A DNA stretch of 61,572 nt from Candidatus Limnocylindrales bacterium (GTDB taxonomy: Bacteria > Moduliflexota > Moduliflexia > Moduliflexales > JAUQPW01). The position numbers and the translations under genes were made by a program. The notes below the pieces were generated by a model. That model made no database searches, was not told the DNA's origin, and saw only the letters and a program-made list of their open reading frames with translations. Location of the stretch: the NCBI GenBank assembly GCA_035559535.1, contig DATMBG010000033.1, positions 1-61,572 on the forward strand, given 5' to 3'. Positions 1 to 61,572 of this stretch are shown here, piece after piece (the first letter of the stretch is position 1; each line of letters begins with the position of its first letter).

Positions 1-123
1 GCTGAGTTCCAAGGCGCGAAGACGGCGGCCTTCGCGCCAATCCTTAGTTTGGTTTGACAGGGTCAGTTTCATAAAATTTATTTTACTTCCCTGTCTAACT
101 TATAGCTAGAGATTATTAGCAAT

Positions 124-450
124 TTATGCAAAGATCAGTAACAAGCCCGCGGTGCCAAAATCACAGGTGTGATTATTGGCCAGGGAAGCAAAGTTGACGC
201 GACCCGCTATCAGGGTAGCAACCACGCTGGGCTCAGCCCGAAAGTAAAAAGCTTTATACTCACCGTCATGCCAGGGTCGGGTCTCAGCAGTCAGAGCACA
301 TTCCAGATTGATGCAAAAGAGATCCGCCTTTCGTAGGACAGGTAAGGTATTACCCCAAGGATAAGCGAATCCTTTTAAGGAGATGATCCTATTTACCATA
401 CGGCCTAGCATGACATCTCCAGCAATTGCAAGAGTTATAAGGTGACCCAT
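124..450 (-). pseudogene. CapA/PGA_cap family metallophosphoesterase, 3'-truncated
   Basis: Motifs GDVMLGR, NLEC, SLANNHxxDFG; ORF stops just after NNHxxDFG at 108 aa, whereas family members are roughly three times longer. Confidence 0.8.
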
Positions 451-619
451 GAAATGTTCTCCCTTCCCAATGGGGATCTTTATTTTTTGACCGACTATAA
501 TGGAATACTTTAAATAAGTTTCCTTCGAGTTCCCAACAAGGATAATTCAAGCTTCTGCAAAACTATCTTTAATCCAGGTGCCTTGGATATTAACTTTGTT
601 GGGTCTGTAAATAATTTCC

Positions 620-635
620 GCAATCATCATGCCAA
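620..635 (-). promoter_or_regulatory. sigma-54 promoter upstream of CapA gene
   Basis: Minus strand TTGGCATGATGATTGC = TGGCAY-N5-TTGC. Confidence 0.8.
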
Positions 636-1053
636 AACTTCAAAATATGAAGATCTCACTTTGAGGTTTAGAATTACGGTTTAAAGTCGAAGATTAAAGG
701 CATGCAAAATGAGTCGTTTAGTTTTTTAGCTTCAGCTTCTAAAAAGTTATGCCTTTTGTCCAAAAATCTTGCGGGATCGGCCAAAATCTAATATCTATCC
801 CTTAGATTTATAAGAATATCGAATCATGTCAGAAATTAAGATGAAAATTTTCTGAAATCATTGTAAATTCAACAAGTGTAAAGTTTTTAATATCACATCA
901 GATAATGTTGGAAACTAGGACAAAAATTAATTTGCATAATTAACCAAAGAGATCCTTGGGATCATTCTTAAATGGTAAGAATTAAACCTTTTTTCTTGGC
1001 ACACTTCCAAAGTTTATTATATTTACCAACCAAACTTTTAAGATTGGGTGGCT

Positions 1054-1069
1054 TTGGCACGGCAATTGC
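1054..1069 (+). promoter_or_regulatory. sigma-54 promoter
   Basis: TTGGCACGGCAATTGC, near-perfect consensus. Confidence 0.85.
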
Positions 1070-1107
1070 GAAGTTTCCTTTTTAAGGAATCGATAAGACT
1101 AATACCT

Positions 1108-1320
1108 AGTCCATTTAATTCTGGCAATTGAATCAATCCTTAAAGCTCCAGAGGAGCGTCCTGGTCTTATAGGTAGCTTCCGGTGAAAGCTTTCCAAGCC
1201 TCGGAGGGGCTGTTTTAAGCATTGGATATACAAGGCGCTAAGGCTAGAAAAAGAAAGAATCCTCGTTTATAATCGCCCTGCTGGGGCTTTTAGGGAAATT
1301 TTATCTAAATTAAATGGATT
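1108..1320. mobile_element. MITE/REPIN-like non-coding element
   Basis: Terminal inverted repeat TCCATTTAATT (1110-1120)/AATTAAATGGA (1308-1318); internal imperfect inverted units AAAGCTCCAGAGGAGCG / CGCCCTGCTGGGGCTTT and a GCCTCGGAGGGGC hairpin. Confidence 0.55.
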
Positions 1321-1520
1321 GTGTGCCTAAATGATTACCAACTTGAACGTGTGTGGTAGGAACACGGGCGTCTTCAGCCGCTATGGTTGTAATCGGATAA
1401 AGATTAGAGGAGAGCTTTGACCGGGTTACTTTTGTCCGGATAAGAAAAGATTTATTTATCAGAGGCTAACTACTGCTGGAAGAGGCAATTGATGGAGTAA
1501 CCTGGTTAAGGTTTTGTTAT

Positions 1521-1772
1521 ATGCCAAAGAAAAAGATAAAAGATTCAGATTTTGAAGAGTTGCTAGAAGCCTGTCGAGAAGTCATCTATACTTATCATGA
1601 AGCTGCAAGCCCCAGAGTATCCTCAAATTTCGAAGAGGCCCTTGCAGAGCTTGAAGAGATAGTGGGAAAATACGGTCCTATTCCCCTTCCAGAGGAAGAA
1701 GAAGAGGAAGAGTGGAGTGGAGAAGAAGAAGAGGAACAGGAATGGGGTGAGGAGGAAGAGTACGACAAGTAA
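1521..1772 (+). CDS. small highly acidic hypothetical protein with poly-Glu tail
   Basis: 83-aa ORF; helical N-terminus and C-terminal EEEEEEEWSGEEEEEQEWGEEEEYDK. Confidence 0.65.
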   Translation: MPKKKIKDSDFEELLEACREVIYTYHEAASPRVSSNFEEALAELEEIVGKYGPIPLPEEEEEEEWSGEEEEEQEWGEEEEYDK

Positions 1773-1871
1773 TCTTTGAGTTTAGAGATCGGAAAGCAAT
1801 TCATCTCTATTTAGATTTAGTATAAAATATAAAAATCTAGTGACAGAGGACAAGATGATAGAAGGGAGAAA

Positions 1872-4487
1872 ATGGGCGCCCTTACACACCTAAGAAAAAC
1901 AAAAAAGAGCGTTATCCTGGCTAATAAAATTTCTACCACGATCATTACGGCGGGAGGTATTCTGGTGATTGTAGCTGTATCAGGGATTTTGCTTTTCCTG
2001 GTGATGGTTGTGATTCCGCTCTTTCAAGGAGCAAAAGTAACTTCTTTTACCTCCTATAAGCTTCCTTTAAAAGAGGTGGACCCACTCTTTGCCGAGGTGG
2101 ATGAATACCATTCCCTGGGAATCGTTCTATCCAGGAAGGGAATCCTCACCGCTTTTCATGCTGCTACTGGAGAGAAAATATTTGAAAAGGAGTTGATAAC
2201 TTCCGGGGCCGAAGTAACAGCGTTTTCCCGGACGTTGCGAGGTGGTTATACAGCCCTGGGACTGACCACTGGAGAGATCTCCTTGGGAAATCTCTCTTTT
2301 AAATCCTTGTTTCTCGAAGAAGAGAAAATTCCAGGGAGCCTCAAAAATCTAAATATCGGGGCACCTGTTATTTTCGAGAAAGGGGTTCTGCAGAGAGTCT
2401 CAGAAAGTTTATACCGAAAGATTGAAGTAAATATAGACTTTGCTTCACCCCTCAGAATAGGAGCAGGTGAGATTCCAGTGGTTTTAATAGATTATAAGCC
2501 TCTGGAAGACCAAAATGAAGCTATTGTGGGACTTAAGGCCGATGGTCAGTTACTCCTCAACAAGATTAAGAGGAAAAAGGACCTCCTCACGGGTAAAGTA
2601 ACGACGAGTTTGGATACATGGGAAATTCCTCACGAGTTTCCTCTAACCGGATCAACTCTTCCCAACAAACTTCTGTTGAACTCCTATGGGGATCAACTCT
2701 ATCTGGTTTGGAAGGATGGGACGCTCCATCGGTATAATCTTCGGGATCTTAAAAATCCCACCGTTGCTGAAAAAATAAACGTCGTTCAACCAGGGGTCGT
2801 GGGCAATGAACAACGAACACTCTCCCAGTTAAGCTTCATGATCGGAGACCAATCCTTAATCTCTGCAGATTCCTCTGGAAATGTCATAGCCTGGTTTCGG
2901 ATAGAAAGAGGCTGGAATGCCCGGGGAAGTGATGGATACGAACTTGTTCCAGCCCATAGCTTGGAAAAGCATCGAAGCGCAATATCCGTCCTGGCCATAT
3001 CGCCCCGAGATAAGAGCCTGGTTACCGCCGCACTGGGAGGGGAAATCTTTCTCCGCCACATGACTTCAGAAAGGGTTCTTATCCGGTTGGACCTCCCTTC
3101 TAAAGAAGAAATTATTACTCTCCAACTCACTCCCAAAGCAGATGGTATCTTTGCTGTAGATAAATCGCTGACAGCTTATATGTGGAAGATACACAATCCT
3201 CATCCAGAGATATCTTTAAAGACTATCTTCGGTAGGGTTTGGTATGAAGGGTATCCAGAGCCCACTTATACCTGGCAATCTTCCGGTGGTACAGACGATT
3301 TTGAGCCGAAGCTCAGTTTAATTCCCTTGATTTTTGGTACTTTTAAGGCAACCCTTTATTCCTTGTTATTTGCTATACCTGTTGCTATTTTGGCTGCAAT
3401 TTATACCTCTGAGTTTCTGGATAAAAAGCTTAAAGCTTTCTTAAAACCTGGGATCGAAATGATGGCCTTTTTACCCAGTGTCATTTTAGGCTTCATTGCT
3501 GCACTGATTTTGGCCCCCTTTGTTGAAAACTGGGTTTTATCGGTGATATTTGCCTTTGGAGTGACCCCTCTGATCCTCCTCTTGTTAGGTTATATCTGGC
3601 AACTTCTACCGAAAAGAATCACGCTCAGGCTCTCGGGTGTACGTCAACTTGTTAGTATTGCAGCAATTATGATTCTATGGATTGTTTTTTGCTTGACGGA
3701 CGATATAGGTTTACTTGTGGAGGATAAGGTTTTTAATGGAGATTTCAAAGCCTGGTTAGACGGGAAGACCGGAACCGGGACCCCCCTCTGGTTTGCGGTG
3801 TTTTTTCCATTTTCATTGCTCCTCACTTTCCTGACTCAGAAAAAGTATCTAGATCCGGTCATCCGGGAAAAAATATCTTATGCAAATCAGTTTACCATGG
3901 GTTTGATGGAGATTACCAAAGCACTCTCTGTTTTGATAGGATCAGTTCTTTTAAGTTATTGGGCAGGATGGTTTTTAACTGGGTTAGGTTTTGATGCCCG
4001 GGGTGAATTGGTGGGGACTTATGTGCAAAGAAATACCCTGATTGTGGGATTTGCCATGGGATTTGCTGTTATTCCCCTCATCTATACCCTTACCGAGGAT
4101 GCTTTATCCTCTGTTCCTGAGTCTTTACGTGCGGCCTCGTTAGCCTGTGGGGCTACACAATGGCAAACCACCACACGGATTGTTATACCTGCTGCGGCCA
4201 GTGGTATCTTCTCTGCTGTGATGGTTGGCTTAGGAAGAGCGGTTGGTGAGACAATGATTGTTGTGATGGCAGCCGGAAATACACCGATTCTGGATCTTAA
4301 TATTTTTAACGGATTTCGTGCATTGTCCGCTAATATTGCCATAGAGCTACCCGAAGCTGTTAAAGACAGTACGCTTTACCGGATGCTCTTCCTTGCGGCA
4401 CTTCTACTTTTTGGGATAACTTTTATCATCAATACGATAGCTGAGGTTGTCCGGATCAGATTTAGAAGTAAAACTTCTCAACTCTAA
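1872..4487 (+). CDS. pstC: phosphate ABC transporter permease PstC, long form with beta-propeller-like extracytoplasmic domain
   Basis: VWYEGYPEPTYTWQSSGG, PKLSLIPLIFGT, EDALSSVP, GRAVGETMIV; followed by pstA-pstB-phoU. Confidence 0.92.
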   Translation: MGALTHLRKTKKSVILANKISTTIITAGGILVIVAVSGILLFLVMVVIPLFQGAKVTSFTSYKLPLKEVDPLFAEVDEYHSLGIVLSRKGILTAFHAATGEKIFEKELITSGAEVTAFSRTLRGGYTALGLTTGEISLGNLSFKSLFLEEEKIPGSLKNLNIGAPVIFEKGVLQRVSESLYRKIEVNIDFASPLRIGAGEIPVVLIDYKPLEDQNEAIVGLKADGQLLLNKIKRKKDLLTGKVTTSLDTWEIPHEFPLTGSTLPNKLLLNSYGDQLYLVWKDGTLHRYNLRDLKNPTVAEKINVVQPGVVGNEQRTLSQLSFMIGDQSLISADSSGNVIAWFRIERGWNARGSDGYELVPAHSLEKHRSAISVLAISPRDKSLVTAALGGEIFLRHMTSERVLIRLDLPSKEEIITLQLTPKADGIFAVDKSLTAYMWKIHNPHPEISLKTIFGRVWYEGYPEPTYTWQSSGGTDDFEPKLSLIPLIFGTFKATLYSLLFAIPVAILAAIYTSEFLDKKLKAFLKPGIEMMAFLPSVILGFIAALILAPFVENWVLSVIFAFGVTPLILLLLGYIWQLLPKRITLRLSGVRQLVSIAAIMILWIVFCLTDDIGLLVEDKVFNGDFKAWLDGKTGTGTPLWFAVFFPFSLLLTFLTQKKYLDPVIREKISYANQFTMGLMEITKALSVLIGSVLLSYWAGWFLTGLGFDARGELVGTYVQRNTLIVGFAMGFAVIPLIYTLTEDALSSVPESLRAASLACGATQWQTTTRIVIPAAASGIFSAVMVGLGRAVGETMIVVMAAGNTPILDLNIFNGFRALSANIAIELPEAVKDSTLYRMLFLAALLLFGITFIINTIAEVVRIRFRSKTSQL

Positions 4488-4519
4488 TCGGCTATCAACC
4501 GCAGCTTTTCGGTCATCAA

Positions 4520-6265
4520 TTGTTAAAAGCTGATAGTCTGAGAGCCGGGAAATTGAAGAAAAGGAGAACTTCGAGATTTATTACACGGGGAGAACCTATA
4601 ATTTGGTTGACCGGAGGAGCCCTGGCTCTTGCTACCTTAATGATTCTCGGGTTACTTTTCCTGGTTTTTTATCAGGGAATCTTAACCTTTTGGCCCAAAC
4701 AGCTTGTCAGGATCATCGATCGACAGGGAAGGAGGTATCTGGGAGAAGTCTCTCGGCGAGAGCGCTATTATCCCGGTCAAGGGGATAGACGTATGGAAGT
4801 GCAGGAGTATGGAGGTAGAGAAGGATCCCCCACACTCCCACGTCCCCACTCCTCAAATGGGGTCACCGAAAGAATCCTGGTTAAGATCGGAAATTACGAT
4901 CTTTATGGCGAGGATTTCAGATGGATTCCCCTTTTTGAGATTCAGAAAAAAGAATATCCTCCGGAAGCTGTGACTTTAGAACGATTAGAATGGGGACCTT
5001 TCTACGGGTTTATGGAAGAGGTTCGGATCGATGGAAATACAGTAGCCAGAGGCCCTGAGGAGAGCTGGAAAAAGTTTAAAGAATTTCATAGCCCGGCGAG
5101 GGCACGATACTTAAAGATTAGGTCTATAGAAAAGAAAGATCTGGGAGAAGTCAACTTCCAATTAGAACGACTGAGATTAAACCTCAGAAGAGCTGAGTTA
5201 GCCTATGGAAGGAATACGGATCCTTATAATCAGATAAAAGCCCAAATCGAGAAGGAAGAAAGCCGATGGACAACCCGATATAACCAGCTTAGTGAAGAGA
5301 TTGCACAACTTCGTAGGGAAAATAACCGCTACCAGATTTTACTTAAAGAGGTAGGGGGAAGGACTAAGGAAATCAAGGTATTTGAGGTAATTCGCGCCTA
5401 TCATCCTAATCAGATGGATTTTATGGAAAAGCTTAGAGTCTATCTCTCTCGCTGGGGGGAGTTTTTAAGCAAAGAACCTCGCGAGGCTAACACAGAAGGC
5501 GGAGTCTTCCCGGCCATCTTTGGGACTTTCATGATGACAATCCTTATGTCTCTGGCTGTGGTTCCTTTTGGAGTGATCGCAGCTTTATACTTAAAGGAAT
5601 ACGCTAAGCAGGGACTTTTAATATCCAATGTGCGGATTGCAGTTAATAATCTGGCTGGTGTACCTAGCATCGTTTTTGGTGTCTTTGGCCTCGGCTTTTT
5701 CTGTTATAGAATTGGAGGGACCATCGATTCCATTTTTTTTCCTGAAAAGCTGCCGGTGCCTACCTTCGGTACCGGCGGGATTCTTTGGGCTTCTCTGACC
5801 TTAGCTTTACTTACAATACCTGTGGTTATTGTATCAACGGAAGAAGCCCTGGCAGCTGTTCCTCAAAGCGTACGAGAGGGTTCCTATGCCTGTGGTGCTA
5901 CTAAGTGGCAGACCATCCGAAGGATTGTGCTCCCTCAGGCAACTCCTGGTATCTTGACAGGGTTGATCCTCGCCATGGCCCGGGGAGCTGGCGAGGTCGC
6001 CCCCCTCATGATCACAGGTGTGGTTAAACTCGCTCCAGAACTCCCCTTAGACCGACATTTCCCTTATTTTCACCTGGAGAGAAGTTTTATGCATCTGGGA
6101 TTTCACATTTACGATGTGGGATTTCAATCTAGAAACTCGGAGGCCGGTAAACCTATGGTATTCACGACGACGCTTCTCCTGATTCTGCTGATTGTTACCT
6201 TGAATGCTGCGGCCATTTATCTGCGGAATAGATTGAGGAAAAAGTATCAAATAGGACATTTCTGA
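4520..6265 (+). CDS. pstA: phosphate ABC transporter permease PstA (long form)
   Basis: PREANTEGGVFPAIFGT, NNLAGVPSIVFG, ARGAGEVAPL; start uncertain (possibly TTG near 4553). Confidence 0.92.
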   Translation: MLKADSLRAGKLKKRRTSRFITRGEPIIWLTGGALALATLMILGLLFLVFYQGILTFWPKQLVRIIDRQGRRYLGEVSRRERYYPGQGDRRMEVQEYGGREGSPTLPRPHSSNGVTERILVKIGNYDLYGEDFRWIPLFEIQKKEYPPEAVTLERLEWGPFYGFMEEVRIDGNTVARGPEESWKKFKEFHSPARARYLKIRSIEKKDLGEVNFQLERLRLNLRRAELAYGRNTDPYNQIKAQIEKEESRWTTRYNQLSEEIAQLRRENNRYQILLKEVGGRTKEIKVFEVIRAYHPNQMDFMEKLRVYLSRWGEFLSKEPREANTEGGVFPAIFGTFMMTILMSLAVVPFGVIAALYLKEYAKQGLLISNVRIAVNNLAGVPSIVFGVFGLGFFCYRIGGTIDSIFFPEKLPVPTFGTGGILWASLTLALLTIPVVIVSTEEALAAVPQSVREGSYACGATKWQTIRRIVLPQATPGILTGLILAMARGAGEVAPLMITGVVKLAPELPLDRHFPYFHLERSFMHLGFHIYDVGFQSRNSEAGKPMVFTTTLLLILLIVTLNAAAIYLRNRLRKKYQIGHF

Positions 6266-6309
6266 AACAGAAAACATAACTCCCTGATGTTTTCTGTTAT
6301 ATCAATACC

Positions 6310-7128
6310 ATGAAAAAAAACCCACAGGAACTTGTAGATTCAGAGCCTGCCATTCATCCAGAACTTGAAGCTGAAAAGATAGTGTTGGATATAGACCATT
6401 TTAACCTTTGGTATGGCTCTCAGCAGGCGCTCTATGATATCAACATGCATATCCCTTCCCATAAAGTGACCGCTCTCATAGGACCCTCCGGATGTGGAAA
6501 ATCCACGTTGATACGTTCTATCAATCGATTGAACGATTTAATAGATAATGTCCGTATTGAAGGGGAAATATGGTTAAATGGAGATCCTATCTATGCACCT
6601 GACGCGGATGTCATTGAATTGCGAAAGCGGATTGGAATGGTCTTCCAAAAATTTAATCCCTTCCCTATGAGCATATACGAAAACGTAGCTTATCCCCTTC
6701 GGATTGATGGAGAGAATCGTAAAGCTATCCTGGATGAAGTTGTGGAGCAAAGTTTAAAAAGGGCTGCACTTTGGGATGAAGTTAAGGATCGGCTTCGTGC
6801 TTCGGCTCTGGAGCTTTCTGGAGGCCAACAACAACGCCTGTGTATCGCACGAGCCATTGCCGCAGAGCCGGAAATTCTGCTCATGGATGAGCCCGCTTCG
6901 GCCCTGGATCCCATAGCAACAGCAAAGATTGAAGATCTTATCCATACTCTAAAAAGGGAGTTTACCGTCATCATCGTAACGCATAATTTACAACAAGCCG
7001 CACGTGTTTCAGATTATACGGCTTTTATGTATCTGGGAAGACTTATTGAATTTGGCCCGACGGTAGTTATGTATCAAAACCCCATAAAATCCCAGACCGA
7101 AGATTACATAACCGGTCGATTCGGATAG
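6310..7128 (+). CDS. pstB: phosphate ABC transporter ATPase
   Basis: [32 protein letters not shown]-terminal YITGRFG. Confidence 0.97.
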
Positions 7129-7266
7129 GATTTGTCCGTAGCCCGTGGTTCACTGTCCCTTTGACCTCTTAATTAAGATTAGAATAGAGCCGGTCAGGAC
7201 AGGCTTTGAACTTACCGAGGGGCAAGTTCTTTACCGCTGATGATGGGCGACGGACAAGGGATAAAA

Positions 7267-8058
7267 ATGAGTGAGCACTTTTTTAGAGAACTTACAGAAT
7301 TAAAGACAAAGCTGGTCGATCTGGGTCAGAGAGCCATAATCCAATTGAGAAATGCCATTTCCTCTCTGCTAACTAATGACTCTGCTCTGGCCCAGAAAGT
7401 TATCGAGCAAGAGATCGAAGTAGATCAGCAGGAAGTCAAGATCGAAGAGGAATGTCTGAAGGTCATTGCCCTTTACCAACCGGTATCCAGGGATCTACGC
7501 CTGATAGCAGCTATCTTAAAAGCTAACAATGACCTGGAAAGAATTGCCGATCATGCGGTTAATATAGCTCAGATTATGCTGGCTCTCCAGGACCATCCCA
7601 TCAAAAATTTTCCCCCCCACCTGGGAGAAATGATTCAAAAAGTACTCGAGATCTGTCAGCGTGGACTTCAAGCATTTATAGATGGAAACCTGGAAGAGGC
7701 TAAAAACATTTGTAGGGAAGATCAAATTGTAGATGAATTGGAAAATTATATTTATGCCGAAACGAAAAAAGCTCGTGAGGAGGGAACCCTGGGATTTACC
7801 CATGCCCTTCAATTGCACCGATTTGCCAGAGAGCTGGAACGGGTTTCCGATCTCATAACCAACATTGCCGAAGATACCATTTATCTGATAACCGGTAAGA
7901 TTATTCGGCATAGCCAGGATGTAAAGGGTTATTCCATTCCTACAACTCCTACAAGTGACATCGTAATCAAAGCCTCTGAGGAATCATTCCCGGCAAGCGA
8001 TGCTCCGTCTTGGATACCTCTAACAACCCTGGGTCCTCCTCCGCCAGGCTTAAGATAA
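7267..8058 (+). CDS. phoU: phosphate signalling protein PhoU with extra C-terminal peptide
   Basis: QPVSRDLR, DLERIADHAVNIA, ELERVSDLITNIAED; follows pstB; ORF track start 7240 is an alternative. Confidence 0.93.
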   Translation: MSEHFFRELTELKTKLVDLGQRAIIQLRNAISSLLTNDSALAQKVIEQEIEVDQQEVKIEEECLKVIALYQPVSRDLRLIAAILKANNDLERIADHAVNIAQIMLALQDHPIKNFPPHLGEMIQKVLEICQRGLQAFIDGNLEEAKNICREDQIVDELENYIYAETKKAREEGTLGFTHALQLHRFARELERVSDLITNIAEDTIYLITGKIIRHSQDVKGYSIPTTPTSDIVIKASEESFPASDAPSWIPLTTLGPPPPGLR

Positions 8059-8083
8059 ATTTCATGATGAATCAGTCTGTTCG

Positions 8084-8521
8084 CTAGGTAGGATCCGATG
8101 GCCAAAGTGCACATAGCTCTTTAGGCAAGAGACTCTGGATATCCTTCAGTTCTCCCTCAGAGATTCGTTTGGTGAGTACCTTAAAAACTGCGCGGGCTAT
8201 CTGCTCGGGATTAACATTGGGGTCGTGCTTAAAGTATTCATGAATGTGATCCAGAAACTCCTCTTTGTGTTGGTCCTTGAAAGGTTTTCCTTTAAGATTC
8301 CAACCCTCATAGTAAAAACCACGAATCAACATGGGTAACTGAGCCCCCAGTTGAACGGCTTCCTCCACGGTCAGGCGGTCACGTAACGTGTGCAAAGTAG
8401 CACGCAGTGCCAGGTAGGCTTTGTGTTGATCCTCCCATCTTAATTCTTTCATAATATCCATCAGCCAGGTGTGTGTCTTCTGGACTGTAGTATCAAAGGC
8501 CTCTAATCCTGTTTCAGGCAT
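8084..8521 (-). CDS. DUF2267 family protein (copy 1)
   Basis: FDTTVQKTHTWL, ALRATLHTLRDRL, AQLPMLIRGFYYEGW; SD AAGGAGG before ATG 8521. Confidence 0.9.
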   Translation of the reverse strand: MPETGLEAFDTTVQKTHTWLMDIMKELRWEDQHKAYLALRATLHTLRDRLTVEEAVQLGAQLPMLIRGFYYEGWNLKGKPFKDQHKEEFLDHIHEYFKHDPNVNPEQIARAVFKVLTKRISEGELKDIQSLLPKELCALWPSDPT

Positions 8522-8568
8522 ACTCTTCTCCTCCTTTCGATAGAATCTCATCTCTTAAACAAACCCTC

Positions 8569-8584
8569 GCAATCAATATGCCAA
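8569..8584 (-). promoter_or_regulatory. sigma-54 promoter for DUF2267 copy 1
   Basis: Minus strand TTGGCATATTGATTGC. Confidence 0.85.
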
Positions 8585-8853
8585 ACCTCTTCAGGAATTG
8601 GCCTGGAATGCATCATCTGAAAATTGATAAGTTACGGTCTTGGCAGTCTTTCTCAGACCTTCCCTCACCTCAGGGCACATCTCCAATACTATCCTTGACC
8701 CTCTTCGAAACCCGGCTTTGGAATGGAAAGTTTGTTTTTTGTGGTAGGATTTGCAAAATAAGCATAAAACCCCCTGTGAAAGGCTGTGTCTTAATTCCTG
8801 AAACCGTTCGAGTCTCCCATAAAAAGGGGTTTTTATCAAAAAGGTAAAATTTT

Positions 8854-8870
8854 TGTCTTAATCTCTGACA
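8854..8870. promoter_or_regulatory. putative enhancer-binding-protein site TGTC-N9-GACA
   Basis: TGTCTTAATCTCTGACA; variants at 8787-8803 and 8909-8925. Confidence 0.6.
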
Positions 8871-9190
8871 TATCTCTTTATCTTGTAAATAGGAGATTTT
8901 GTTAGTATTGTAAAATTTTATGACAGAAAAAAGAGTTTTCCCTACAAAAAATTAAACTCTATCGAATATTGTAGAAATCCTATCCTAATTTAGAGTATTA
9001 TATAATATTTTTTCTTAATATTAAACCTTTGTAGACCTCAAAACAGAGAACAGATCTTTCTCTCTTCTAAGAATAGAGTAACTACGGGCGACTTATATCA
9101 ACAGATAGTCTGTGACAGGGTCGTCTATTATACCGATTCATCAAAGTAGTCGTACAAAAAGGAAATGGATTCCCCCCTTATTTCGAGGTT

Positions 9191-9206
9191 TTGGCATAAC
9201 CATTGC
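9191..9206 (+). promoter_or_regulatory. sigma-54 promoter for DUF2267 copy 2
   Basis: TTGGCATAACCATTGC. Confidence 0.85.
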
Positions 9207-9385
9207 CATATTAAAAGATAGAATTTTACTGCCTGTATATTGAAATACTGCATAAACTGTAAGGATAATGCCTTATGGCTACTTTCCTCCTCTGCAACTG
9301 AAAGAGAAAGGATGGAGGTAAGGTTGTTCGCTTCTAAAGCGGATCTGCGGATTTAATGGAAACTTAAAGGAAAGGAGGTGATTAG

Positions 9386-9823
9386 ATGGCTATGACCGGA
9401 TTAGGAGTTTTTGACAGTACAATTCAGAAGACTCATATCTGGCTCAATGATATCATGGAGGAGTTGGGCTGGAAGGACCGACAGAGGGCTTATCAGGCGT
9501 TACGTGTTACTTTACATGCACTCCGTGACCGTCTGACCGTGGAAGAGGCTGTCCAACTGGGAGCTCAATTACCTATGTTGGTTCGTGGCTTCTATTATGA
9601 GGGTTGGAATCTTAAAGGAAGACCTTTTAAGGAACGACATAAAGAGGAGTTCCTGGCTCATATTCGTAGTTATTTCAAAGATGACCCTGAGGTGGATCCT
9701 GAACGGGTCGTTCGTGCGATCTTCAAGGTACTCACCAAGCGGATCCCCGAAGGGGAAATTAAGGATATCAAACATCTCTTACCTGTGGAGTTACGAGAAC
9801 TCTGGCCCACAGAACCTACTTAA
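9386..9823 (+). CDS. DUF2267 family protein (copy 2)
   Basis: 105/145 residues identical to copy 1 (hand alignment); SD AAGGAGGTG. Confidence 0.92.
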   Translation: MAMTGLGVFDSTIQKTHIWLNDIMEELGWKDRQRAYQALRVTLHALRDRLTVEEAVQLGAQLPMLVRGFYYEGWNLKGRPFKERHKEEFLAHIRSYFKDDPEVDPERVVRAIFKVLTKRIPEGEIKDIKHLLPVELRELWPTEPT

Positions 9824-9925
9824 GATATAAACAGCCCAGAGTCCATCCCGGCTTATAAGAAAAGTTCTATATTCTGGAGCCCGATATCTCGATTGGAGTC
9901 AGTCTTTATTTTCAAGGATTAGGAG

Positions 9926-9941
9926 TTGGCATAGTTATTGC
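9926..9941 (+). promoter_or_regulatory. sigma-54 promoter for Hsp20 gene
   Basis: TTGGCATAGTTATTGC. Confidence 0.85.
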
Positions 9942-10133
9942 CATGTTTGATTAAGCAGACAAATCAGCAAAATCAGCTTTTTTCGGAATCCCAGGTCGAA
10001 GAGGATACTATAAGCATGATGAAGGTGACTCTTGAGTATCTCCAGGCCTGGCTCTAAAATCAGATCCTAAGGATTAATTAATTCGAAGAGCACAATACCT
10101 GTTAAGTTTCAAGTATCCCCAAACAGGAACGAT

Positions 10134-10169
10134 ATCTCTTTCGGCTTAATTAATCCAAAAGAAGGAGGT
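10134..10169 (+). promoter_or_regulatory. candidate RNA thermometer occluding the Hsp20 Shine-Dalgarno
   Basis: ATCTCTTTC (10134-10142) pairs over 9 nt, including two G-U pairs, with GAAGGAGGT (10161-10169). Confidence 0.45.
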
Positions 10170-10176
10170 TGGTATT

Positions 10177-10659
10177 ATGGCCCTTGAAAAATGGAGTCCT
10201 TTTACTTCTCTAGAGCGATGGGAAGAGAGATGGGATCCCTTTAAATGGATTTCCCAGGTACAACGAGAAATAAACCGATTATTTGAGGAGACTTTCCCAG
10301 AGCGTGAGTTAGAACCTATCTCTCTGAAAAGATGGTATCCGAAGTTGGACATGGTTGAAACGAAAGACGAGATAATTGTTCGGGCAGATCTTCCCGGTGT
10401 GAAACAATCCGATATAGACGTATCGGTCAGTAATGGCAATCTGGTGATTCGAGGAGAGCGAAAAGAAGAGAAAGAGATCAAAGAAGAGAATTACTATCGG
10501 CGAGAGCGGGAGTATGGTGCCTTCAGGAGGACTATCCCACTTCCCAGTGGAGTTAACGCCGAACAAATTAAAGCCACCTATCAAAACGGGGTTTTGGAAG
10601 TTAAGTTTCCAAAGCCAGAGGAAGCGAAGGCAAAACAGGTCAAGATCGAAGTAAAGTAG
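10177..10659 (+). CDS. Hsp20/alpha-crystallin small heat-shock protein
   Basis: ADLPGV, IRGERKEE, REYGAFRRTIPLP, ATYQNGVLEV, C-terminal IEV. Confidence 0.96.
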   Translation: MALEKWSPFTSLERWEERWDPFKWISQVQREINRLFEETFPERELEPISLKRWYPKLDMVETKDEIIVRADLPGVKQSDIDVSVSNGNLVIRGERKEEKEIKEENYYRREREYGAFRRTIPLPSGVNAEQIKATYQNGVLEVKFPKPEEAKAKQVKIEVK

Positions 10660-10763
10660 AAAAAAGCAAGGAGCAAGACCAAATTTCACCCATTCGATTA
10701 TAAAGTAGTACAAGAAGGAAACCCCCTTCCCAAGGAGGGGGTTTCTGGCAAAAGGGGGGTTAT

Positions 10764-11090
10764 ATGATTGTAGAGTTAAGTATTATCCCCGTAGGAAACC
10801 TGGAAGGGGCCAGTATAAGCGGTCCTTTAGCCGAAGTCTTAAAGATCATAGATGAAAGTGGGTTAAAGTATCAAGTTACAGCCAGCGGAACGATTATTGA
10901 AGGTACCTGGCAGAAAGTATTTCCTGTCATCCAGAAATGTCATGAAGCGGTGAAGCATCGGGCAGGGCGGGCTATTACCCATATATCTATCGATGATCGG
11001 GAAGGGAAAAGGGAAACCATGGAAGAGATGGTGGAATCGGTCGAGGAGAAGGTTGGCAAAGAACTGAGAACCTGCATTCACCATGGATGA
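10764..11090 (+). CDS. MTH1187/YqgV thiamine-binding family protein
   Basis: ELSIIPVG, SGLKYQVTASGTIIEG, IDDR, VESVEEK. Confidence 0.88.
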   Translation: MIVELSIIPVGNLEGASISGPLAEVLKIIDESGLKYQVTASGTIIEGTWQKVFPVIQKCHEAVKHRAGRAITHISIDDREGKRETMEEMVESVEEKVGKELRTCIHHG

Positions 11091-11412
11091 AAAGGTTTAT
11101 GGTTCTTATAGAAAAGTCAATCTTTACCAGAAAGGCCTTTGGGTTTAGAGCATCTGTTGCGCCTGTTATATCTCTGTATGGAACAGACGCAACAGGTGTA
11201 TCTTTGCTACAACCCCCAACTTAGTGGGTACGGAGATATAGGATAACCACCAGATCGCCATAGGAATAGGGTTTAATCTCACCTGCTAAGCATTTATGAC
11301 CTTCCAGGTCGTCACAAAACGTGAAATCCCACAGGGATTTTCATTTTCGTTTGAAGTGATACAGATACCGTTACTTTTATTGGTCCGTAGATAAAACATT
11401 GGAGGTAAAGGT

Positions 11413-12072
11413 ATGCCTTTTCAAAACCGAGAACAAGCCGCCCGTTTGCTGGCCAAAAAATTGATCAACTACAAGGGTCAAAATCCTTTGGTGTTAGCAA
11501 TTCCACGAGGTGCTGTTCCCATGGCTAAGATTATTGCTGATATCTTAGAGGGCGAGTTAGACGTAGTGCTGGTCCGTAAGCTGAGGGCACCTGGTTACCC
11601 TGAATTAGCCATCGGCTCGGTAGATGAAGCCGGTCATATCTATTTAGCAGAGCATATTGGCGACTTTGGGATCCAGGATGAGCATAATAAGTATATTGAA
11701 GGGGAAAAGAGAATCCAAATGGAGACCCTGCGCAGACGTCGTAATCTGTATACCCCGGTACGTCCTCCCATCAGCCCCGCCAATCGTATTGTGATCGTTG
11801 TGGACGATGGGATCGCCACCGGGTCTACCATGATTGCAGCATTACGTGCAGTACGGGCTAACAACCCGGCAAAGCTCATTGTTGCCACGGCCGTGGCACC
11901 CCTTGAAGCCTTACGGCGAATAGAGAAAGAGGCAGATGAGGTGGTATGCCTCGAGGTACCGCCCGTTTTTTTCGCCATAGGAGATTTTTTCGAGGATTTT
12001 TCACAGGTTTCCGATGAAGAAGTGGTAGCAATCTTACAGCAAAGTAATTCTAAGCATACATTGGAAGAATAG
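11413..12072 (+). CDS. phosphoribosyltransferase-family protein
   Basis: FQNREQAARLLA, LAIPRGAVP, VVDDGIATGST, FEDFSQVSDEEV. Confidence 0.92.
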   Translation: MPFQNREQAARLLAKKLINYKGQNPLVLAIPRGAVPMAKIIADILEGELDVVLVRKLRAPGYPELAIGSVDEAGHIYLAEHIGDFGIQDEHNKYIEGEKRIQMETLRRRRNLYTPVRPPISPANRIVIVVDDGIATGSTMIAALRAVRANNPAKLIVATAVAPLEALRRIEKEADEVVCLEVPPVFFAIGDFFEDFSQVSDEEVVAILQQSNSKHTLEE

Positions 12073-12147
12073 AACTCGTGAAGGTATCCTGGCGTCTTCT
12101 TCACCTGATTTTCAACCTGACTTGCTGAACTTATCAGATCCCTGGCG

Positions 12148-13089
12148 TTAATAGAGTTTTCTTATATAAAACTTCTTGCCTTTATATTCCGTCTCTATGA
12201 GTTGACCCCGATTGATTAACTTCTGAATGGTGGACCAGTTAGCTTTAGCTTTTAGCAGGAACTCCTTCACGGCGTCTTCCCTCATGGGATGTACTGAAGT
12301 AATGCTCAACAAGTCTTCTTCAATATTTCCCGTAAAAGTAAAAGCAGTACCTTCATAGCCCAGAAGGCACTCTACATGATGAATTCTCTCGCTAAGGATC
12401 TGATAGGCTCGATTGATAGTTTCCTCATCAGGAGGTTGGACCCATTTTTCTGCAGGGGGCCTTGTAGGAATAGCTAGATAAGCTTTAAGAGGTCTCAACC
12501 GGGTCAGAAAAGCAGCAACCTCTTGAATAAGATCCTCACTATCATTGACCCCTTTGACTAGCATCGTCTCTGTGACCAGCTCTCCTTCATAAACCCGGGC
12601 GAACTCAAGCATCCCACTTAAAATGGAGGCAAATCGCAAACTTTGATCCGGTTGATTAATCCTCCGCCAGACCTCTTCCCGGGTAGAATCGACCTTCAGA
12701 GAAACCCAATCTGCTTTCATAAGGTCTTCCCTGACATCCGTGCGCCAGATAAGGGAAGCATTGGTGATGACTGCAATTCTAATCCCTAAAGGTTTTAATA
12801 ATTCGATTTCGCGACCGAGATTAATATCCAGGGTAGGTTCACCATCTGGCACGAAGGTAAGATAGTCAATGGATTCTCCAATATCCTTTACTTTTTTTAT
12901 TTTTTCTTCCACCGCCTTCAAAATCTCCTCCGGTTTATAAAATGCCCGACGCTCAACCTGGGTCTCGACCGTACGTCCGAGCTGACAATACACGCAAGAG
13001 TAAGTGCAGACTTTGGAAGGAGTTGAAATGTTGTTAATTCCTAGACTTCGCCCTAAACGTCTGGATGGAATCGGCCCAAAAGTAATCAT
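12148..13089 (-). CDS. radical SAM protein (COG0731-like)
   Basis: FGPIPSRRLGRSLGIN, CTYSCVYC, DGEPTL. Confidence 0.92.
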   Translation of the reverse strand: MITFGPIPSRRLGRSLGINNISTPSKVCTYSCVYCQLGRTVETQVERRAFYKPEEILKAVEEKIKKVKDIGESIDYLTFVPDGEPTLDINLGREIELLKPLGIRIAVITNASLIWRTDVREDLMKADWVSLKVDSTREEVWRRINQPDQSLRFASILSGMLEFARVYEGELVTETMLVKGVNDSEDLIQEVAAFLTRLRPLKAYLAIPTRPPAEKWVQPPDEETINRAYQILSERIHHVECLLGYEGTAFTFTGNIEEDLLSITSVHPMREDAVKEFLLKAKANWSTIQKLINRGQLIETEYKGKKFYIRKLY

Positions 13090-13178
13090 AGGCTTGACCT
13101 CCTTAGACTCTATTTTACCCTGATTGTTCCCAGGTACTGTTTTTCTTGGAGCTAGCTCCGACTCATCTCATAAAGCAC

Positions 13179-13757
13179 TCAAATCTTTTTCGTCCCTTCA
13201 ACCACATAATGGTAGGGATAAATTCCATGCTCGCGCAGATGTTCAAAGCCTGCAGCGTGTAAGGCTGCCCAAAGCGTTTCAAGAGAAACTCTTACTTCTA
13301 GGGGCGGTCCCATGGAAGTCTCAATCGGCTTCCAGTCGACCAGAAATAGAGAACCACCTGGTTTAAGAATTCGCCAGATTTCCCGCAAAAATGCATCAGG
13401 TGCTTCCAGCTCGTGGAAGAGGTTGATTGAATAGGCAACATCTACACAGGCTTCGGGTAAAGGGATTTCCCGCTCACCAGAATGCACTGCTAGGATATTT
13501 TTTAATCCTCTAGCCTGAGCTCTCCGTTCAAGTTCTTGCAGCATTTCAGGCAAAATATCAACGGCGTAGATCCTTCCTTCAGGACCAATGCGTTCGGCTA
13601 CCGGGAGCGTGAAATATCCTGACCCGCACCCAATATCCGCATAACTCATGCCCATTCGGGGTTGCAAGACTTCTAAGAAGGCTTCCACCCCTTGCCAACG
13701 GGCACGTTCAGAGTTATCAAGCTTTTCGATATTCTTAGGATCAAACTTGTGGGGCAT
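13179..13757 (-). CDS. class I SAM-dependent methyltransferase
   Basis: ADIGCGSGYF, RILKPGG, MGPPLEVR. Confidence 0.92.
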   Translation of the reverse strand: MPHKFDPKNIEKLDNSERARWQGVEAFLEVLQPRMGMSYADIGCGSGYFTLPVAERIGPEGRIYAVDILPEMLQELERRAQARGLKNILAVHSGEREIPLPEACVDVAYSINLFHELEAPDAFLREIWRILKPGGSLFLVDWKPIETSMGPPLEVRVSLETLWAALHAAGFEHLREHGIYPYHYVVEGTKKI

Positions 13758-13900
13758 TATAAAAACCTCCTGACTTAATTTGTGGATTTATCAAGTGTTC
13801 CTGGCATTAACGAAACCTTTTTGTCTTTCTGTTCCATCTCTATGAATTGACTTCGATGGATGAACTTTGGAGCTGAAAATGGGATGAATTTTTCGTTAAA

Positions 13901-14362
13901 CTAACGTCGTCTCCAACCAGCCCAAACCGGAAAACCCTTCTCATCCCGAAGCTTTAATACTTCCTCACCCTTTTTGACCTCAGCCGCAATGATAGCCGGT
14001 TTTCCTTCAAAGGTGATCCTCGAACCGGTAATCTCAACTTTGTCCCCGGGCTCAATCTTGGTATCCTGGTTCTCCAGGTACCAGCTCGGTCCTAAATGAA
14101 CCGCAATGGTCTCCTGATCCGTTTTCACTGTCAGATGGATGCCTTCAAACATCCCTTTCATAGGAGTAAATCTCTCCACACTGACCACCTCTCCACTAAG
14201 GGTTTCAACGGTTTTGGGGTCATACATCTTCCCATACGGGGTTCCTATCCCCCATCCCCCACCCCCTCTCCATTTTATGCCCCGTTGGGTGGCAAAAGTC
14301 TCTAGGGTAAGAAAAAGACTCATAAGGAAAATCATTATTACCATAGTCCCGACCTTTTTCAT
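13901..14362 (-). CDS. exported OB-fold protein
   Basis: Signal peptide; YDPKTVETLSGEV, VHLGPSWYL, LRDEKGFPVW. Confidence 0.8.
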   Translation of the reverse strand: MKKVGTMVIMIFLMSLFLTLETFATQRGIKWRGGGGWGIGTPYGKMYDPKTVETLSGEVVSVERFTPMKGMFEGIHLTVKTDQETIAVHLGPSWYLENQDTKIEPGDKVEITGSRITFEGKPAIIAAEVKKGEEVLKLRDEKGFPVWAGWRRR

Positions 14363-14473
14363 GTGGTCCTCCTTTTTGGTTGTTTTTAACCCACCCCATT
14401 TCAGCTAACTTTATGGAAAGACTCCCCTGCTATCAGGTCAAACCACCCGGTGACCAGACATTGAAGGAATAAT

Positions 14474-14489
14474 GCAACCGATAGACCAG
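14474..14489 (-). promoter_or_regulatory. sigma-54 promoter (variant) for OB-fold/MTase/radical SAM genes
   Basis: Minus strand CTGGTCTATCGGTTGC (GG-N10-GC with TTGC). Confidence 0.6.
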
Positions 14490-14657
14490 GATTCATAAAA
14501 ACATCGGAATCTTGTTGTAAGATAGAACTATACAGATGATTACCAATAGCAGACCAAAGGTAAGGGGACACTTAGGGGAGGGTACAGGATCATGCCAGCT
14601 ATCTTAAAATCTTATGGGATCAACAAAAGCCTGATAATTATGAGGTCTATAGAGTAG

Positions 14658-14674
14658 TGTCAGAGATAAAGACA
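14658..14674. promoter_or_regulatory. putative enhancer site TGTC-N9-GACA
   Basis: TGTCAGAGATAAAGACA; variant CATCAGAAATTAAGACA at 14739-14755. Confidence 0.6.
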
Positions 14675-14857
14675 AAGACCTGAAGATATCAAGAAAATTT
14701 TTAATATTTATAAAGGGTTCATAAGAAGTATCAGACAGCATCAGAAATTAAGACAAAAAATAGAGGCAAGAATTCAAAATCCGACTGATGGAGTTTTCCT
14801 GTCAATTTTAAAAAATGTGAGAATTTAGATGGCAGTAGAATTTCATGTTTTGAAGCT

Positions 14858-14873
14858 CTGGCACAATAATTGC
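14858..14873 (+). promoter_or_regulatory. sigma-54 promoter
   Basis: CTGGCACAATAATTGC. Confidence 0.85.
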
Positions 14874-15010
14874 TGGATTTCTTTGTCAAAGTCCCTTACC
14901 ATAATCTAAACAATCAGGAGGTTGTGTAACGATTAGTTATTCATAGCCTAATTTATAGAACCCGCCCTATATCTGACTACATGGGTGGAAATTAGACAAG
15001 GAGGTTTATT

Positions 15011-15245
15011 ATGCCGTACTGTTGTGGTTATTACCATCACCATTTACATCCCCCCCCACTGGCTCCGCTGGATCTGGCCCGAACCTTATCCACCGTACCC
15101 TGGACGTTACCCTTTATCAGCCCGTGAGGATTACGTCCGGAGTTTAGAAGAGGAGCGTGATATACTGGAGCAGCGGTTGCGACGCCTGGAGCGAGAACTG
15201 GAGGAACTGCGTAAGGGGGGCCGATCTCAACAGGGACAAGTCTGA
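15011..15245 (+). pseudogene. DUF5320-like small protein, frameshifted in a C8 tract
   Basis: SD AAGGAGG then ATG 15011 (MPYCCGYYHHHLH); removing one C from 15050-15057 joins it to PPHWLRW...LEEERDILEQRLRRLERELEEL. Confidence 0.7.
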
Positions 15246-15257
15246 ATACTGAAATTT

Positions 15258-15286
15258 GTAGGAGTGAGCCCAAGGATCACTCCTAC
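15258..15286. terminator. hairpin downstream of the DUF5320-like gene (terminator or REP-like)
   Basis: GTAGGAGTGA...TCACTCCTAC perfect 10-bp stem. Confidence 0.5.
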
Positions 15287-15659
15287 TTACGACCTCATTT
15301 CTGAATGGCGCCTGGACGGCAGGAAGTTGTTAATGGATGGTGTGGTATAATGGCACAAGCTTCAGGATCCAGCGGGTCATGTACGCCCCAGCCCGGGATG
15401 ACCCGGCCACTCCAGGTATCATGACTGCCCACGCCCGCCAATCCAGCGTTCATGCATAGGCTACACCCCTCAGCTTCAGTCCTGCTAAGCGATCCCATTG
15501 CCTGAGTCTTTCGGTGGTCCCGGCCACTGTCAATCCTTCTGGACGCATACCCACCTGCTTCAGGGTGTTGTCAATAGAGAGACTATGTCAGGGGGTTGTA
15601 TTCATAAGTAATTTGTTAAATGGGTTGAACAGCATCAAAAATTAGAATAAACCATAAGA

Positions 15660-16631
15660 TCACGAGGTCTCGTGGTGTGGACAATGTAACAGTATGGGTA
15701 CAGAAGTACCCCGTAACACCTTATCAGCTACACTACCTATCAACAGACGTGTTAAGCCACTGTAACCATGCGTTTCCATGGCAATCAGATCTATTCCATG
15801 TTTACTCGACTCTTCGAGTATGATAGGGGATGGATTCTTACCGATAACGACTCTTGTCTGGATTCGTAGGGACACACTATCGCGCGCCCTTGCCTGCGCT
15901 TGCAATCGTTCCGCTAGACCAGTGAGATAGGCCTCTGCTTCCCTCTGCGGCTGATCTAGAAGTTGTTGTTCTAACTGAATTGGATATTGGGTGGCTGAGT
16001 AATCAATAGGGGTCATTGGCTCAATAACCCGGAGCAATGTATAGTCAGCTTCCATTAACTTACCCAGTTCTATCGCGTACTCTAACACCTGCTCAGCGAG
16101 GGTTGAGCCATCTAGGGGAATCAATATATGCTGGAAGATTTGCTCCTGGCTGAGATTCGGCCCAAATTCTTCTGTTTCCCGTGATCGAACCAACAAAATA
16201 GGGATTGATGCATGTCGTACAAGCCAATCTGTGACACTGCCGAGCCAGAAACGATTCAAAGCACCATATCCATGTGTGGTCATCACTATCAGATCTATAC
16301 CTGCAGTCGCTATGAAGTTATTAAGCGTCTCAGCAACCTGTCCTGGCTGTCCGTCAAGCAAGGAAGCAGTAACCAGAGTTGTCATATCGGTCGCCAGGTT
16401 TTCAACTACCTTGCTTAGGTATGCCTGCTCATATTCTTTAAGTCGTTTATCCAATGCCTCATCGACGGTAACCTTACTACTTATATAATCTACCTGCTTC
16501 CCTTCGATGGGTACATGCACAAGGACCAATCGAAGTGTTGCGTTCGCCCGACGCGCAATACTTCGCGCCAGAGGTAGGGCGTGTTCCGCAAAGGCCGAAC
16601 CATCGAGGGGGGTAAGAATAGATCGATACAT
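15660..16631 (-). CDS. tandem-domain universal stress protein
   Basis: Two USP domains (ILTPLDGS...THGYG...GSVTD; ILIPLDGS...THGYSG...GSVADKV); SD GAGGG before ATG 16631. Confidence 0.93.
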   Translation of the reverse strand: MYRSILTPLDGSAFAEHALPLARSIARRANATLRLVLVHVPIEGKQVDYISSKVTVDEALDKRLKEYEQAYLSKVVENLATDMTTLVTASLLDGQPGQVAETLNNFIATAGIDLIVMTTHGYGALNRFWLGSVTDWLVRHASIPILLVRSRETEEFGPNLSQEQIFQHILIPLDGSTLAEQVLEYAIELGKLMEADYTLLRVIEPMTPIDYSATQYPIQLEQQLLDQPQREAEAYLTGLAERLQAQARARDSVSLRIQTRVVIGKNPSPIILEESSKHGIDLIAMETHGYSGLTRLLIGSVADKVLRGTSVPILLHCPHHETS

Positions 16632-16768
16632 ACTACTTTCCCTCAGGTTAGGAAGTCCGTCTTTCTGTTTTGACAATCCCAACCTGGGTTATGGATAAGT
16701 AACCTTTAGCACAACGGCCTTGATAATTTACTGATCCAAGTTTCAACAGCTACTTGAACTTCGAATTT

Positions 16769-16910
16769 GTAACTGCTCACCCTCTCTCCCAACCCTTCTC
16801 CCACGCTGTGGGAGAGGGAAGTGGAATAGGATAGCAGATTGCTTCGTTATGCGCTCCCTCTCTCGAAGCCTCGGAAGAGGGAGTTCAGGGAGGTGAGGGC
16901 GAGCAATTAC
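16769..16910. mobile_element. 142-bp MITE-like element with target-site duplication
   Basis: TIR GTAACTGCTCACCCTC / GAGGGCGAGCAATTAC (14/16); flanks TCGAATTT / TCGAATTC; internal CTCTCCC/GGGAGAG hairpins. Confidence 0.7.
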
Positions 16911-16947
16911 TCGAATTCTTACAGAGCTATTTATCCTGAAGAATAAT

Positions 16948-16963
16948 GCAATCCCTGAACCGA
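16948..16963 (-). promoter_or_regulatory. sigma-54 promoter (variant) for USP gene
   Basis: Minus strand TCGGTTCAGGGATTGC (GG-N10-GC); positionally equivalent to 14474-14489. Confidence 0.55.
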
Positions 16964-17144
16964 GGTCAATAAAAACTTTGAAACCCCTATCTTAGATATA
17001 GGATTCCACAGATGATTACAGATAGGAAATCAAAGTAGGGAAGACAATCTACTAAACCCCTTTGGAAGATATGGAGCCCCACGAGTTGTCCTAAAATCTT
17101 ACAATACCAACAAAGGCCTGATATTCATAGAATCTATAAAAGAA

Positions 17145-17161
17145 TGTCAAAAAAAAAGACA
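17145..17161. promoter_or_regulatory. putative enhancer site TGTC-N9-GACA
   Basis: TGTCAAAAAAAAAGACA; variants at 17087-17103 and 17204-17220. Confidence 0.6.
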
Positions 17162-17286
17162 AAATTTAAGGATATCAAAAATTCCAATAAAAGATATAAG
17201 TTTTATCAAAAATTAAGATAAAACAAGGATAAAAGCTTAAAAGCAGGATAGATCAAGGTCCTATATCATTCAAACCAATAACCGGT

Positions 17287-17302
17287 ATGGTATAGCTATT
17301 GC
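17287..17302 (+). promoter_or_regulatory. sigma-54 promoter
   Basis: ATGGTATAGCTATTGC. Confidence 0.75.
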
Positions 17303-17361
17303 TCTGGATTAGTTAATAGAAATTTATAGAGTAGAGATCTTTTGAGAGCGGAGGTTTTCCT

Positions 17362-17658
17362 ATGAGAGTCCCTAAATTTACCGAAATTCCCAAATTTATA
17401 AGGATTCTTTTAGTAATCCTGATTATTGTTCTTGTCTTAATTGCTGCCGGTATTATTTATGTTCAGCGAACCAACAATCGAATTACCATAACTATTGAGA
17501 CAGAAAAAGCCCAGAAGAAAACGGAGGAAGTTATTGAAAAAGGGAAAGAAGTTGGATCTGAAGCCTTAAAGCAAGCCGGTAAGACCCTGGAAAAAGCTGG
17601 CGAGAAGCTAAAAAAGGAAGAAGTAGAGCCGACTCCCCCCGACAAGGAAAAACCGTAA
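17362..17658 (+). CDS. small single-pass membrane protein with charged helical tail
   Basis: SD GGAGG; one hydrophobic helix then K/E-rich tail (GKEVGSEALKQAGKTLEKAGEKL). Confidence 0.75.
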   Translation: MRVPKFTEIPKFIRILLVILIIVLVLIAAGIIYVQRTNNRITITIETEKAQKKTEEVIEKGKEVGSEALKQAGKTLEKAGEKLKKEEVEPTPPDKEKP

Positions 17659-17836
17659 GTTATGGATGAGAGAGCCAGATTTTTAGCTTAAGGTTAAGGC
17701 AGGATACTGCTGCTTAACATCTCTTTTAGTGAGATGGAGGAATTACACATGGTTTTTTTGTTGTTGTTACCACATTTTAGAACGGAGTACAAGTTAAAGA
17801 TGATAGTTTTATAACTCTGTTGGAGATCTTTGCTTA

Positions 17837-18799
17837 ATGAGCCTGAAGCGCGTTCTGATCCTCACTGTCTTTCTACAGATTCATGCTATTTTCCACTTTT
17901 ATCCTACAGAAGGATCAGTTTCTGATATACTTAAAGACTTCTCCATGGGTTATTCTGATAAAGGATCCAATCAACACGTAGTGGTTAACATTCCGGCTTA
18001 TCGGTTGACTCTTTATACACGTGACGAGGGTGATTCTTGGAAAACTTTAACAATCCCCATCGGAATCGGAAAAGGTACAGAGCCTTCCAATGAAACACCA
18101 GGGGGTGAAGGTTATCTTTACGCCAAGGAGACCGGGGTTATCTTCCGATATGGAAGTGAGAATCCAAAGAACCTGATCGGAAAAATCATTAAGTATTCTT
18201 ACACCTTTGATAAAAAGACTTTAAAGCCCATTAAAATTCCTATGCCGAAGGATATGAAATCGGTGTTCATGATCATTTACAATCAAGAAACCCAAAGTGT
18301 GGACCAACAGTTTGTGCTCCATCAGACTACGGATTGGTATACTGTGCGGGCCCCGGCTTCTAATGGTTGTATTCGTATTGATGAAGAAGATATGCAGAAT
18401 TTCTATAACAGCCTGGTACCTGACGTGAAATCCGGTAAATTTCCTCTTCCTGTACCTATTTCTATCCATTACGAGATCGTGGAGTATGACCGTCATTCCA
18501 GAAAGCTCCTTCTCCATGCAAATATATATCATAAACCCTTGAATTACCTCGATGAAATTTTGAAAGTTTTGCATCAAGAATCCATCGATTTACGACAGAT
18601 CGATATTCCCAGGTTGAAATGGCGGATTGTGGAAGCAGAAACCCAATTTCAAATAGCCGAGCAATATATTCGAAAGAAATTGAGTCAGCCCCCTTTTAAA
18701 CGGCTCCTTTTAGACGAAGAGAAGCAGCAGCTCCACTATTCTCTCTTCCTAAGTGAGGTCTTAAATGAAGCCAGATCATCAGGTAATGAAAGATATTAA
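17837..18799 (+). CDS. L,D-transpeptidase (YkuD) family protein
   Basis: Signal peptide, VVNIPAYRLTLY, IGIG, LHQT...ASNGCIR catalytic motif. Confidence 0.8.
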   Translation: MSLKRVLILTVFLQIHAIFHFYPTEGSVSDILKDFSMGYSDKGSNQHVVVNIPAYRLTLYTRDEGDSWKTLTIPIGIGKGTEPSNETPGGEGYLYAKETGVIFRYGSENPKNLIGKIIKYSYTFDKKTLKPIKIPMPKDMKSVFMIIYNQETQSVDQQFVLHQTTDWYTVRAPASNGCIRIDEEDMQNFYNSLVPDVKSGKFPLPVPISIHYEIVEYDRHSRKLLLHANIYHKPLNYLDEILKVLHQESIDLRQIDIPRLKWRIVEAETQFQIAEQYIRKKLSQPPFKRLLLDEEKQQLHYSLFLSEVLNEARSSGNERY

Positions 18800-18822
18800 T
18801 TTTATAACCTATTATACCACCC

Positions 18823-19695
18823 ATGTCTATGAAACCTTCAAGGCTCCATAGCTTGACAGCAAGGGTTTTTACAGATAAAAGCCTGGGGCTTTATCTTCAG
18901 GAAATCGGTAAAATTCCCACTACCACCAGAAAAGAAGAACAAGAGCTAGCTGAAAGGATCCAACAGGGGGATCAGGAAGCTCTTAATCGTCTGGTTGAAG
19001 GGAATTTAAAGTTTGTGGTTAAAATCGCCCAGGGTTATCAAGGATGTGGGCTATCTCTGGCCGATTTAATCAATGAAGGAAATCTCGGGCTTATTGAAGC
19101 CGCTAAGCGGTTTGACCCTTCAAAAAAAGTTAAATTTATCTCCTATGCCGTTTGGTGGATCCGACAGGCCATTCTACGGGCCTTATCTGAGCAGAGCCGT
19201 ACCATTCGATTACCATTGAAACAGGGAGGGCTTTTGACAAAACTCGGCAGGGTATACAACGAGCTGATTCAGGAGAAAGAAGGAAAAGAGCCCACACCGC
19301 AAGAAATCGCTGAAAGGATGGATATTCCGGAGAAAGAAGTTCGAGCTATTTTGGAACTCTCGAAAAAGCCATTATCCCTTGATGTACCCTCTGTCGAAGA
19401 TGAAGAAGTTACCTTGCTGAATTTTATTGCTAATAAAACCCTGGCACCAGATGAAATAATCATCAAACGCGCTCTCGTTGAGGAGCTTCATGGACTTTTA
19501 GATGAGTTAGACCCTCGTGATGCAACCATTCTTCGACTACGATATGGAATCGATGGGGAAAAGCCGATGACACTGGAAGAGATCGGTAAACGCCTACATT
19601 TAAGTCGAGAGCGGGTTCGACAACTTGAAAAGCGGGCGAAAGAGAGGTTGAAAAGGCGGGCGGATGCTAAAAGTTTGGGAGATTTCCTAAGTTAA
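18823..19695 (+). CDS. alternative sigma-70 factor (RpoD/RpoS-like, lacking region 1.1)
   Basis: LYLQEIGK, DLINEGNLGLIEAAKRFD, YAVWWIRQAI, TLEEIG...SRERVRQLE. Confidence 0.95.
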   Translation: MSMKPSRLHSLTARVFTDKSLGLYLQEIGKIPTTTRKEEQELAERIQQGDQEALNRLVEGNLKFVVKIAQGYQGCGLSLADLINEGNLGLIEAAKRFDPSKKVKFISYAVWWIRQAILRALSEQSRTIRLPLKQGGLLTKLGRVYNELIQEKEGKEPTPQEIAERMDIPEKEVRAILELSKKPLSLDVPSVEDEEVTLLNFIANKTLAPDEIIIKRALVEELHGLLDELDPRDATILRLRYGIDGEKPMTLEEIGKRLHLSRERVRQLEKRAKERLKRRADAKSLGDFLS

Positions 19696-19775
19696 AAGAA
19701 CACAGAAGCAAAGAAAACGAAGTAATCTGTTTCTTTGCAGTGTTATCTTGATGAGGGGGTGTAAAGGGTCAGTTC

Positions 19776-20054
19776 ATGAAGAAAAGGGTACAGCTACTAT
19801 ATTGTGATGCCTGCATTGTGGCTGAAAATTACCACGAATGGAGTGCTGACTTACGCCCCGGTGTCTGTGCCTGCTGTGGATGCAGGATTGTTTTGGATAA
19901 CGGTAAGGCTTTAATCTGCGAGGGTTGCGTTGATGTGGGCTGGTACTTATGTGAATTTTGTGGTAATCCACAGAATGACAGTAAGGAAGAGACTTGCTGC
20001 GAGCAGAAAAAAGAAGAGCTATTTACAACCAGGAGGAAAGGGGAGGAAAAGTAA
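19776..20054 (+). CDS. small cysteine-rich putative zinc-binding protein
   Basis: CDAC, CACCGC, CEGC, CEFC, CC in 92 aa; weak SD. Confidence 0.45.
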   Translation: MKKRVQLLYCDACIVAENYHEWSADLRPGVCACCGCRIVLDNGKALICEGCVDVGWYLCEFCGNPQNDSKEETCCEQKKEELFTTRRKGEEK

Positions 20055-20224
20055 TACCCTCTCCCCTCAGGGTGGCTCTCATACCGGTTACCTCGTCGGG
20101 AAGTTTAGTTTAAGCCTGTCACAAGAGTCCTGGCAGAGGCAGTTTTAGGTTTATTGTTAACTGGAAATGGTATAAAATCCTTCCCAATTCAGATAAAAAG
20201 GTAGATGGACGGAGTCCAAAGTTT

Positions 20225-21871
20225 TTAACTTAAGCCGATTATATTACCGGTTTCGTCAACATCCAACTTTGTGGCCTGTGAGATCTTGGGTAACCCTGGC
20301 ATGAGTAACATATTCCCGGCTACCACTACGATAAATCCAGCGCCGGCTGATAGATGTGCATCGGTAACAGTCAGAATCCAATCCTTTGGGGCGCCAGGTA
20401 GTTTTGGATTATCTGAAAGAGAGGACTCCGTCTTAGCCATACATACAGGCAGGTGATTGAAGCCCAGTTCAGCAAATTTTTGTAGTTTCTGGAGGGCTTT
20501 GGACTCCACATGAATGGAACTTGCACCGTAGATCTCCTTTGCAATGGTTTCAATCTTCTCCTCTATACTCAATGTTAAGGGATAAAGAGGATGTACTGCC
20601 TCAGGACTGGAGATTTCCGCAAGCGTTATAACCTTTGAAGCCAGATCCCATGCACCGGATCCCCCCTTGTCAAAGACTTCAACTATTGAATTTTCGACAT
20701 CTCTTTCCCTACAGAAATCCTGAACTCGTTGAATTTCAGTTTGAGTATCAGAGGGGAAGCGATTGATGGCAACAACGAAAGGCAAATTGAATTTTCGAAG
20801 GTTTTCCATATGTTTGGCCAGGTTACTAAAGCCGTGTTTCAAAGTTGCCATATCCTTAGAAACAGGTTCATTCTGTAAAGTTCCTTGAGATGCTAAAGCC
20901 CTTATTGTGACAACCAAAACTGCTAGGGTCGGTTTTATACCCGAGGCGGGCATTACGATATCAAGATACTTTTCCGCACCGAGGTCAGCTCCAAATCCTG
21001 TTTCATTCACAACGTAATCGGCAAGCTTTAGGGCCATTTTTTGTGAAATAATGCTGCTAGTACCATGGGCAATGTTTGCGAAGGGTCCAGCGTGAATCAA
21101 TGCAGGAGTGTGTTCACTGGTTTGCACCAGATTGGGTAGAATGGCTTCCTTCAAAAGGACCATCATAGCTCCTGTAGCTTTTAAATCGACTGCACGAAGA
21201 ATCCTCCCGTCCAGATCAAAACCGATTACCACCTCATTAAGTCTACGACGCAAATCCTCACGAGAATTAGCAAGGGCCAGTATGGCCATGATTTCTGATG
21301 CTGCTGTTATAACAAAACCGGTCTCCCTTGGCACACCATTTGCCTTCCCACCAAGACCTACGATAATGTGACGTAAGGCACGATCGTTCATGTCGACGGC
21401 ACGTGGCCAGAAGATATTGTCGACGTCAATCCGAAGATCATTGCCGTGATGGATGTGCGAGTCAATCATTGCTGCCAGCAAATTGTGGGCTGCTGTTACT
21501 GCATGGAAGTCTCCTGTAAAGTGAAGATTGATCACCTCGCTGGGAAGTACTTTAGATTTTCCACCCCCCGTTGCCCCTCCCTTTACCCCAAATACAGGAC
21601 CAAGGGAAGGTTCTCGTAACGTCACAACAGCCTTCTTTCCAATTTGTTCAAGGGCTTGTGCCAGACCAATTGAAACAATAGTCTTGCCTTCTCCGTAACG
21701 GGTAGGAGTCATGGCTGTGACCAGGATTAGCTTACCCAGGTCGGGGGTTTTAAACTGAGAGAGCAGATCCAATTTTAGTTTTGCGATGTACTTTCCGTAG
21801 TAATCCATATACTCGTCGGGAATTCCCAACTTATCTGCAATTTCCCGAACAGGTCGCATTCCGTCGGTCAT
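20225..21871 (-). CDS. fhs: formate--tetrahydrofolate ligase
   Basis: TPTRYGEGKT, REPSLGPVFGVKGGATGGG, HAGPFANIAHG, GFGADLGAEK. Confidence 0.96.
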   Translation of the reverse strand: MTDGMRPVREIADKLGIPDEYMDYYGKYIAKLKLDLLSQFKTPDLGKLILVTAMTPTRYGEGKTIVSIGLAQALEQIGKKAVVTLREPSLGPVFGVKGGATGGGKSKVLPSEVINLHFTGDFHAVTAAHNLLAAMIDSHIHHGNDLRIDVDNIFWPRAVDMNDRALRHIIVGLGGKANGVPRETGFVITAASEIMAILALANSREDLRRRLNEVVIGFDLDGRILRAVDLKATGAMMVLLKEAILPNLVQTSEHTPALIHAGPFANIAHGTSSIISQKMALKLADYVVNETGFGADLGAEKYLDIVMPASGIKPTLAVLVVTIRALASQGTLQNEPVSKDMATLKHGFSNLAKHMENLRKFNLPFVVAINRFPSDTQTEIQRVQDFCRERDVENSIVEVFDKGGSGAWDLASKVITLAEISSPEAVHPLYPLTLSIEEKIETIAKEIYGASSIHVESKALQKLQKFAELGFNHLPVCMAKTESSLSDNPKLPGAPKDWILTVTDAHLSAGAGFIVVVAGNMLLMPGLPKISQATKLDVDETGNIIGLS

Positions 21872-21929
21872 AGTTTTTCCTTCCTTTTCCTGTGACGAAA
21901 ACCCGATGCCAGTGATGCCCCTTAGAATT

Positions 21930-23630
21930 TTAACGAAAATAAGCCTTCAAAACATACTCCTGCATCATTCGATGGGTATTAAAGAAAGAACCATTAAGGG
22001 CTATGGAATGGCGCATGACATCTAAAAAGCGATCCCGATCATGGTAAAAGAGGGGAATAATTACTCGCTCTAATTTGTCATAAAGGGAGGAAGCGTCCTG
22101 GGATCGATCACTGCTTTCCCCCATTCCCCGTCCATTTTCTCCAATGGACCATCCTGTTATTCCCTCAATGTGACCTTCAATCCACCATCCATCCAGAACA
22201 CTGAGGCTTGGGATCCCATTGATTGCTGCTTTCATTCCACTTGTTCCCGAAGCTTCAAGGGGAGGTTGGGGGGTATTAAGCCACAGGTCGACCCCTGAGG
22301 TCATCATTTTAGCGAGCTCCATATCATAATTTTCAAGGTAAACAACCTTGACATCTCTCCGGAGCGCTTCTTTAGCTTGAAAAATTCGTCGGATAAGCTC
22401 CTTGCCACCTTGGTCCTGAGGATGGGCTTTTCCGGCATAAATTACTTGAAACAATCCGGTCCTTGATGAAATGCTTTTAAGCCGTTCAATATCTTGAAAG
22501 AGAAGATCCCCCCTTTTGTACAGGGTAGCACGCCTTGCAAAACCAACGGTTAAAACATCCACATCCATTCCAATATTGGTTTCCCGGTTCACATAGAAAA
22601 TCAACCGCTTCTTCGCTCGGGTATGGGCTTCCCATATTTCCTGCTTGGGGATGCTCAGAGCATACCTGAGGCTAAAGTTGTCCTGTCTCCAACCCGGAAT
22701 ATAGCGGTCATAGAGTTCCTGGAAAGGTTTTGCCGCCCAGGTAGCTAGGTGAACTCCATTGGTAATGGCATCAATGGTATAACCGGCAAACATCAATTTT
22801 GAAACCTCTGCGTGTTTCTTTGCAACCCCATTGATATAATGACTCAGATTAAGGGCCAGGTAAGTCATATTGAGAAGATCATCGCAACAGAAAATCTCTT
22901 TCATGTCCATGTCAAAAACCTCTCGACGCCCAAGGACCTGGTCGACTAACTTCAGGGGGAACTTATCGTGCCCGGCAGGAACAGGGGTATGAGTAGTAAA
23001 CACACATTTTGCCCTCACTGCTTCAATATCCTCGTGGGTGATTGATTTTCTGCCGGCTTTCTTTACTTCCTCATCTAAAAGCTCCAGGGTTAGCAAGCTT
23101 GCATGGCCTTCGTTCATATGAAAGCGCTCAATGTTTTTATAACCCAGAGCACGAAGCATTCTCACACCCCCAATTCCAAGAATTACTTCTTGACAAAGTC
23201 GATAGTGCTGATCCCCTCCATAAAGAAAATGGGTTAAAGTTCTGTCCCATTCAGAATTTTCCGGTAAATCTGTATCCAGAAAATAAACAGGAACTTTGAA
23301 GCCCCCAATGCCATTAACCTCATATCTCCAGGAGCGAAGTTGAACAGTTCGTCCTTCTAAGGTCACGGAAGTTCTCTGAGGCATCTCTTCTAAAAAATCT
23401 TCGACGACCCACTCCACGGGTTCTTCTCTTTGCCAGCCATTTGCATCAAGCCTCTGATAAAAATAGCCCTTCCGATGGAGAAGTGTGACTGCAACCATGG
23501 GCACATTGAGATCCGCTGCAGCACGAATGGTATCCCCCGCCAGTACACCCAGCCCTCCACTGTAAGTGGGTATACCGGCTTCAAGCCCTATCTCCATGGA
23601 AAAATATGCAATGGATCTCTGGTTGTTCAT
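21930..23630 (-). CDS. glgP: alpha-glucan phosphorylase (short form)
   Basis: [43 protein letters not shown]. Confidence 0.95.
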
Positions 23631-23905
23631 AGACTTTACTCCTTTACATTTTGATTTTGAGTTAATTCACATCCTTTGCCATCCCTTAACGGTTTACCAA
23701 CATAAGATTTCATTGTCATTGGCACCAAATGCTTGCCTTTATCTTCCCTTCAACGAGGGATCTCAATCAGCAATAGCAATAAAATTGGCTTATTTAATTT
23801 TTGATTATGACGGTCTCTATCAGCTTATAAAATGTGATAGGTCAGGTAGAAGGTATCTGAATCCTGCTTGTCCTATAAAGGACGAAAAACCTGATAGCAG
23901 AAGTT

Positions 23906-25432
23906 TCATACAGACGCCTCCATGTGGAAAATGTTTGGATTGGCCTTTACGTAATCTAATGCGTAGGCCAGTTCCCCGGGTGTTTCAGCATGAACGGTAA
24001 ACAGCGGCTGCCCCTTTTCGATGATGGAACCGAGGCGGGCATGTAATTCGAGACCTGCTGCCGGGGCATCTGGTGCACCGGCAAGCTTTGCGATTCGAGC
24101 CAGGCGACGATTATCAATACCAATAATACGACCTCCATATGGGGCTGTTACAACATGGGTATGGGTAGCGCAAGGAGGTTCACGCATGCCACCTTGGGCT
24201 TCGCAGATTGCCTGGAATTTACGCCAGGCACGTCCATTATTTAGGACCTCTTGGGCGACTTTCTGACCTTGACCTGAAGGAACACGGGACGAAAGTTCCA
24301 GGATATGACCGGCCAGCAGCAGCGCCCGTTCACGTAGATCTTGTGGAGCATCTCTTTCCCCACGCAATACAGAAAGTACATCCCGTGCCTCCAGGGCCGG
24401 TCCAATACGACGGCCCACAGGTTGTGAACCGTCGGTAAAGATCACCCGCACTTCCAAACCAACTTCACGACCGACCTCCACAAGATGATTGCTCAGGGTT
24501 TTAGCTGCTTCAGAGGTACGTACTTTGGCAGTGGGTCCTACGGGCATATCCAGGACGACATGGGTTGAGCCTGCAGCAGCTTTCTTGGATAATACCGAGG
24601 CGACCAGTTGTCCCTCGCTGTCGAGATCCAACGATCGCTCAACCCGAATCAGAATGTCGTCGGCGGGGCTTAAGCGAAGGGCTCCGCCCCAGACGATACA
24701 TCCCCCCTCACGTTCTACCACCCGACGTATGCCTGCGGTATCAAGGTTTACAGGGGCCAGGGTTTCCATAGTATCGGCTGTACCGGCAGGGGATGTAATA
24801 GCCCTTGAGGAGGTCTTCGGAATGATCAAACCACAGGCTGCAATGATCGGCACCACCAGTAAGGTGGTGCGATTACCCGGCAATCCACCAACACTATGTT
24901 TATCCATGACCGGTGTATGCCCCCAATCGAGTCGTTCCCCCGCTTCAATCATCGCCCGCGTAAGGGCTATCATCTCCTGATGATCCAGACGATCCCCAGA
25001 ACAGGCAGTAATGAATGCAGAGAGGTGAACATCCGAATAGCGGCCGGCCACAATGTCATATACGATAGTTTTCATAGCCATCCTATCAAGCCGTTTTCCA
25101 TAGACCTTGGCACGTACATGGCTGAGGGATTCTACCGGTGCTGGATGAGATAGCACAACCTGATCCCCTTCCTGCGCTCCTAGAAGGCGCCATGCCGCCT
25201 CCGACAGACCAACCTCATCCAATGCTAACAGATCGGTGGTAACAACATTGAGTGTGGCGATAATCGAGCGATTACTATGATCAACCTGTACACGGGCCTG
25301 TGCTTCAAAGCCTTCCGAGCGGCACACATAGCAATCGCGATGCATATAAATAACCGCTTCTTGATAGGTATCGATACCCAGCCGGCGTAACCGCAAGGAA
25401 CGGGTTCTATCGGTATGGGAAATACCCCCCAT
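23906..25432 (-). CDS. thymidine/AMP phosphorylase-like protein (archaeal-type family)
   Basis: DKHSVGGLPGNRTT, PKTSSRAITSPAGTADTME, N-terminal CRSEGF domain. Confidence 0.92.
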   Translation of the reverse strand: MGGISHTDRTRSLRLRRLGIDTYQEAVIYMHRDCYVCRSEGFEAQARVQVDHSNRSIIATLNVVTTDLLALDEVGLSEAAWRLLGAQEGDQVVLSHPAPVESLSHVRAKVYGKRLDRMAMKTIVYDIVAGRYSDVHLSAFITACSGDRLDHQEMIALTRAMIEAGERLDWGHTPVMDKHSVGGLPGNRTTLLVVPIIAACGLIIPKTSSRAITSPAGTADTMETLAPVNLDTAGIRRVVEREGGCIVWGGALRLSPADDILIRVERSLDLDSEGQLVASVLSKKAAAGSTHVVLDMPVGPTAKVRTSEAAKTLSNHLVEVGREVGLEVRVIFTDGSQPVGRRIGPALEARDVLSVLRGERDAPQDLRERALLLAGHILELSSRVPSGQGQKVAQEVLNNGRAWRKFQAICEAQGGMREPPCATHTHVVTAPYGGRIIGIDNRRLARIAKLAGAPDAPAAGLELHARLGSIIEKGQPLFTVHAETPGELAYALDYVKANPNIFHMEASV

Positions 25433-25604
25433 GCTGATTCCTCCCTAAAAGATTTCAATGCAGAAGGTTTCCCCATGAACTCTTCCTGGTTCCTTCGGGA
25501 AAAGCTGGGAATATGGATGGGTTATTTCTCTCCCCCCTTGCCTTTCATTTTTCATATCTTCTCGCCAAAGGGAATTTAAAGACATCTACTCTCCTCGCAA
25601 GTCC

Positions 25605-25804
25605 CATATGCACCAGGATAAGGTCTAAATAATAAAAACCAGATGGTAGACTTCATCATGGCGACAAAACCTTTTAACAATCCAACAAAAGGAGAAAGAG
25701 TGATGAAACAACTACTTAAAGATACAAATACCTTTTTTGAGGAATTATTGCAAGATCTACCCAAAGAGATGAGAGAGATGATCCGTGAGAGTTCAAGAAG
25801 GTAA
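25605..25804 (+). mobile_element. IS4-family remnant: left end and 5' fragment of transposase
   Basis: CATATGCACCAGGATAAGG IR-like end; SD AAGGAG then MKQLLKDTNTFFEELLQDLPKEMREMIRE (25703-25804), resembling recalled IS4-family transposase N-termini. Confidence 0.5.
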
Positions 25805-26149
25805 GGTAGTTGTTTTTTAAAGTTCCATATTCTTTGACCCTCTCTTTTTTTCATGGCTGATGAGTTAAACCAGTTGTTCAAAATAAGCTTTCTCCTCGGT
25901 TAAGGTTCCACGACATATGAATCCTGCAAACAGAAGATCGGCAAAAGAGAAGAGCTTTTTTACGACTTCGAGCTATCCTCGGAAGTTATTCGAGGCCATC
26001 ATCAATACCCTTTCGCCTTGAAAGAGCTGAGAGGGGTATTTCATTTAAAGGGGATCGAACCGAGGCATAGGTTTTGTATAGATAAACCCATTAGCAAAGT
26101 CGGTTATGAAGCGTTTTGGTTTTTTTGAAAAACTACAAGTAAGATAATC

Positions 26150-28693
26150 ATGAAGCAAGTCCCCTTAACGACTCTCTTTGAGCAGTTACGTACTTCTGAG
26201 CGGGGTTTGACCAGCCAGGAGGCAAGTCGGCGCCTGGCTGAGATTGGTCCGAACGAACCGGTTCCCCCACGACGTACTTCTAGTGTTGTACAAATATTAC
26301 TTTTCTTTGTGAATCCATTGACCGGTATCCTGCTGATCGCCAGCTTTGTCTCTGCCTTCCTTGGAGAACTCCTCAATGCTTCTATCATCGTCGTCATAGT
26401 ACTGCTGAGTGTCATCCTCAACTTCATTCAGACCTACCGCTCCCAGCGTGCTGCTGAGCGACTTCGTGGACAGGTAGCCTCCCTAGCTACGGTCCTTCGT
26501 GATGGGAACTGGGTTGAGCTGCCCCGGCGTGAGTTAGTTCCAGGTGATATTATCCGCTTGACGGCCGGGGATCTGGTACCTGCTGATGCACGCTTACTTC
26601 AAGCCAAAGATCTCCACGTCCAGCAAGCTATGCTCACCGGAGAATCGTTGCCGGTTGAGAAGGAGGCCATCGATTTCAGTTTTGAGTCACAATCCCCCCT
26701 TGATGCGCGCAATATGGTGTTCCTAGGTACTTCGGTTGTAAGCGGAATGGCAACTGCGTTGGTTATTTCGACAGGTTCGTCGACCGCATTCGGTAATATT
26801 GCCGCACGTCTTACAGCCCGACCACCTGAAACCGAGTTTGAGCGAGGTATTCGAAAATTTAGTTTTTTGATTATGCAGACTGTTTTTTTCCTGGTGCTTT
26901 TCGTGTTCCTGGTAAACATTATCCTGCAACGAGATCCGCTGGAATCCTTACTCTTTGCCATCGCCCTGGCTGTCGGGTTAACCCCAGAGTTCTTGCCCAT
27001 GATCACAACGATCACTCTCACACAGGGTGCTGTTCACATGGCGCGGCAGAAGGTTATCGTTAAACATCTGGCTGCCATTCAAAACTTTGGTAGTATTGAT
27101 GTGCTCTGCAGCGACAAGACGGGTACTTTGACCAGCGGAGAGATGGTCCTTGATCAGTATCTTGACCCTCTTGGGAAGAGAGCTGAGAAGGTTTTCCTGC
27201 TTGCTTACCTCAATAGTTTTTACGAGACAGGAGTTAAGCACCCTCTCGACGCAGCGATTCTACGAAGGGGGAATACAAACCCCCTCGATACGGCTATCTT
27301 GCAGCATGATTACCTGGATGTGCGAAGATATCGCAAGCGCGATGAAATTCCTTTCGATTTTGAACGGCGACGGCTCTCTGTGGTAGTTGAGACCGATGGT
27401 GAGTGCTTGCTGATTACTAAGGGTGCCCCTGAGGGTCTCTTAGCTCTCTGCTCCACTTATGAAGTAAATGGACAGCGCTATCCCTTAGACCCACAGGCAA
27501 GGACGAAGTGTAAGGTCACGTACCAGGAGCTCAGTGCCCAGGGGTATCGCGTGCTGGCAGTCGCTTACCGACCTGTACCACCCCGAGAGGTCTATAGTGT
27601 AACTGATGAGATGGATCTGGTACTCGCGGGCTTCGTAACATTTTTCGATCCTCTTGTGGAGGATGTCCCTGATACATTGCAAGCACTCCACCGAGATGGG
27701 GTGAAGGTGAAGATTCTGACCGGTGATAATGAACTGGTTGCCCGACATATTTGCTCACAGGTAGGGTTAGAAGCAGGTCGTATCGTATTGGGAGAGGAAC
27801 TTGACCGGATGAGCGACCCAGCGCTGGCCCACGTGGCTGACCAGGTCACGGTGTTTGCCCGTGTATCACCGGCTCAGAAAAACCGTATTATTCTCGCCTT
27901 GAAGCGTCGTGGTCATGTGGTGGGTTTTCTCGGGGATGGCATCAATGACGCTCCCTCCCTCTACGCCGCCGATGTTGGTATATCGGTTGCTACAGGAGTA
28001 GACGTTGCCAAGGATGCTGCGGATATCATCCTACTTGAGCGTGGTTTACAAGTCCTGCACAGCGGTATCATCGAGGGGCGCAAGGCCTTCGGCAATGTGA
28101 TGAAATATCTACTTATGGGTACCAGTTCCAATTTCGGAAATATGTTCAGTATGGCAGGAGCCTCTCTGTTCTTGCCGTTTTTGCCCATGTTGCCGATGCA
28201 AATTTTACTCAACAACTTTCTCTACGACCTCGCCCAGGTGACCATCCCGACCGATAACGTCGACCCTACCTTTACCCATAAACCCCGACGCTGGAATATT
28301 TCCATCATCCGCGATTTTATGGTGTTCATCGGTCCAATCAGTTCCATTTATGATTTTCTGACATTTTTCGCGCTGCTGAAACTCTTCCATGCCTCAGAGA
28401 CACTCTTTCATACGGGCTGGTTTATCGAGTCGTTGGTTACTCAGACGCTTGTACTCTTTATCATCCGAACAGCCGGTAATCCATTGCAGAGTCGACCCAG
28501 TTTCCCCCTGACGAGCACCACCCTTCTGGTAGTCTTCATTGGCATCCTGCTTCCATTCACCCCCCTGGCCGTCCCACTCGGCTTCACCCCGCTGCCGGGT
28601 ACCTACTTTATCTTCCTTATCAGCGTAACGAGTACTTATTTGCTGCTCGTCGAGCTGGCCAAGCGTCGCTTGATGAGACCTCTTCTAAGTTGA
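26150..28693 (+). CDS. mgtA: magnesium-translocating P-type ATPase
   Basis: TGES, PEFLPM, DKTGTLT, GDGINDAP, KYLLMGTSSNFGNMFS. Confidence 0.93.
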   Translation: MKQVPLTTLFEQLRTSERGLTSQEASRRLAEIGPNEPVPPRRTSSVVQILLFFVNPLTGILLIASFVSAFLGELLNASIIVVIVLLSVILNFIQTYRSQRAAERLRGQVASLATVLRDGNWVELPRRELVPGDIIRLTAGDLVPADARLLQAKDLHVQQAMLTGESLPVEKEAIDFSFESQSPLDARNMVFLGTSVVSGMATALVISTGSSTAFGNIAARLTARPPETEFERGIRKFSFLIMQTVFFLVLFVFLVNIILQRDPLESLLFAIALAVGLTPEFLPMITTITLTQGAVHMARQKVIVKHLAAIQNFGSIDVLCSDKTGTLTSGEMVLDQYLDPLGKRAEKVFLLAYLNSFYETGVKHPLDAAILRRGNTNPLDTAILQHDYLDVRRYRKRDEIPFDFERRRLSVVVETDGECLLITKGAPEGLLALCSTYEVNGQRYPLDPQARTKCKVTYQELSAQGYRVLAVAYRPVPPREVYSVTDEMDLVLAGFVTFFDPLVEDVPDTLQALHRDGVKVKILTGDNELVARHICSQVGLEAGRIVLGEELDRMSDPALAHVADQVTVFARVSPAQKNRIILALKRRGHVVGFLGDGINDAPSLYAADVGISVATGVDVAKDAADIILLERGLQVLHSGIIEGRKAFGNVMKYLLMGTSSNFGNMFSMAGASLFLPFLPMLPMQILLNNFLYDLAQVTIPTDNVDPTFTHKPRRWNISIIRDFMVFIGPISSIYDFLTFFALLKLFHASETLFHTGWFIESLVTQTLVLFIIRTAGNPLQSRPSFPLTSTTLLVVFIGILLPFTPLAVPLGFTPLPGTYFIFLISVTSTYLLLVELAKRRLMRPLLS

Positions 28694-28827
28694 GCCAACC
28701 CCAGGCTGTCCAAGTCGCAGAATTTAACTAACTGGTAGTTCCACTGTTTTTAAGTTGGTTCAAATCATACGCTAAGTATGTTGAGGGTATCCTCGCTTGC
28801 AGGGTGGAAGGGATTTAAATCAAGAAT

Positions 28828-29110
28828 CTAAAAATTACGACGACGAACATGATAGGTTGGAAAGGTACCATATCCTTTGGCTAATGGGGTCTGTCCAACA
28901 TAGTCACATCGGAATTCGCGAATTTGTCCCACCGCTGTTAGAGCCGCGAATACCTAGCTTGCATATACCCGACCTGGCGGCGTAATTGGCTCAAGCCGTG
29001 CGGCACGGATCACATGGGTGCTGGTACAGGCTGGCAGTTGGGTTACAGGATTCGTGTACGCATAGACTGGACCCGCATGCAGGGTGATTCGAAGGCTTAA
29101 TTCTTTTCTA
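28828..29110 (-). pseudogene. class III adenylate/guanylate cyclase C-terminal fragment
   Basis: LRITLHAGPVY...HVIRAARLEPITPPGRVYAS*VFAAL...CDYVGQTPLAKGYG; internal TAG at 28954-28956; no N-terminus. Confidence 0.8.
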
Positions 29111-29457
29111 TTATATACCCAGGGAAGACGACCACGCAAGGAATCCAGAGGCCCTGTTCGATACGCTTTTTATCATCCCCCCGGTACTCCATGAGGAGTC
29201 GAGCATTACAAGGGGTGGAACTGAGGTCCCCGGTACGGTTTTCATTCCTTACTTCCCTACCTCCATACCCCCCCACTTCCATACTTTCATAGTCCTTCGT
29301 GGATAAAAATACAAAAGTGTAGTAACTTACAGGAAGTATCTGCTGGGTCTTGGTATGCGGACGGATAATCCTGGTAAGTTGGCTAACTGTTCAGTCATGA
29401 CTTTCTTTACCCTCAAATAAATAACTCGAATCCCTCTTGGACTATGTAGAGATCTTT

Positions 29458-29486
29458 TTGACAATTCCTCTAAAGAGTGTTATAAA
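29458..29486 (+). promoter_or_regulatory. sigma-70 promoter
   Basis: TTGACA-17 nt-TATAAA with extended TG. Confidence 0.8.
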
Positions 29487-29510
29487 AAGATAAATTAAGT
29501 CTAAAAAACA

Positions 29511-30344
29511 GTGAACCTTAATCCGTTATACCTTAAAAACTTGCATTCCCATCAACTTAAAGAGTATTTAGAAAAACTGTATCAACAGTACAATTCATCT
29601 TTCCTTTCCAACGATCCTTTAGAATTCGTGCACCGATTCCAGGATCCGCGGGATCAGGAAATTGTAGGATTGCTTGCTTCCTGTCTGGCGTATGGAAATG
29701 TAAAACAAATTCGGGCCAGTGTTCAAAAGATTCTGGCCGTTTTGGGAGAAAAGCCGTATCATTATGTTATCACGTTCAATCCAGAATTACAGGGAGCCGA
29801 CTTCGATTCCTTTGTACATCGGTTTACCCAGGGAAAAGATATAGTTTGTCTGGTGTATTTGTTGCAACAGGTTCTCCTGAAGCATGGAAGCCTGGGAAAT
29901 TACTTCCTACAAGGCTATAGTGCCCGGGAGAAAACCATACGGTCTGCTCTAACCCGGTTTGTAGAAGGCTTATTAAGGTTGCCTTTTCCAGGGGGTTATG
30001 TACGGCAGAATCGGATCTCCGAAGGAATCTGGTACCTGCTGCCTTCTCCTGCCGGTGGGAGTGCTTGTAAGCGGTTGAATTTGTTTCTTCGATGGATGGT
30101 TCGCCGGGGAGATCAGCTAGATTTGGGACTGTGGGTAGAGGTTTCACCCCGTCAATTGGTAGTCCCCCTGGATGTTCACGTAGGAAGAATAGCCAGGAAC
30201 CTGGGTCTTACAACCCGAAAAACAGAGGATTGGAAAACGGCTGAGGAAATTACAGATCGTTTAAGAATGTTCGATCCAGAAGATCCGGTTAAATATGATT
30301 TTGCCCTCTCCCATATGGGGATCTCAGGAGATTTGATATTATGA
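29511..30344 (+). CDS. TIGR02757/DUF2400 family protein
   Basis: DPLEFVHRF, LAYGNV, SACKRLNLFLRWMVR, PLDVHV, DPVKYDFAL. Confidence 0.93.
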   Translation: MNLNPLYLKNLHSHQLKEYLEKLYQQYNSSFLSNDPLEFVHRFQDPRDQEIVGLLASCLAYGNVKQIRASVQKILAVLGEKPYHYVITFNPELQGADFDSFVHRFTQGKDIVCLVYLLQQVLLKHGSLGNYFLQGYSAREKTIRSALTRFVEGLLRLPFPGGYVRQNRISEGIWYLLPSPAGGSACKRLNLFLRWMVRRGDQLDLGLWVEVSPRQLVVPLDVHVGRIARNLGLTTRKTEDWKTAEEITDRLRMFDPEDPVKYDFALSHMGISGDLIL

Positions 30345-30721
30345 AGATAAGGAAATATTCTCTCATAATCTTTATAGGATTGGTAGGGGGTGGGATAATG
30401 CCGATCTTCTCTGGAATCACAACGCAGGCCCTATCCGCCGAGCGAAGAGCCACCCATCGACCTCATATTGATCCCTCGACGGCCCGAATGGTGGGATTTG
30501 TTATTCTCCCCAATAAGGAACGAAGAGCGATTATCGATGCAGGAGAAAATAAACCGTATATTTTTAAACTTGGGGATGAAGTCATCCTGAGGAATGAATC
30601 GGCCAGAGTAGTAGAAATCACCGAAGATCAACTTGTTTTCGAGATAGAACCAACGGGAGGAAGTAACAAAGTACGAAAAACTTTGATAATTACCTCCCCG
30701 GAAACCGCGAGCAATCCCTAG
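30341..30721 (+). CDS. exported hypothetical protein
   Basis: ATGA overlap with upstream gene; signal/TM segment; beta-rich domain. Confidence 0.7.
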
Positions 30722-30764
30722 AACGTATGGAGATTTCAGTTTCTCGTGTATCCAGGAAAATCTT

Positions 30765-32174
30765 ATGAAGATAAGAACTCGATTTGCACCCAGCCCCACC
30801 GGACATTTGCATATCGGTGGGGCCAGAACAGCCCTTTTTAACTGGCTTTTTGCCCGTAAAAATCAAGGAATTTTCCTTTTAAGGATTGAAGATACAGACG
30901 TAGAAAGATCCACCCTGGAATCCGTGCAGGGGATTCTGGATGGATTGAAATGGTTAGGTTTAATCTGGGATGAAGGACCGTATTATCAATCTCAACGGCT
31001 TGAACTTTATCAACACCACGTACAACAGCTCTTACAGGCCGGAAAAGCGTACCGCTGCTACTGTACTCCTGAAGAACTGGAAGCGAAAAGAAAGCAGGCC
31101 CTTCAAGAAGGAAAACCTCTCCGATATGACGGTAAGTGTAGGGAATTGAAGGAAGAGCCTATAGGAAAACCCTTTGCCATTCGATTCAAAGCTCCCCAAA
31201 CGGGCCGTATCCTTATTCAGGATCTAATTCGAGGTCCGATCACCTATGAGGTGACCGAGCTGGACGATCTCATTATTCAGCGCTCCGATGGAATGCCGAC
31301 GTATAATTTCTGCGTGGTTGTAGACGATGTGACCATGGAAATTACCCATGTAATTCGGGGAGACGATCACTTAAATAATACCCCCCGACAGATTTTACTT
31401 TATGAAGCATTTGGGTATCCCATACCCCAATTTGCCCATGTTCCCATGATTTTAGGCCCGGATAAAACCCGACTCAGTAAAAGACATGGAGCCACTTCGG
31501 TCCTCGCCTATCGGGAAATGGGCTACCTCCCCCAGGCCCTGGTGAATTATCTGGTTCGATTAGGATGGTCCTACGGAGATCAGGAGATCTTTTCGGTACC
31601 GGAATTAATCGAAAAGTTCTCTCTGGAAAATGTAGGTAAAGCCCCGGCGGTTTTTAACCCGGAAAAACTCCTCTGGCTAAACCACCATTATATTAAAGCG
31701 ACGGAACCGGCCGAGTTAGCAAGGTTGCTCATTCCCTTTCTGGAAAAGAAGGGTTTTAAGGTGGAGGAAGGACCCTGGCTAACCCGAGTGGTACAAACAC
31801 TCCAGGAACGGAGCAAGACTCTGGTGGAGATGGCAGACCGGGCAGAATTTTATTTTCAGGAAACGATTCCTTATCAGGAAAAGGTCGTACAGAAATTTTT
31901 TAGGAAGGAAACGGTGGAAGCGCTACAGGAATTAATCCGGGACCTGGAACAGTTGGAATCTTTTGAAGAAAAAGAACTTGAGAAGATTTTCCGGAATATA
32001 ATAGACCGAAAGGGACTCAAATTGGCAGATATTGCCCAGCCCGTTCGCATTGCTTTAACAGGTGGAACCGCAAGTCCAGGACTCTTTGAGATCATGGCGA
32101 TCTTGGGAAAAGAACGGGTGCTAAAGCGGATAAAACAGGTTATTGAATTTTTTTATTCCCATCTGAATAGATAA
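30765..32174 (+). CDS. gltX: glutamate--tRNA ligase
   Basis: [24 protein letters not shown]. Confidence 0.98.
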
Positions 32175-32397
32175 ACGGGAACAGAAACCTATACACTTTG
32201 CTTTTTAGGCCTGAAACATTTAAATTAAATAAAATATAAAATCCTGAATGAATCAGAGGGTTAAGCGAAAAAGCACCATTGTCTTCAGATAAACGCATTT
32301 AACCCCCGTTAATTTTAAACCAGGGAAAAACAGACGGATATCTCCTAAACATAAAAAATTAAGAAGAAAATAAATTAAGAAAGGAGTTTTTACAATT

Positions 32398-34098
32398 ATG
32401 AGTACAACCGATTTTACTCCTCCTCCTAACTTTATTCGGGATATCATCGTGAAAGATTTGGAGACCAACAAGTATGGAGGCCGTGTGGCGACCCGATTTC
32501 CACCGGAACCCAACGGTTACTTGCATATCGGACACGCCAAATCCATCTGTCTTAATTTTGGTCTTGCCGCCGAATTTGGTGGGGTTTGTCATTTGAGGTT
32601 CGATGATACCGATCCTACTAAAGAAAGTATCGAGTATGTTGAATCGATTAAATCGGATGTTCGATGGCTTGGATTCGATTGGGGAGATCATCTGTACTAT
32701 GCTTCGGATTACTTTGAGAAGCTATACGAGTATGCCGTACAACTAATTAAAAAAGGTAAAGCGTACGTTGATAGTCTTAGTGCAGAGGAAATCAGAGAAT
32801 ATCGGGGTACTTTAACGGAACCCGGTAGGGAAAGCCCATATCGGAATCGTTCGGTAGAAGAGAATCTGGATTTGTTCCGGCGCATGCGGGCAGGAGAATT
32901 CGAAGACGGAACCCATGTTCTTCGGGCAAAGATCGATATGGCCTCTCCCAACCTGCTTATGCGAGATCCGGTTCTCTATCGTATTAGACGGGTAACCCAT
33001 TACAGAACCGGGGACCAGTGGTGTATCTATCCCATGTATGACTTTGCTCATTGTCTTTCAGATTCCATTGAACGCATCACCCATTCTATCTGTACCCTGG
33101 AATTTGAAAATAATCGCCCGTTATATGACTGGATACTTAATGAGTTGAATGTTGAATGGCATCCTCAGCAAATCGAGTTCGCCCGCCTTAATCTTAGCTA
33201 TACGGTAATGAGTAAGAGAAAGCTTCTAGAATTAGTGGAGCAAGGATATGTTACCGGTTGGGATGATCCCCGGATGCCTACCCTGGCAGGTTTAAGAAGG
33301 CGTGGTTACACACCAGAGGCTATCCGGAACTTTTGTGAACGTATCGGAGTGGCCAAACGCGATAGTCTTGTTGATATTGCTCTGCTTGAGCATTGTATCC
33401 GGGAGGACTTGAATAAGCGGGCTCCACGGGTTATGGCCGTGTTGAAGCCGCTTAGGGTTGTGATTGTTAACTATCCGGAAAACCAGGTGGAAGAGTTGGA
33501 GGCTTTAAACAATCCGGAAGATCTGAGTATGGGGTCCAGAAAGGTTCCTTTCTCGCGGGTGCTGTATATCGAACGGGATGATTTTCGTGAAAACCCCCCG
33601 AAAGAGTTCTTCCGATTGGCTCCAGGTCGTGAGGTACGCCTGCGATATGCTTACTATATCACCTGCGTAGACGTGATTAAGGATGAACGAACCGGCGAAG
33701 TGATCGAACTTCGCTGTACCTATGATCCCAAAACCCGAGGGGGTGGATCTCCAGATGGACGTAAGGTTAAAGCAACTTTACATTGGGTCTCGGCGCCCCA
33801 TTCTCTGGAAGCCGAAGTACGTTTATATGATCATCTCTTTCTAAAACCAAACCCCAGCGATGAAGAAGATGGTTTAGATTTTAAAGCGCATTTGAATCCG
33901 AACTCATTGATCACATTGAAATCATGTCGGATAGAACCCAGTCTGGCAGGTGCGGTACCCGGAAGTCATTATCAGTTCGAGAGGCAGGGCTATTTTTGCG
34001 TTGACCCTGATTCTTCCTCTAAAACCCTCGTCTTTAATCGAACAGTAGCACTGCGAGATTCATGGGCTAAGATCGAGAAAGCTCTGCAAGGAAAGTAA
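32398..34098 (+). CDS. glnS: glutamine--tRNA ligase
   Basis: [33 protein letters not shown]. Confidence 0.98.
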
Positions 34099-34127
34099 AG
34101 AAGAAGGACGGGAGCAGGGAAGGAGCG

Positions 34128-34223
34128 GGGGGTATGGGAGTATGGGAGTATGGGGGTGTGGGAGTATGGAAGTGGGGAAGTATATGAGAATCTACATCCA
34201 TACTCCCATACCCCCATACTCCC
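34128..34223. repeat. octamer tandem repeats with inverted counterpart
   Basis: (GTATGGGA)n-like array followed by (TCCCATAC)n-like array. Confidence 0.75.
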
Positions 34224-34243
34224 TTTCCTTCCTGGTTTAAAAG

Positions 34244-35047
34244 ATGCGGAATATAAAATTTATTCTTCTCGTTATTATTTTATCAGGTTTTGTCGTTTTA
34301 GGCCTGGCAGGATCCGAGGATAAAAAAGATCTGGAAGAGCTGAAGGCCAATCAACAGGCTATTCTCCAAAGGTTAGAAAAGCTGGAAAAGGGACAGGAAG
34401 AGATTACCTCCCTACAAAAGGAGATTTTGGCGAAACTGGATCACATTATTCGGGAAGAGGCTTCTGTTTTTCCTCCGCTTCGCAAAGCACTGGAAGCCAG
34501 AGAAGCTAACGAAGTTGATTACTCGAAAGTATATACCATTCCCCTTGGGAATTCGCCTGTAAAAGGACCGGATTCGGCTTCCATTACCATTGTGGAATTC
34601 TCAGACTTTCAATGTCCTTTCTGTAATCGGGCCACCCATGTGGTGGATCAGGTTTTAAAAACCTACCCCGATAAAATTAAATTTGTCTACAAACAGTTTC
34701 CTATTCCCAGTCTTCATGAACATGCTATAAACGCTTCTAAAGCCTCGCTGGCTGCCCATAAACAGGGGAAGTTTTGGGAGATGCATGATCTCCTGTTTAA
34801 GAATTCCCCAGAACTCCAGGAGGAAAAGCTCATGGAGTATGCACAAAGCTTAAATTTAGACATGGAGCAATTCAAAAAAGATTATGCCTCGCCAGAGATA
34901 GAAGAAGAGCTACAAGAGGACATGAAGTTGGGAGAAGAAGTAGAGATTCGGGGAACCCCGACTTTCTTTGTAAATGGGAAACGATTACCTTCCTGGTCCT
35001 TTGACACTTTCCAGAAGGCTATTGAAGGGGAATTGGATAAAAAATAA
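34244..35047 (+). CDS. DsbA-family thioredoxin-fold protein
   Basis: Signal peptide, coiled coil, EFSDFQCPFC, GTPTFFVNG. Confidence 0.93.
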   Translation: MRNIKFILLVIILSGFVVLGLAGSEDKKDLEELKANQQAILQRLEKLEKGQEEITSLQKEILAKLDHIIREEASVFPPLRKALEAREANEVDYSKVYTIPLGNSPVKGPDSASITIVEFSDFQCPFCNRATHVVDQVLKTYPDKIKFVYKQFPIPSLHEHAINASKASLAAHKQGKFWEMHDLLFKNSPELQEEKLMEYAQSLNLDMEQFKKDYASPEIEEELQEDMKLGEEVEIRGTPTFFVNGKRLPSWSFDTFQKAIEGELDKK

Positions 35048-35054
35048 ATAGCCC

Positions 35055-35083
35055 TTGACAGTCTGATGAGAAGAAATTATATT
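35055..35083 (+). promoter_or_regulatory. sigma-70 promoter of tRNA-Gln
   Basis: TTGACA-17 nt-TATATT. Confidence 0.75.
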
Positions 35084-35098
35084 TTTGCAGATCCTTGT

Positions 35099-35171
35099 TG
35101 AGGAGTAGATCAATTGGTAGATCACCTGACTCTGGATCAGGGGGTTGCAGGTTCGAGCCCTGCCTCCTCAG
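35099..35171 (+). tRNA. tRNA-Gln(CTG)
   Basis: Acceptor TGAGGAG/CTCCTCA, anticodon arm CCTGA-CT CTG GA-TCAGG, GTTCGAG T-loop; CCA not encoded. Confidence 0.95.
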
Positions 35172-35225
35172 TTATAATTTTAAGTTTCTGCCACGGGCTA
35201 TCATTTCACTTACAAAATTCGATTG

Positions 35226-35259
35226 AAACCCTTATCCTTTTTCTATGAGGGTTTTTTTG
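35226..35259 (+). terminator. intrinsic terminator
   Basis: AAACCCTTAT...ATGAGGGTTT followed by a T-run. Confidence 0.6.
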
Positions 35260-35267
35260 TCTGAAAT

Positions 35268-36026
35268 CTAGAAGATGGCACGCGGCAGATAACCCTCCAA
35301 AGCTTCCAACGTTGTCGTGTAGTGAATGACCTTCTCTTCAATTTCACAAGCCGGAGGTGTCTGACCACCCTCTTGATCCCAAATCCGCTGAATTGCAGCA
35401 TCTCGGAATTGTACCCAATTCGGATCGTCCGAAGCTATTTTTTTGATCTGTTGGAGAATTTTTTGAATGGTTTCTTCATCTAAATCCGGTGAGAACTCGA
35501 CAAGGATCCCATCCTTGTCCTGAAGAGCTTTCAGGGTTCGTTGGATCTCCTTTTCTGAGGAGATTTTCCAGCTCCAGATTACAGGGACGCAGTCTTCCAG
35601 ATTCTCTAGCCACTTCGGGTCTATTTGATCCTTTTGGTGCCAGGGGAGCACGATCACAAATTGAGTGGAATAGATGATATTTTCTTCATAAGAGGAAAAT
35701 AAGTAATATCGATTCAAGAAGTGATCTGGATTGGAGACATAGACCAGAAGTTCCTCCAAAATTTCAACGGGGAAGGGGGTTTCGGTCTCCAGGACTATGC
35801 TAAAGATTCCATGGGGATTTGCCTGTACAAGAGGAGAGAGAAAAGCTTCTATCAAGCTGGCTTCGGAAGAAAGGTTTTGGCATTTAAACCAGGCCGTGAA
35901 ACAGTTGGCAATATGAGTTTTTAAGTTTTCGGCCAGGTTTTTCATTTGAGAAGGGGTTTGGATCTGGCCATCCAGCTTAAGGATCACCTTCGTAACCGGG
36001 TAGTTCATAGGGCTATCGAACAGCAT
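35268..36026 (-). CDS. hypothetical protein, possibly the detached C-terminal domain of the upstream radical SAM enzyme
   Basis: 252-aa ORF overlapping the upstream gene by 14 nt; no obvious SD. Confidence 0.65.
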   Translation of the reverse strand: MLFDSPMNYPVTKVILKLDGQIQTPSQMKNLAENLKTHIANCFTAWFKCQNLSSEASLIEAFLSPLVQANPHGIFSIVLETETPFPVEILEELLVYVSNPDHFLNRYYLFSSYEENIIYSTQFVIVLPWHQKDQIDPKWLENLEDCVPVIWSWKISSEKEIQRTLKALQDKDGILVEFSPDLDEETIQKILQQIKKIASDDPNWVQFRDAAIQRIWDQEGGQTPPACEIEEKVIHYTTTLEALEGYLPRAIF

Positions 36027-37404
36027 GGAAGGGTTTCAGAGAGCTTTTATACTTGATTTTTTGATTCAAAGGTCTATTTAACCCATTTTGGCCTGTATAG
36101 GTTGTCAGGGAGGGTAACTGAATGGGGTCAATATCAACCCCAAGCCGTTCTGCGCAATATTCTTGGGCTTTGCGAAGATCGGTCCCGGACATGGTTTCGG
36201 TTTCCAGCACATAGTAGGGGGGTTCCGCCTGGTATTTTAACCCCAGTTTCTCAGCATTAGCCCGGAGAACAGTTCCTGGAAGAACGCTTAGATTGTAAGC
36301 TTCTACTTCAGAATAAGCTTCATGGTCGATGAGAAAATCAACGGTTTCTGCAATGGTTGAAAAAGTATCTCCAGGCAACCCTATGATAAGTCCCACGGTG
36401 ACCTGGATATTTCGATCTTTCAGGAGGTGGACACCCTTTAAAAATCGTTCCAGATTGTTTCGCCGACCTACTTTTTTTAAAGCTTCCGGGTTAATGCTTT
36501 GTAAACCGACCTCCACACTTTTAAAATTACATCTTTTAAATAGATCGGCCATTTTTTCATCGACCAGATCGGCTCGAATCTCGGTATGAAAATATAAAGA
36601 TCTGTCTGGATTGTGCCTTTGAATAACTTCGCCTACCTGCTCGAGGTCTTTACGATCATTAAACGTTGGATCCATGATATATATCTCACGAACCCCATTT
36701 TTACGGGCATAATCTACATGCTGTGCTAGACGTTCCAGGGGGAAGGCCAGAGTATTGGTAAACATTTTATAATAATAGCAATATTGGCAATGGAATCTAC
36801 ACCCTCGAACCGTTTCAATCCACATGGAACGATCTCGGGAAGGGCCAATAATACCCTTAAGATAAGGGGAGGGAATTTCTGCCAGATCGGAAATAGAAAC
36901 ACGGGGGGAAGTCATAATCAGGCGGTCTCCTTCTCTGAAAAAAAGTCCGCGAATCTCAGGAAGTCGGGGAATTCCTTTGCTAAAATGTCTGAGAAGTTCT
37001 ACAAAGGTCCTCTCTCCTTCGTTGATAACGCCTATATCGATTACCGGATGAGACAAAATGTAAGGATTATCCGGGGTTATCTCGGGTCCTCCCACTACTA
37101 CTTTCAGGCGAGGAAGTCGTTTTTTGAGTTCTCCAGCAATGTACAAACTTCGGGTTACATTCCAGCAATAACAGGTTATTCCTAACATATCGATATCTTG
37201 ATTTGCAATCTTGTCAATTAACCCGGCGTCCCCTAACAAATCTGCTGTATCAGGGTCCAGGATTTCTACATCTACCTCGTCCAAGAGCCCTTCCTGGGCA
37301 GCCATGGCTTTTAAATAACCTGCTGCGAGCGGAATATTTGCTCGGATTCCACCGAAATTAAACTGGTGGACCGGTAATTGCATAAGAAGAATCTTAACTC
37401 CCAT
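36013..37404 (-). CDS. cobalamin-binding radical SAM protein
   Basis: PLAAGYLKA, VGGPEI, EGE, ETVRGCRFHCQYC, GLPGD. Confidence 0.93.
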   Translation of the reverse strand: MGVKILLMQLPVHQFNFGGIRANIPLAAGYLKAMAAQEGLLDEVDVEILDPDTADLLGDAGLIDKIANQDIDMLGITCYCWNVTRSLYIAGELKKRLPRLKVVVGGPEITPDNPYILSHPVIDIGVINEGERTFVELLRHFSKGIPRLPEIRGLFFREGDRLIMTSPRVSISDLAEIPSPYLKGIIGPSRDRSMWIETVRGCRFHCQYCYYYKMFTNTLAFPLERLAQHVDYARKNGVREIYIMDPTFNDRKDLEQVGEVIQRHNPDRSLYFHTEIRADLVDEKMADLFKRCNFKSVEVGLQSINPEALKKVGRRNNLERFLKGVHLLKDRNIQVTVGLIIGLPGDTFSTIAETVDFLIDHEAYSEVEAYNLSVLPGTVLRANAEKLGLKYQAEPPYYVLETETMSGTDLRKAQEYCAERLGVDIDPIQLPSLTTYTGQNGLNRPLNQKIKYKSSLKPFHAVR

Positions 37405-37565
37405 ACGTTAGTAAAATAGAAAGAAAAAAGAAGGACGTCAATAACGTTCTTTTTAATGATTTAAAGGGGTAGCTAACTTGACAAAACGACTTTTTCGCCT
37501 ATATTATAAGTATTTATTTAACCAGCCGTTAATTCTAATTCTCAGCATCAAGGAGGAGAAGATTC

Positions 37566-37925
37566 ATGAAAGGTGACATCAACAAAATACGTGAGCTACT
37601 ACTTACCCAAAAGCAAGAGATTCTTAGCAAGATTCAAACAGGTAAAGATGAAGAGGAGCTGACAGCCTCCAATCGAGGGGATTATGTAGATATTGCAACC
37701 GATGGACTGGCCCATGAACTCAGCTACATGTTTGAAGAAAGGGAAAAAGAAAAACTCAAACTCATCGATGAAACCTTAGAAAGTATTGGGCAGGGTACTT
37801 ATGGGGAGTGCCTGGAGTGTGGCGATGAAATTGAATTTGAAAGGCTTCTGGCATTGCCTTTTGCCAAGTTATGCTTGGATTGTAAGTCAAGGGAAGAACG
37901 AAGAAGTAAAATTCCTATTGGTTAA
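37566..37925 (+). CDS. TraR/DksA C4 zinc-finger protein
   Basis: GDYVDIA, YGECLECG, ERLLALPFAKLCLDCK; SD AAGGAGG; TTGACA promoter at 37478. Confidence 0.93.
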   Translation: MKGDINKIRELLLTQKQEILSKIQTGKDEEELTASNRGDYVDIATDGLAHELSYMFEEREKEKLKLIDETLESIGQGTYGECLECGDEIEFERLLALPFAKLCLDCKSREERRSKIPIG

Positions 37926-37998
37926 ATAAGTTCACTTTATGGAACTACGGCATGAAATAACCCCTCACTCCAAGGAGCCAAGGAGCTGGCAATCTCTG

Positions 37999-38424
37999 TT
38001 AGAGGGGCGAAGCCGGTTTTGGGATAAGGCAGGTAGACTCTCCGGATAGTACAAGGGTTCCATCCGATCTTTTACAAGTGGTTTTAAGCTTAATCCGATA
38101 GGTAGTCTCGTTTTTTTCTAAGACTTCTACCTCCGCGGTGATTGTATCTCCAATCCTTACAGGAGATAGAAACTTTAAGTTTTGAGATACATGAACCCCC
38201 CCATCACCCAATAATTGGGTCAGTGGATTCGTTAAGAGGCTCGCCGTTAACATCCCATGCACGACCCGACCTTTAAACATGGAGCGACGGGCGAATTCTT
38301 CATCCACATGGAGGGGGTTCATATCTCCTGTAATTCCTACAAAAAAACCGATATCTACTTCGGTAAGAGTTTTTGTAAAGCTTCGTTTTTCTCCTATCTG
38401 AATATCTTTAAATTCCCGTTTCGT
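37999..38424 (-). CDS. MaoC/PhaJ-like (R)-hydratase, apparent ACG start
   Basis: GDMNPLHVDEEFA, HGML; frame continues 34 codons upstream of the ORF-track start to ACG 38424, preceded by SD AGGGAG. Confidence 0.85.
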   Translation of the reverse strand, partial: TKREFKDIQIGEKRSFTKTLTEVDIGFFVGITGDMNPLHVDEEFARRSMFKGRVVHGMLTASLLTNPLTQLLGDGGVHVSQNLKFLSPVRIGDTITAEVEVLEKNETTYRIKLKTTCKRSDGTLVLSGESTCLIPKPASPL

Positions 38425-38525
38425 AGCTCTTTCTCCCTGCTATTTTTAGAAATCAGAATCCAGAAAGGTTATTCTGAAAACTGATTTCCGATTTCTAAAT
38501 TCTGACTCCTGGCTTTGGAGTCACG

Positions 38526-39965
38526 TCACGATGCTCTTTCCTGTCGTGCTTTTTCCAGTTCCTCCCATAACTTTACATGATGGGTCTCAGGAATGTACAG
38601 AGAGCCGATGACAAAAGTCATAATTGCAACGATAATGGGGTAAATAAGACCTGCATAGATATTACCTGTAGCGGTAACAATATAGGTGGCGATAAACGGA
38701 GTAAGTCCCCCAAACCAGCCATTTCCGAAGTGGTAAGGTACTGACATGGAAGTATATCGAATTCTGGTTGGAAAGAGTTCTACCAGGAAGGCAGCAATAG
38801 GACCATACACCATGGTTACATAGATGACCTGGATCAGTATGAGGAGCGTCAACATGATCACGTCAGGATGAACCGCTTCCACAACGGCTGGGGTGATCAC
38901 CTTACCGGTAGCATCTACAACTGCCTCTTTGATAACAGCAGTAGGGCCGGCAAAGTAGTGCATCCCATAGTAAATGGGAAAGTAAGTCAGTGCAGCAATC
39001 AAACAACCCCACATCATAATCTTTTTTCGTCCAATCTTGTCGGATAAAGCCCCAAATACAATGAAAAATGGGGTACCCAGGGCCAGTGCAACGGCTACGA
39101 TGATGTTCGCAGTGACAAAGTTTACTTTAAGTACGGTCTGTAAAAAGAACAGAGCATAAAACTGACCGGTATACCAGACAACGGCTTGACCGGCCGTAGC
39201 ACCTAGTAGGGCTAAGAGCATCAATTTACGGTTCTCCGGGTTACGGAAGGTTTCTGTAAGCGGTTGTCGAGAAGTTTTACCTGCGGCTTTCATCCCAGCA
39301 AATAAAGGGGATTCCTTTAATCTGATACGAATGTAATAAGACATTGCAACCAGTAGAATGGACAGAATAAATGGGATACGCCAGCCCCAGGCTTTAAAAG
39401 CGGCTTCACCCATGGAAAGTCGGGTGATCAAAATAACCCCCAGGGATAAAAATAAGCCCAATGTGGCTGTTGTTTGGATGTAACTGGTATAATAACCGCG
39501 CTTATTGTCGGGTGAGTGCTCGGCTATGTAAGTGGCTGCGCCACCGTATTCCCCGCCTAAGGCAAGACCCTGGAGCAACCTGAGCGTAACCAAAATAATA
39601 GGGGCCAGAATCCCTATATGGTTATAGGTAGGTAAAAGACCGATAATGGTGGTTGCTCCCCCCATAATTAGTAAGGTTAAGAGAAAAGCATATTTCCGCC
39701 CTATGAGATCCCCTATACGACCAAAAACAACCGCACCGAAAGGTCTAACCAGGAAACCAGTCGCAAAGGTAGCTAATAAAACAAGAAATTGAACAGCAGG
39801 ATCCCCGGGTGGATAGAACAACGGAGCAATAATCGTACCCAGGCTACCAAAAATGTAAAAATCATACCACTCAATAACGGTTCCGGCTGAGGAGGCCGCT
39901 ATTACTTGCCAGAGTTTGTAGTCTCTCACCATCGTTTCATAGGACCCATCTTTTTCTTGACTCAT
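38526..39965 (-). CDS. MFS transporter, MHS family
   Basis: GTVIEWYDFYIFG, GRIGDLIGRK, QGLALGGEYGGA, WGWRIPF. Confidence 0.95.
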   Translation of the reverse strand: MSQEKDGSYETMVRDYKLWQVIAASSAGTVIEWYDFYIFGSLGTIIAPLFYPPGDPAVQFLVLLATFATGFLVRPFGAVVFGRIGDLIGRKYAFLLTLLIMGGATTIIGLLPTYNHIGILAPIILVTLRLLQGLALGGEYGGAATYIAEHSPDNKRGYYTSYIQTTATLGLFLSLGVILITRLSMGEAAFKAWGWRIPFILSILLVAMSYYIRIRLKESPLFAGMKAAGKTSRQPLTETFRNPENRKLMLLALLGATAGQAVVWYTGQFYALFFLQTVLKVNFVTANIIVAVALALGTPFFIVFGALSDKIGRKKIMMWGCLIAALTYFPIYYGMHYFAGPTAVIKEAVVDATGKVITPAVVEAVHPDVIMLTLLILIQVIYVTMVYGPIAAFLVELFPTRIRYTSMSVPYHFGNGWFGGLTPFIATYIVTATGNIYAGLIYPIIVAIMTFVIGSLYIPETHHVKLWEELEKARQERAS

Positions 39966-40244
39966 ATGATAGTCTCCTAGAAAAAACAAATTTTATTTTT
40001 AGATCTTTTTTCACCTGACTTCTCTCAGAGTCCCCTTTATTTCATCTAAAAATTTTCTTGTCAAGAAAAACTTTCCCTCCATCCAAAAATTTACCTGAAG
40101 AATAAATTCTGTAGGTTACTGGACTTTTTTATTGACGAAATGCCTGTTCACTTTGTAATATTTGAAGGATAAAAAATTTTTTAATAAATTGAAATCTCCA
40201 ACACTCGACCGACTTTTAGAATTCCTGATCTAAGAAGGTGGTCT

Positions 40245-40613
40245 GTGGATAACTCCGCTATCTGTGTACCCAATATCGGCCCTAGAGAAAGTCAAAAGCG
40301 ATTTAGAATGGGAACAATCATGTTGATGGTGGCCGTTGGACTGGCCGTCACCTTTATAGCTATGGACGTAAATCGCTGGTGGCGGGTAAGCCTTTTTTTA
40401 CCATTCTGGGCAAGTACCCTGGGCTTTTTTCAAACCCAAGAGAAAACCTGAGTGTTACTGGCTAAGCGTGGGTTGCGCAATCTGGACAAAGGGATCGAAA
40501 AGATCCAGACTAAATCTGAAATAATGCAACTTCACTACCAGGCCCGGAAAGTTTATATTAAATCCATATTTGTAGCAATTTTATTGACACTTTTAGGTTT
40601 GTTGATTCCTTGA
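40245..40613 (+). CDS. putative membrane selenoprotein (Sec at TGA 40449-40451), 122 aa
   Basis: Frame continues 53 codons past TGA (VLLAKRGLRNLD...AILLTLLGLLIP) and ends 16 nt before rmlC; hairpin just after TGA. Confidence 0.7.
40452..40487 (+). promoter_or_regulatory. candidate bacterial SECIS element
   Basis: Apical stem GCGTG-GGT-TGCGC (40466-40478); G-containing loop begins 19 nt after UGA. Confidence 0.5.
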
Positions 40614-40629
40614 TAGCCAGGAGTTAAAA

Positions 40630-41184
40630 GTGAGGTTCATAAAAACAAAGTTTAAGGGTCTCTTGATTATTGAACCCCAAATATTTCGAGATGTAAGGGG
40701 GTTTTTCATGGAGAGTTACAACCGGCGAAAATTCTCTGAAAATGGAATTCCTTCAGAGTTCGTACAGGATAATATAAGTAGATCGGTAAAGGGTACTTTG
40801 CGCGGACTGCATTATCAACTCAACCCTCATAGTCAAGGTAAACTTGTTCGGGTAACCGAAGGCGCTGTATTTGATGTGGCGGTGGACATTCGCTTTGGCT
40901 CCCCTACCTTTGGACAGTGGTTTGGTTATATCTTAAGCGCGGAAAATAGGCACGCTCTCTACATTCCCCCGGGTTTTGCGCATGGTTTTTGTGTATTAAC
41001 AGATGAAGCGGAATTTACCTATAAATGTACCGCATTTTATGTGCCGGAAGCAGAACGCGCGATTATTTGGAACGATCCGCAAATCGCCATCCAATGGCCT
41101 ATCACTCCAGACCCAAATTTAATGTCGGAAAAGGATAAAAATGCCCCTACTTTAAGTAGAGCTGAAATTAATTTTTATTTTTAA
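40630..41184 (+). CDS. rmlC: dTDP-4-dehydrorhamnose 3,5-epimerase
   Basis: DVRGFFMES, LRGLHYQ, QGKLVRV, PPGFAHGF. Confidence 0.96.
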   Translation: MRFIKTKFKGLLIIEPQIFRDVRGFFMESYNRRKFSENGIPSEFVQDNISRSVKGTLRGLHYQLNPHSQGKLVRVTEGAVFDVAVDIRFGSPTFGQWFGYILSAENRHALYIPPGFAHGFCVLTDEAEFTYKCTAFYVPEAERAIIWNDPQIAIQWPITPDPNLMSEKDKNAPTLSRAEINFYF

Positions 41185-41331
41185 CCATCCTGATCCCAGA
41201 GACATGAAGATATTCAGATTCCCTAAGAGAAGGGTAATTTTTTCACCGTTCTTTTTAGAGAACTCTCCGCATATAAGAAAAGTTTAGTGGAACTGTATGT
41301 CTTGGTGTCTTCATGGCTAAAAGATTTTCGT

Positions 41332-42678
41332 ATGGCTGCAAAAACCATGGTTGAAAAAATCTTCGAGCGGCATATTCAAGATGAGCCGTTTCCAGGCTTA
41401 TATGCGCTGAAACTGGATTACGTGCTTTGTCACGAAATTACCACGCCTCCGGCCATCAACGATTTACGAGATCGGGGTCTCGATAAAGTCTTCAATCCAG
41501 AAAAAATTAAAGCTACCGTAGACCACGTGGCACCTCCTAAAGATGCAGATACCGCATTACAATATCGAATTCTGAAGGAATGGTGCCGACGGCACGGAAT
41601 CGTATTTTATGACTTAGGACGACATGGGATCTGCCATGCCTTATTTCCAGAAAAGGGCTATGTCCGTCCCGGTGAAGTACTTATTTGTGGAGATTCCCAT
41701 ACCTGTACCATGGGCGCATTTGGGAACTTTGCCGTGGGAGTGGGAACCACCTACCTGGAAACGGGATTACTTACCGGGATCACGTTCTTTCGTATACCCG
41801 AAACGGTTAAGTTTGAATTAACCGGTAAACTTCAGAAGGGTGTTTATCCTAAAGATGTTATCCTGTATTTAATTTCCCGATATGGCGTTTCGTATATGAC
41901 GAATTGTGTGGCAGAGTTTACCGGAGAAGGAGCTAAAACCATCGACATGGAGGGACGAATGACCATTTGCAACATGATGGCCGAGTTCGGGGGAACAACA
42001 GGGATGTTCTACCCGGATGAGCAGACCCTCCAGTATCTCAAGTACCGGGATTTAGGAATGGATAAAAATAACCCGGATGCCATAGATTACCGTAAGACCC
42101 TGGAATCTCGAAGTGATGCCGCGATCCTGGCTGAGTGGCGTCAGCTTTGGTCGGATCCCGACGCAAAATATAAGGCCGTCCATCAACTGGATCTATCCGC
42201 TCTGGAACCTATGGTAACCGCCCTGGCAGATCACCCCAAAGATGATAAACCTTCCCTGGGAAAGCCGATTTCTCAACTGGTCGGCGGAAAGATCCATCAG
42301 GTCTTTATAGGTTCCTGCACCAACGGTCGTATCAGCGATATGCGGGTAGTTGCCGAGATTCTGAAGGGGAGAAAGATTCATCCCGATGTAACCCTGGTTA
42401 TTGTACCTGCAACCACCGAAGTTTATCGACTCTGCCTGGAGGAAGGGCTCATAGAAATTTTCATGGAAGCCGGGGCCCTGGTGGATACACCCAGTTGCTC
42501 CATGTGCTTAGGAATGAAATCGGTTGTTCCTGAAGGTCATATTTGTGCTTCCAGCTCCAACAGAAACTTCCCAGGACGTATGGGAAAAGGAGCTCGAGCT
42601 CAACTCATGAGCCCGGCCACGGCGGCTGCCAGTGCCATCAAAGGAGCTATTACAGACCCAAGGGAATTCTTAAATTAA
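41332..42678 (+). CDS. leuC: 3-isopropylmalate dehydratase large subunit (LeuC/HacA type)
   Basis: CHEIT, DHVAP, GICH, DSHTCT, IGSCTNGR, CSMCLG, SNRNFPGRMG. Confidence 0.88.
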   Translation: MAAKTMVEKIFERHIQDEPFPGLYALKLDYVLCHEITTPPAINDLRDRGLDKVFNPEKIKATVDHVAPPKDADTALQYRILKEWCRRHGIVFYDLGRHGICHALFPEKGYVRPGEVLICGDSHTCTMGAFGNFAVGVGTTYLETGLLTGITFFRIPETVKFELTGKLQKGVYPKDVILYLISRYGVSYMTNCVAEFTGEGAKTIDMEGRMTICNMMAEFGGTTGMFYPDEQTLQYLKYRDLGMDKNNPDAIDYRKTLESRSDAAILAEWRQLWSDPDAKYKAVHQLDLSALEPMVTALADHPKDDKPSLGKPISQLVGGKIHQVFIGSCTNGRISDMRVVAEILKGRKIHPDVTLVIVPATTEVYRLCLEEGLIEIFMEAGALVDTPSCSMCLGMKSVVPEGHICASSSNRNFPGRMGKGARAQLMSPATAAASAIKGAITDPREFLN

Positions 42679-42683
42679 TCACC

Positions 42684-42808
42684 TGAGGCAGAAGACCGGA
42701 AGCTAGAAGCTAGAGCCCCCGAAATCAGAGGCAAGAAAGTTGAAAACCTCAAGCCTTTGGCCTTCGGTCTCTAACCTCTGGCTTTCGTTCCTCTGCCTTC
42801 AACCTCAG
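42684..42808. repeat. degenerate heptamer repeats in inverted arrangement
   Basis: AGAAGC-like units followed by CCTCTG/CCTTCG-like units between leuC and leuD. Confidence 0.55.
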
Positions 42809-42813
42809 AGTAT

Positions 42814-43380
42814 ATGCCCGCTTCATCTGCCGTTACTATGACCGTTCCCATGGTTACAACCATCCGGGGACCTATTTTTAAAATTCCTAAAAATGATGTG
42901 GATACCGACCAGATCATACCGGCTCGTTACCTGACCAAATCCGACAAATCTGGTTTTGGACCTTTTGTCATGGAGAGTCTTGAGTTTGAGGGATTCGACC
43001 GTAATAGCCCGGCCTTCAAACAGGCTAAAATTTTGATTGTCGGAGAGAATTTCGGCTGTGGTTCTTCTCGAGAACACGCTGTCTGGGCTATTCAAGCCCA
43101 TGGCATTCAGGCCATTATTGGAACTACGTTCGCCCGAATCTTCTATCAAAATAGTATTGCCTGTGGACTCCCTGTTATTCGGATCTCCCCGGAAGAGATC
43201 CAAAAACTCTTTTCCCTTGAAAACGGTACCGACATACAAATCGATCTGGAGAAAAAGATCATCCAGGTTGGGGAGGATCAAATCCCCTTTGCCTTAGACG
43301 AATATGATCAGGCCCTACTTCGGGATGGAGGGTTGGTAGGATTCGCCTATAAACGGTATGTAAAAGGTGTTAACAACTGA
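42814..43380 (+). CDS. leuD: 3-isopropylmalate dehydratase small subunit
   Basis: DVDTDQIIPARYL, NFGCGSSREHA, FARIFYQN. Confidence 0.9.
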   Translation: MPASSAVTMTVPMVTTIRGPIFKIPKNDVDTDQIIPARYLTKSDKSGFGPFVMESLEFEGFDRNSPAFKQAKILIVGENFGCGSSREHAVWAIQAHGIQAIIGTTFARIFYQNSIACGLPVIRISPEEIQKLFSLENGTDIQIDLEKKIIQVGEDQIPFALDEYDQALLRDGGLVGFAYKRYVKGVNN

Positions 43381-43602
43381 TTTAAAGTATTAAAGCCTGT
43401 TCTTTGAATACCCTTTATGCAACGGGTGGGGCTATCGCCGTTGGAAATTTTGTATTCTCTACCCCTTCGCTCGAACCTGTTGCATGAAGGGATGGATAAC
43501 CCCTCAGAGAGATTTGTAAATTTCAAGTTTTTTCAAGTTAAGGAAATAATCCGAAGCCCTGTTAGCCGTAAGAGAGAATCCCTCCGGAATACCGGCTGTA
43601 AT

Positions 43603-43935
43603 CTAATATTTAAGAAGCAACTCCTGAATTCGTTCGGGGGTTGCGGCTACAGTATGCTCGTAACTCACGCTCAATGACACTGTGGTAAAGGTATAGGTAC
43701 TGATCCCCCGATGACCGTTAATATAAGAATACCAGTTCAAGTTGAGGGTATCCCCCTGGATATTTCCTTCGTATTCAATCTTGCCGGATGAGTTCTCAAC
43801 AACAAATTGGATCGGTATACCTTGAAGGGTATACAGCCCTTTTAAGGAATAGGCATGGGATTTGTTCAACCATTTGCCGACCTGATCCTTTCTTTCCCTT
43901 TGAAATAACCGATAGTACAGTACCGTCTTCCGCAT
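43603..43935 (-). pseudogene. fragment of beta-rich hypothetical protein
   Basis: EDGTVLSVISKG (one frame) joins DQVGKWLNK...YEGNIQGDTLNLNWYSYINGHRG (another frame) near 43890; no intact start. Confidence 0.45.
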
Positions 43936-44091
43936 TCTTTATACTATACCCTCCTCTCCGTTCAGTATCAAAAATACTTAAGATATTTGGCCGCTGGAGC
44001 CGTTTCGAGCCTTACCAGCCTTCCACTACCCCAGCCTTCCCGATCCTTAGAATCCCTGGCCGCATTTAACTGCCCCTGGTTTACCCTGGAA

Positions 44092-44826
44092 TTATCTCTC
44101 ATAGGTCCTGCGCCATTGGTCAACCGTGGAGGTTTGATCGGGACAATAAGCCTCTGTTCCCGTTATGAGAATTACAACCTCAAGCCGGGATTGATCCTTC
44201 GAAGTTTTTCCCCAGGATTGGATCGGAGGAAATGCAATCTCAGCGGTCAACTTAGGGATATCTCCACCTCTCATCAAACGACAAAAATAACCTGCCCGAT
44301 CCACCACATAGGGCTTCGTGTAGGATAGATGTTGTTGCAAATCAATATTTGATCGGGCCGCAAGATCTGTAAACCTTCCGTACATCAGATCATCCCTATT
44401 AGGACCTGCTTCAGAATAGTTACTTCCAGGCGCAGGAGTTGTATTGTTCTGTGCTGTGTTAAAGAGTGCGTCGTAGGCTTTTTGAATTTGATGGTCGCAA
44501 TAGGTTGAGATGGCATTGCGGAAGAACATATCGGCGACCTGACGTTTTGTGGATTCGTCCACATTCTGGATCGCTGCCGATGCCTGCTGGCGGTTGTTCT
44601 CGATAACCTTCGGAGCGCCTAATTGTTGGATGTCCTGGCAGATCTTCTTGGCTGCAGCAACTATTGCTTCAGGACTTTGTCTCATTCCTACTCCCATCCG
44701 TTGAGCATTTGTCACAACGATGGTATAGAAATCGTAATCTTTCTGGGACAAAGACTGTGCGCTGGCCTGCTGTAAGATTAAGTTCCAGAGTATTACAACA
44801 AAAATAAACCTGACTACTAACTCCAT
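44092..44826 (-). CDS. secreted protein with two DUF732-like Cys-pair domains
   Basis: SD GGAGG, signal peptide; AKKICQDI...AISTYCD and AGYFCRLM...TEAYCPD. Confidence 0.65.
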   Translation of the reverse strand: MELVVRFIFVVILWNLILQQASAQSLSQKDYDFYTIVVTNAQRMGVGMRQSPEAIVAAAKKICQDIQQLGAPKVIENNRQQASAAIQNVDESTKRQVADMFFRNAISTYCDHQIQKAYDALFNTAQNNTTPAPGSNYSEAGPNRDDLMYGRFTDLAARSNIDLQQHLSYTKPYVVDRAGYFCRLMRGGDIPKLTAEIAFPPIQSWGKTSKDQSRLEVVILITGTEAYCPDQTSTVDQWRRTYER

Positions 44827-44875
44827 GGGATTGCCTCCATTCATCAGGATGGTTATGCAGATCATCTCCCTTAAA

Positions 44876-44928
44876 GTACGGGCGGGGGGCTTCCCGCCCG
44901 GTACGGGCGATCGGCCGATCGCCCCTAT
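44876..44928. repeat. tandem REP-like palindromes
   Basis: GTACGGGCG...CGCCC twice, second with perfect GGGCGATCG/CGATCGCCC stem. Confidence 0.6.
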
Positions 44929-45470
44929 ATAGCGTAACCCTTGAATTATTCCATCGGGAAATCTGACATGAGGGATCTACACAACACTCCTCAGAAGGTT
45001 AATATGAAGAAGATGAGATCGTGTGTTGTATTTATAAACCCGATAAGAAGGAATCAGTTAACCAGGAGGGAAAATTTTTTCAAAAATTCTCTAAAAACCT
45101 GGAAGTTGAAATCTGATATACCCTTCTACCAGGGTAAAGATCGGTCAGGTTCGCACAAAATCCTGCGGAGATAAACAAAAAACCTGCCCTGTAAAGTTCG
45201 ATTCCTGATCCAAGATCTTTGAATTTCCGGGTAAATGATGGGACAGGATCAGTTAAGGTAGATGACTCCTTCCGAGGATTCGTTAAAATTTTCTTGCCAA
45301 GCTCCTGAATGGGGGTATCAGTATTTTCTGTTTCGACCACCTGGGATTGGGTGTCAAAGGGTTATTTTATATTAAATCTAAGTAGAAATGCCGCCCAGAA
45401 TGGCCCTTAAATAGGGTAGCCACAAAGGACTACCCTATAGTTTAGGTGATGTTTCAACATGGAAACAGTA

Positions 45471-47180
45471 TTACACATCTGGAGTATAGAGGTTACTTCG
45501 AAGTACCTTACCCGGCAAAGAAGAACCCGTTGGGTGTGCATTTAAAGAAGGCGTAAGCTTTCCATTTTCTAAGAGGGGAACTCCATTTACAAAAGAATAA
45601 TAAATACCACGGGATTTTGAAATCAGGCGTTCACCTCCCCCCGGCAAATCACGGACCAGTTCGGTGGGTTCTGTGTGAATAGCATCTGGATCAAAGATAA
45701 CCAGATCGGCTGCTTTACCCACTTCAATGCGACCCCGGTCTTTAATTCCATAGATTTGGGCAGGTACTGAAGTAAGTTTACGAATTCCCTCTTCCAGAGG
45801 CATAATTCTTTTTTCACGGATCCAATGGCCCAGGAAGTAACTACAGTAACCGGCATCGCAGAACAAAGTCAGGTGAGCTCCTGCATCGGAGGCCGCAATC
45901 AAGGTGTAAGGATGAATCAGGAGTTCGGCTACGTCGTCTTCTTTATTATTCATCAGCCTTACAAAGAATTCCATTTTTAGATCTTCCTCTAAAGACAGAT
46001 CAAAAAGGACATCTGAAGGATGCTTCCCCAATTCTTGACCTATTTCTACAAGGTTTCTTCCCAGCAGGGATTGATGTTTGGTCTGGGTCACTTTTTGAAC
46101 CTGTATGGTTTCCCAATCTCCGGCAAAAAGGCGGGATGGGAAGGTTGTGGTATCCTGTCGAAAAGCTGCACGGAAGTCAGGATCTCGGAGAACCTCCGGT
46201 CTTTTTTCAGGTGAGGCTTTAAATACTTGCTGCCAGCAAGGGAGCCCCTCAAAGACATAAGGATCTTCCATGCTGAAGCTCATGACAAGGGGGCGACAAC
46301 TTACTTGAGGATAAACTTCCAGACCCTGGTTGAAAAAAGCTTCTGTTTCCTTAAGCATTTGCCGATGATAATCCGGCTGGGCATTTTGCTGTAAAAGAAC
46401 CGCCCAGGTAACCGGTCGACCGGACTCCCTGGCCAGGCGTGCCCAGGGTTCCAAAGGAGAATAAAGGGCCGGAGTAACTTCAATAATCCCCCGTTTATAA
46501 GAGCCGATGACCCGGCCAAGTTCTAAGAACTCCTGTTCAGAAGCCAATCGACTCGAAACAGGTTTTCCATCCCCACCAATATGGGTTGTGGCGGTGGAAG
46601 ATCCTATTCCAAAAGCCCCGGCTTCCATGGCTTCTCGAACAATCTGTTTCATGGCCTCCAGCTCAGTCGGGGTTGCTTCTCGCTCAGAAGCCTCAGGACC
46701 CATGGCATATTGGCGGATGGTGGAATGACCCATCAAAGCCACCACGTTGAGTCCTACTCCTTGCTTTTCCAGGGCATTCAAATATTCCGGGATGGTTTCA
46801 AAGTTCCACCGAATCCCTTTTTGCATGGCTTCCAGGGACATTCCTTCCACCTTTTCCAGGGTTCGCATAATTAATTCCCGATCCTGGGGACGACAGGGTG
46901 CTATAGTAAAACCACAATTTCCAATGATAACCGTAGTAATTCCATGCCAGCAGGATGGAGTAGCCAGAGGATCCCAGGTAAATTGAGCATCATAATGGGT
47001 GTGGGGATCTATAAAACCCGGACTGACTGCTAACCCCTCTGCATTTATAACCCGCCCAGCCGAACCGCTCACAGATCCTATCTCAGCTATCTTTCCATTT
47101 TGAATGGCTATATCCCCTTTAAAACCCGGCTTTCCAGAGCCATCATAAATGTAACCATTTTTAATAATAACATCAAACAT
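45471..47180 (-). CDS. N-acyl-D-amino-acid deacylase family amidohydrolase
   Basis: PGFIDPHTHYDAQ, GNCGF, SDAGAH, GKAADLVIFD; start MFDVIIKNG. Confidence 0.92.
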   Translation of the reverse strand: MFDVIIKNGYIYDGSGKPGFKGDIAIQNGKIAEIGSVSGSAGRVINAEGLAVSPGFIDPHTHYDAQFTWDPLATPSCWHGITTVIIGNCGFTIAPCRPQDRELIMRTLEKVEGMSLEAMQKGIRWNFETIPEYLNALEKQGVGLNVVALMGHSTIRQYAMGPEASEREATPTELEAMKQIVREAMEAGAFGIGSSTATTHIGGDGKPVSSRLASEQEFLELGRVIGSYKRGIIEVTPALYSPLEPWARLARESGRPVTWAVLLQQNAQPDYHRQMLKETEAFFNQGLEVYPQVSCRPLVMSFSMEDPYVFEGLPCWQQVFKASPEKRPEVLRDPDFRAAFRQDTTTFPSRLFAGDWETIQVQKVTQTKHQSLLGRNLVEIGQELGKHPSDVLFDLSLEEDLKMEFFVRLMNNKEDDVAELLIHPYTLIAASDAGAHLTLFCDAGYCSYFLGHWIREKRIMPLEEGIRKLTSVPAQIYGIKDRGRIEVGKAADLVIFDPDAIHTEPTELVRDLPGGGERLISKSRGIYYSFVNGVPLLENGKLTPSLNAHPTGSSLPGKVLRSNLYTPDV

Positions 47181-47372
47181 ACAGGCAGTCTGTGGACCAC
47201 TATCGGTCGTTAAAGAGTCATTACAGATAAGTACCAACAACCGACAATGGAGAACAGACGATAACCGATTATTTTTATCTCTTTAAAGGAATTTCACCAT
47301 TGCCAGGGAAACCCAGAAAAGTATCTTGGTAATCTACAACCCTCCTCCAATTTCAAAAACTTCCAGATTCAT

Positions 47373-48191
47373 CTATCGGAGAAAAAGGATGAGAATAAAA
47401 ATCCCTAAGCCAATCCGGTAAAATACAAACAGATCAAAAGTATGGGATCGAACTAACCGGAGGAGAATCTTAATGGCCAGGATTCCACTGAGCATAGAAG
47501 CCAAAAATCCAATGACCAGATAAGAAATTCCTCCCGCAGGAATTCCTTTGTGAAGGAGCTGTAACAGTTTAAGACCGCCGGCGCCTGCTGTAATCGGAGC
47601 ACTCAAGAGAAAGGAAAATCGGATAGCCAATTCTCGATCTAACTTAGAAAATAATCCGGCCGTTATCGTCATACCCGAACGAGAAACCCCTGGAATTAAA
47701 GCTACCGCCTGGGCACAACCGATAATAAGAACTTCTTTCCAACCAAGCATTTCTATCTGCTTGATGGGTTGTTTGATCTGCTCGGAATATCGATCTGCCA
47801 GCCAAAGTAGAATAGCAAAAATAATAAGCATACTGGCTACGAGGATTCCAGAGCGAACGTGGGTCTCGATAAACTCATCTAAAAGTTTTCCGGCCACTGC
47901 TGCAGGAATAGAACCGATCAGAATCTTCACCCCTACCTCCTGATTTAAATTTTCCCACCTACCTTTAAGCATCATCATTACGGAATTTTTAACTATCTCA
48001 AATAACTCGTATCTGAAAAAGAGCAGAACGGCCATTAAAGTCCCTAAATGCAAGATAGCGTCAAAGGCCAATCCCTGATCAGGCCAATGAAGGAGGTGGG
48101 GTATAAGTATAAGATGGCCTGAGCTGGAGACAGGTAAAAACTCTGTAAGACCTTGAACAACTCCGAGAACGAAAGCTTGTAAAGTCGTCAT
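47373..48191 (-). CDS. uppP: undecaprenyl-diphosphatase
   Basis: QGLTEFLPVSSSGHL, PGVSRSGMTI, FSFLLS. Confidence 0.96.
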   Translation of the reverse strand: MTTLQAFVLGVVQGLTEFLPVSSSGHLILIPHLLHWPDQGLAFDAILHLGTLMAVLLFFRYELFEIVKNSVMMMLKGRWENLNQEVGVKILIGSIPAAVAGKLLDEFIETHVRSGILVASMLIIFAILLWLADRYSEQIKQPIKQIEMLGWKEVLIIGCAQAVALIPGVSRSGMTITAGLFSKLDRELAIRFSFLLSAPITAGAGGLKLLQLLHKGIPAGGISYLVIGFLASMLSGILAIKILLRLVRSHTFDLFVFYRIGLGIFILILFLR

Positions 48192-48420
48192 AATACAACC
48201 TCTGTTTCTCAGAAAGACGTTTAAACCCGAATCCATCATTTGAAAGATTTACTTGTAAGTTCTTTTACAGTAAGATACTTTGTAGGGAAAGTCAATTAAA
48301 AGTCGATTAAAATCTGGAAATTTACCCTTGCTTTTAACAGAAGATCTGATGCAAAATCAAATGGATGGGGAATTCTTTTAACCGAAGGTAACTTTCACCC
48401 AAGTTCAGGAGGTAAAAGAT

Positions 48421-48699
48421 ATGGCCCAAAAAATATCTGTCATCACCGAGACCGAAGAAAAAATTGAGACGAGTCTACCGGCTAAAGTGATTTTATTTAA
48501 CGACGATTATCACACCTTTGAAGAAGTTATTGCTCAAATTATAAAGGCTATTCGTTGTTCTCGGGAAGAAGCAGAATTAATTACCTGGGAAGCTCATACC
48601 AAAGGAAGAGCCATTGTAATCACCGGCGAATTAGAGGAGTGCTTACGGGTTAGTCGAGTTCTGGAAGAAATCGAATTACGCACCCAGGTGGAGATCTAG
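48421..48699 (+). CDS. clpS: Clp protease adaptor ClpS
   Basis: [24 protein letters not shown]. Confidence 0.9.
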
Positions 48700-48792
48700 G
48701 GAAAAAAGGATGGTCCAAATTTTGCTGAGAAAAATCTTGACCTGAAAGAGAGTTCCTGATAGGTAGAAAAAATTGGGCTAGAAGGATTAAAA

Positions 48793-50511
48793 ATGTCTAA
48801 AATGAGCTTGGTGGGCAGTAAAATTTTAGTCTTAGATGAGGATCCAAACACATGGCGTATCCTGAAAAAAATCCTGATCCCTAAGGGCTGTACCATCCTT
48901 CCGTCAAATTCTTATGAGGAAGGCAAAAAATATTTAACTCAATTCTCTATGGATCTGATTCTGATAGAGATTTCCCTGGGTGAAGGAAAGGGTCTTTTGT
49001 TTGCCGAAGAACTGAGGAAAAATCATCCTTATTTACCCATCATTATTCTTACTTCAGAGATATCTCTACAAGCGATTAAAAAAGCAATAAAGTTAGGCGT
49101 TTCGGATTATATTCTTAAACCTCCTGATCCTATGGAGTTGCTCGACTCGATCCGTGAAGCAATCAGCCGATATAAACAAACCCTGTTGGATCAAGCTATC
49201 CTCAAGAACTCCAGGCAATATTTCGAAGAGCTCATAACCCTGATGGAAGTAAGTAAAATCACCAATTCCTTTGAACACATTGATTTACTCCTCCAACGGG
49301 TTGTCGAAATAGTTTCTCAAATTTTGGATGTAGAAACAGTCTCTTTAATGGGGATCCAGGAAGATACCCAAGAATTGGCTGTATTGGCCTATATAGGACC
49401 TGAGAAACAAATTGTGGAAAACGCGCGAGTTCCCATAGGGACAGGGATTTCGGGATGGGTTGCTCAACAAGGCAAACCCTTGCTTATTAATAATATTGAG
49501 AAGAGTGAAAAATTCAAGAAGTTCAGAAAAAAAACTCTCGATCAATATAAAAATGACTCTCTTTTATGTGTCCCCTTGAAGATCAAAGACCGTGTGATTG
49601 GGGTTCTCAACGTGAATAATAAAAAATCAGGCAAGGCCTTTGATCTACATGACCTGGATCTTCTAAGGGGCATCTCCAATCCCATCGCCCTGGCCATTGA
49701 AAACGCCTGGCTCTATGAGAAGCTCCAAATCAAGGCCCGAGAACTTGAACGGCTCAATAAAGAACTCCAGCAACTGGATCAAATGAAGTCCAATTTTATC
49801 AGCAATATTTCCCATGAAATCCGAACCCCGTTGACTTCGATCAACGGATATGCTGAACTTCTTCTGGAGATGGGAAATAAACTTTCTCCTGAAAAAGGAA
49901 AAGAATTTCTTCAGGCCATTTTAGAATCTGGAAAGCAAATTTCGATTCTTCTGGATCAAATTGCAGAATTTAGTTTAGTCGAATCCGATAAGGTGAAATG
50001 GAATATCAGACCCGTCCTTTTGCATCCTCTTATCACCAGAATTATCGATAGGTTCCAAACCCATCTCGAGAAAAAACAAATAACCCTCACTTATCAACCT
50101 TCAGATAGAAGCCTTCAGGTATATGCTGATGAAGAGAAAATAGATCGGGTTTTATGTCACTTTATGGACAATGCTATTAAATTTAACAAAGAAAAGGGAA
50201 AGATCGACATCAAAATGGAAGAAGTTCAGCGGAAGGAGTGTCATCCTTTTGTTAAGGTTTCCATTACCGATACGGGTATAGGAATTTCTAAGGAGAATAC
50301 CTCCTATCTGTTTACAAAATTCAATCAACTCGGTAATATTTTAACAGAAAAACCACCTGGGGTGGGTTTAGGATTAGCCTTCTGTAAGGAAATTATCAGT
50401 CGTCATCGAGGAGAGATTGGGGTTGAAAGTGAACCTAAAAAGGGGAGTACCTTCTACTTTACCCTACCCCTGGTAACTGAAGGGAAAGAGTCGTATATTG
50501 TTCGTAGTTAA
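48793..50511 (+). CDS. hybrid receiver-GAF-histidine kinase
   Basis: N-terminal REC, GAF (GISGWVAQ, LLCVPL), SHEIRTPL, DNAIKF, DTGIG, GLGL. Confidence 0.93.
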   Translation: MSKMSLVGSKILVLDEDPNTWRILKKILIPKGCTILPSNSYEEGKKYLTQFSMDLILIEISLGEGKGLLFAEELRKNHPYLPIIILTSEISLQAIKKAIKLGVSDYILKPPDPMELLDSIREAISRYKQTLLDQAILKNSRQYFEELITLMEVSKITNSFEHIDLLLQRVVEIVSQILDVETVSLMGIQEDTQELAVLAYIGPEKQIVENARVPIGTGISGWVAQQGKPLLINNIEKSEKFKKFRKKTLDQYKNDSLLCVPLKIKDRVIGVLNVNNKKSGKAFDLHDLDLLRGISNPIALAIENAWLYEKLQIKARELERLNKELQQLDQMKSNFISNISHEIRTPLTSINGYAELLLEMGNKLSPEKGKEFLQAILESGKQISILLDQIAEFSLVESDKVKWNIRPVLLHPLITRIIDRFQTHLEKKQITLTYQPSDRSLQVYADEEKIDRVLCHFMDNAIKFNKEKGKIDIKMEEVQRKECHPFVKVSITDTGIGISKENTSYLFTKFNQLGNILTEKPPGVGLGLAFCKEIISRHRGEIGVESEPKKGSTFYFTLPLVTEGKESYIVRS

Positions 50512-50640
50512 TTGTTCATTGTTGGGGGTCAGTGGATCCGATAACTTTGACTACCTGCCAGGGTCGTCTTAAGTTATCGGTTTAAACAAAAAACAACGAA
50601 CAATAAACAACGAACAATCAGTAAGTCGAGGTGAAATTCT

Positions 50641-52326
50641 ATTCATAAACTTTATGGTAATTTAATCGGTTTAAAACCTAATGAACTGAAAAGAATTGAA
50701 CATATCTACCGAAGAAAGATTCCTGCCACCAAAGTCATTACCCAAGAACTGGCTCGCTATTTAACGGAAATTTCCCAGGAAATAGGAAGGCAGATTGGAA
50801 TTCTGGTCAATCGTCGAGGAAATATTGAATATGTCATCGTAGGAGATGCCAAAAGTATTTTTATCCCGGATCTAAGGGGATTCCGTAAAGGATCAAGCCG
50901 ACTTCTGGGGCTTCGATGTTTACATACCCATTTGAAAGGAGAGCCATTAAGCCAGGAAGATTTAATGGATCTGGCCTTACTCCGATTAGACCTCATGGGG
51001 GCTATTAGTGTGCAGCCAGATGGTCTCCCGGGTTTTGCTTACTTGGCTCATCTCCTTCCTAAAAATCTGGAAAACAAGAACTGGCTACTGCTGGATCCTG
51101 TCCACCCCAGCCAGCTGGAGCTGGATTTTGAGCAATTGATTCGATCCCTGGAAGAAGAGTTTGCTCGAGTTCAGGGGGTTAGAGAGTTAGGAGATAACCG
51201 TGAACGGGCCATTTTGGTGAGTGTAACGTCTGGGAGTAAATTCGAGGCAGAGGATTCTTTAGCAGAGCTTAAAGAACTGGCAAGATCCAGCGGAATTCTG
51301 GTCCTGGATTCGGTTCTTCAACATCGTCCGAAACCAGACCCGAAGTTTTTAATGGGAAAAGGAAAACTTCAAGAGCTGGTTCTAAAAGCTCTCCAACTGG
51401 GAGCCGATCTTTTGGTATTTGATCAGGAGTTAACTCCTGCCCAGGTGAGAACCCTGGCAGATTTTACAGATCTTAAAATCATTGATCGGGCTCAACTTAT
51501 TCTGGATATTTTTGCTCAACGGGCTCACAGCCGAGTTGGAAAGGTCCAGGTGGAACTTGCTCAGCTCAAATATATGCTTCCCAGGCTCTCCACCCGAGAT
51601 GATGCATTATCTCGCTTAACCGGAGGTATTGGAGGGAGAGGACCCGGTGAAACAAAGCTAGAAGTTGATCGCAGACGGGTAAAAGATCGCATCCATCGAT
51701 TAGAAAATGAACTCAAACATCTGGCAAAAGGTCGAGAACAACGCCGGTCTCGACGCCTTAAGAAGGAATTACCCATTGTTTCCATTGTAGGCTATACCAA
51801 TGCCGGAAAATCTACTTTACTTAATGCCTTAACCCACAGTCAGGTATATGTAGAGGACCAATTATTTGCTACTTTGGATCCAACCAGTCGAAGGCTTCGT
51901 TTCCCCCGAGATTTAGAAGTAATTATCACGGATACGGTCGGATTTATTCGAGATCTTCCTAAAGATCTCATGGAGGCTTTCCGATCTACCCTCGATGAAC
52001 TGGAAGATGCCGATTTACTCTTGCATGTCGTTGATGTAAGCAATCCTCGATTTGAAGAACAGATTCAGGCCGTTAACAAAATTCTCTATGAGCTCGGGTT
52101 GCATACCAAACCCACATTAATAGTCTTTAATAAAGAAGATAAAGTAGATCCCAAATTAGTCGAGAATCTATGCAGGCTTTATCAGGCGGTTTCTATATCG
52201 GCTCTTCAACCCAATACCCTCTTTAAACTAACCCAGCGGATGGAGAAAGAGCTGATCCGGATACTTGCCCAAAACCCCCTTTCGTTAGAGAAGGAAGAGG
52301 GAGAGAAAGTTCTTGCCTATAACTAA
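50641..52326 (+). CDS. hflX: GTPase HflX (long form), apparent ATT start
   Basis: GYTNAGKS, LFATLD, DTVGF, NKED; frame extends 97 codons upstream of 50932 to ATT 50641 after SD GAGGTG. Confidence 0.93.
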   Translation: MHKLYGNLIGLKPNELKRIEHIYRRKIPATKVITQELARYLTEISQEIGRQIGILVNRRGNIEYVIVGDAKSIFIPDLRGFRKGSSRLLGLRCLHTHLKGEPLSQEDLMDLALLRLDLMGAISVQPDGLPGFAYLAHLLPKNLENKNWLLLDPVHPSQLELDFEQLIRSLEEEFARVQGVRELGDNRERAILVSVTSGSKFEAEDSLAELKELARSSGILVLDSVLQHRPKPDPKFLMGKGKLQELVLKALQLGADLLVFDQELTPAQVRTLADFTDLKIIDRAQLILDIFAQRAHSRVGKVQVELAQLKYMLPRLSTRDDALSRLTGGIGGRGPGETKLEVDRRRVKDRIHRLENELKHLAKGREQRRSRRLKKELPIVSIVGYTNAGKSTLLNALTHSQVYVEDQLFATLDPTSRRLRFPRDLEVIITDTVGFIRDLPKDLMEAFRSTLDELEDADLLLHVVDVSNPRFEEQIQAVNKILYELGLHTKPTLIVFNKEDKVDPKLVENLCRLYQAVSISALQPNTLFKLTQRMEKELIRILAQNPLSLEKEEGEKVLAYN

Positions 52327-52456
52327 GCCCAGGTGGGTCAAAGCAAAAATAAAACGTAAGTAGCCCTCACCTCCAAGGACCAAGAGTCCAAAAAAGAAAT
52401 AACCGATTTTTCCTTATGGCAGGGATGTCCTGGGGGTGAAGGCTTTACGTTTTAGA

Positions 52457-53596
52457 ATGAAATTTCTCCGATCTATTTTTAAGCGAGATTATCAAGAATA
52501 CATAAGACGGGGGAACCTTTTCTTTCAAGAAGGAAAGTGGCATTCGGCTCTTATAGAATACCAAAAAGCTCTGGAAATGTTGGGACCCCAAGAAGAACCC
52601 ATCCATAGATGGATTGAAGAAAAACTACAAAACTCCAGGATTAATCTGGCGGTGGAATATGTTCAAAAAGGGGATACTTATGCGAACGACCAACAATGGG
52701 ACCTCGCCATAGAAGCCTACCAAACGGCCAAAGAGTTATATGGAGAATTTGCTCCGGAGATCGATGAGATTCAGGAAAAACTAGAAATTGCCCTGGAAAT
52801 GCATCAAGAAAAAACGCTCAGCGAAAGATTAAAACATATCGGGCTGGAAGATTCCCTGGGATTTGGCTTTGCAGAACTCAGAAGAATTAAGAATTTCGGT
52901 CTTTATCAAATTGCACCCTATGATATTAGATTCGATGATAGCCGCCACTTTACAGATCGACAAATTGCAGACCTCAAAGCCCGGCTTAAGTTGAACCCTG
53001 AAGACCCGGATCTCCATTTTGACCTGGGAATGGTATATGCGCGATATGGTTTTTTGACCAAGGCCATCGAGGAAATGAAAAAGGTTATCCAAATTTACCC
53101 TACCCACTCAGAAGCCCACTTTGTCCTGGGAAACCTCTATTCGGATTATGGAGATTTACAAGAAAGCCTTCGCTTCCTTAGGAGAAGTATCGAATTGGAT
53201 CCGAAATTCGAACTGGCTTATTACTATCTGGGTCAGCTATATGAAAAACTTCAAGATCCCTCTAAAGCCGAGGAAATGTATCTTAAATTCATCAGACAAC
53301 AGGCAAAAACGGCCATCCTGGATGAAAATGCCCTCCAAGGGTATTTAGCTCTCGGTCATCTTTATAAAAAGCAGGGTCAATATCTGCAGGCTTCGGCCAC
53401 CCTTCAACAATACCTCGAGAAAGATCCCTCCAACGAGGAAGTCTATGCCTGCCTGGGAGAAATTTATACACTCATGGAAGACTGGGAAAAGGCCTCCCAG
53501 TGCTGGAAAAAAGTTCTGGAATTGGAGCCGGAAAGTGAGTTGGCTAAAGAAGCCAGGCAGCATTTAAAAGAACTGGTCGATAAGAAAAAAGGCTAA
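52457..53596 (+). CDS. tetratricopeptide repeat protein
   Basis: Multiple TPR units (AHFVLGNLY, AYYYLGQLY, VYACLGEIY). Confidence 0.9.
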   Translation: MKFLRSIFKRDYQEYIRRGNLFFQEGKWHSALIEYQKALEMLGPQEEPIHRWIEEKLQNSRINLAVEYVQKGDTYANDQQWDLAIEAYQTAKELYGEFAPEIDEIQEKLEIALEMHQEKTLSERLKHIGLEDSLGFGFAELRRIKNFGLYQIAPYDIRFDDSRHFTDRQIADLKARLKLNPEDPDLHFDLGMVYARYGFLTKAIEEMKKVIQIYPTHSEAHFVLGNLYSDYGDLQESLRFLRRSIELDPKFELAYYYLGQLYEKLQDPSKAEEMYLKFIRQQAKTAILDENALQGYLALGHLYKKQGQYLQASATLQQYLEKDPSNEEVYACLGEIYTLMEDWEKASQCWKKVLELEPESELAKEARQHLKELVDKKKG

Positions 53597-53930
53597 TCTT
53601 TACTAAAAGAATAAACCAATTAACGGAAGCCGGGTATGGCCTGTCCGTCGGGCAGGAGAAAGATTTCCGGTACCTTTTTAACTCGAAAAGGATACTCCGC
53701 TACATTATGGCCTGCGATAATAGGAGTAAAGGAGCTTCTTGATACCAGCCGCTCTGAGTTTCATATTTTTCTACCCAGAAAAATCTGATTTATTTCAAAA
53801 CCTCTGTCCACTGGGATACTCTCAAACCTACGGTTTAAGAAAGTTACAAAAGTGTTGAAGAAATTGCCGGTGGAGAATTAAATATGTAAATTAAAATAAA
53901 CCCTCTTTTTTATAACCTGAGGGATCCACC

Positions 53931-54671
53931 ATGAGTGATAGCTTAATTCTAATAGACCGGGAAGCTTTGCTGGCCGAGCTGCGTCAAGCTTTCGATGCGC
54001 AGACTGCGGAAGTTCTTATGCGCGTGCTGGATCGGGTTGCAACCCAGATACATCAGGCGGGTGTGACACGTGAAGATTTTAGTGAGCTGAAGCAGATTGT
54101 GAGGGAGTTAGCAGAAGCACAACATAGAACCGAAGAACAGGTCAGCAGACTGGAGTTGGCTGTGGAACAACTGGCCGAAGCCCAACACAAAACCGAAGAA
54201 CGCTTGAATATCTTTCAAACGGAAACACGGGAAGCCATTGAGAAATTGACCTGGGCTATAGATCGTCTCCAGAAACAGGTTGGTGGATTGAGTGATACGG
54301 TGGGTGGGGATATTGAAAACATCGCTTATATCGTCTTGTATAACGTACTGAAACGCGAGCTTGGCTGGCAGGTCAGTGAATTACATCGGTCTTGGCAAAG
54401 GTGGGATACCGAGCCCGAAGAGGTGAATATCTTTGGAACGGCTACAGATCCGGCAAGGCCGGAAACGACCATCTGGATTGTCGGTGAGGCAAAACACAAC
54501 CTGACCCTCAAAGAGGTCAAGGACTTTATTAAACAAGTCGAACGAGCCCGTCAACACCTTGCAGGGGAGATATTTCCGGTATGTTTTTGCTATCGAGTTC
54601 GGCCTGAGGTAGAACAGATCCTGCGGGATACCGGGATTCGATTGGTCTTCTCCTATGGAAAGCTGGTATAA
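53931..54671 (+). CDS. coiled-coil repeat protein with C-terminal PD-(D/E)XK-like domain
   Basis: LAEAQHRTEE repeats; EVNIFG...VGEAK motif. Confidence 0.75.
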   Translation: MSDSLILIDREALLAELRQAFDAQTAEVLMRVLDRVATQIHQAGVTREDFSELKQIVRELAEAQHRTEEQVSRLELAVEQLAEAQHKTEERLNIFQTETREAIEKLTWAIDRLQKQVGGLSDTVGGDIENIAYIVLYNVLKRELGWQVSELHRSWQRWDTEPEEVNIFGTATDPARPETTIWIVGEAKHNLTLKEVKDFIKQVERARQHLAGEIFPVCFCYRVRPEVEQILRDTGIRLVFSYGKLV

Positions 54672-54689
54672 AGGGAAAAGAGGCCTTCT

Positions 54690-55373
54690 ATGTTTTATTT
54701 TATAAATTTATTCATGGTTTTTTTCTTAATAGGGTGTACCGGCAAGGCACAACCTCCTGCCTCTGAGACGGGCTCTCCAGAACAAATTCCCGAAGGTTTT
54801 CAAAGCCTTTTCGATGGAAAAACCCTTACAGGCTGGCATATGAGTAAAGAAAGTGTCCATGGTAATACCCAAAGCTGGATCATTGAAGATGGCGCGATTG
54901 CCGGAACCCAGGATAGACCGGGTAATGGGGGGCTTCTCCTGACAGATCAAGAATTTGGTGATTTTGAATTGTACCTTGAGCTTATGCCGGATTTTGGATG
55001 CGATAGTGGAATCTTTTTACGGGCTAATGAGCGAGGTCAGGCTTACCAGATCTTAAACGATTACCTTCCGCAAGGAAACGTGGGAGGTATTTATGGAGAA
55101 GGGATAGGCGGTTTTCTCCTTCCGGCCAAGGACTTTCCTAAAGTTTGGAAAAGGGATCAATGGAATAGTCTGCTTGTCCGAATTGAAGGAAATCCTCCCC
55201 ACATCAAGACCTGGATGAACGGACAACCTCTTATGGACTGGACGGATAATCAGAAACGCCTGCCGGATAAAGGAATGATCGGATTGCAGGTACATGGTGG
55301 AACCGATCGATGGGCCCCAGGTCGTTTTACCCGATATCGAAACATAGCCATTAAAGAATTGAATAAACCTTAA
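54690..55373 (+). CDS. DUF1080 (3-keto-disaccharide hydrolase-like) lipoprotein
   Basis: Lipobox LIGC; SLFDGKTLTGW, DSGIFLR, GMIGLQVH, YRNIAIKEL. Confidence 0.9.
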   Translation: MFYFINLFMVFFLIGCTGKAQPPASETGSPEQIPEGFQSLFDGKTLTGWHMSKESVHGNTQSWIIEDGAIAGTQDRPGNGGLLLTDQEFGDFELYLELMPDFGCDSGIFLRANERGQAYQILNDYLPQGNVGGIYGEGIGGFLLPAKDFPKVWKRDQWNSLLVRIEGNPPHIKTWMNGQPLMDWTDNQKRLPDKGMIGLQVHGGTDRWAPGRFTRYRNIAIKELNKP

Positions 55374-55392
55374 AGATAGGGAGTAAGATTCC

Positions 55393-56499
55393 TTGAAAAC
55401 AATCCGCGTTCATCTGGCTAAACACGTTGATCATTCCTATGACCTTAAAATCGGCTCGGGGTTACTTTTTCAAGTGGGACAGGATCTAAAAAATAAACCC
55501 CTTGCAGATCGTTATGCCCTTATCACAGATTCTGAAGTGGCCCCTATTTTCGGAATCCCATTGCTAAAGGATTTTCAAAAAAAAGGTTTACACGTTACGC
55601 TTATTACTTTCCCGGCCGGAGAGGAATACAAAACCCGTGAAACTAAAGCTTACCTGGAGGATGAGATGTTCCGCCAGGGTTTTGGTCGAGACTCGGCCAT
55701 TATCGCTCTGGGGGGTGGGGTGGTCGGAGATATGGCCGGTTTTGTGGCTGCCACCTATAATCGGGGGATTCCCTACATCCAGATTCCTACCACCCTGCTG
55801 GCCCATGTGGATAGCAGTATCGGAGGTAAAACGGCAGTAGATGTCCCCTGGGGAAAAAATCTGGTAGGCGCCTTTTACCAACCTGCAGCCGTTTATATCG
55901 ATATAGATACTTTAAAAACCCTTCCCCTTCGACAGATAAAGGCCGGCCTGGCTGAAATCGTAAAATATGCCGTGATTCAAGATCGATCTCTCTTCGATTA
56001 CCTCCAGGAGAATCAAGACAAAATCTTAAACTTAGAAAGTGAACCGATCATTTATATCATCGGACGATGTTGCGAAATCAAAGCTTATGTGGTTGAGCAA
56101 GATGAACGAGAGGGGGACTTGAGAAAGATCTTAAACTATGGTCATACCATCGGACATGCCATTGAGGCCCTTTGTCAATATCGGATCCTCCATGGAGAGG
56201 GCGTGGCTATAGGTATGACAATAGAAAGCCGTATCGCCCAAGAACTGGGCTATTTAACCGAAGAAGAGGTTCGTTGCCAGAGGAGTTTGTTAGAAGCTTT
56301 CGGGCTTCCGGTCACCCTTCCTTCCCATTTAAACCCCCAGGAAATTATTCAGGCTACTACTTTAGATAAAAAAGCCCGGGGAGGGAAAGCAGAATATGTT
56401 TTACCCAGAAAAATAGGGGAAATGGTCACTATCAACGGTCGTTATGGAATTAGAGTAGACGACGAGATAGTCAGAAAAGTCCTGAGCCATCCAAACTGA
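55393..56499 (+). CDS. aroB: 3-dehydroquinate synthase
   Basis: GGGVVGDMAGF, PTTLLAHVDSSIGGKT, LNYGHTIGHAIE, HGEGV. Confidence 0.97.
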   Translation: MKTIRVHLAKHVDHSYDLKIGSGLLFQVGQDLKNKPLADRYALITDSEVAPIFGIPLLKDFQKKGLHVTLITFPAGEEYKTRETKAYLEDEMFRQGFGRDSAIIALGGGVVGDMAGFVAATYNRGIPYIQIPTTLLAHVDSSIGGKTAVDVPWGKNLVGAFYQPAAVYIDIDTLKTLPLRQIKAGLAEIVKYAVIQDRSLFDYLQENQDKILNLESEPIIYIIGRCCEIKAYVVEQDEREGDLRKILNYGHTIGHAIEALCQYRILHGEGVAIGMTIESRIAQELGYLTEEEVRCQRSLLEAFGLPVTLPSHLNPQEIIQATTLDKKARGGKAEYVLPRKIGEMVTINGRYGIRVDDEIVRKVLSHPN

Positions 56500-56572
56500 A
56501 ATCCGAAGAAAATTTCTAACTTACTCCTTGACAGAGCATAACGAAATAGCTTATAAGGTTAAAGTAGAAAAT

Positions 56573-56644
56573 GGGTGCTTAGCTCAGGGGTAGAGCGCTG
56601 CCTTCACACGGCAGAGGTCACTGGTTCGAAACCAGTAGCACCCA
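56573..56644 (+). tRNA. tRNA-Val(CAC)
   Basis: Acceptor GGGTGCT/AGCACCC, anticodon arm CTGCC-TT CAC AC-GGCAG, GTTCGAA; TTGACA-18-TATAAG upstream. Confidence 0.95.
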
Positions 56645-56764
56645 CTCTCCTTTCCTCCCCCTCCGGATTCGATAGAGTGAAACATTTCGCTTAGACACAT
56701 TACCAACATCCTTAGAGAAGTTTGTAAGCTTGCATTTTGTCAGGTTTTTTCTAAAGTCCCTGGA

Positions 56765-57361
56765 TTGAAAGATTTGAAGAAGATGCAAACGGTTTACAGG
56801 ATAGGGAAACGGTTCTCAAGAGTCGAGAAACTGATACTTATATTACTTCTCGTACTTTTCTCCTTTCCGATGAAAATTTCTGGTCAAGAGACGACCGAGG
56901 ATATTCCCCAACCTAAGGAAGAAGAGTTGATCCCTTCCCCCGATAAAAAACGAGCCCTTGCCATTATTTGTCGTGCTGGACGACCCGAGCTTTGGGTCAT
57001 GGAGATGGATAAAACCCAGAAAAGACAGATAAGCAACCTGGGAAAAGACGAGGGAGTAAAGTCGGCCGTTTGGTCTCCTGATGGAGAATTGATTGCATTT
57101 GTGAGTTATAATCTGGGTGGCCATAGCCCCCTGACCACGACCCATGTATGGGTTGTCCGATATGATGGAAGTGGTTTAAAAAAAGTAACCCTGCCAAAGC
57201 CGAACGAACGGTTTTCAACCTACGACCCTCAATGGAAAGATAACGAAACTTTAATAGTTAAAGCCATAACGCTGCCGGATTTCTCAGAATCTAAATATTT
57301 GTACTCTTATAGAACCGAAAAAATCAAGAAAATCACGTCGGAAAAGGAGAAAGATAAATGA
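56765..57361 (+). CDS. exported protein with TolB/PD40-like repeats
   Basis: Hydrophobic N-terminus, WSPDGELIAFVS; ATGA overlap with the next gene. Confidence 0.75.
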   Translation: MKDLKKMQTVYRIGKRFSRVEKLILILLLVLFSFPMKISGQETTEDIPQPKEEELIPSPDKKRALAIICRAGRPELWVMEMDKTQKRQISNLGKDEGVKSAVWSPDGELIAFVSYNLGGHSPLTTTHVWVVRYDGSGLKKVTLPKPNERFSTYDPQWKDNETLIVKAITLPDFSESKYLYSYRTEKIKKITSEKEKDK

Positions 57362-59415
57362 AGCAAAACTCCCTCTGGGTCATTCTGCTGCTTCTCTTGG
57401 ACATCCTGGCTTCAGAACCTGTATTTTCTCAAACGGAGGGATATACCTCCTTATCGGCTGATCAACTGGTCGGTAATGTATATGGAACTGTAACCGATGC
57501 GGTCACTTCAAAACCTATTCCCGATGCAGACATTTTTCTTCTGGATCCTTCTACCCGGCGAGGTCCCACAGATTATGTTATTCATACCGATAAAGGAGAT
57601 ATCCCGTTGCCTCCACTTCAATCGGCCGTAAGGGCTGGAGTTACCAATAAACAGGGTGAGTTTCTCATTAACTCTGTTCCTACTCCTTTTCCTTTCAAGT
57701 TATATACCATTGTCATAAGAGCTTCTGGATATAATCCCTGTGTGATTGATCAGGCTCGTGTCCTTCCAGGGGCCGCCATGTCTTTGAAAGTGACCTGCAG
57801 ATTAACCAGGGTAACGCGGGGAATCCAAACTGCTATCCTGTTCAAAGGAGATGATCCCAGGGCACCTGTACGGTATCGGCATCAAGAAGTTGTGGTCAGG
57901 GCGATTCCAAAGGTACGTGGGCTGGAGCGTAAGGGATTGGGATATCAGATCTTTGCCACCCGGGAAGGTCTTGTGGGGGGCACTACTGCAAATGGCCATG
58001 TCATCAAGCCACGGGATCATTTTGTTGCCCTGCCCTCTTACCGGGCACTGAACGCCAACGACCGTACCTATGACTTCCAGGTTAGATTAACCTATAAAGG
58101 CAGGTCCGTAGTGGCACCGGTTTGGGACGTGGGACCCTGGAATATTTTCGATGATTATTGGAATCCGGAAAATATCCGAGAGATTTACAAACACCTGCAC
58201 CATGGGGGTAAACCGGGTTTAGGCCCAGGAGTACCCCAGGCCCAGGCAGCATACCTGCAAGGTTATAATGGAAGATGGAGTGGAGACTTCGGAAATAATA
58301 AGGATTTTCAGGTGGTCCGAAATCCGGCCGGCATCGATCTGGCCGATGGAACTTTCTGGGATGATCTAAAAATGAAAGATAACGATTGGATTACGGTGGA
58401 GTTTCTCTGGAGACCGGATGTCAGAGTAGGAAGCCAGGTCCAGACGACCACAGGGTTGAACGTACGATCAACCCCAGCAGGGACCCGGATAGGTCAGGTG
58501 CCTAAAGGTGCCCGTGGAACCCTCACAGGAGGTCCAGAAGGAGCTTCTTACCTGGGGACCTTCTATGTATGGTGGAAGATTCGATGGGATAATGGCCTTA
58601 CAGGATGGTCTGTAGAAAATTGGCTGACGCCCTATAAACCGGTCGCATCAAAGCAGCTTTTCGACTTTAATCAAGATAACCAAACAGACATTCTGTGGCA
58701 ACTCCCGGATGGACGTATCTACGTATGGTTTATGAAAGGAACCACCCAAAATGGAGGGAATTATCTTACTCTCACCCCCTTTGATTCGAGCTGGAAAATC
58801 GTCGCCACAGGAGATTTTAACCAAGATGGACAGGTGGATTTGATCGGACAAAATAAGACAGGTTTACTCTACCTGTGGTTTATGAAGGGTATCCTGGGAA
58901 GTAGCGGCAGGTATCTCAATACCAGCCCAACCGATTCAAACTGGCAAATTGTTGCTACCGGGGATTTCAACGGGGATGGACAGACGGATATTCTCTGGCA
59001 ACATAAAGATGGATGGCTCTATGTCTGGTTCATGAAGGGAATTCTTCAGAATGGAGGGACTTATTTGAACCCTAATAGAAACGATCCAAGCTGGAAAATG
59101 GTGGGAATCGGAGATTTTAATCAGGATAACTCTCCAGATATCCTCTGGCAACATCTGAATGGACGTATTTACCTATGGCTCCTGAAGGGTACAACCCTAC
59201 AAAAAGGCGTTTACCCCAATCCCAATCTGTTGGATTCAAACTGGAAGGTCATCGGAACAGGAGACTTCAACCAAGACGGTCAACCTGACCTCCTCTGGGA
59301 GGATAAGAACGGTCGACTGGTCATATGGCTTATGAATGGAACCACCTTAAATCGAAGTGTTTCTCCCAGCCCAGGCTCAGTTAATTCCACCTGGAGGGCG
59401 ATCGGCCCCAAATAG
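57358..59415 (+). CDS. secreted multidomain protein: carboxypeptidase-regulatory-like, RlpA/DPBB-like, SH3b and FG-GAP repeats
   Basis: GTVTDAVTSKPIPDA; FATREGLVGGTTANGH...DVGPWN...GIDLADGTF; LNVRSTP...WWKIRW..GLTGW; five DFNxDxxxDILW repeats. Confidence 0.8.
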   Translation: MKQNSLWVILLLLLDILASEPVFSQTEGYTSLSADQLVGNVYGTVTDAVTSKPIPDADIFLLDPSTRRGPTDYVIHTDKGDIPLPPLQSAVRAGVTNKQGEFLINSVPTPFPFKLYTIVIRASGYNPCVIDQARVLPGAAMSLKVTCRLTRVTRGIQTAILFKGDDPRAPVRYRHQEVVVRAIPKVRGLERKGLGYQIFATREGLVGGTTANGHVIKPRDHFVALPSYRALNANDRTYDFQVRLTYKGRSVVAPVWDVGPWNIFDDYWNPENIREIYKHLHHGGKPGLGPGVPQAQAAYLQGYNGRWSGDFGNNKDFQVVRNPAGIDLADGTFWDDLKMKDNDWITVEFLWRPDVRVGSQVQTTTGLNVRSTPAGTRIGQVPKGARGTLTGGPEGASYLGTFYVWWKIRWDNGLTGWSVENWLTPYKPVASKQLFDFNQDNQTDILWQLPDGRIYVWFMKGTTQNGGNYLTLTPFDSSWKIVATGDFNQDGQVDLIGQNKTGLLYLWFMKGILGSSGRYLNTSPTDSNWQIVATGDFNGDGQTDILWQHKDGWLYVWFMKGILQNGGTYLNPNRNDPSWKMVGIGDFNQDNSPDILWQHLNGRIYLWLLKGTTLQKGVYPNPNLLDSNWKVIGTGDFNQDGQPDLLWEDKNGRLVIWLMNGTTLNRSVSPSPGSVNSTWRAIGPK

Positions 59416-59602
59416 AAAATCTTTTCCTTGACGTAGATCTTCCACACGCCATAAATTAACCCTAGTTCTATTTACTGTTTCTTTAATCCTGTTTGCGAAC
59501 TTTGTACTTTCTCCATAAAACTTTATCCTCATAAGTTAGAGAAGAAGGGTATAAAGAACGCGAAAATAAGAAATATCAGAAACGTATTAAAACAAGATAG
59601 AT

Positions 59603-60040
59603 ATGGAAACAGAGGATTTCTATAAAAACCTTCGAAAGAAAGTCCAGGATTGGGCAGCCCATGAAGGAAAAAACAGTAAATGGATAGAATACGTCCTGTT
59701 GGCACCGGATTTATTCTATCTACTCTGTAAGCTCATGTTCGATTCAAGAGTTCCATCAGGCCATAAAGCGAAACTTGGCCTTGCTCTGGCCTATTATGTC
59801 TCTCCTGTGGATGTTATTCCTGAGTTCCTGCTAGGCCCCTTGGGATACCTGGATGATATTGCCGTCAGTGCTTATGCTTTAAACCTGATGTTGAATACCC
59901 TGGATCCAAATATTATAAAAGAAAATTGGCCTGGAGAAGGAGACATCCTGGAATGGGTCAAAAAAATTGTGGCTCAAGCCGATCAGATGGTGGGGAGCGG
60001 TCTATGGAATAGAATCAAGCAGAACCTGGAATCAAAATAA
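59603..60040 (+). CDS. YkvA/DUF1232 family membrane protein
   Basis: ALAYYVSPVDVIPEFLLGPLGYLDD. Confidence 0.9.
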   Translation: METEDFYKNLRKKVQDWAAHEGKNSKWIEYVLLAPDLFYLLCKLMFDSRVPSGHKAKLGLALAYYVSPVDVIPEFLLGPLGYLDDIAVSAYALNLMLNTLDPNIIKENWPGEGDILEWVKKIVAQADQMVGSGLWNRIKQNLESK

Positions 60041-60124
60041 ACCTTTCAGGTTTTAAAATAAAAGCAAATTAGACCAGCTTACCTGTGGGTTTTGCAAGAG
60101 GACCGGAAAGAGATCTAAAGAGAA

Positions 60125-61549
60125 TTATCTTATCTTTTCCTCTACCTGATAGATACCATTGTTCTGGATGACAAGATAACGAAGCTCATTTGGAGAATCA
60201 AAGATAATCCCTCCCCTCGGAGGGGTAAAGATAAAATCATAAGGTTTTCTTTCCTGTCCGTCCACAACGAGAAACAATTTATTTCCTTCCTTAGCCACAT
60301 AAACCACATGCCGGCTGTCGGGACTGAAAACAGGTGTACCCGTTGAGATGCTTTCGTAAACTTTTCCCTCTTTTCCATCTACAACAACAAATTGTTTATT
60401 TCCCACCCCGGCACGATAAGCCATACGCTGGCTATCCGGGCTGAAGAGAAGAGGGTATCCAATTCTGTCATAGGATTTTCCTTCCTCTCCATCTACTACT
60501 ACAAACCATTTATCGCCTTGTTTAGCTCCGTAACCGATCCGCTTACCATCCGGGCTAAAAACCGGCGTGTCCTCTAAAAGGTCATCATAGGGCTTTTGCT
60601 CTCTTCCATCTATAACCACAAAACGTCTCCGATCATCTATAACTTTATAGGCAATGTGTCGGCTATCCGGACTAAAGATGGGAGTATCTACCTCGATTCC
60701 ATCGTAGAGGGTTCCTTCTTTTCCATCCACGACCATCACCCACTTATCGTTTACCTGAGCTACATAAGCCAGGTGCTGGCTGTCCGGACTGAAAGTGAGA
60801 GAACCTGCGGCAATGGCCTGGTAAGGCTTTCCTTCCTTTCCATCCACAACCACGAACCATTTTTCGCCTTCCTCAGCCGCATAGGCAAGATGTTGGCTAT
60901 CCGGGCTGAAAACAAAATTACTTCCAATGCTATCGTAAAGTTTTTCTTCTTTTCCATCCACGACGACAACTCGCTTATCCTTTATACGGGCATTATAAGC
61001 GAACCGCCTGCTATCCGGGCTGAAGATAAAATTGCTTCCAATGCTATCATAAAGCTTTCCCTCTTTTCCATCGATGACTAAAGTCCATCGATCCCCTATT
61101 CTGGCTCCATAAGCTATCCGTTGACCGTCTGGACTAAAAAGAATCTTACCGGATCCAATATCATCGTAGGGTTTCTGCTCGCTTCCACTTACAACCACAA
61201 CTCCTTTAAGACCCTTTCTGACTCCATAGGCTACCTGCCTGCTATCCGGACTAAATACGGGATTACCCTCGCCAATAGCATCGTAAGGTTTTTCTTCTTT
61301 TCCATCTATAACCACGGCCTGTTGCCCCCCTACTCTAACGATATAGGCAATTCGTCTACCGTCCGGACTTATCTTAAAAGACCCTGGTATCCAGGAAGAA
61401 GGATCAATCTGAACAATAAATTTTTCAAATAATCCTTCCTGAGATTTTTCCTCCGCCCAGACCTCTAAAGCTATACAGAGAAGAAAAATAGATAATCCCC
61501 CTATGATACGCTTTCCAACCATGCCCTTAGAACCTCCTCTTCCACCCAC
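60125..61549 (-). CDS. exported WD40/TolB-like beta-propeller repeat protein
   Basis: About ten ~39-aa repeats FSPDSxxxAY...VVVDGKEGKxYD after a signal peptide. Confidence 0.85.
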   Translation of the reverse strand: MGGRGGSKGMVGKRIIGGLSIFLLCIALEVWAEEKSQEGLFEKFIVQIDPSSWIPGSFKISPDGRRIAYIVRVGGQQAVVIDGKEEKPYDAIGEGNPVFSPDSRQVAYGVRKGLKGVVVVSGSEQKPYDDIGSGKILFSPDGQRIAYGARIGDRWTLVIDGKEGKLYDSIGSNFIFSPDSRRFAYNARIKDKRVVVVDGKEEKLYDSIGSNFVFSPDSQHLAYAAEEGEKWFVVVDGKEGKPYQAIAAGSLTFSPDSQHLAYVAQVNDKWVMVVDGKEGTLYDGIEVDTPIFSPDSRHIAYKVIDDRRRFVVIDGREQKPYDDLLEDTPVFSPDGKRIGYGAKQGDKWFVVVDGEEGKSYDRIGYPLLFSPDSQRMAYRAGVGNKQFVVVDGKEGKVYESISTGTPVFSPDSRHVVYVAKEGNKLFLVVDGQERKPYDFIFTPPRGGIIFDSPNELRYLVIQNNGIYQVEEKIR

Positions 61550-61572
61550 GATAGCCTCTCATCTATCTAAAA

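What the first reader, a model, noticed from the sequence alone, without database searches (positions are those of the whole stretch)
40245..40613. Hidden membrane selenoprotein candidate: in-frame TGA plus SECIS-like hairpin upstream of rmlC
Seen: the 68-aa ORF ends at TGA 40449-40451 in GFFQTQEKT-U-VLLAKRGLRNLD. The frame stays open for 53 more codons encoding a third hydrophobic helix and ends 16 nt before the rmlC start, closing an otherwise 178-nt gap. A hairpin GCGTG-GGT-TGCGC has its G-containing loop 19 nt after the UGA. Knowledge: bacterial SECIS elements lie immediately 3' of UGA with this geometry. From recall, small membrane proteins with the C-x-(x)-NIGPxE...LGF(L/F)QA motif carry Cys at the TGA position. 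Inference: a Sec-containing membrane protein whose Sec could pair with the N-terminal Cys7 (ICVPNIG). It is not a selenoprotein family I recognise.
Basis: partly seen in the sequence, partly recalled or inferred. Interest (0 to 1): 0.88.

Follow-up and report, generated by a model that had tools for sequence, protein, structure and literature searches.

The report
Hidden membrane selenoprotein, new family
A small membrane-protein gene that looks cut in two by a stop codon is really one gene whose UGA encodes selenocysteine, and it belongs to a widespread family of environmental-bacterial proteins that is missing from the current lists of selenoproteins.

Summary
The core interpretation is strongly supported. 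Window 40245-40613 (+) is one gene for a 122-aa, three-helix membrane protein with UGA-69 read as selenocysteine.

- **Sec machinery:** the genome has selA, selB, a Sec-containing selD and tRNA-Sec.
- **Cys at the column:** all full-length homologs carry Cys there (122 of 127 representatives).
- **TGA conserved:** it is kept in a same-genus genome, in 54 of 79 metagenome loci, and in 14 of 14 Gemmatimonadota genomes that have the gene.
- **Downstream frame:** it stays open for 52-56 conserved codons after the TGA.
- **SECIS:** Sec forms share a hairpin, GCGC-GGUC(A/U)-GCGC, with GGU at +22..24, the same register as E. coli fdhF. Cys forms encode the same peptide with other codons and lack the hairpin.

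The window's own hairpin (40466-40478) is the weakest of the set. It sits at the homologous position and is within the range of this genome's other Sec genes.

The proposed Cys7-Sec69 pair is not general: 7 of 10 unbiased Sec forms lack the N-terminal Cys.

The family has no Pfam or NCBIfam model and no structural relative in the PDB. It is absent from a 2026 inventory of 119 prokaryotic selenoprotein families. Its N-terminal motif is distantly like the YgaP-like TM domain (PF11127). Function is unknown; I infer a reactive selenol at the cytoplasmic membrane face.

The parts
40232..40238 (+). Shine-Dalgarno-like AAGAAGG, 6 nt before the start codon
   Evidence: Read from the sequence. Conserved in G001. 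Its function is inferred.
40245..40613 (+). Complete selenoprotein CDS: 122 codons including UGA-69, plus the stop TGA at 40611-40613
   Evidence: Full-length ~122-aa homologs align end to end. G001 is 87% identical over residues 1-122 with 1 TGA.
40263..40313 (+). N-terminal juxtamembrane motif C7-V-P-N-I-G-P-R-E-x-x-K-R-x-x-x-G23. N10 is invariant. Cys7 is present in only part of the family.
   Evidence: N10 in 127/127, R19 in 125/127, N-terminal Cys in 77/127. hhalign matches it to the PF11127 N-terminal motif (probability 68%, E 4.8e-5, 24 columns).
40302..40373 (+). TM helix 1 (residues about 20-43)
   Evidence: Hydropathy. The AF2 model of homolog P0018 has a helix at 12-38.
40386..40430 (+). 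TM helix 2 (residues about 48-62), ending in the conserved G-x-x-Q
   Evidence: Q63 in 115/127.
40449..40451 (+). UGA codon 69, read as selenocysteine
   Evidence: Cys at this column in 122/127 representatives. TGA in 54 of 79 metagenome loci, with TGC/TGT in the other 25. TGA in 14/14 Gemmatimonadota genomes. The genome has selA, selB, selD and tRNA-Sec.
40466..40478 (+). SECIS hairpin GCGUG-GGU-UGCGC (stem 40466-70 with 40474-78, loop 40471-73)
   Evidence: It sits at the position homologous to the family-wide hairpin (alignment A4). G001 changes U.G to U-A at pair 30-36, which keeps pairing. It has the same GGU triloop as G000's selD SECIS. It is weak at -2.9 kcal/mol, but within the -0.9 to -9.8 range of six other Sec genes in G000.
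40452..40547 (+). Cytoplasmic segment after Sec: a short helix, a beta-hairpin (R-G-x-R-N-x-D-x-G) and an amphipathic helix
   Evidence: AF2 on P0018 gives H69-74, E76-78, E83-85 and H89-119. Conserved columns A73, G76, N79, D81, G83. Residues 63-100 hold 7 K/R.
40548..40610 (+). TM helix 3 (residues about 102-122)
   Evidence: Present in all Sec-form loci that are long enough: 50 of 54 have a 52-56-codon downstream ORF.
40630..41184 (+). rmlC (dTDP-4-dehydrorhamnose 3,5-epimerase), probably co-transcribed. Context only, not a conserved partner.
   Evidence: PF00908, E 3.8e-76. AGGAG at 40619-40623. This neighbour is not seen in other loci.

Best explanation
Window 40245-40613 is one gene, not two. 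It encodes a 122-residue inner-membrane protein with three helices, in which UGA at codon 69 is decoded as selenocysteine by the genome's SelA/SelB/SelD/tRNA-Sec system. Decoding is directed by a small SECIS hairpin 14 nt downstream (40466-40478). The protein belongs to a large, unnamed Cys/Sec family of about 120 aa. The Sec/Cys sits in the turn right after TM2. By the positive-inside rule this turn faces the cytoplasm, next to an invariant N-I-G motif from the N-terminus. These points are shown or well supported. What follows is inferred at about 30% confidence. The selenol is the reactive centre of a membrane-interface site that handles a sulfur- or selenium-containing species, or another thiophilic small species. 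The analogy is the conserved Cys at the end of TM2 in the dimeric YgaP-like TM domain, which lies near the thiocyanate-binding site. In the subfamily that includes this window, the N-terminal Cys7 may act as a resolving residue. In many Sec forms no second Cys exists, so the general mechanism must use a single selenol, an external thiol or a second protomer.
For: **Sec machinery in G000.**
- selB scores 408.6 bits and selA 622 bits.
- selD carries 1 in-frame TGA.
- tRNA-SeC (tca) is present.
- Five AhpC/TSA genes each carry an in-frame TGA.

**Cys/Sec pairing.**
- All 14 homologs that reach the column have Cys there.
- 122 of 127 representatives have Cys there.

**TGA is conserved.**
- G001 keeps it.
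- 54 of 79 metagenome loci have TGA and the rest have TGC/TGT (the query was biased toward Sec forms).
- 14 of 14 Gemmatimonadota genomes that carry the gene have it, out of 151 sampled, using a profile built from Cys forms.
- 1 of 3 Vicinamibacterales carriers has it.
- selB is present in 5 of 5 TGA carriers tested.

**The downstream frame is translated.**
- 50 of 54 loci have a 52-56-codon ORF after the TGA.
- Amino-acid identity is 0.54 downstream against 0.43 upstream.
- 45% of nucleotide differences fall on codon position 3.

**SECIS.**
- 82.8% of cells are paired in 44 Sec forms against 41.6% in 23 Cys forms.
- The core four pairs are intact in 42/44 against 6/23.
- The Gly codon is GGU in 38/44 against 2/23, and the second Arg codon is CGC in 42/44 against 6/23.
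- Local MFE is -10.0 against -3.7 kcal/mol.
- GGUC starts at +22 in both the family consensus and E. coli K-12 fdhF.

**Fold.** AF2 on the Cys homolog P0018 gives pLDDT 95.3 and pTM 0.86.

**YgaP analogy.**
- PF11127 is the most recurrent weak Pfam hit, in 25 of 126 members.
- hhalign gives probability 68%.
- The only invariant column in 25 true PF11127 sequences is the Cys after TM2.
- YgaP C159 lies near the SCN- site and the dimer contact (passages of PMC4730233).
Against: - No experiment shows Se incorporation.
- No RNA run holds the stretch.
- The window's own hairpin is the weakest of all Sec forms: -4.4 kcal/mol over the 19-nt window, inside the Cys-form range of -0.5 to -7.0.
- Support for the SECIS comes from conservation and codon choice, not compensatory covariation. 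The covariation score is 0.054 against a shuffled 0.051, reached by 123 of 500 shuffles.
- The metagenome sequences are related to one another, so the Fisher and Mann-Whitney p-values overstate.
- There is no conserved gene neighbour to anchor a function.
- The YgaP relationship is below Pfam threshold and aligns only 24 columns.
- Cys-form carriers also have selB, so having Sec machinery does not force the Sec form.
Confidence: 0.88

Rival explanations
1. These are two separate small genes, 68 aa and 53 aa, as public annotation has them. UGA terminates the first, and the GTG at 40452 restarts the second by translational coupling.
For: NCBI-derived records hold the two halves as separate proteins on one contig (P0167 at 68 aa and P0027 at 53 aa). 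A GTG directly follows the TGA. The window's hairpin is weak.
Against: Homologs are single ~122-aa polypeptides with Cys at the junction. The TGA always occupies exactly the Cys column. In other Sec forms the codon after the TGA is GTG, ATT, ATC or CTG, so it is not always a start codon. The SECIS is specific to TGA forms.
Confidence: 0.04
2. It is a pseudogene: a TGC/TGT to TGA nonsense mutation of the Cys codon in this lineage.
For: TGA is one substitution away from either Cys codon.
Against: The same TGA occurs in G001 and in dozens of diverged loci, with the downstream frame intact in 50 of 54 and constrained. The Sec machinery is present.
Confidence: 0.02
3. It is a true selenoprotein, and the mechanism is the first reader's: an intramolecular Cys7-Sec69 selenenylsulfide redox couple.
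For: G000, G001 and the 5 truncated representatives all have Cys three residues before N-I-G. The AF2 model places the N-I-G residue in a beta-bridge next to the hairpin that follows the Cys/Sec. Cys occurs 1-3 residues before N-I-G in 77 of 127 representatives.
Against: 7 of 10 unbiased Gemmatimonadota Sec forms lack that Cys, and 4 of 10 have no Cys at all. 44 of 127 representatives lack it.
Confidence: 0.2
4. It is a true selenoprotein whose Sec is a soft-metal ligand (Cu, Hg, Zn or Cd) in a small membrane metal-handling protein.
For: Several known bacterial membrane selenoproteins are metal-related: MerT-like, a P-type ATPase and the SO_0444 Cu/Zn efflux family (Table 1 of PMC13188914). 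In 19 loci the gene follows an ABC-FtsX-HlyD efflux set.
Against: A single Sec, often with no second thiol, is a poor metal site unless the protein oligomerises. There are no metal-resistance genes in the window's neighbourhood. The efflux synteny is confined to one group of related loci.
Confidence: 0.1

Closest known systems
YgaP-like transmembrane domain (Pfam PF11127, formerly DUF2892)
   Same: Both have the N-terminal juxtamembrane motif N-[IV]-G-x-x-[DE]-R-x-x-R-x-x-x-G, then a two-helix hairpin, then a conserved Cys right after TM2. PF11127 is the most recurrent weak Pfam hit of the family (25 of 126 members, best E 5.8e-4). hhalign gives probability 68% and E 4.8e-5 over the N-terminal motif. 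In YgaP that Cys (C159) lies near the SCN- site, and the two C159 residues of the dimer approach each other on binding (passages of PMC4730233).
   Different: The window's protein has no PF11127 hit even at E<=1. The alignment covers only 24 columns. The Cys context is T-[C/U]-V-x-L-A rather than G-x-C-P-x-Y. This family has about 50 extra residues: a short helix, a beta-hairpin, an amphipathic helix and a third TM helix. Sec forms were documented here only for this family.
Known bacterial integral-membrane selenoproteins (Sec forms of YeeE/YedE, MerT-like mercuric transport protein, SaoP permease, SO_0444 Cu/Zn efflux transporter), as listed in Table 1 of PMC13188914
   Same: They have Sec within or next to a membrane domain, they have Cys-containing homologs, and a bacterial SECIS follows the UGA.
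   Different: The window's protein matched none of their models in Pfam-A or NCBIfam 20.0. It is much smaller (122 aa, 3 TM). Its motif, T-U-V-x-L-A, is not listed.
E. coli fdhF-type bacterial SECIS
   Same: The stem-loop begins 11-14 nt after the UGA. The apical GGUC starts at +22 in both fdhF of K-12 and the family consensus.
   Different: The family stem is a near-perfect GC helix formed by Arg, Gly and Arg codons. The window's own version is a 4-5-bp stem with two G.U pairs, GGU is shifted to +23..25, and no bulged U is evident.

Membership tests
Bacterial selenoprotein gene (Sec-decoded UGA) | In-frame UGA aligned with Cys in homologs | tested here: met
   14 of 14 homologs that reach the column have Cys. 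122 of 127 representatives have Cys.
Bacterial selenoprotein gene (Sec-decoded UGA) | UGA conserved in orthologs of other genomes, with the downstream frame conserved | tested here: met
   G001. 54 of 79 metagenome loci. 14 of 14 Gemmatimonadota carriers. A 52-56-codon ORF downstream in 50 of 54 loci, with aa identity 0.54.
Bacterial selenoprotein gene (Sec-decoded UGA) | SECIS stem-loop directly 3' of the UGA with G in the apical loop | tested here: met
   For the family. For the window, a weak but homologous hairpin at 40466-40478, kept in G001 by a U.G to U-A change, and within the strength range of G000's other Sec genes.
Bacterial selenoprotein gene (Sec-decoded UGA) | Genome encodes selA, selB, selD and tRNA-Sec | tested here: met
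Bacterial selenoprotein gene (Sec-decoded UGA) | Selenium shown in the protein (75Se labelling or MS) | not testable with these tools
   No proteomic data are available. No RNA run is listed.
PF11127 YgaP-like_TM | Score above the Pfam gathering threshold (25.3 bits) | tested here: not met
   No hit for the window's protein at E<=1. The whole-genome search finds only another gene, on C21. 25 of 126 family members give sub-threshold hits.
PF11127 YgaP-like_TM | N-[IV]-G-x-x-[DE]-R-x-x-R-x-x-x-G motif, two TM helices, and a conserved Cys after TM2 | tested here: inconclusive
   The motif aligns by hhalign (probability 68%, 24 columns). The helices and the Cys position agree by inspection, but the alignment does not extend to the Cys.
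Any of the 119 listed prokaryotic selenoprotein families (PMC13188914, Table 1) | Match to the family's Pfam, NCBIfam or TIGR model | tested here: not met
   Pfam-A and NCBIfam 20.0 give only sub-threshold hits: PhoLip_ATPase_C at E 0.023 and NrtS at E 0.06. I read Table 1 in sections 7.1-7.2. Rows identified only by CDD or PTHR ids are Trx-like, CopZ-like, BtuF or Fe-S proteins. Those could not be scanned, but they are not small 3-TM proteins.

The most novel reading that the evidence does not exclude
This is a previously undescribed class of small integral-membrane selenoproteins, an offshoot of the YgaP-like TM domain with a fold that has no solved relative. A single selenol sits at the cytoplasmic end of TM2, often with no other Cys in the protein. 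In a homo-oligomer it would act as a gate or relay for passing sulfur or selenium species across or along the membrane. On this reading it is a selenoprotein transporter or relay rather than a soluble oxidoreductase, and it is fixed as the Sec form throughout Gemmatimonadota.
Probability: 0.18. Interest if true: 0.8.

Novelty: new member of a known kind. Interest (0 to 1): 0.62.

Why it matters
The gene is mis-annotated in public records as two tiny hypothetical proteins. The same error probably affects every Sec form of this family, which includes all 14 carriers in the Gemmatimonadota sample.

Recognising the family does three things:
- It adds a membrane-embedded member to the bacterial selenoproteome, which is dominated by soluble thioredoxin-fold proteins.
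- It gives a clean Sec-versus-Cys natural experiment, with synonymous-codon evidence for a SECIS inside coding sequence.
- It marks the conserved Cys of the poorly understood YgaP-like/DUF2892 type of membrane domain as a probable reactive centre.

It also extends Sec use in soil phyla (Gemmatimonadota, Acidobacteriota), where few selenoproteins are described.

Tried and rejected
- **Rfam:** a scan of four loci, including the window's, found no SECIS family match. Only two chance-level hits appeared.
- **PDB fold search:** Foldseek with the AF2 model gave 0 matches at E<=0.001 (best E = 1).
- **Complex prediction:** two copies of the Cys homolog gave no verdict (score 0.00). This is neither for nor against dimerisation.
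- **ESM Atlas:** The natural Cys homolog P0018 returned only unannotated 'hypothetical protein' clusters.
- **The search of earlier findings:** nothing, either by sequence or by genome.
- **Gene neighbourhood:**
  - An ABC-FtsX-HlyD set lies upstream in 19 related loci.
  - A 760-aa ORF with no Pfam hit lies upstream in 12 loci.
  - Neighbours are heterogeneous elsewhere: beta-lactamase fold, Ser/Thr kinase, ABC-F and PQQ dehydrogenase.
  - I rejected neighbourhood as a functional anchor.
- **FdhA in G000:** it has no in-frame TGA, so it could not serve for SECIS comparison. I used selD and five Prx-like genes instead.
- **RNA evidence:** no RNA holder is listed.
- **Second hairpin at 40492-40506:** it is identical in G001 but not conserved in the family and too far from the UGA. 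I rejected it as the SECIS.
- **Literature:** five full-text searches found no paper that describes this family. They used these terms:
  - selenoprotein / new selenoprotein families / metagenom / bacteria
  - DUF2892
  - YgaP / rhodanese / transmembrane
  - selenocysteine / Gemmatimonad / selenoprotein
  - membrane selenoprotein / bacteria / SECIS

  Supplementary tables of deep-Sep, BSepDB and the review could not be opened and might list it.

Full report
**Observation.**
A GTG at 40245 opens a frame that meets TGA at 40449-40451, after ...GFFQTQEKT. An AAGAAGG run lies 6 nt upstream of that GTG. The frame continues for 53 codons (VLLAKRGLRNLD... and a hydrophobic tail) to TGA at 40611-40613. 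That stop lies 16 nt before the GTG of rmlC at 40630 (PF00908, E 3.8e-76). The hairpin GCGTG-GGT-TGCGC occupies 40466-40478. Upstream, on the other strand, is an MFS transporter. Downstream of rmlC is an aconitase-family gene.

**Can the organism decode Sec?**
Yes. The genome (G000, 5.6 Mb, 58 contigs) has the following:
- selB at 408.6 bits, above the cut-off
- selA at 622 bits
- a selD that itself carries one in-frame TGA
- a tRNA-SeC with anticodon TCA
- five AhpC/TSA-family genes with an in-frame TGA

**Do homologs align across the TGA?**
A word-indexed search with the read-through product returned 15 proteins. Fourteen reach the TGA column and all 14 have Cys there (...EKT-C-VALAARGLRNLD...). 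The fifteenth (P0003, 84% identical) stops at residue 68.

An exhaustive HMMER search found 809 cluster representatives at E<=1e-3 and 186 at E<=1e-10. Among the 150 listed, five diverged proteins end exactly at query residue 68 (sequences). That is the signature of Sec genes truncated by gene callers. In a 127-sequence alignment the column is Cys in 122, and N10 is invariant.

**Is the TGA conserved?**
- A same-genus genome (G001) keeps it, with 87% identity over all 122 residues and an ATG at the position of the window's GTG.
- A metagenome scan seeded with the truncated forms returned 80 loci. In the 79 whose match reaches the column, the codon is TGA in 54, TGC in 20 and TGT in 5, and nothing else. 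I dropped L104 because its match ends at residue 48. This ratio is biased by the query.
- Unbiased censuses used a profile built from Cys forms.
  - Gemmatimonadota: 14 of 151 sampled genomes carry the gene, and all 14 have one TGA.
  - Acidobacteriota: 2 of 201, both Cys.
  - Order Vicinamibacterales: 3 of 121, of which one has TGA.
- selB is above cut-off in 5 of 5 TGA carriers tested. It is also above cut-off in three Cys carriers and in G001.

**Is the downstream frame translated?**
Downstream of the TGA, 50 of 54 loci have an ORF of 52-56 codons. The other four are cut by contig ends. Mean pairwise amino-acid identity is 0.54 downstream against 0.43 upstream. Of the nucleotide differences, 45% fall on third codon positions.

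**Independent sequencing data.**
A contig from another study is identical across 40338-40582. Two diverged relatives show no listed change at the TGA, although 51 difference rows were not shown.

**The SECIS.**
I aligned 78 nt around the codon for 44 unique Sec forms (A4) and 23 unique Cys forms (A5). Both alignments are gapless. Duplicates and loci with fewer than 66 nt downstream were dropped.

Nearly all Sec forms have (U)CGCGC-GGUC(A/U)-GCGCG(A), built from the codons for [S/A]-R-G-x-R-[D/N].

| Measure | Sec forms | Cys forms |
|---|---|---|
| Cells paired in the 7-bp helix | 82.8% | 41.6% |
| Four core pairs all intact | 42 of 44 | 6 of 23 |
| Gly codon is GGU | 38 of 44 | 2 of 23 |
| Second Arg codon is CGC | 42 of 44 | 6 of 23 |
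| Mean MFE of the 19-nt window (kcal/mol) | -10.0 | -3.7 |

So the same peptide is encoded with hairpin-forming codons only where the codon is TGA. True compensatory covariation is slight. The sequences are also related to one another, so the p-values overstate.

The apical GGUC starts at +22 in the family consensus, exactly as in fdhF of E. coli K-12, which I fetched and checked.

**The window's own hairpin.**
It is the weakest of the Sec forms: -2.9 kcal/mol for the 13-mer and -4.4 for the 19-nt window. GGU is shifted to +23..25. On its own it would not be convincing. Three points support it:
- It sits in the homologous position.
- G001 changes the U.G pair to U-A.
- It has the same GGU triloop as G000's selD SECIS.

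By the same measure, six other Sec genes of G000 range from -0.9 to -9.8 kcal/mol.

**What the protein looks like.**
Hydropathy gives three hydrophobic segments, at residues 20-43, 48-62 and 102-122. K/R-rich stretches flank them at the N-terminus and at residues 63-100. By the positive-inside rule this predicts the N-terminus inside, Sec69 on the cytoplasmic side and the C-terminus outside. This topology is an inference.

AlphaFold2 on the natural Cys homolog P0018 (48% identical) with 126 aligned sequences gave pLDDT 95.3 and pTM 0.86. The model has two long helices, a turn holding the Cys, a short helix, a beta-hairpin and a long final helix. One N-I-G residue forms a beta-bridge. Foldseek found no PDB relative.

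**Comparison with what is known.**
- The window's protein hits no Pfam-A or NCBIfam model above threshold.
- ESM Atlas neighbours of P0018 are unnamed.
- Public sources give these proteins no name or call them 'hypothetical protein'. NCBI-derived records hold the two halves of the window's gene as separate 68-aa and 53-aa proteins.
- I read Table 1 of the 2026 review PMC13188914 (section 7, parts 1-2). It lists 119 prokaryotic selenoprotein families with domain ids, and none fits.
- Passages of deep-Sep (PMC12013277) and BSepDB (PMC13326102) mention no such family.
- Supplements were closed, so the novelty claim rests on main texts and on the model libraries.

The nearest known family is the YgaP-like TM domain, PF11127:
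- It is the most recurrent weak hit among family members: 25 of 126, best E 5.8e-4.
- Twenty-five true PF11127 sequences taken from genomes show N-V-G-x-x-D-R-x-x-R-x-x-x-G, two helices and an invariant Cys after TM2.
- hhalign links the N-terminal motifs at probability 68% and E 4.8e-5, over only 24 columns.

So the family resembles PF11127 and may be distantly related to it, but it is not a member. In E. coli YgaP that Cys (C159) lies near the SCN- binding site, and the two C159 residues of the dimer approach on binding (passages of PMC4730233). A DUF2892 gene was about 10-fold induced under sulfide oxidation in Azospira (passage of PMC5358917).

**Mechanism.**
Shown or strongly supported: this is one gene, with Sec at codon 69 directed by a SECIS in the coding sequence.

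Inferred: a reactive selenol at the cytoplasmic end of TM2.

Of 10 Gemmatimonadota Sec forms, only 3 have the N-terminal Cys and 4 have no Cys at all. It remains possible in the window's subfamily.

My preferred reading, at about 30%, is a single-selenol site that handles a sulfur-, selenium- or other thiophilic species, possibly at an oligomer interface as in YgaP. The one self-association job gave no verdict.

Gene neighbourhood gives no anchor.

**Verdict.**
This is a genuine, mis-annotated selenoprotein gene. It is the window's representative of a widespread Cys/Sec membrane-protein family that current selenoprotein inventories and model libraries do not contain. In kind it is a bacterial selenoprotein with Cys homologs and a bSECIS, which is well known. 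The family itself, its fold and its membrane setting are new.

Noticed in passing
G000 contigs C10:79469-79873, C22:224863-225267, C42:30214-30618, C44:137373-137744, C32:13457-13783; C29:76668-77594: The genome is Sec-rich. Five AhpC/TSA (Prx-like) genes each have one in-frame TGA, and selD is itself a selenoprotein. FdhA-like genes have no TGA.
   Followed up: partly
G014:C27:4529-4705 (L147) and G048:C87:20435-20593: Matches to true YgaP-like_TM (PF11127) carry in-frame TGA: two in G014 and one in G048. These could be Sec forms of PF11127 or genomes that read TGA differently.
   Followed up: no
window 40405-40423 (+): A terminator-like hairpin followed by a T-run (CTTTTTTCAA) lies inside the ORF, 26 nt before the UGA. 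G001 keeps it apart from one A-to-G change at 40413. The number of such sites in the region is not above chance.
   Followed up: no
window 40492-40506 (+): A second hairpin, GGAUC-GAAAA-GAUCC, lies about 41 nt after the UGA. It is identical in G001 but not conserved across the family.
   Followed up: partly
L071:712-2991 and 11 related metagenome loci: A ~760-aa ORF with no Pfam match ends about 10 nt before the selenoprotein gene in 12 loci.
   Followed up: partly
L017, L018, L023, L024, L064 and others (19 loci): In one group of loci, which includes Vicinamibacterales MAGs, the gene directly follows a MacAB-like set: ABC ATPase, FtsX permease and HlyD adaptor. This is probably lineage synteny.
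   Followed up: partly
window 40245-40451 and 40452-40613: Public NCBI-derived protein records hold the two halves as separate proteins of 68 aa and 53 aa on one 180-kb contig. The gene is therefore split in current annotation.
   Followed up: yes
G000 relatives: The gene was found in only 2 of 61 genomes searched (G000 and G001), and in 0 of 7 same-order genomes. The nearest full-length relatives are 42-48% identical Cys forms from other phyla. This suggests a patchy, possibly horizontally acquired distribution.
   Followed up: no
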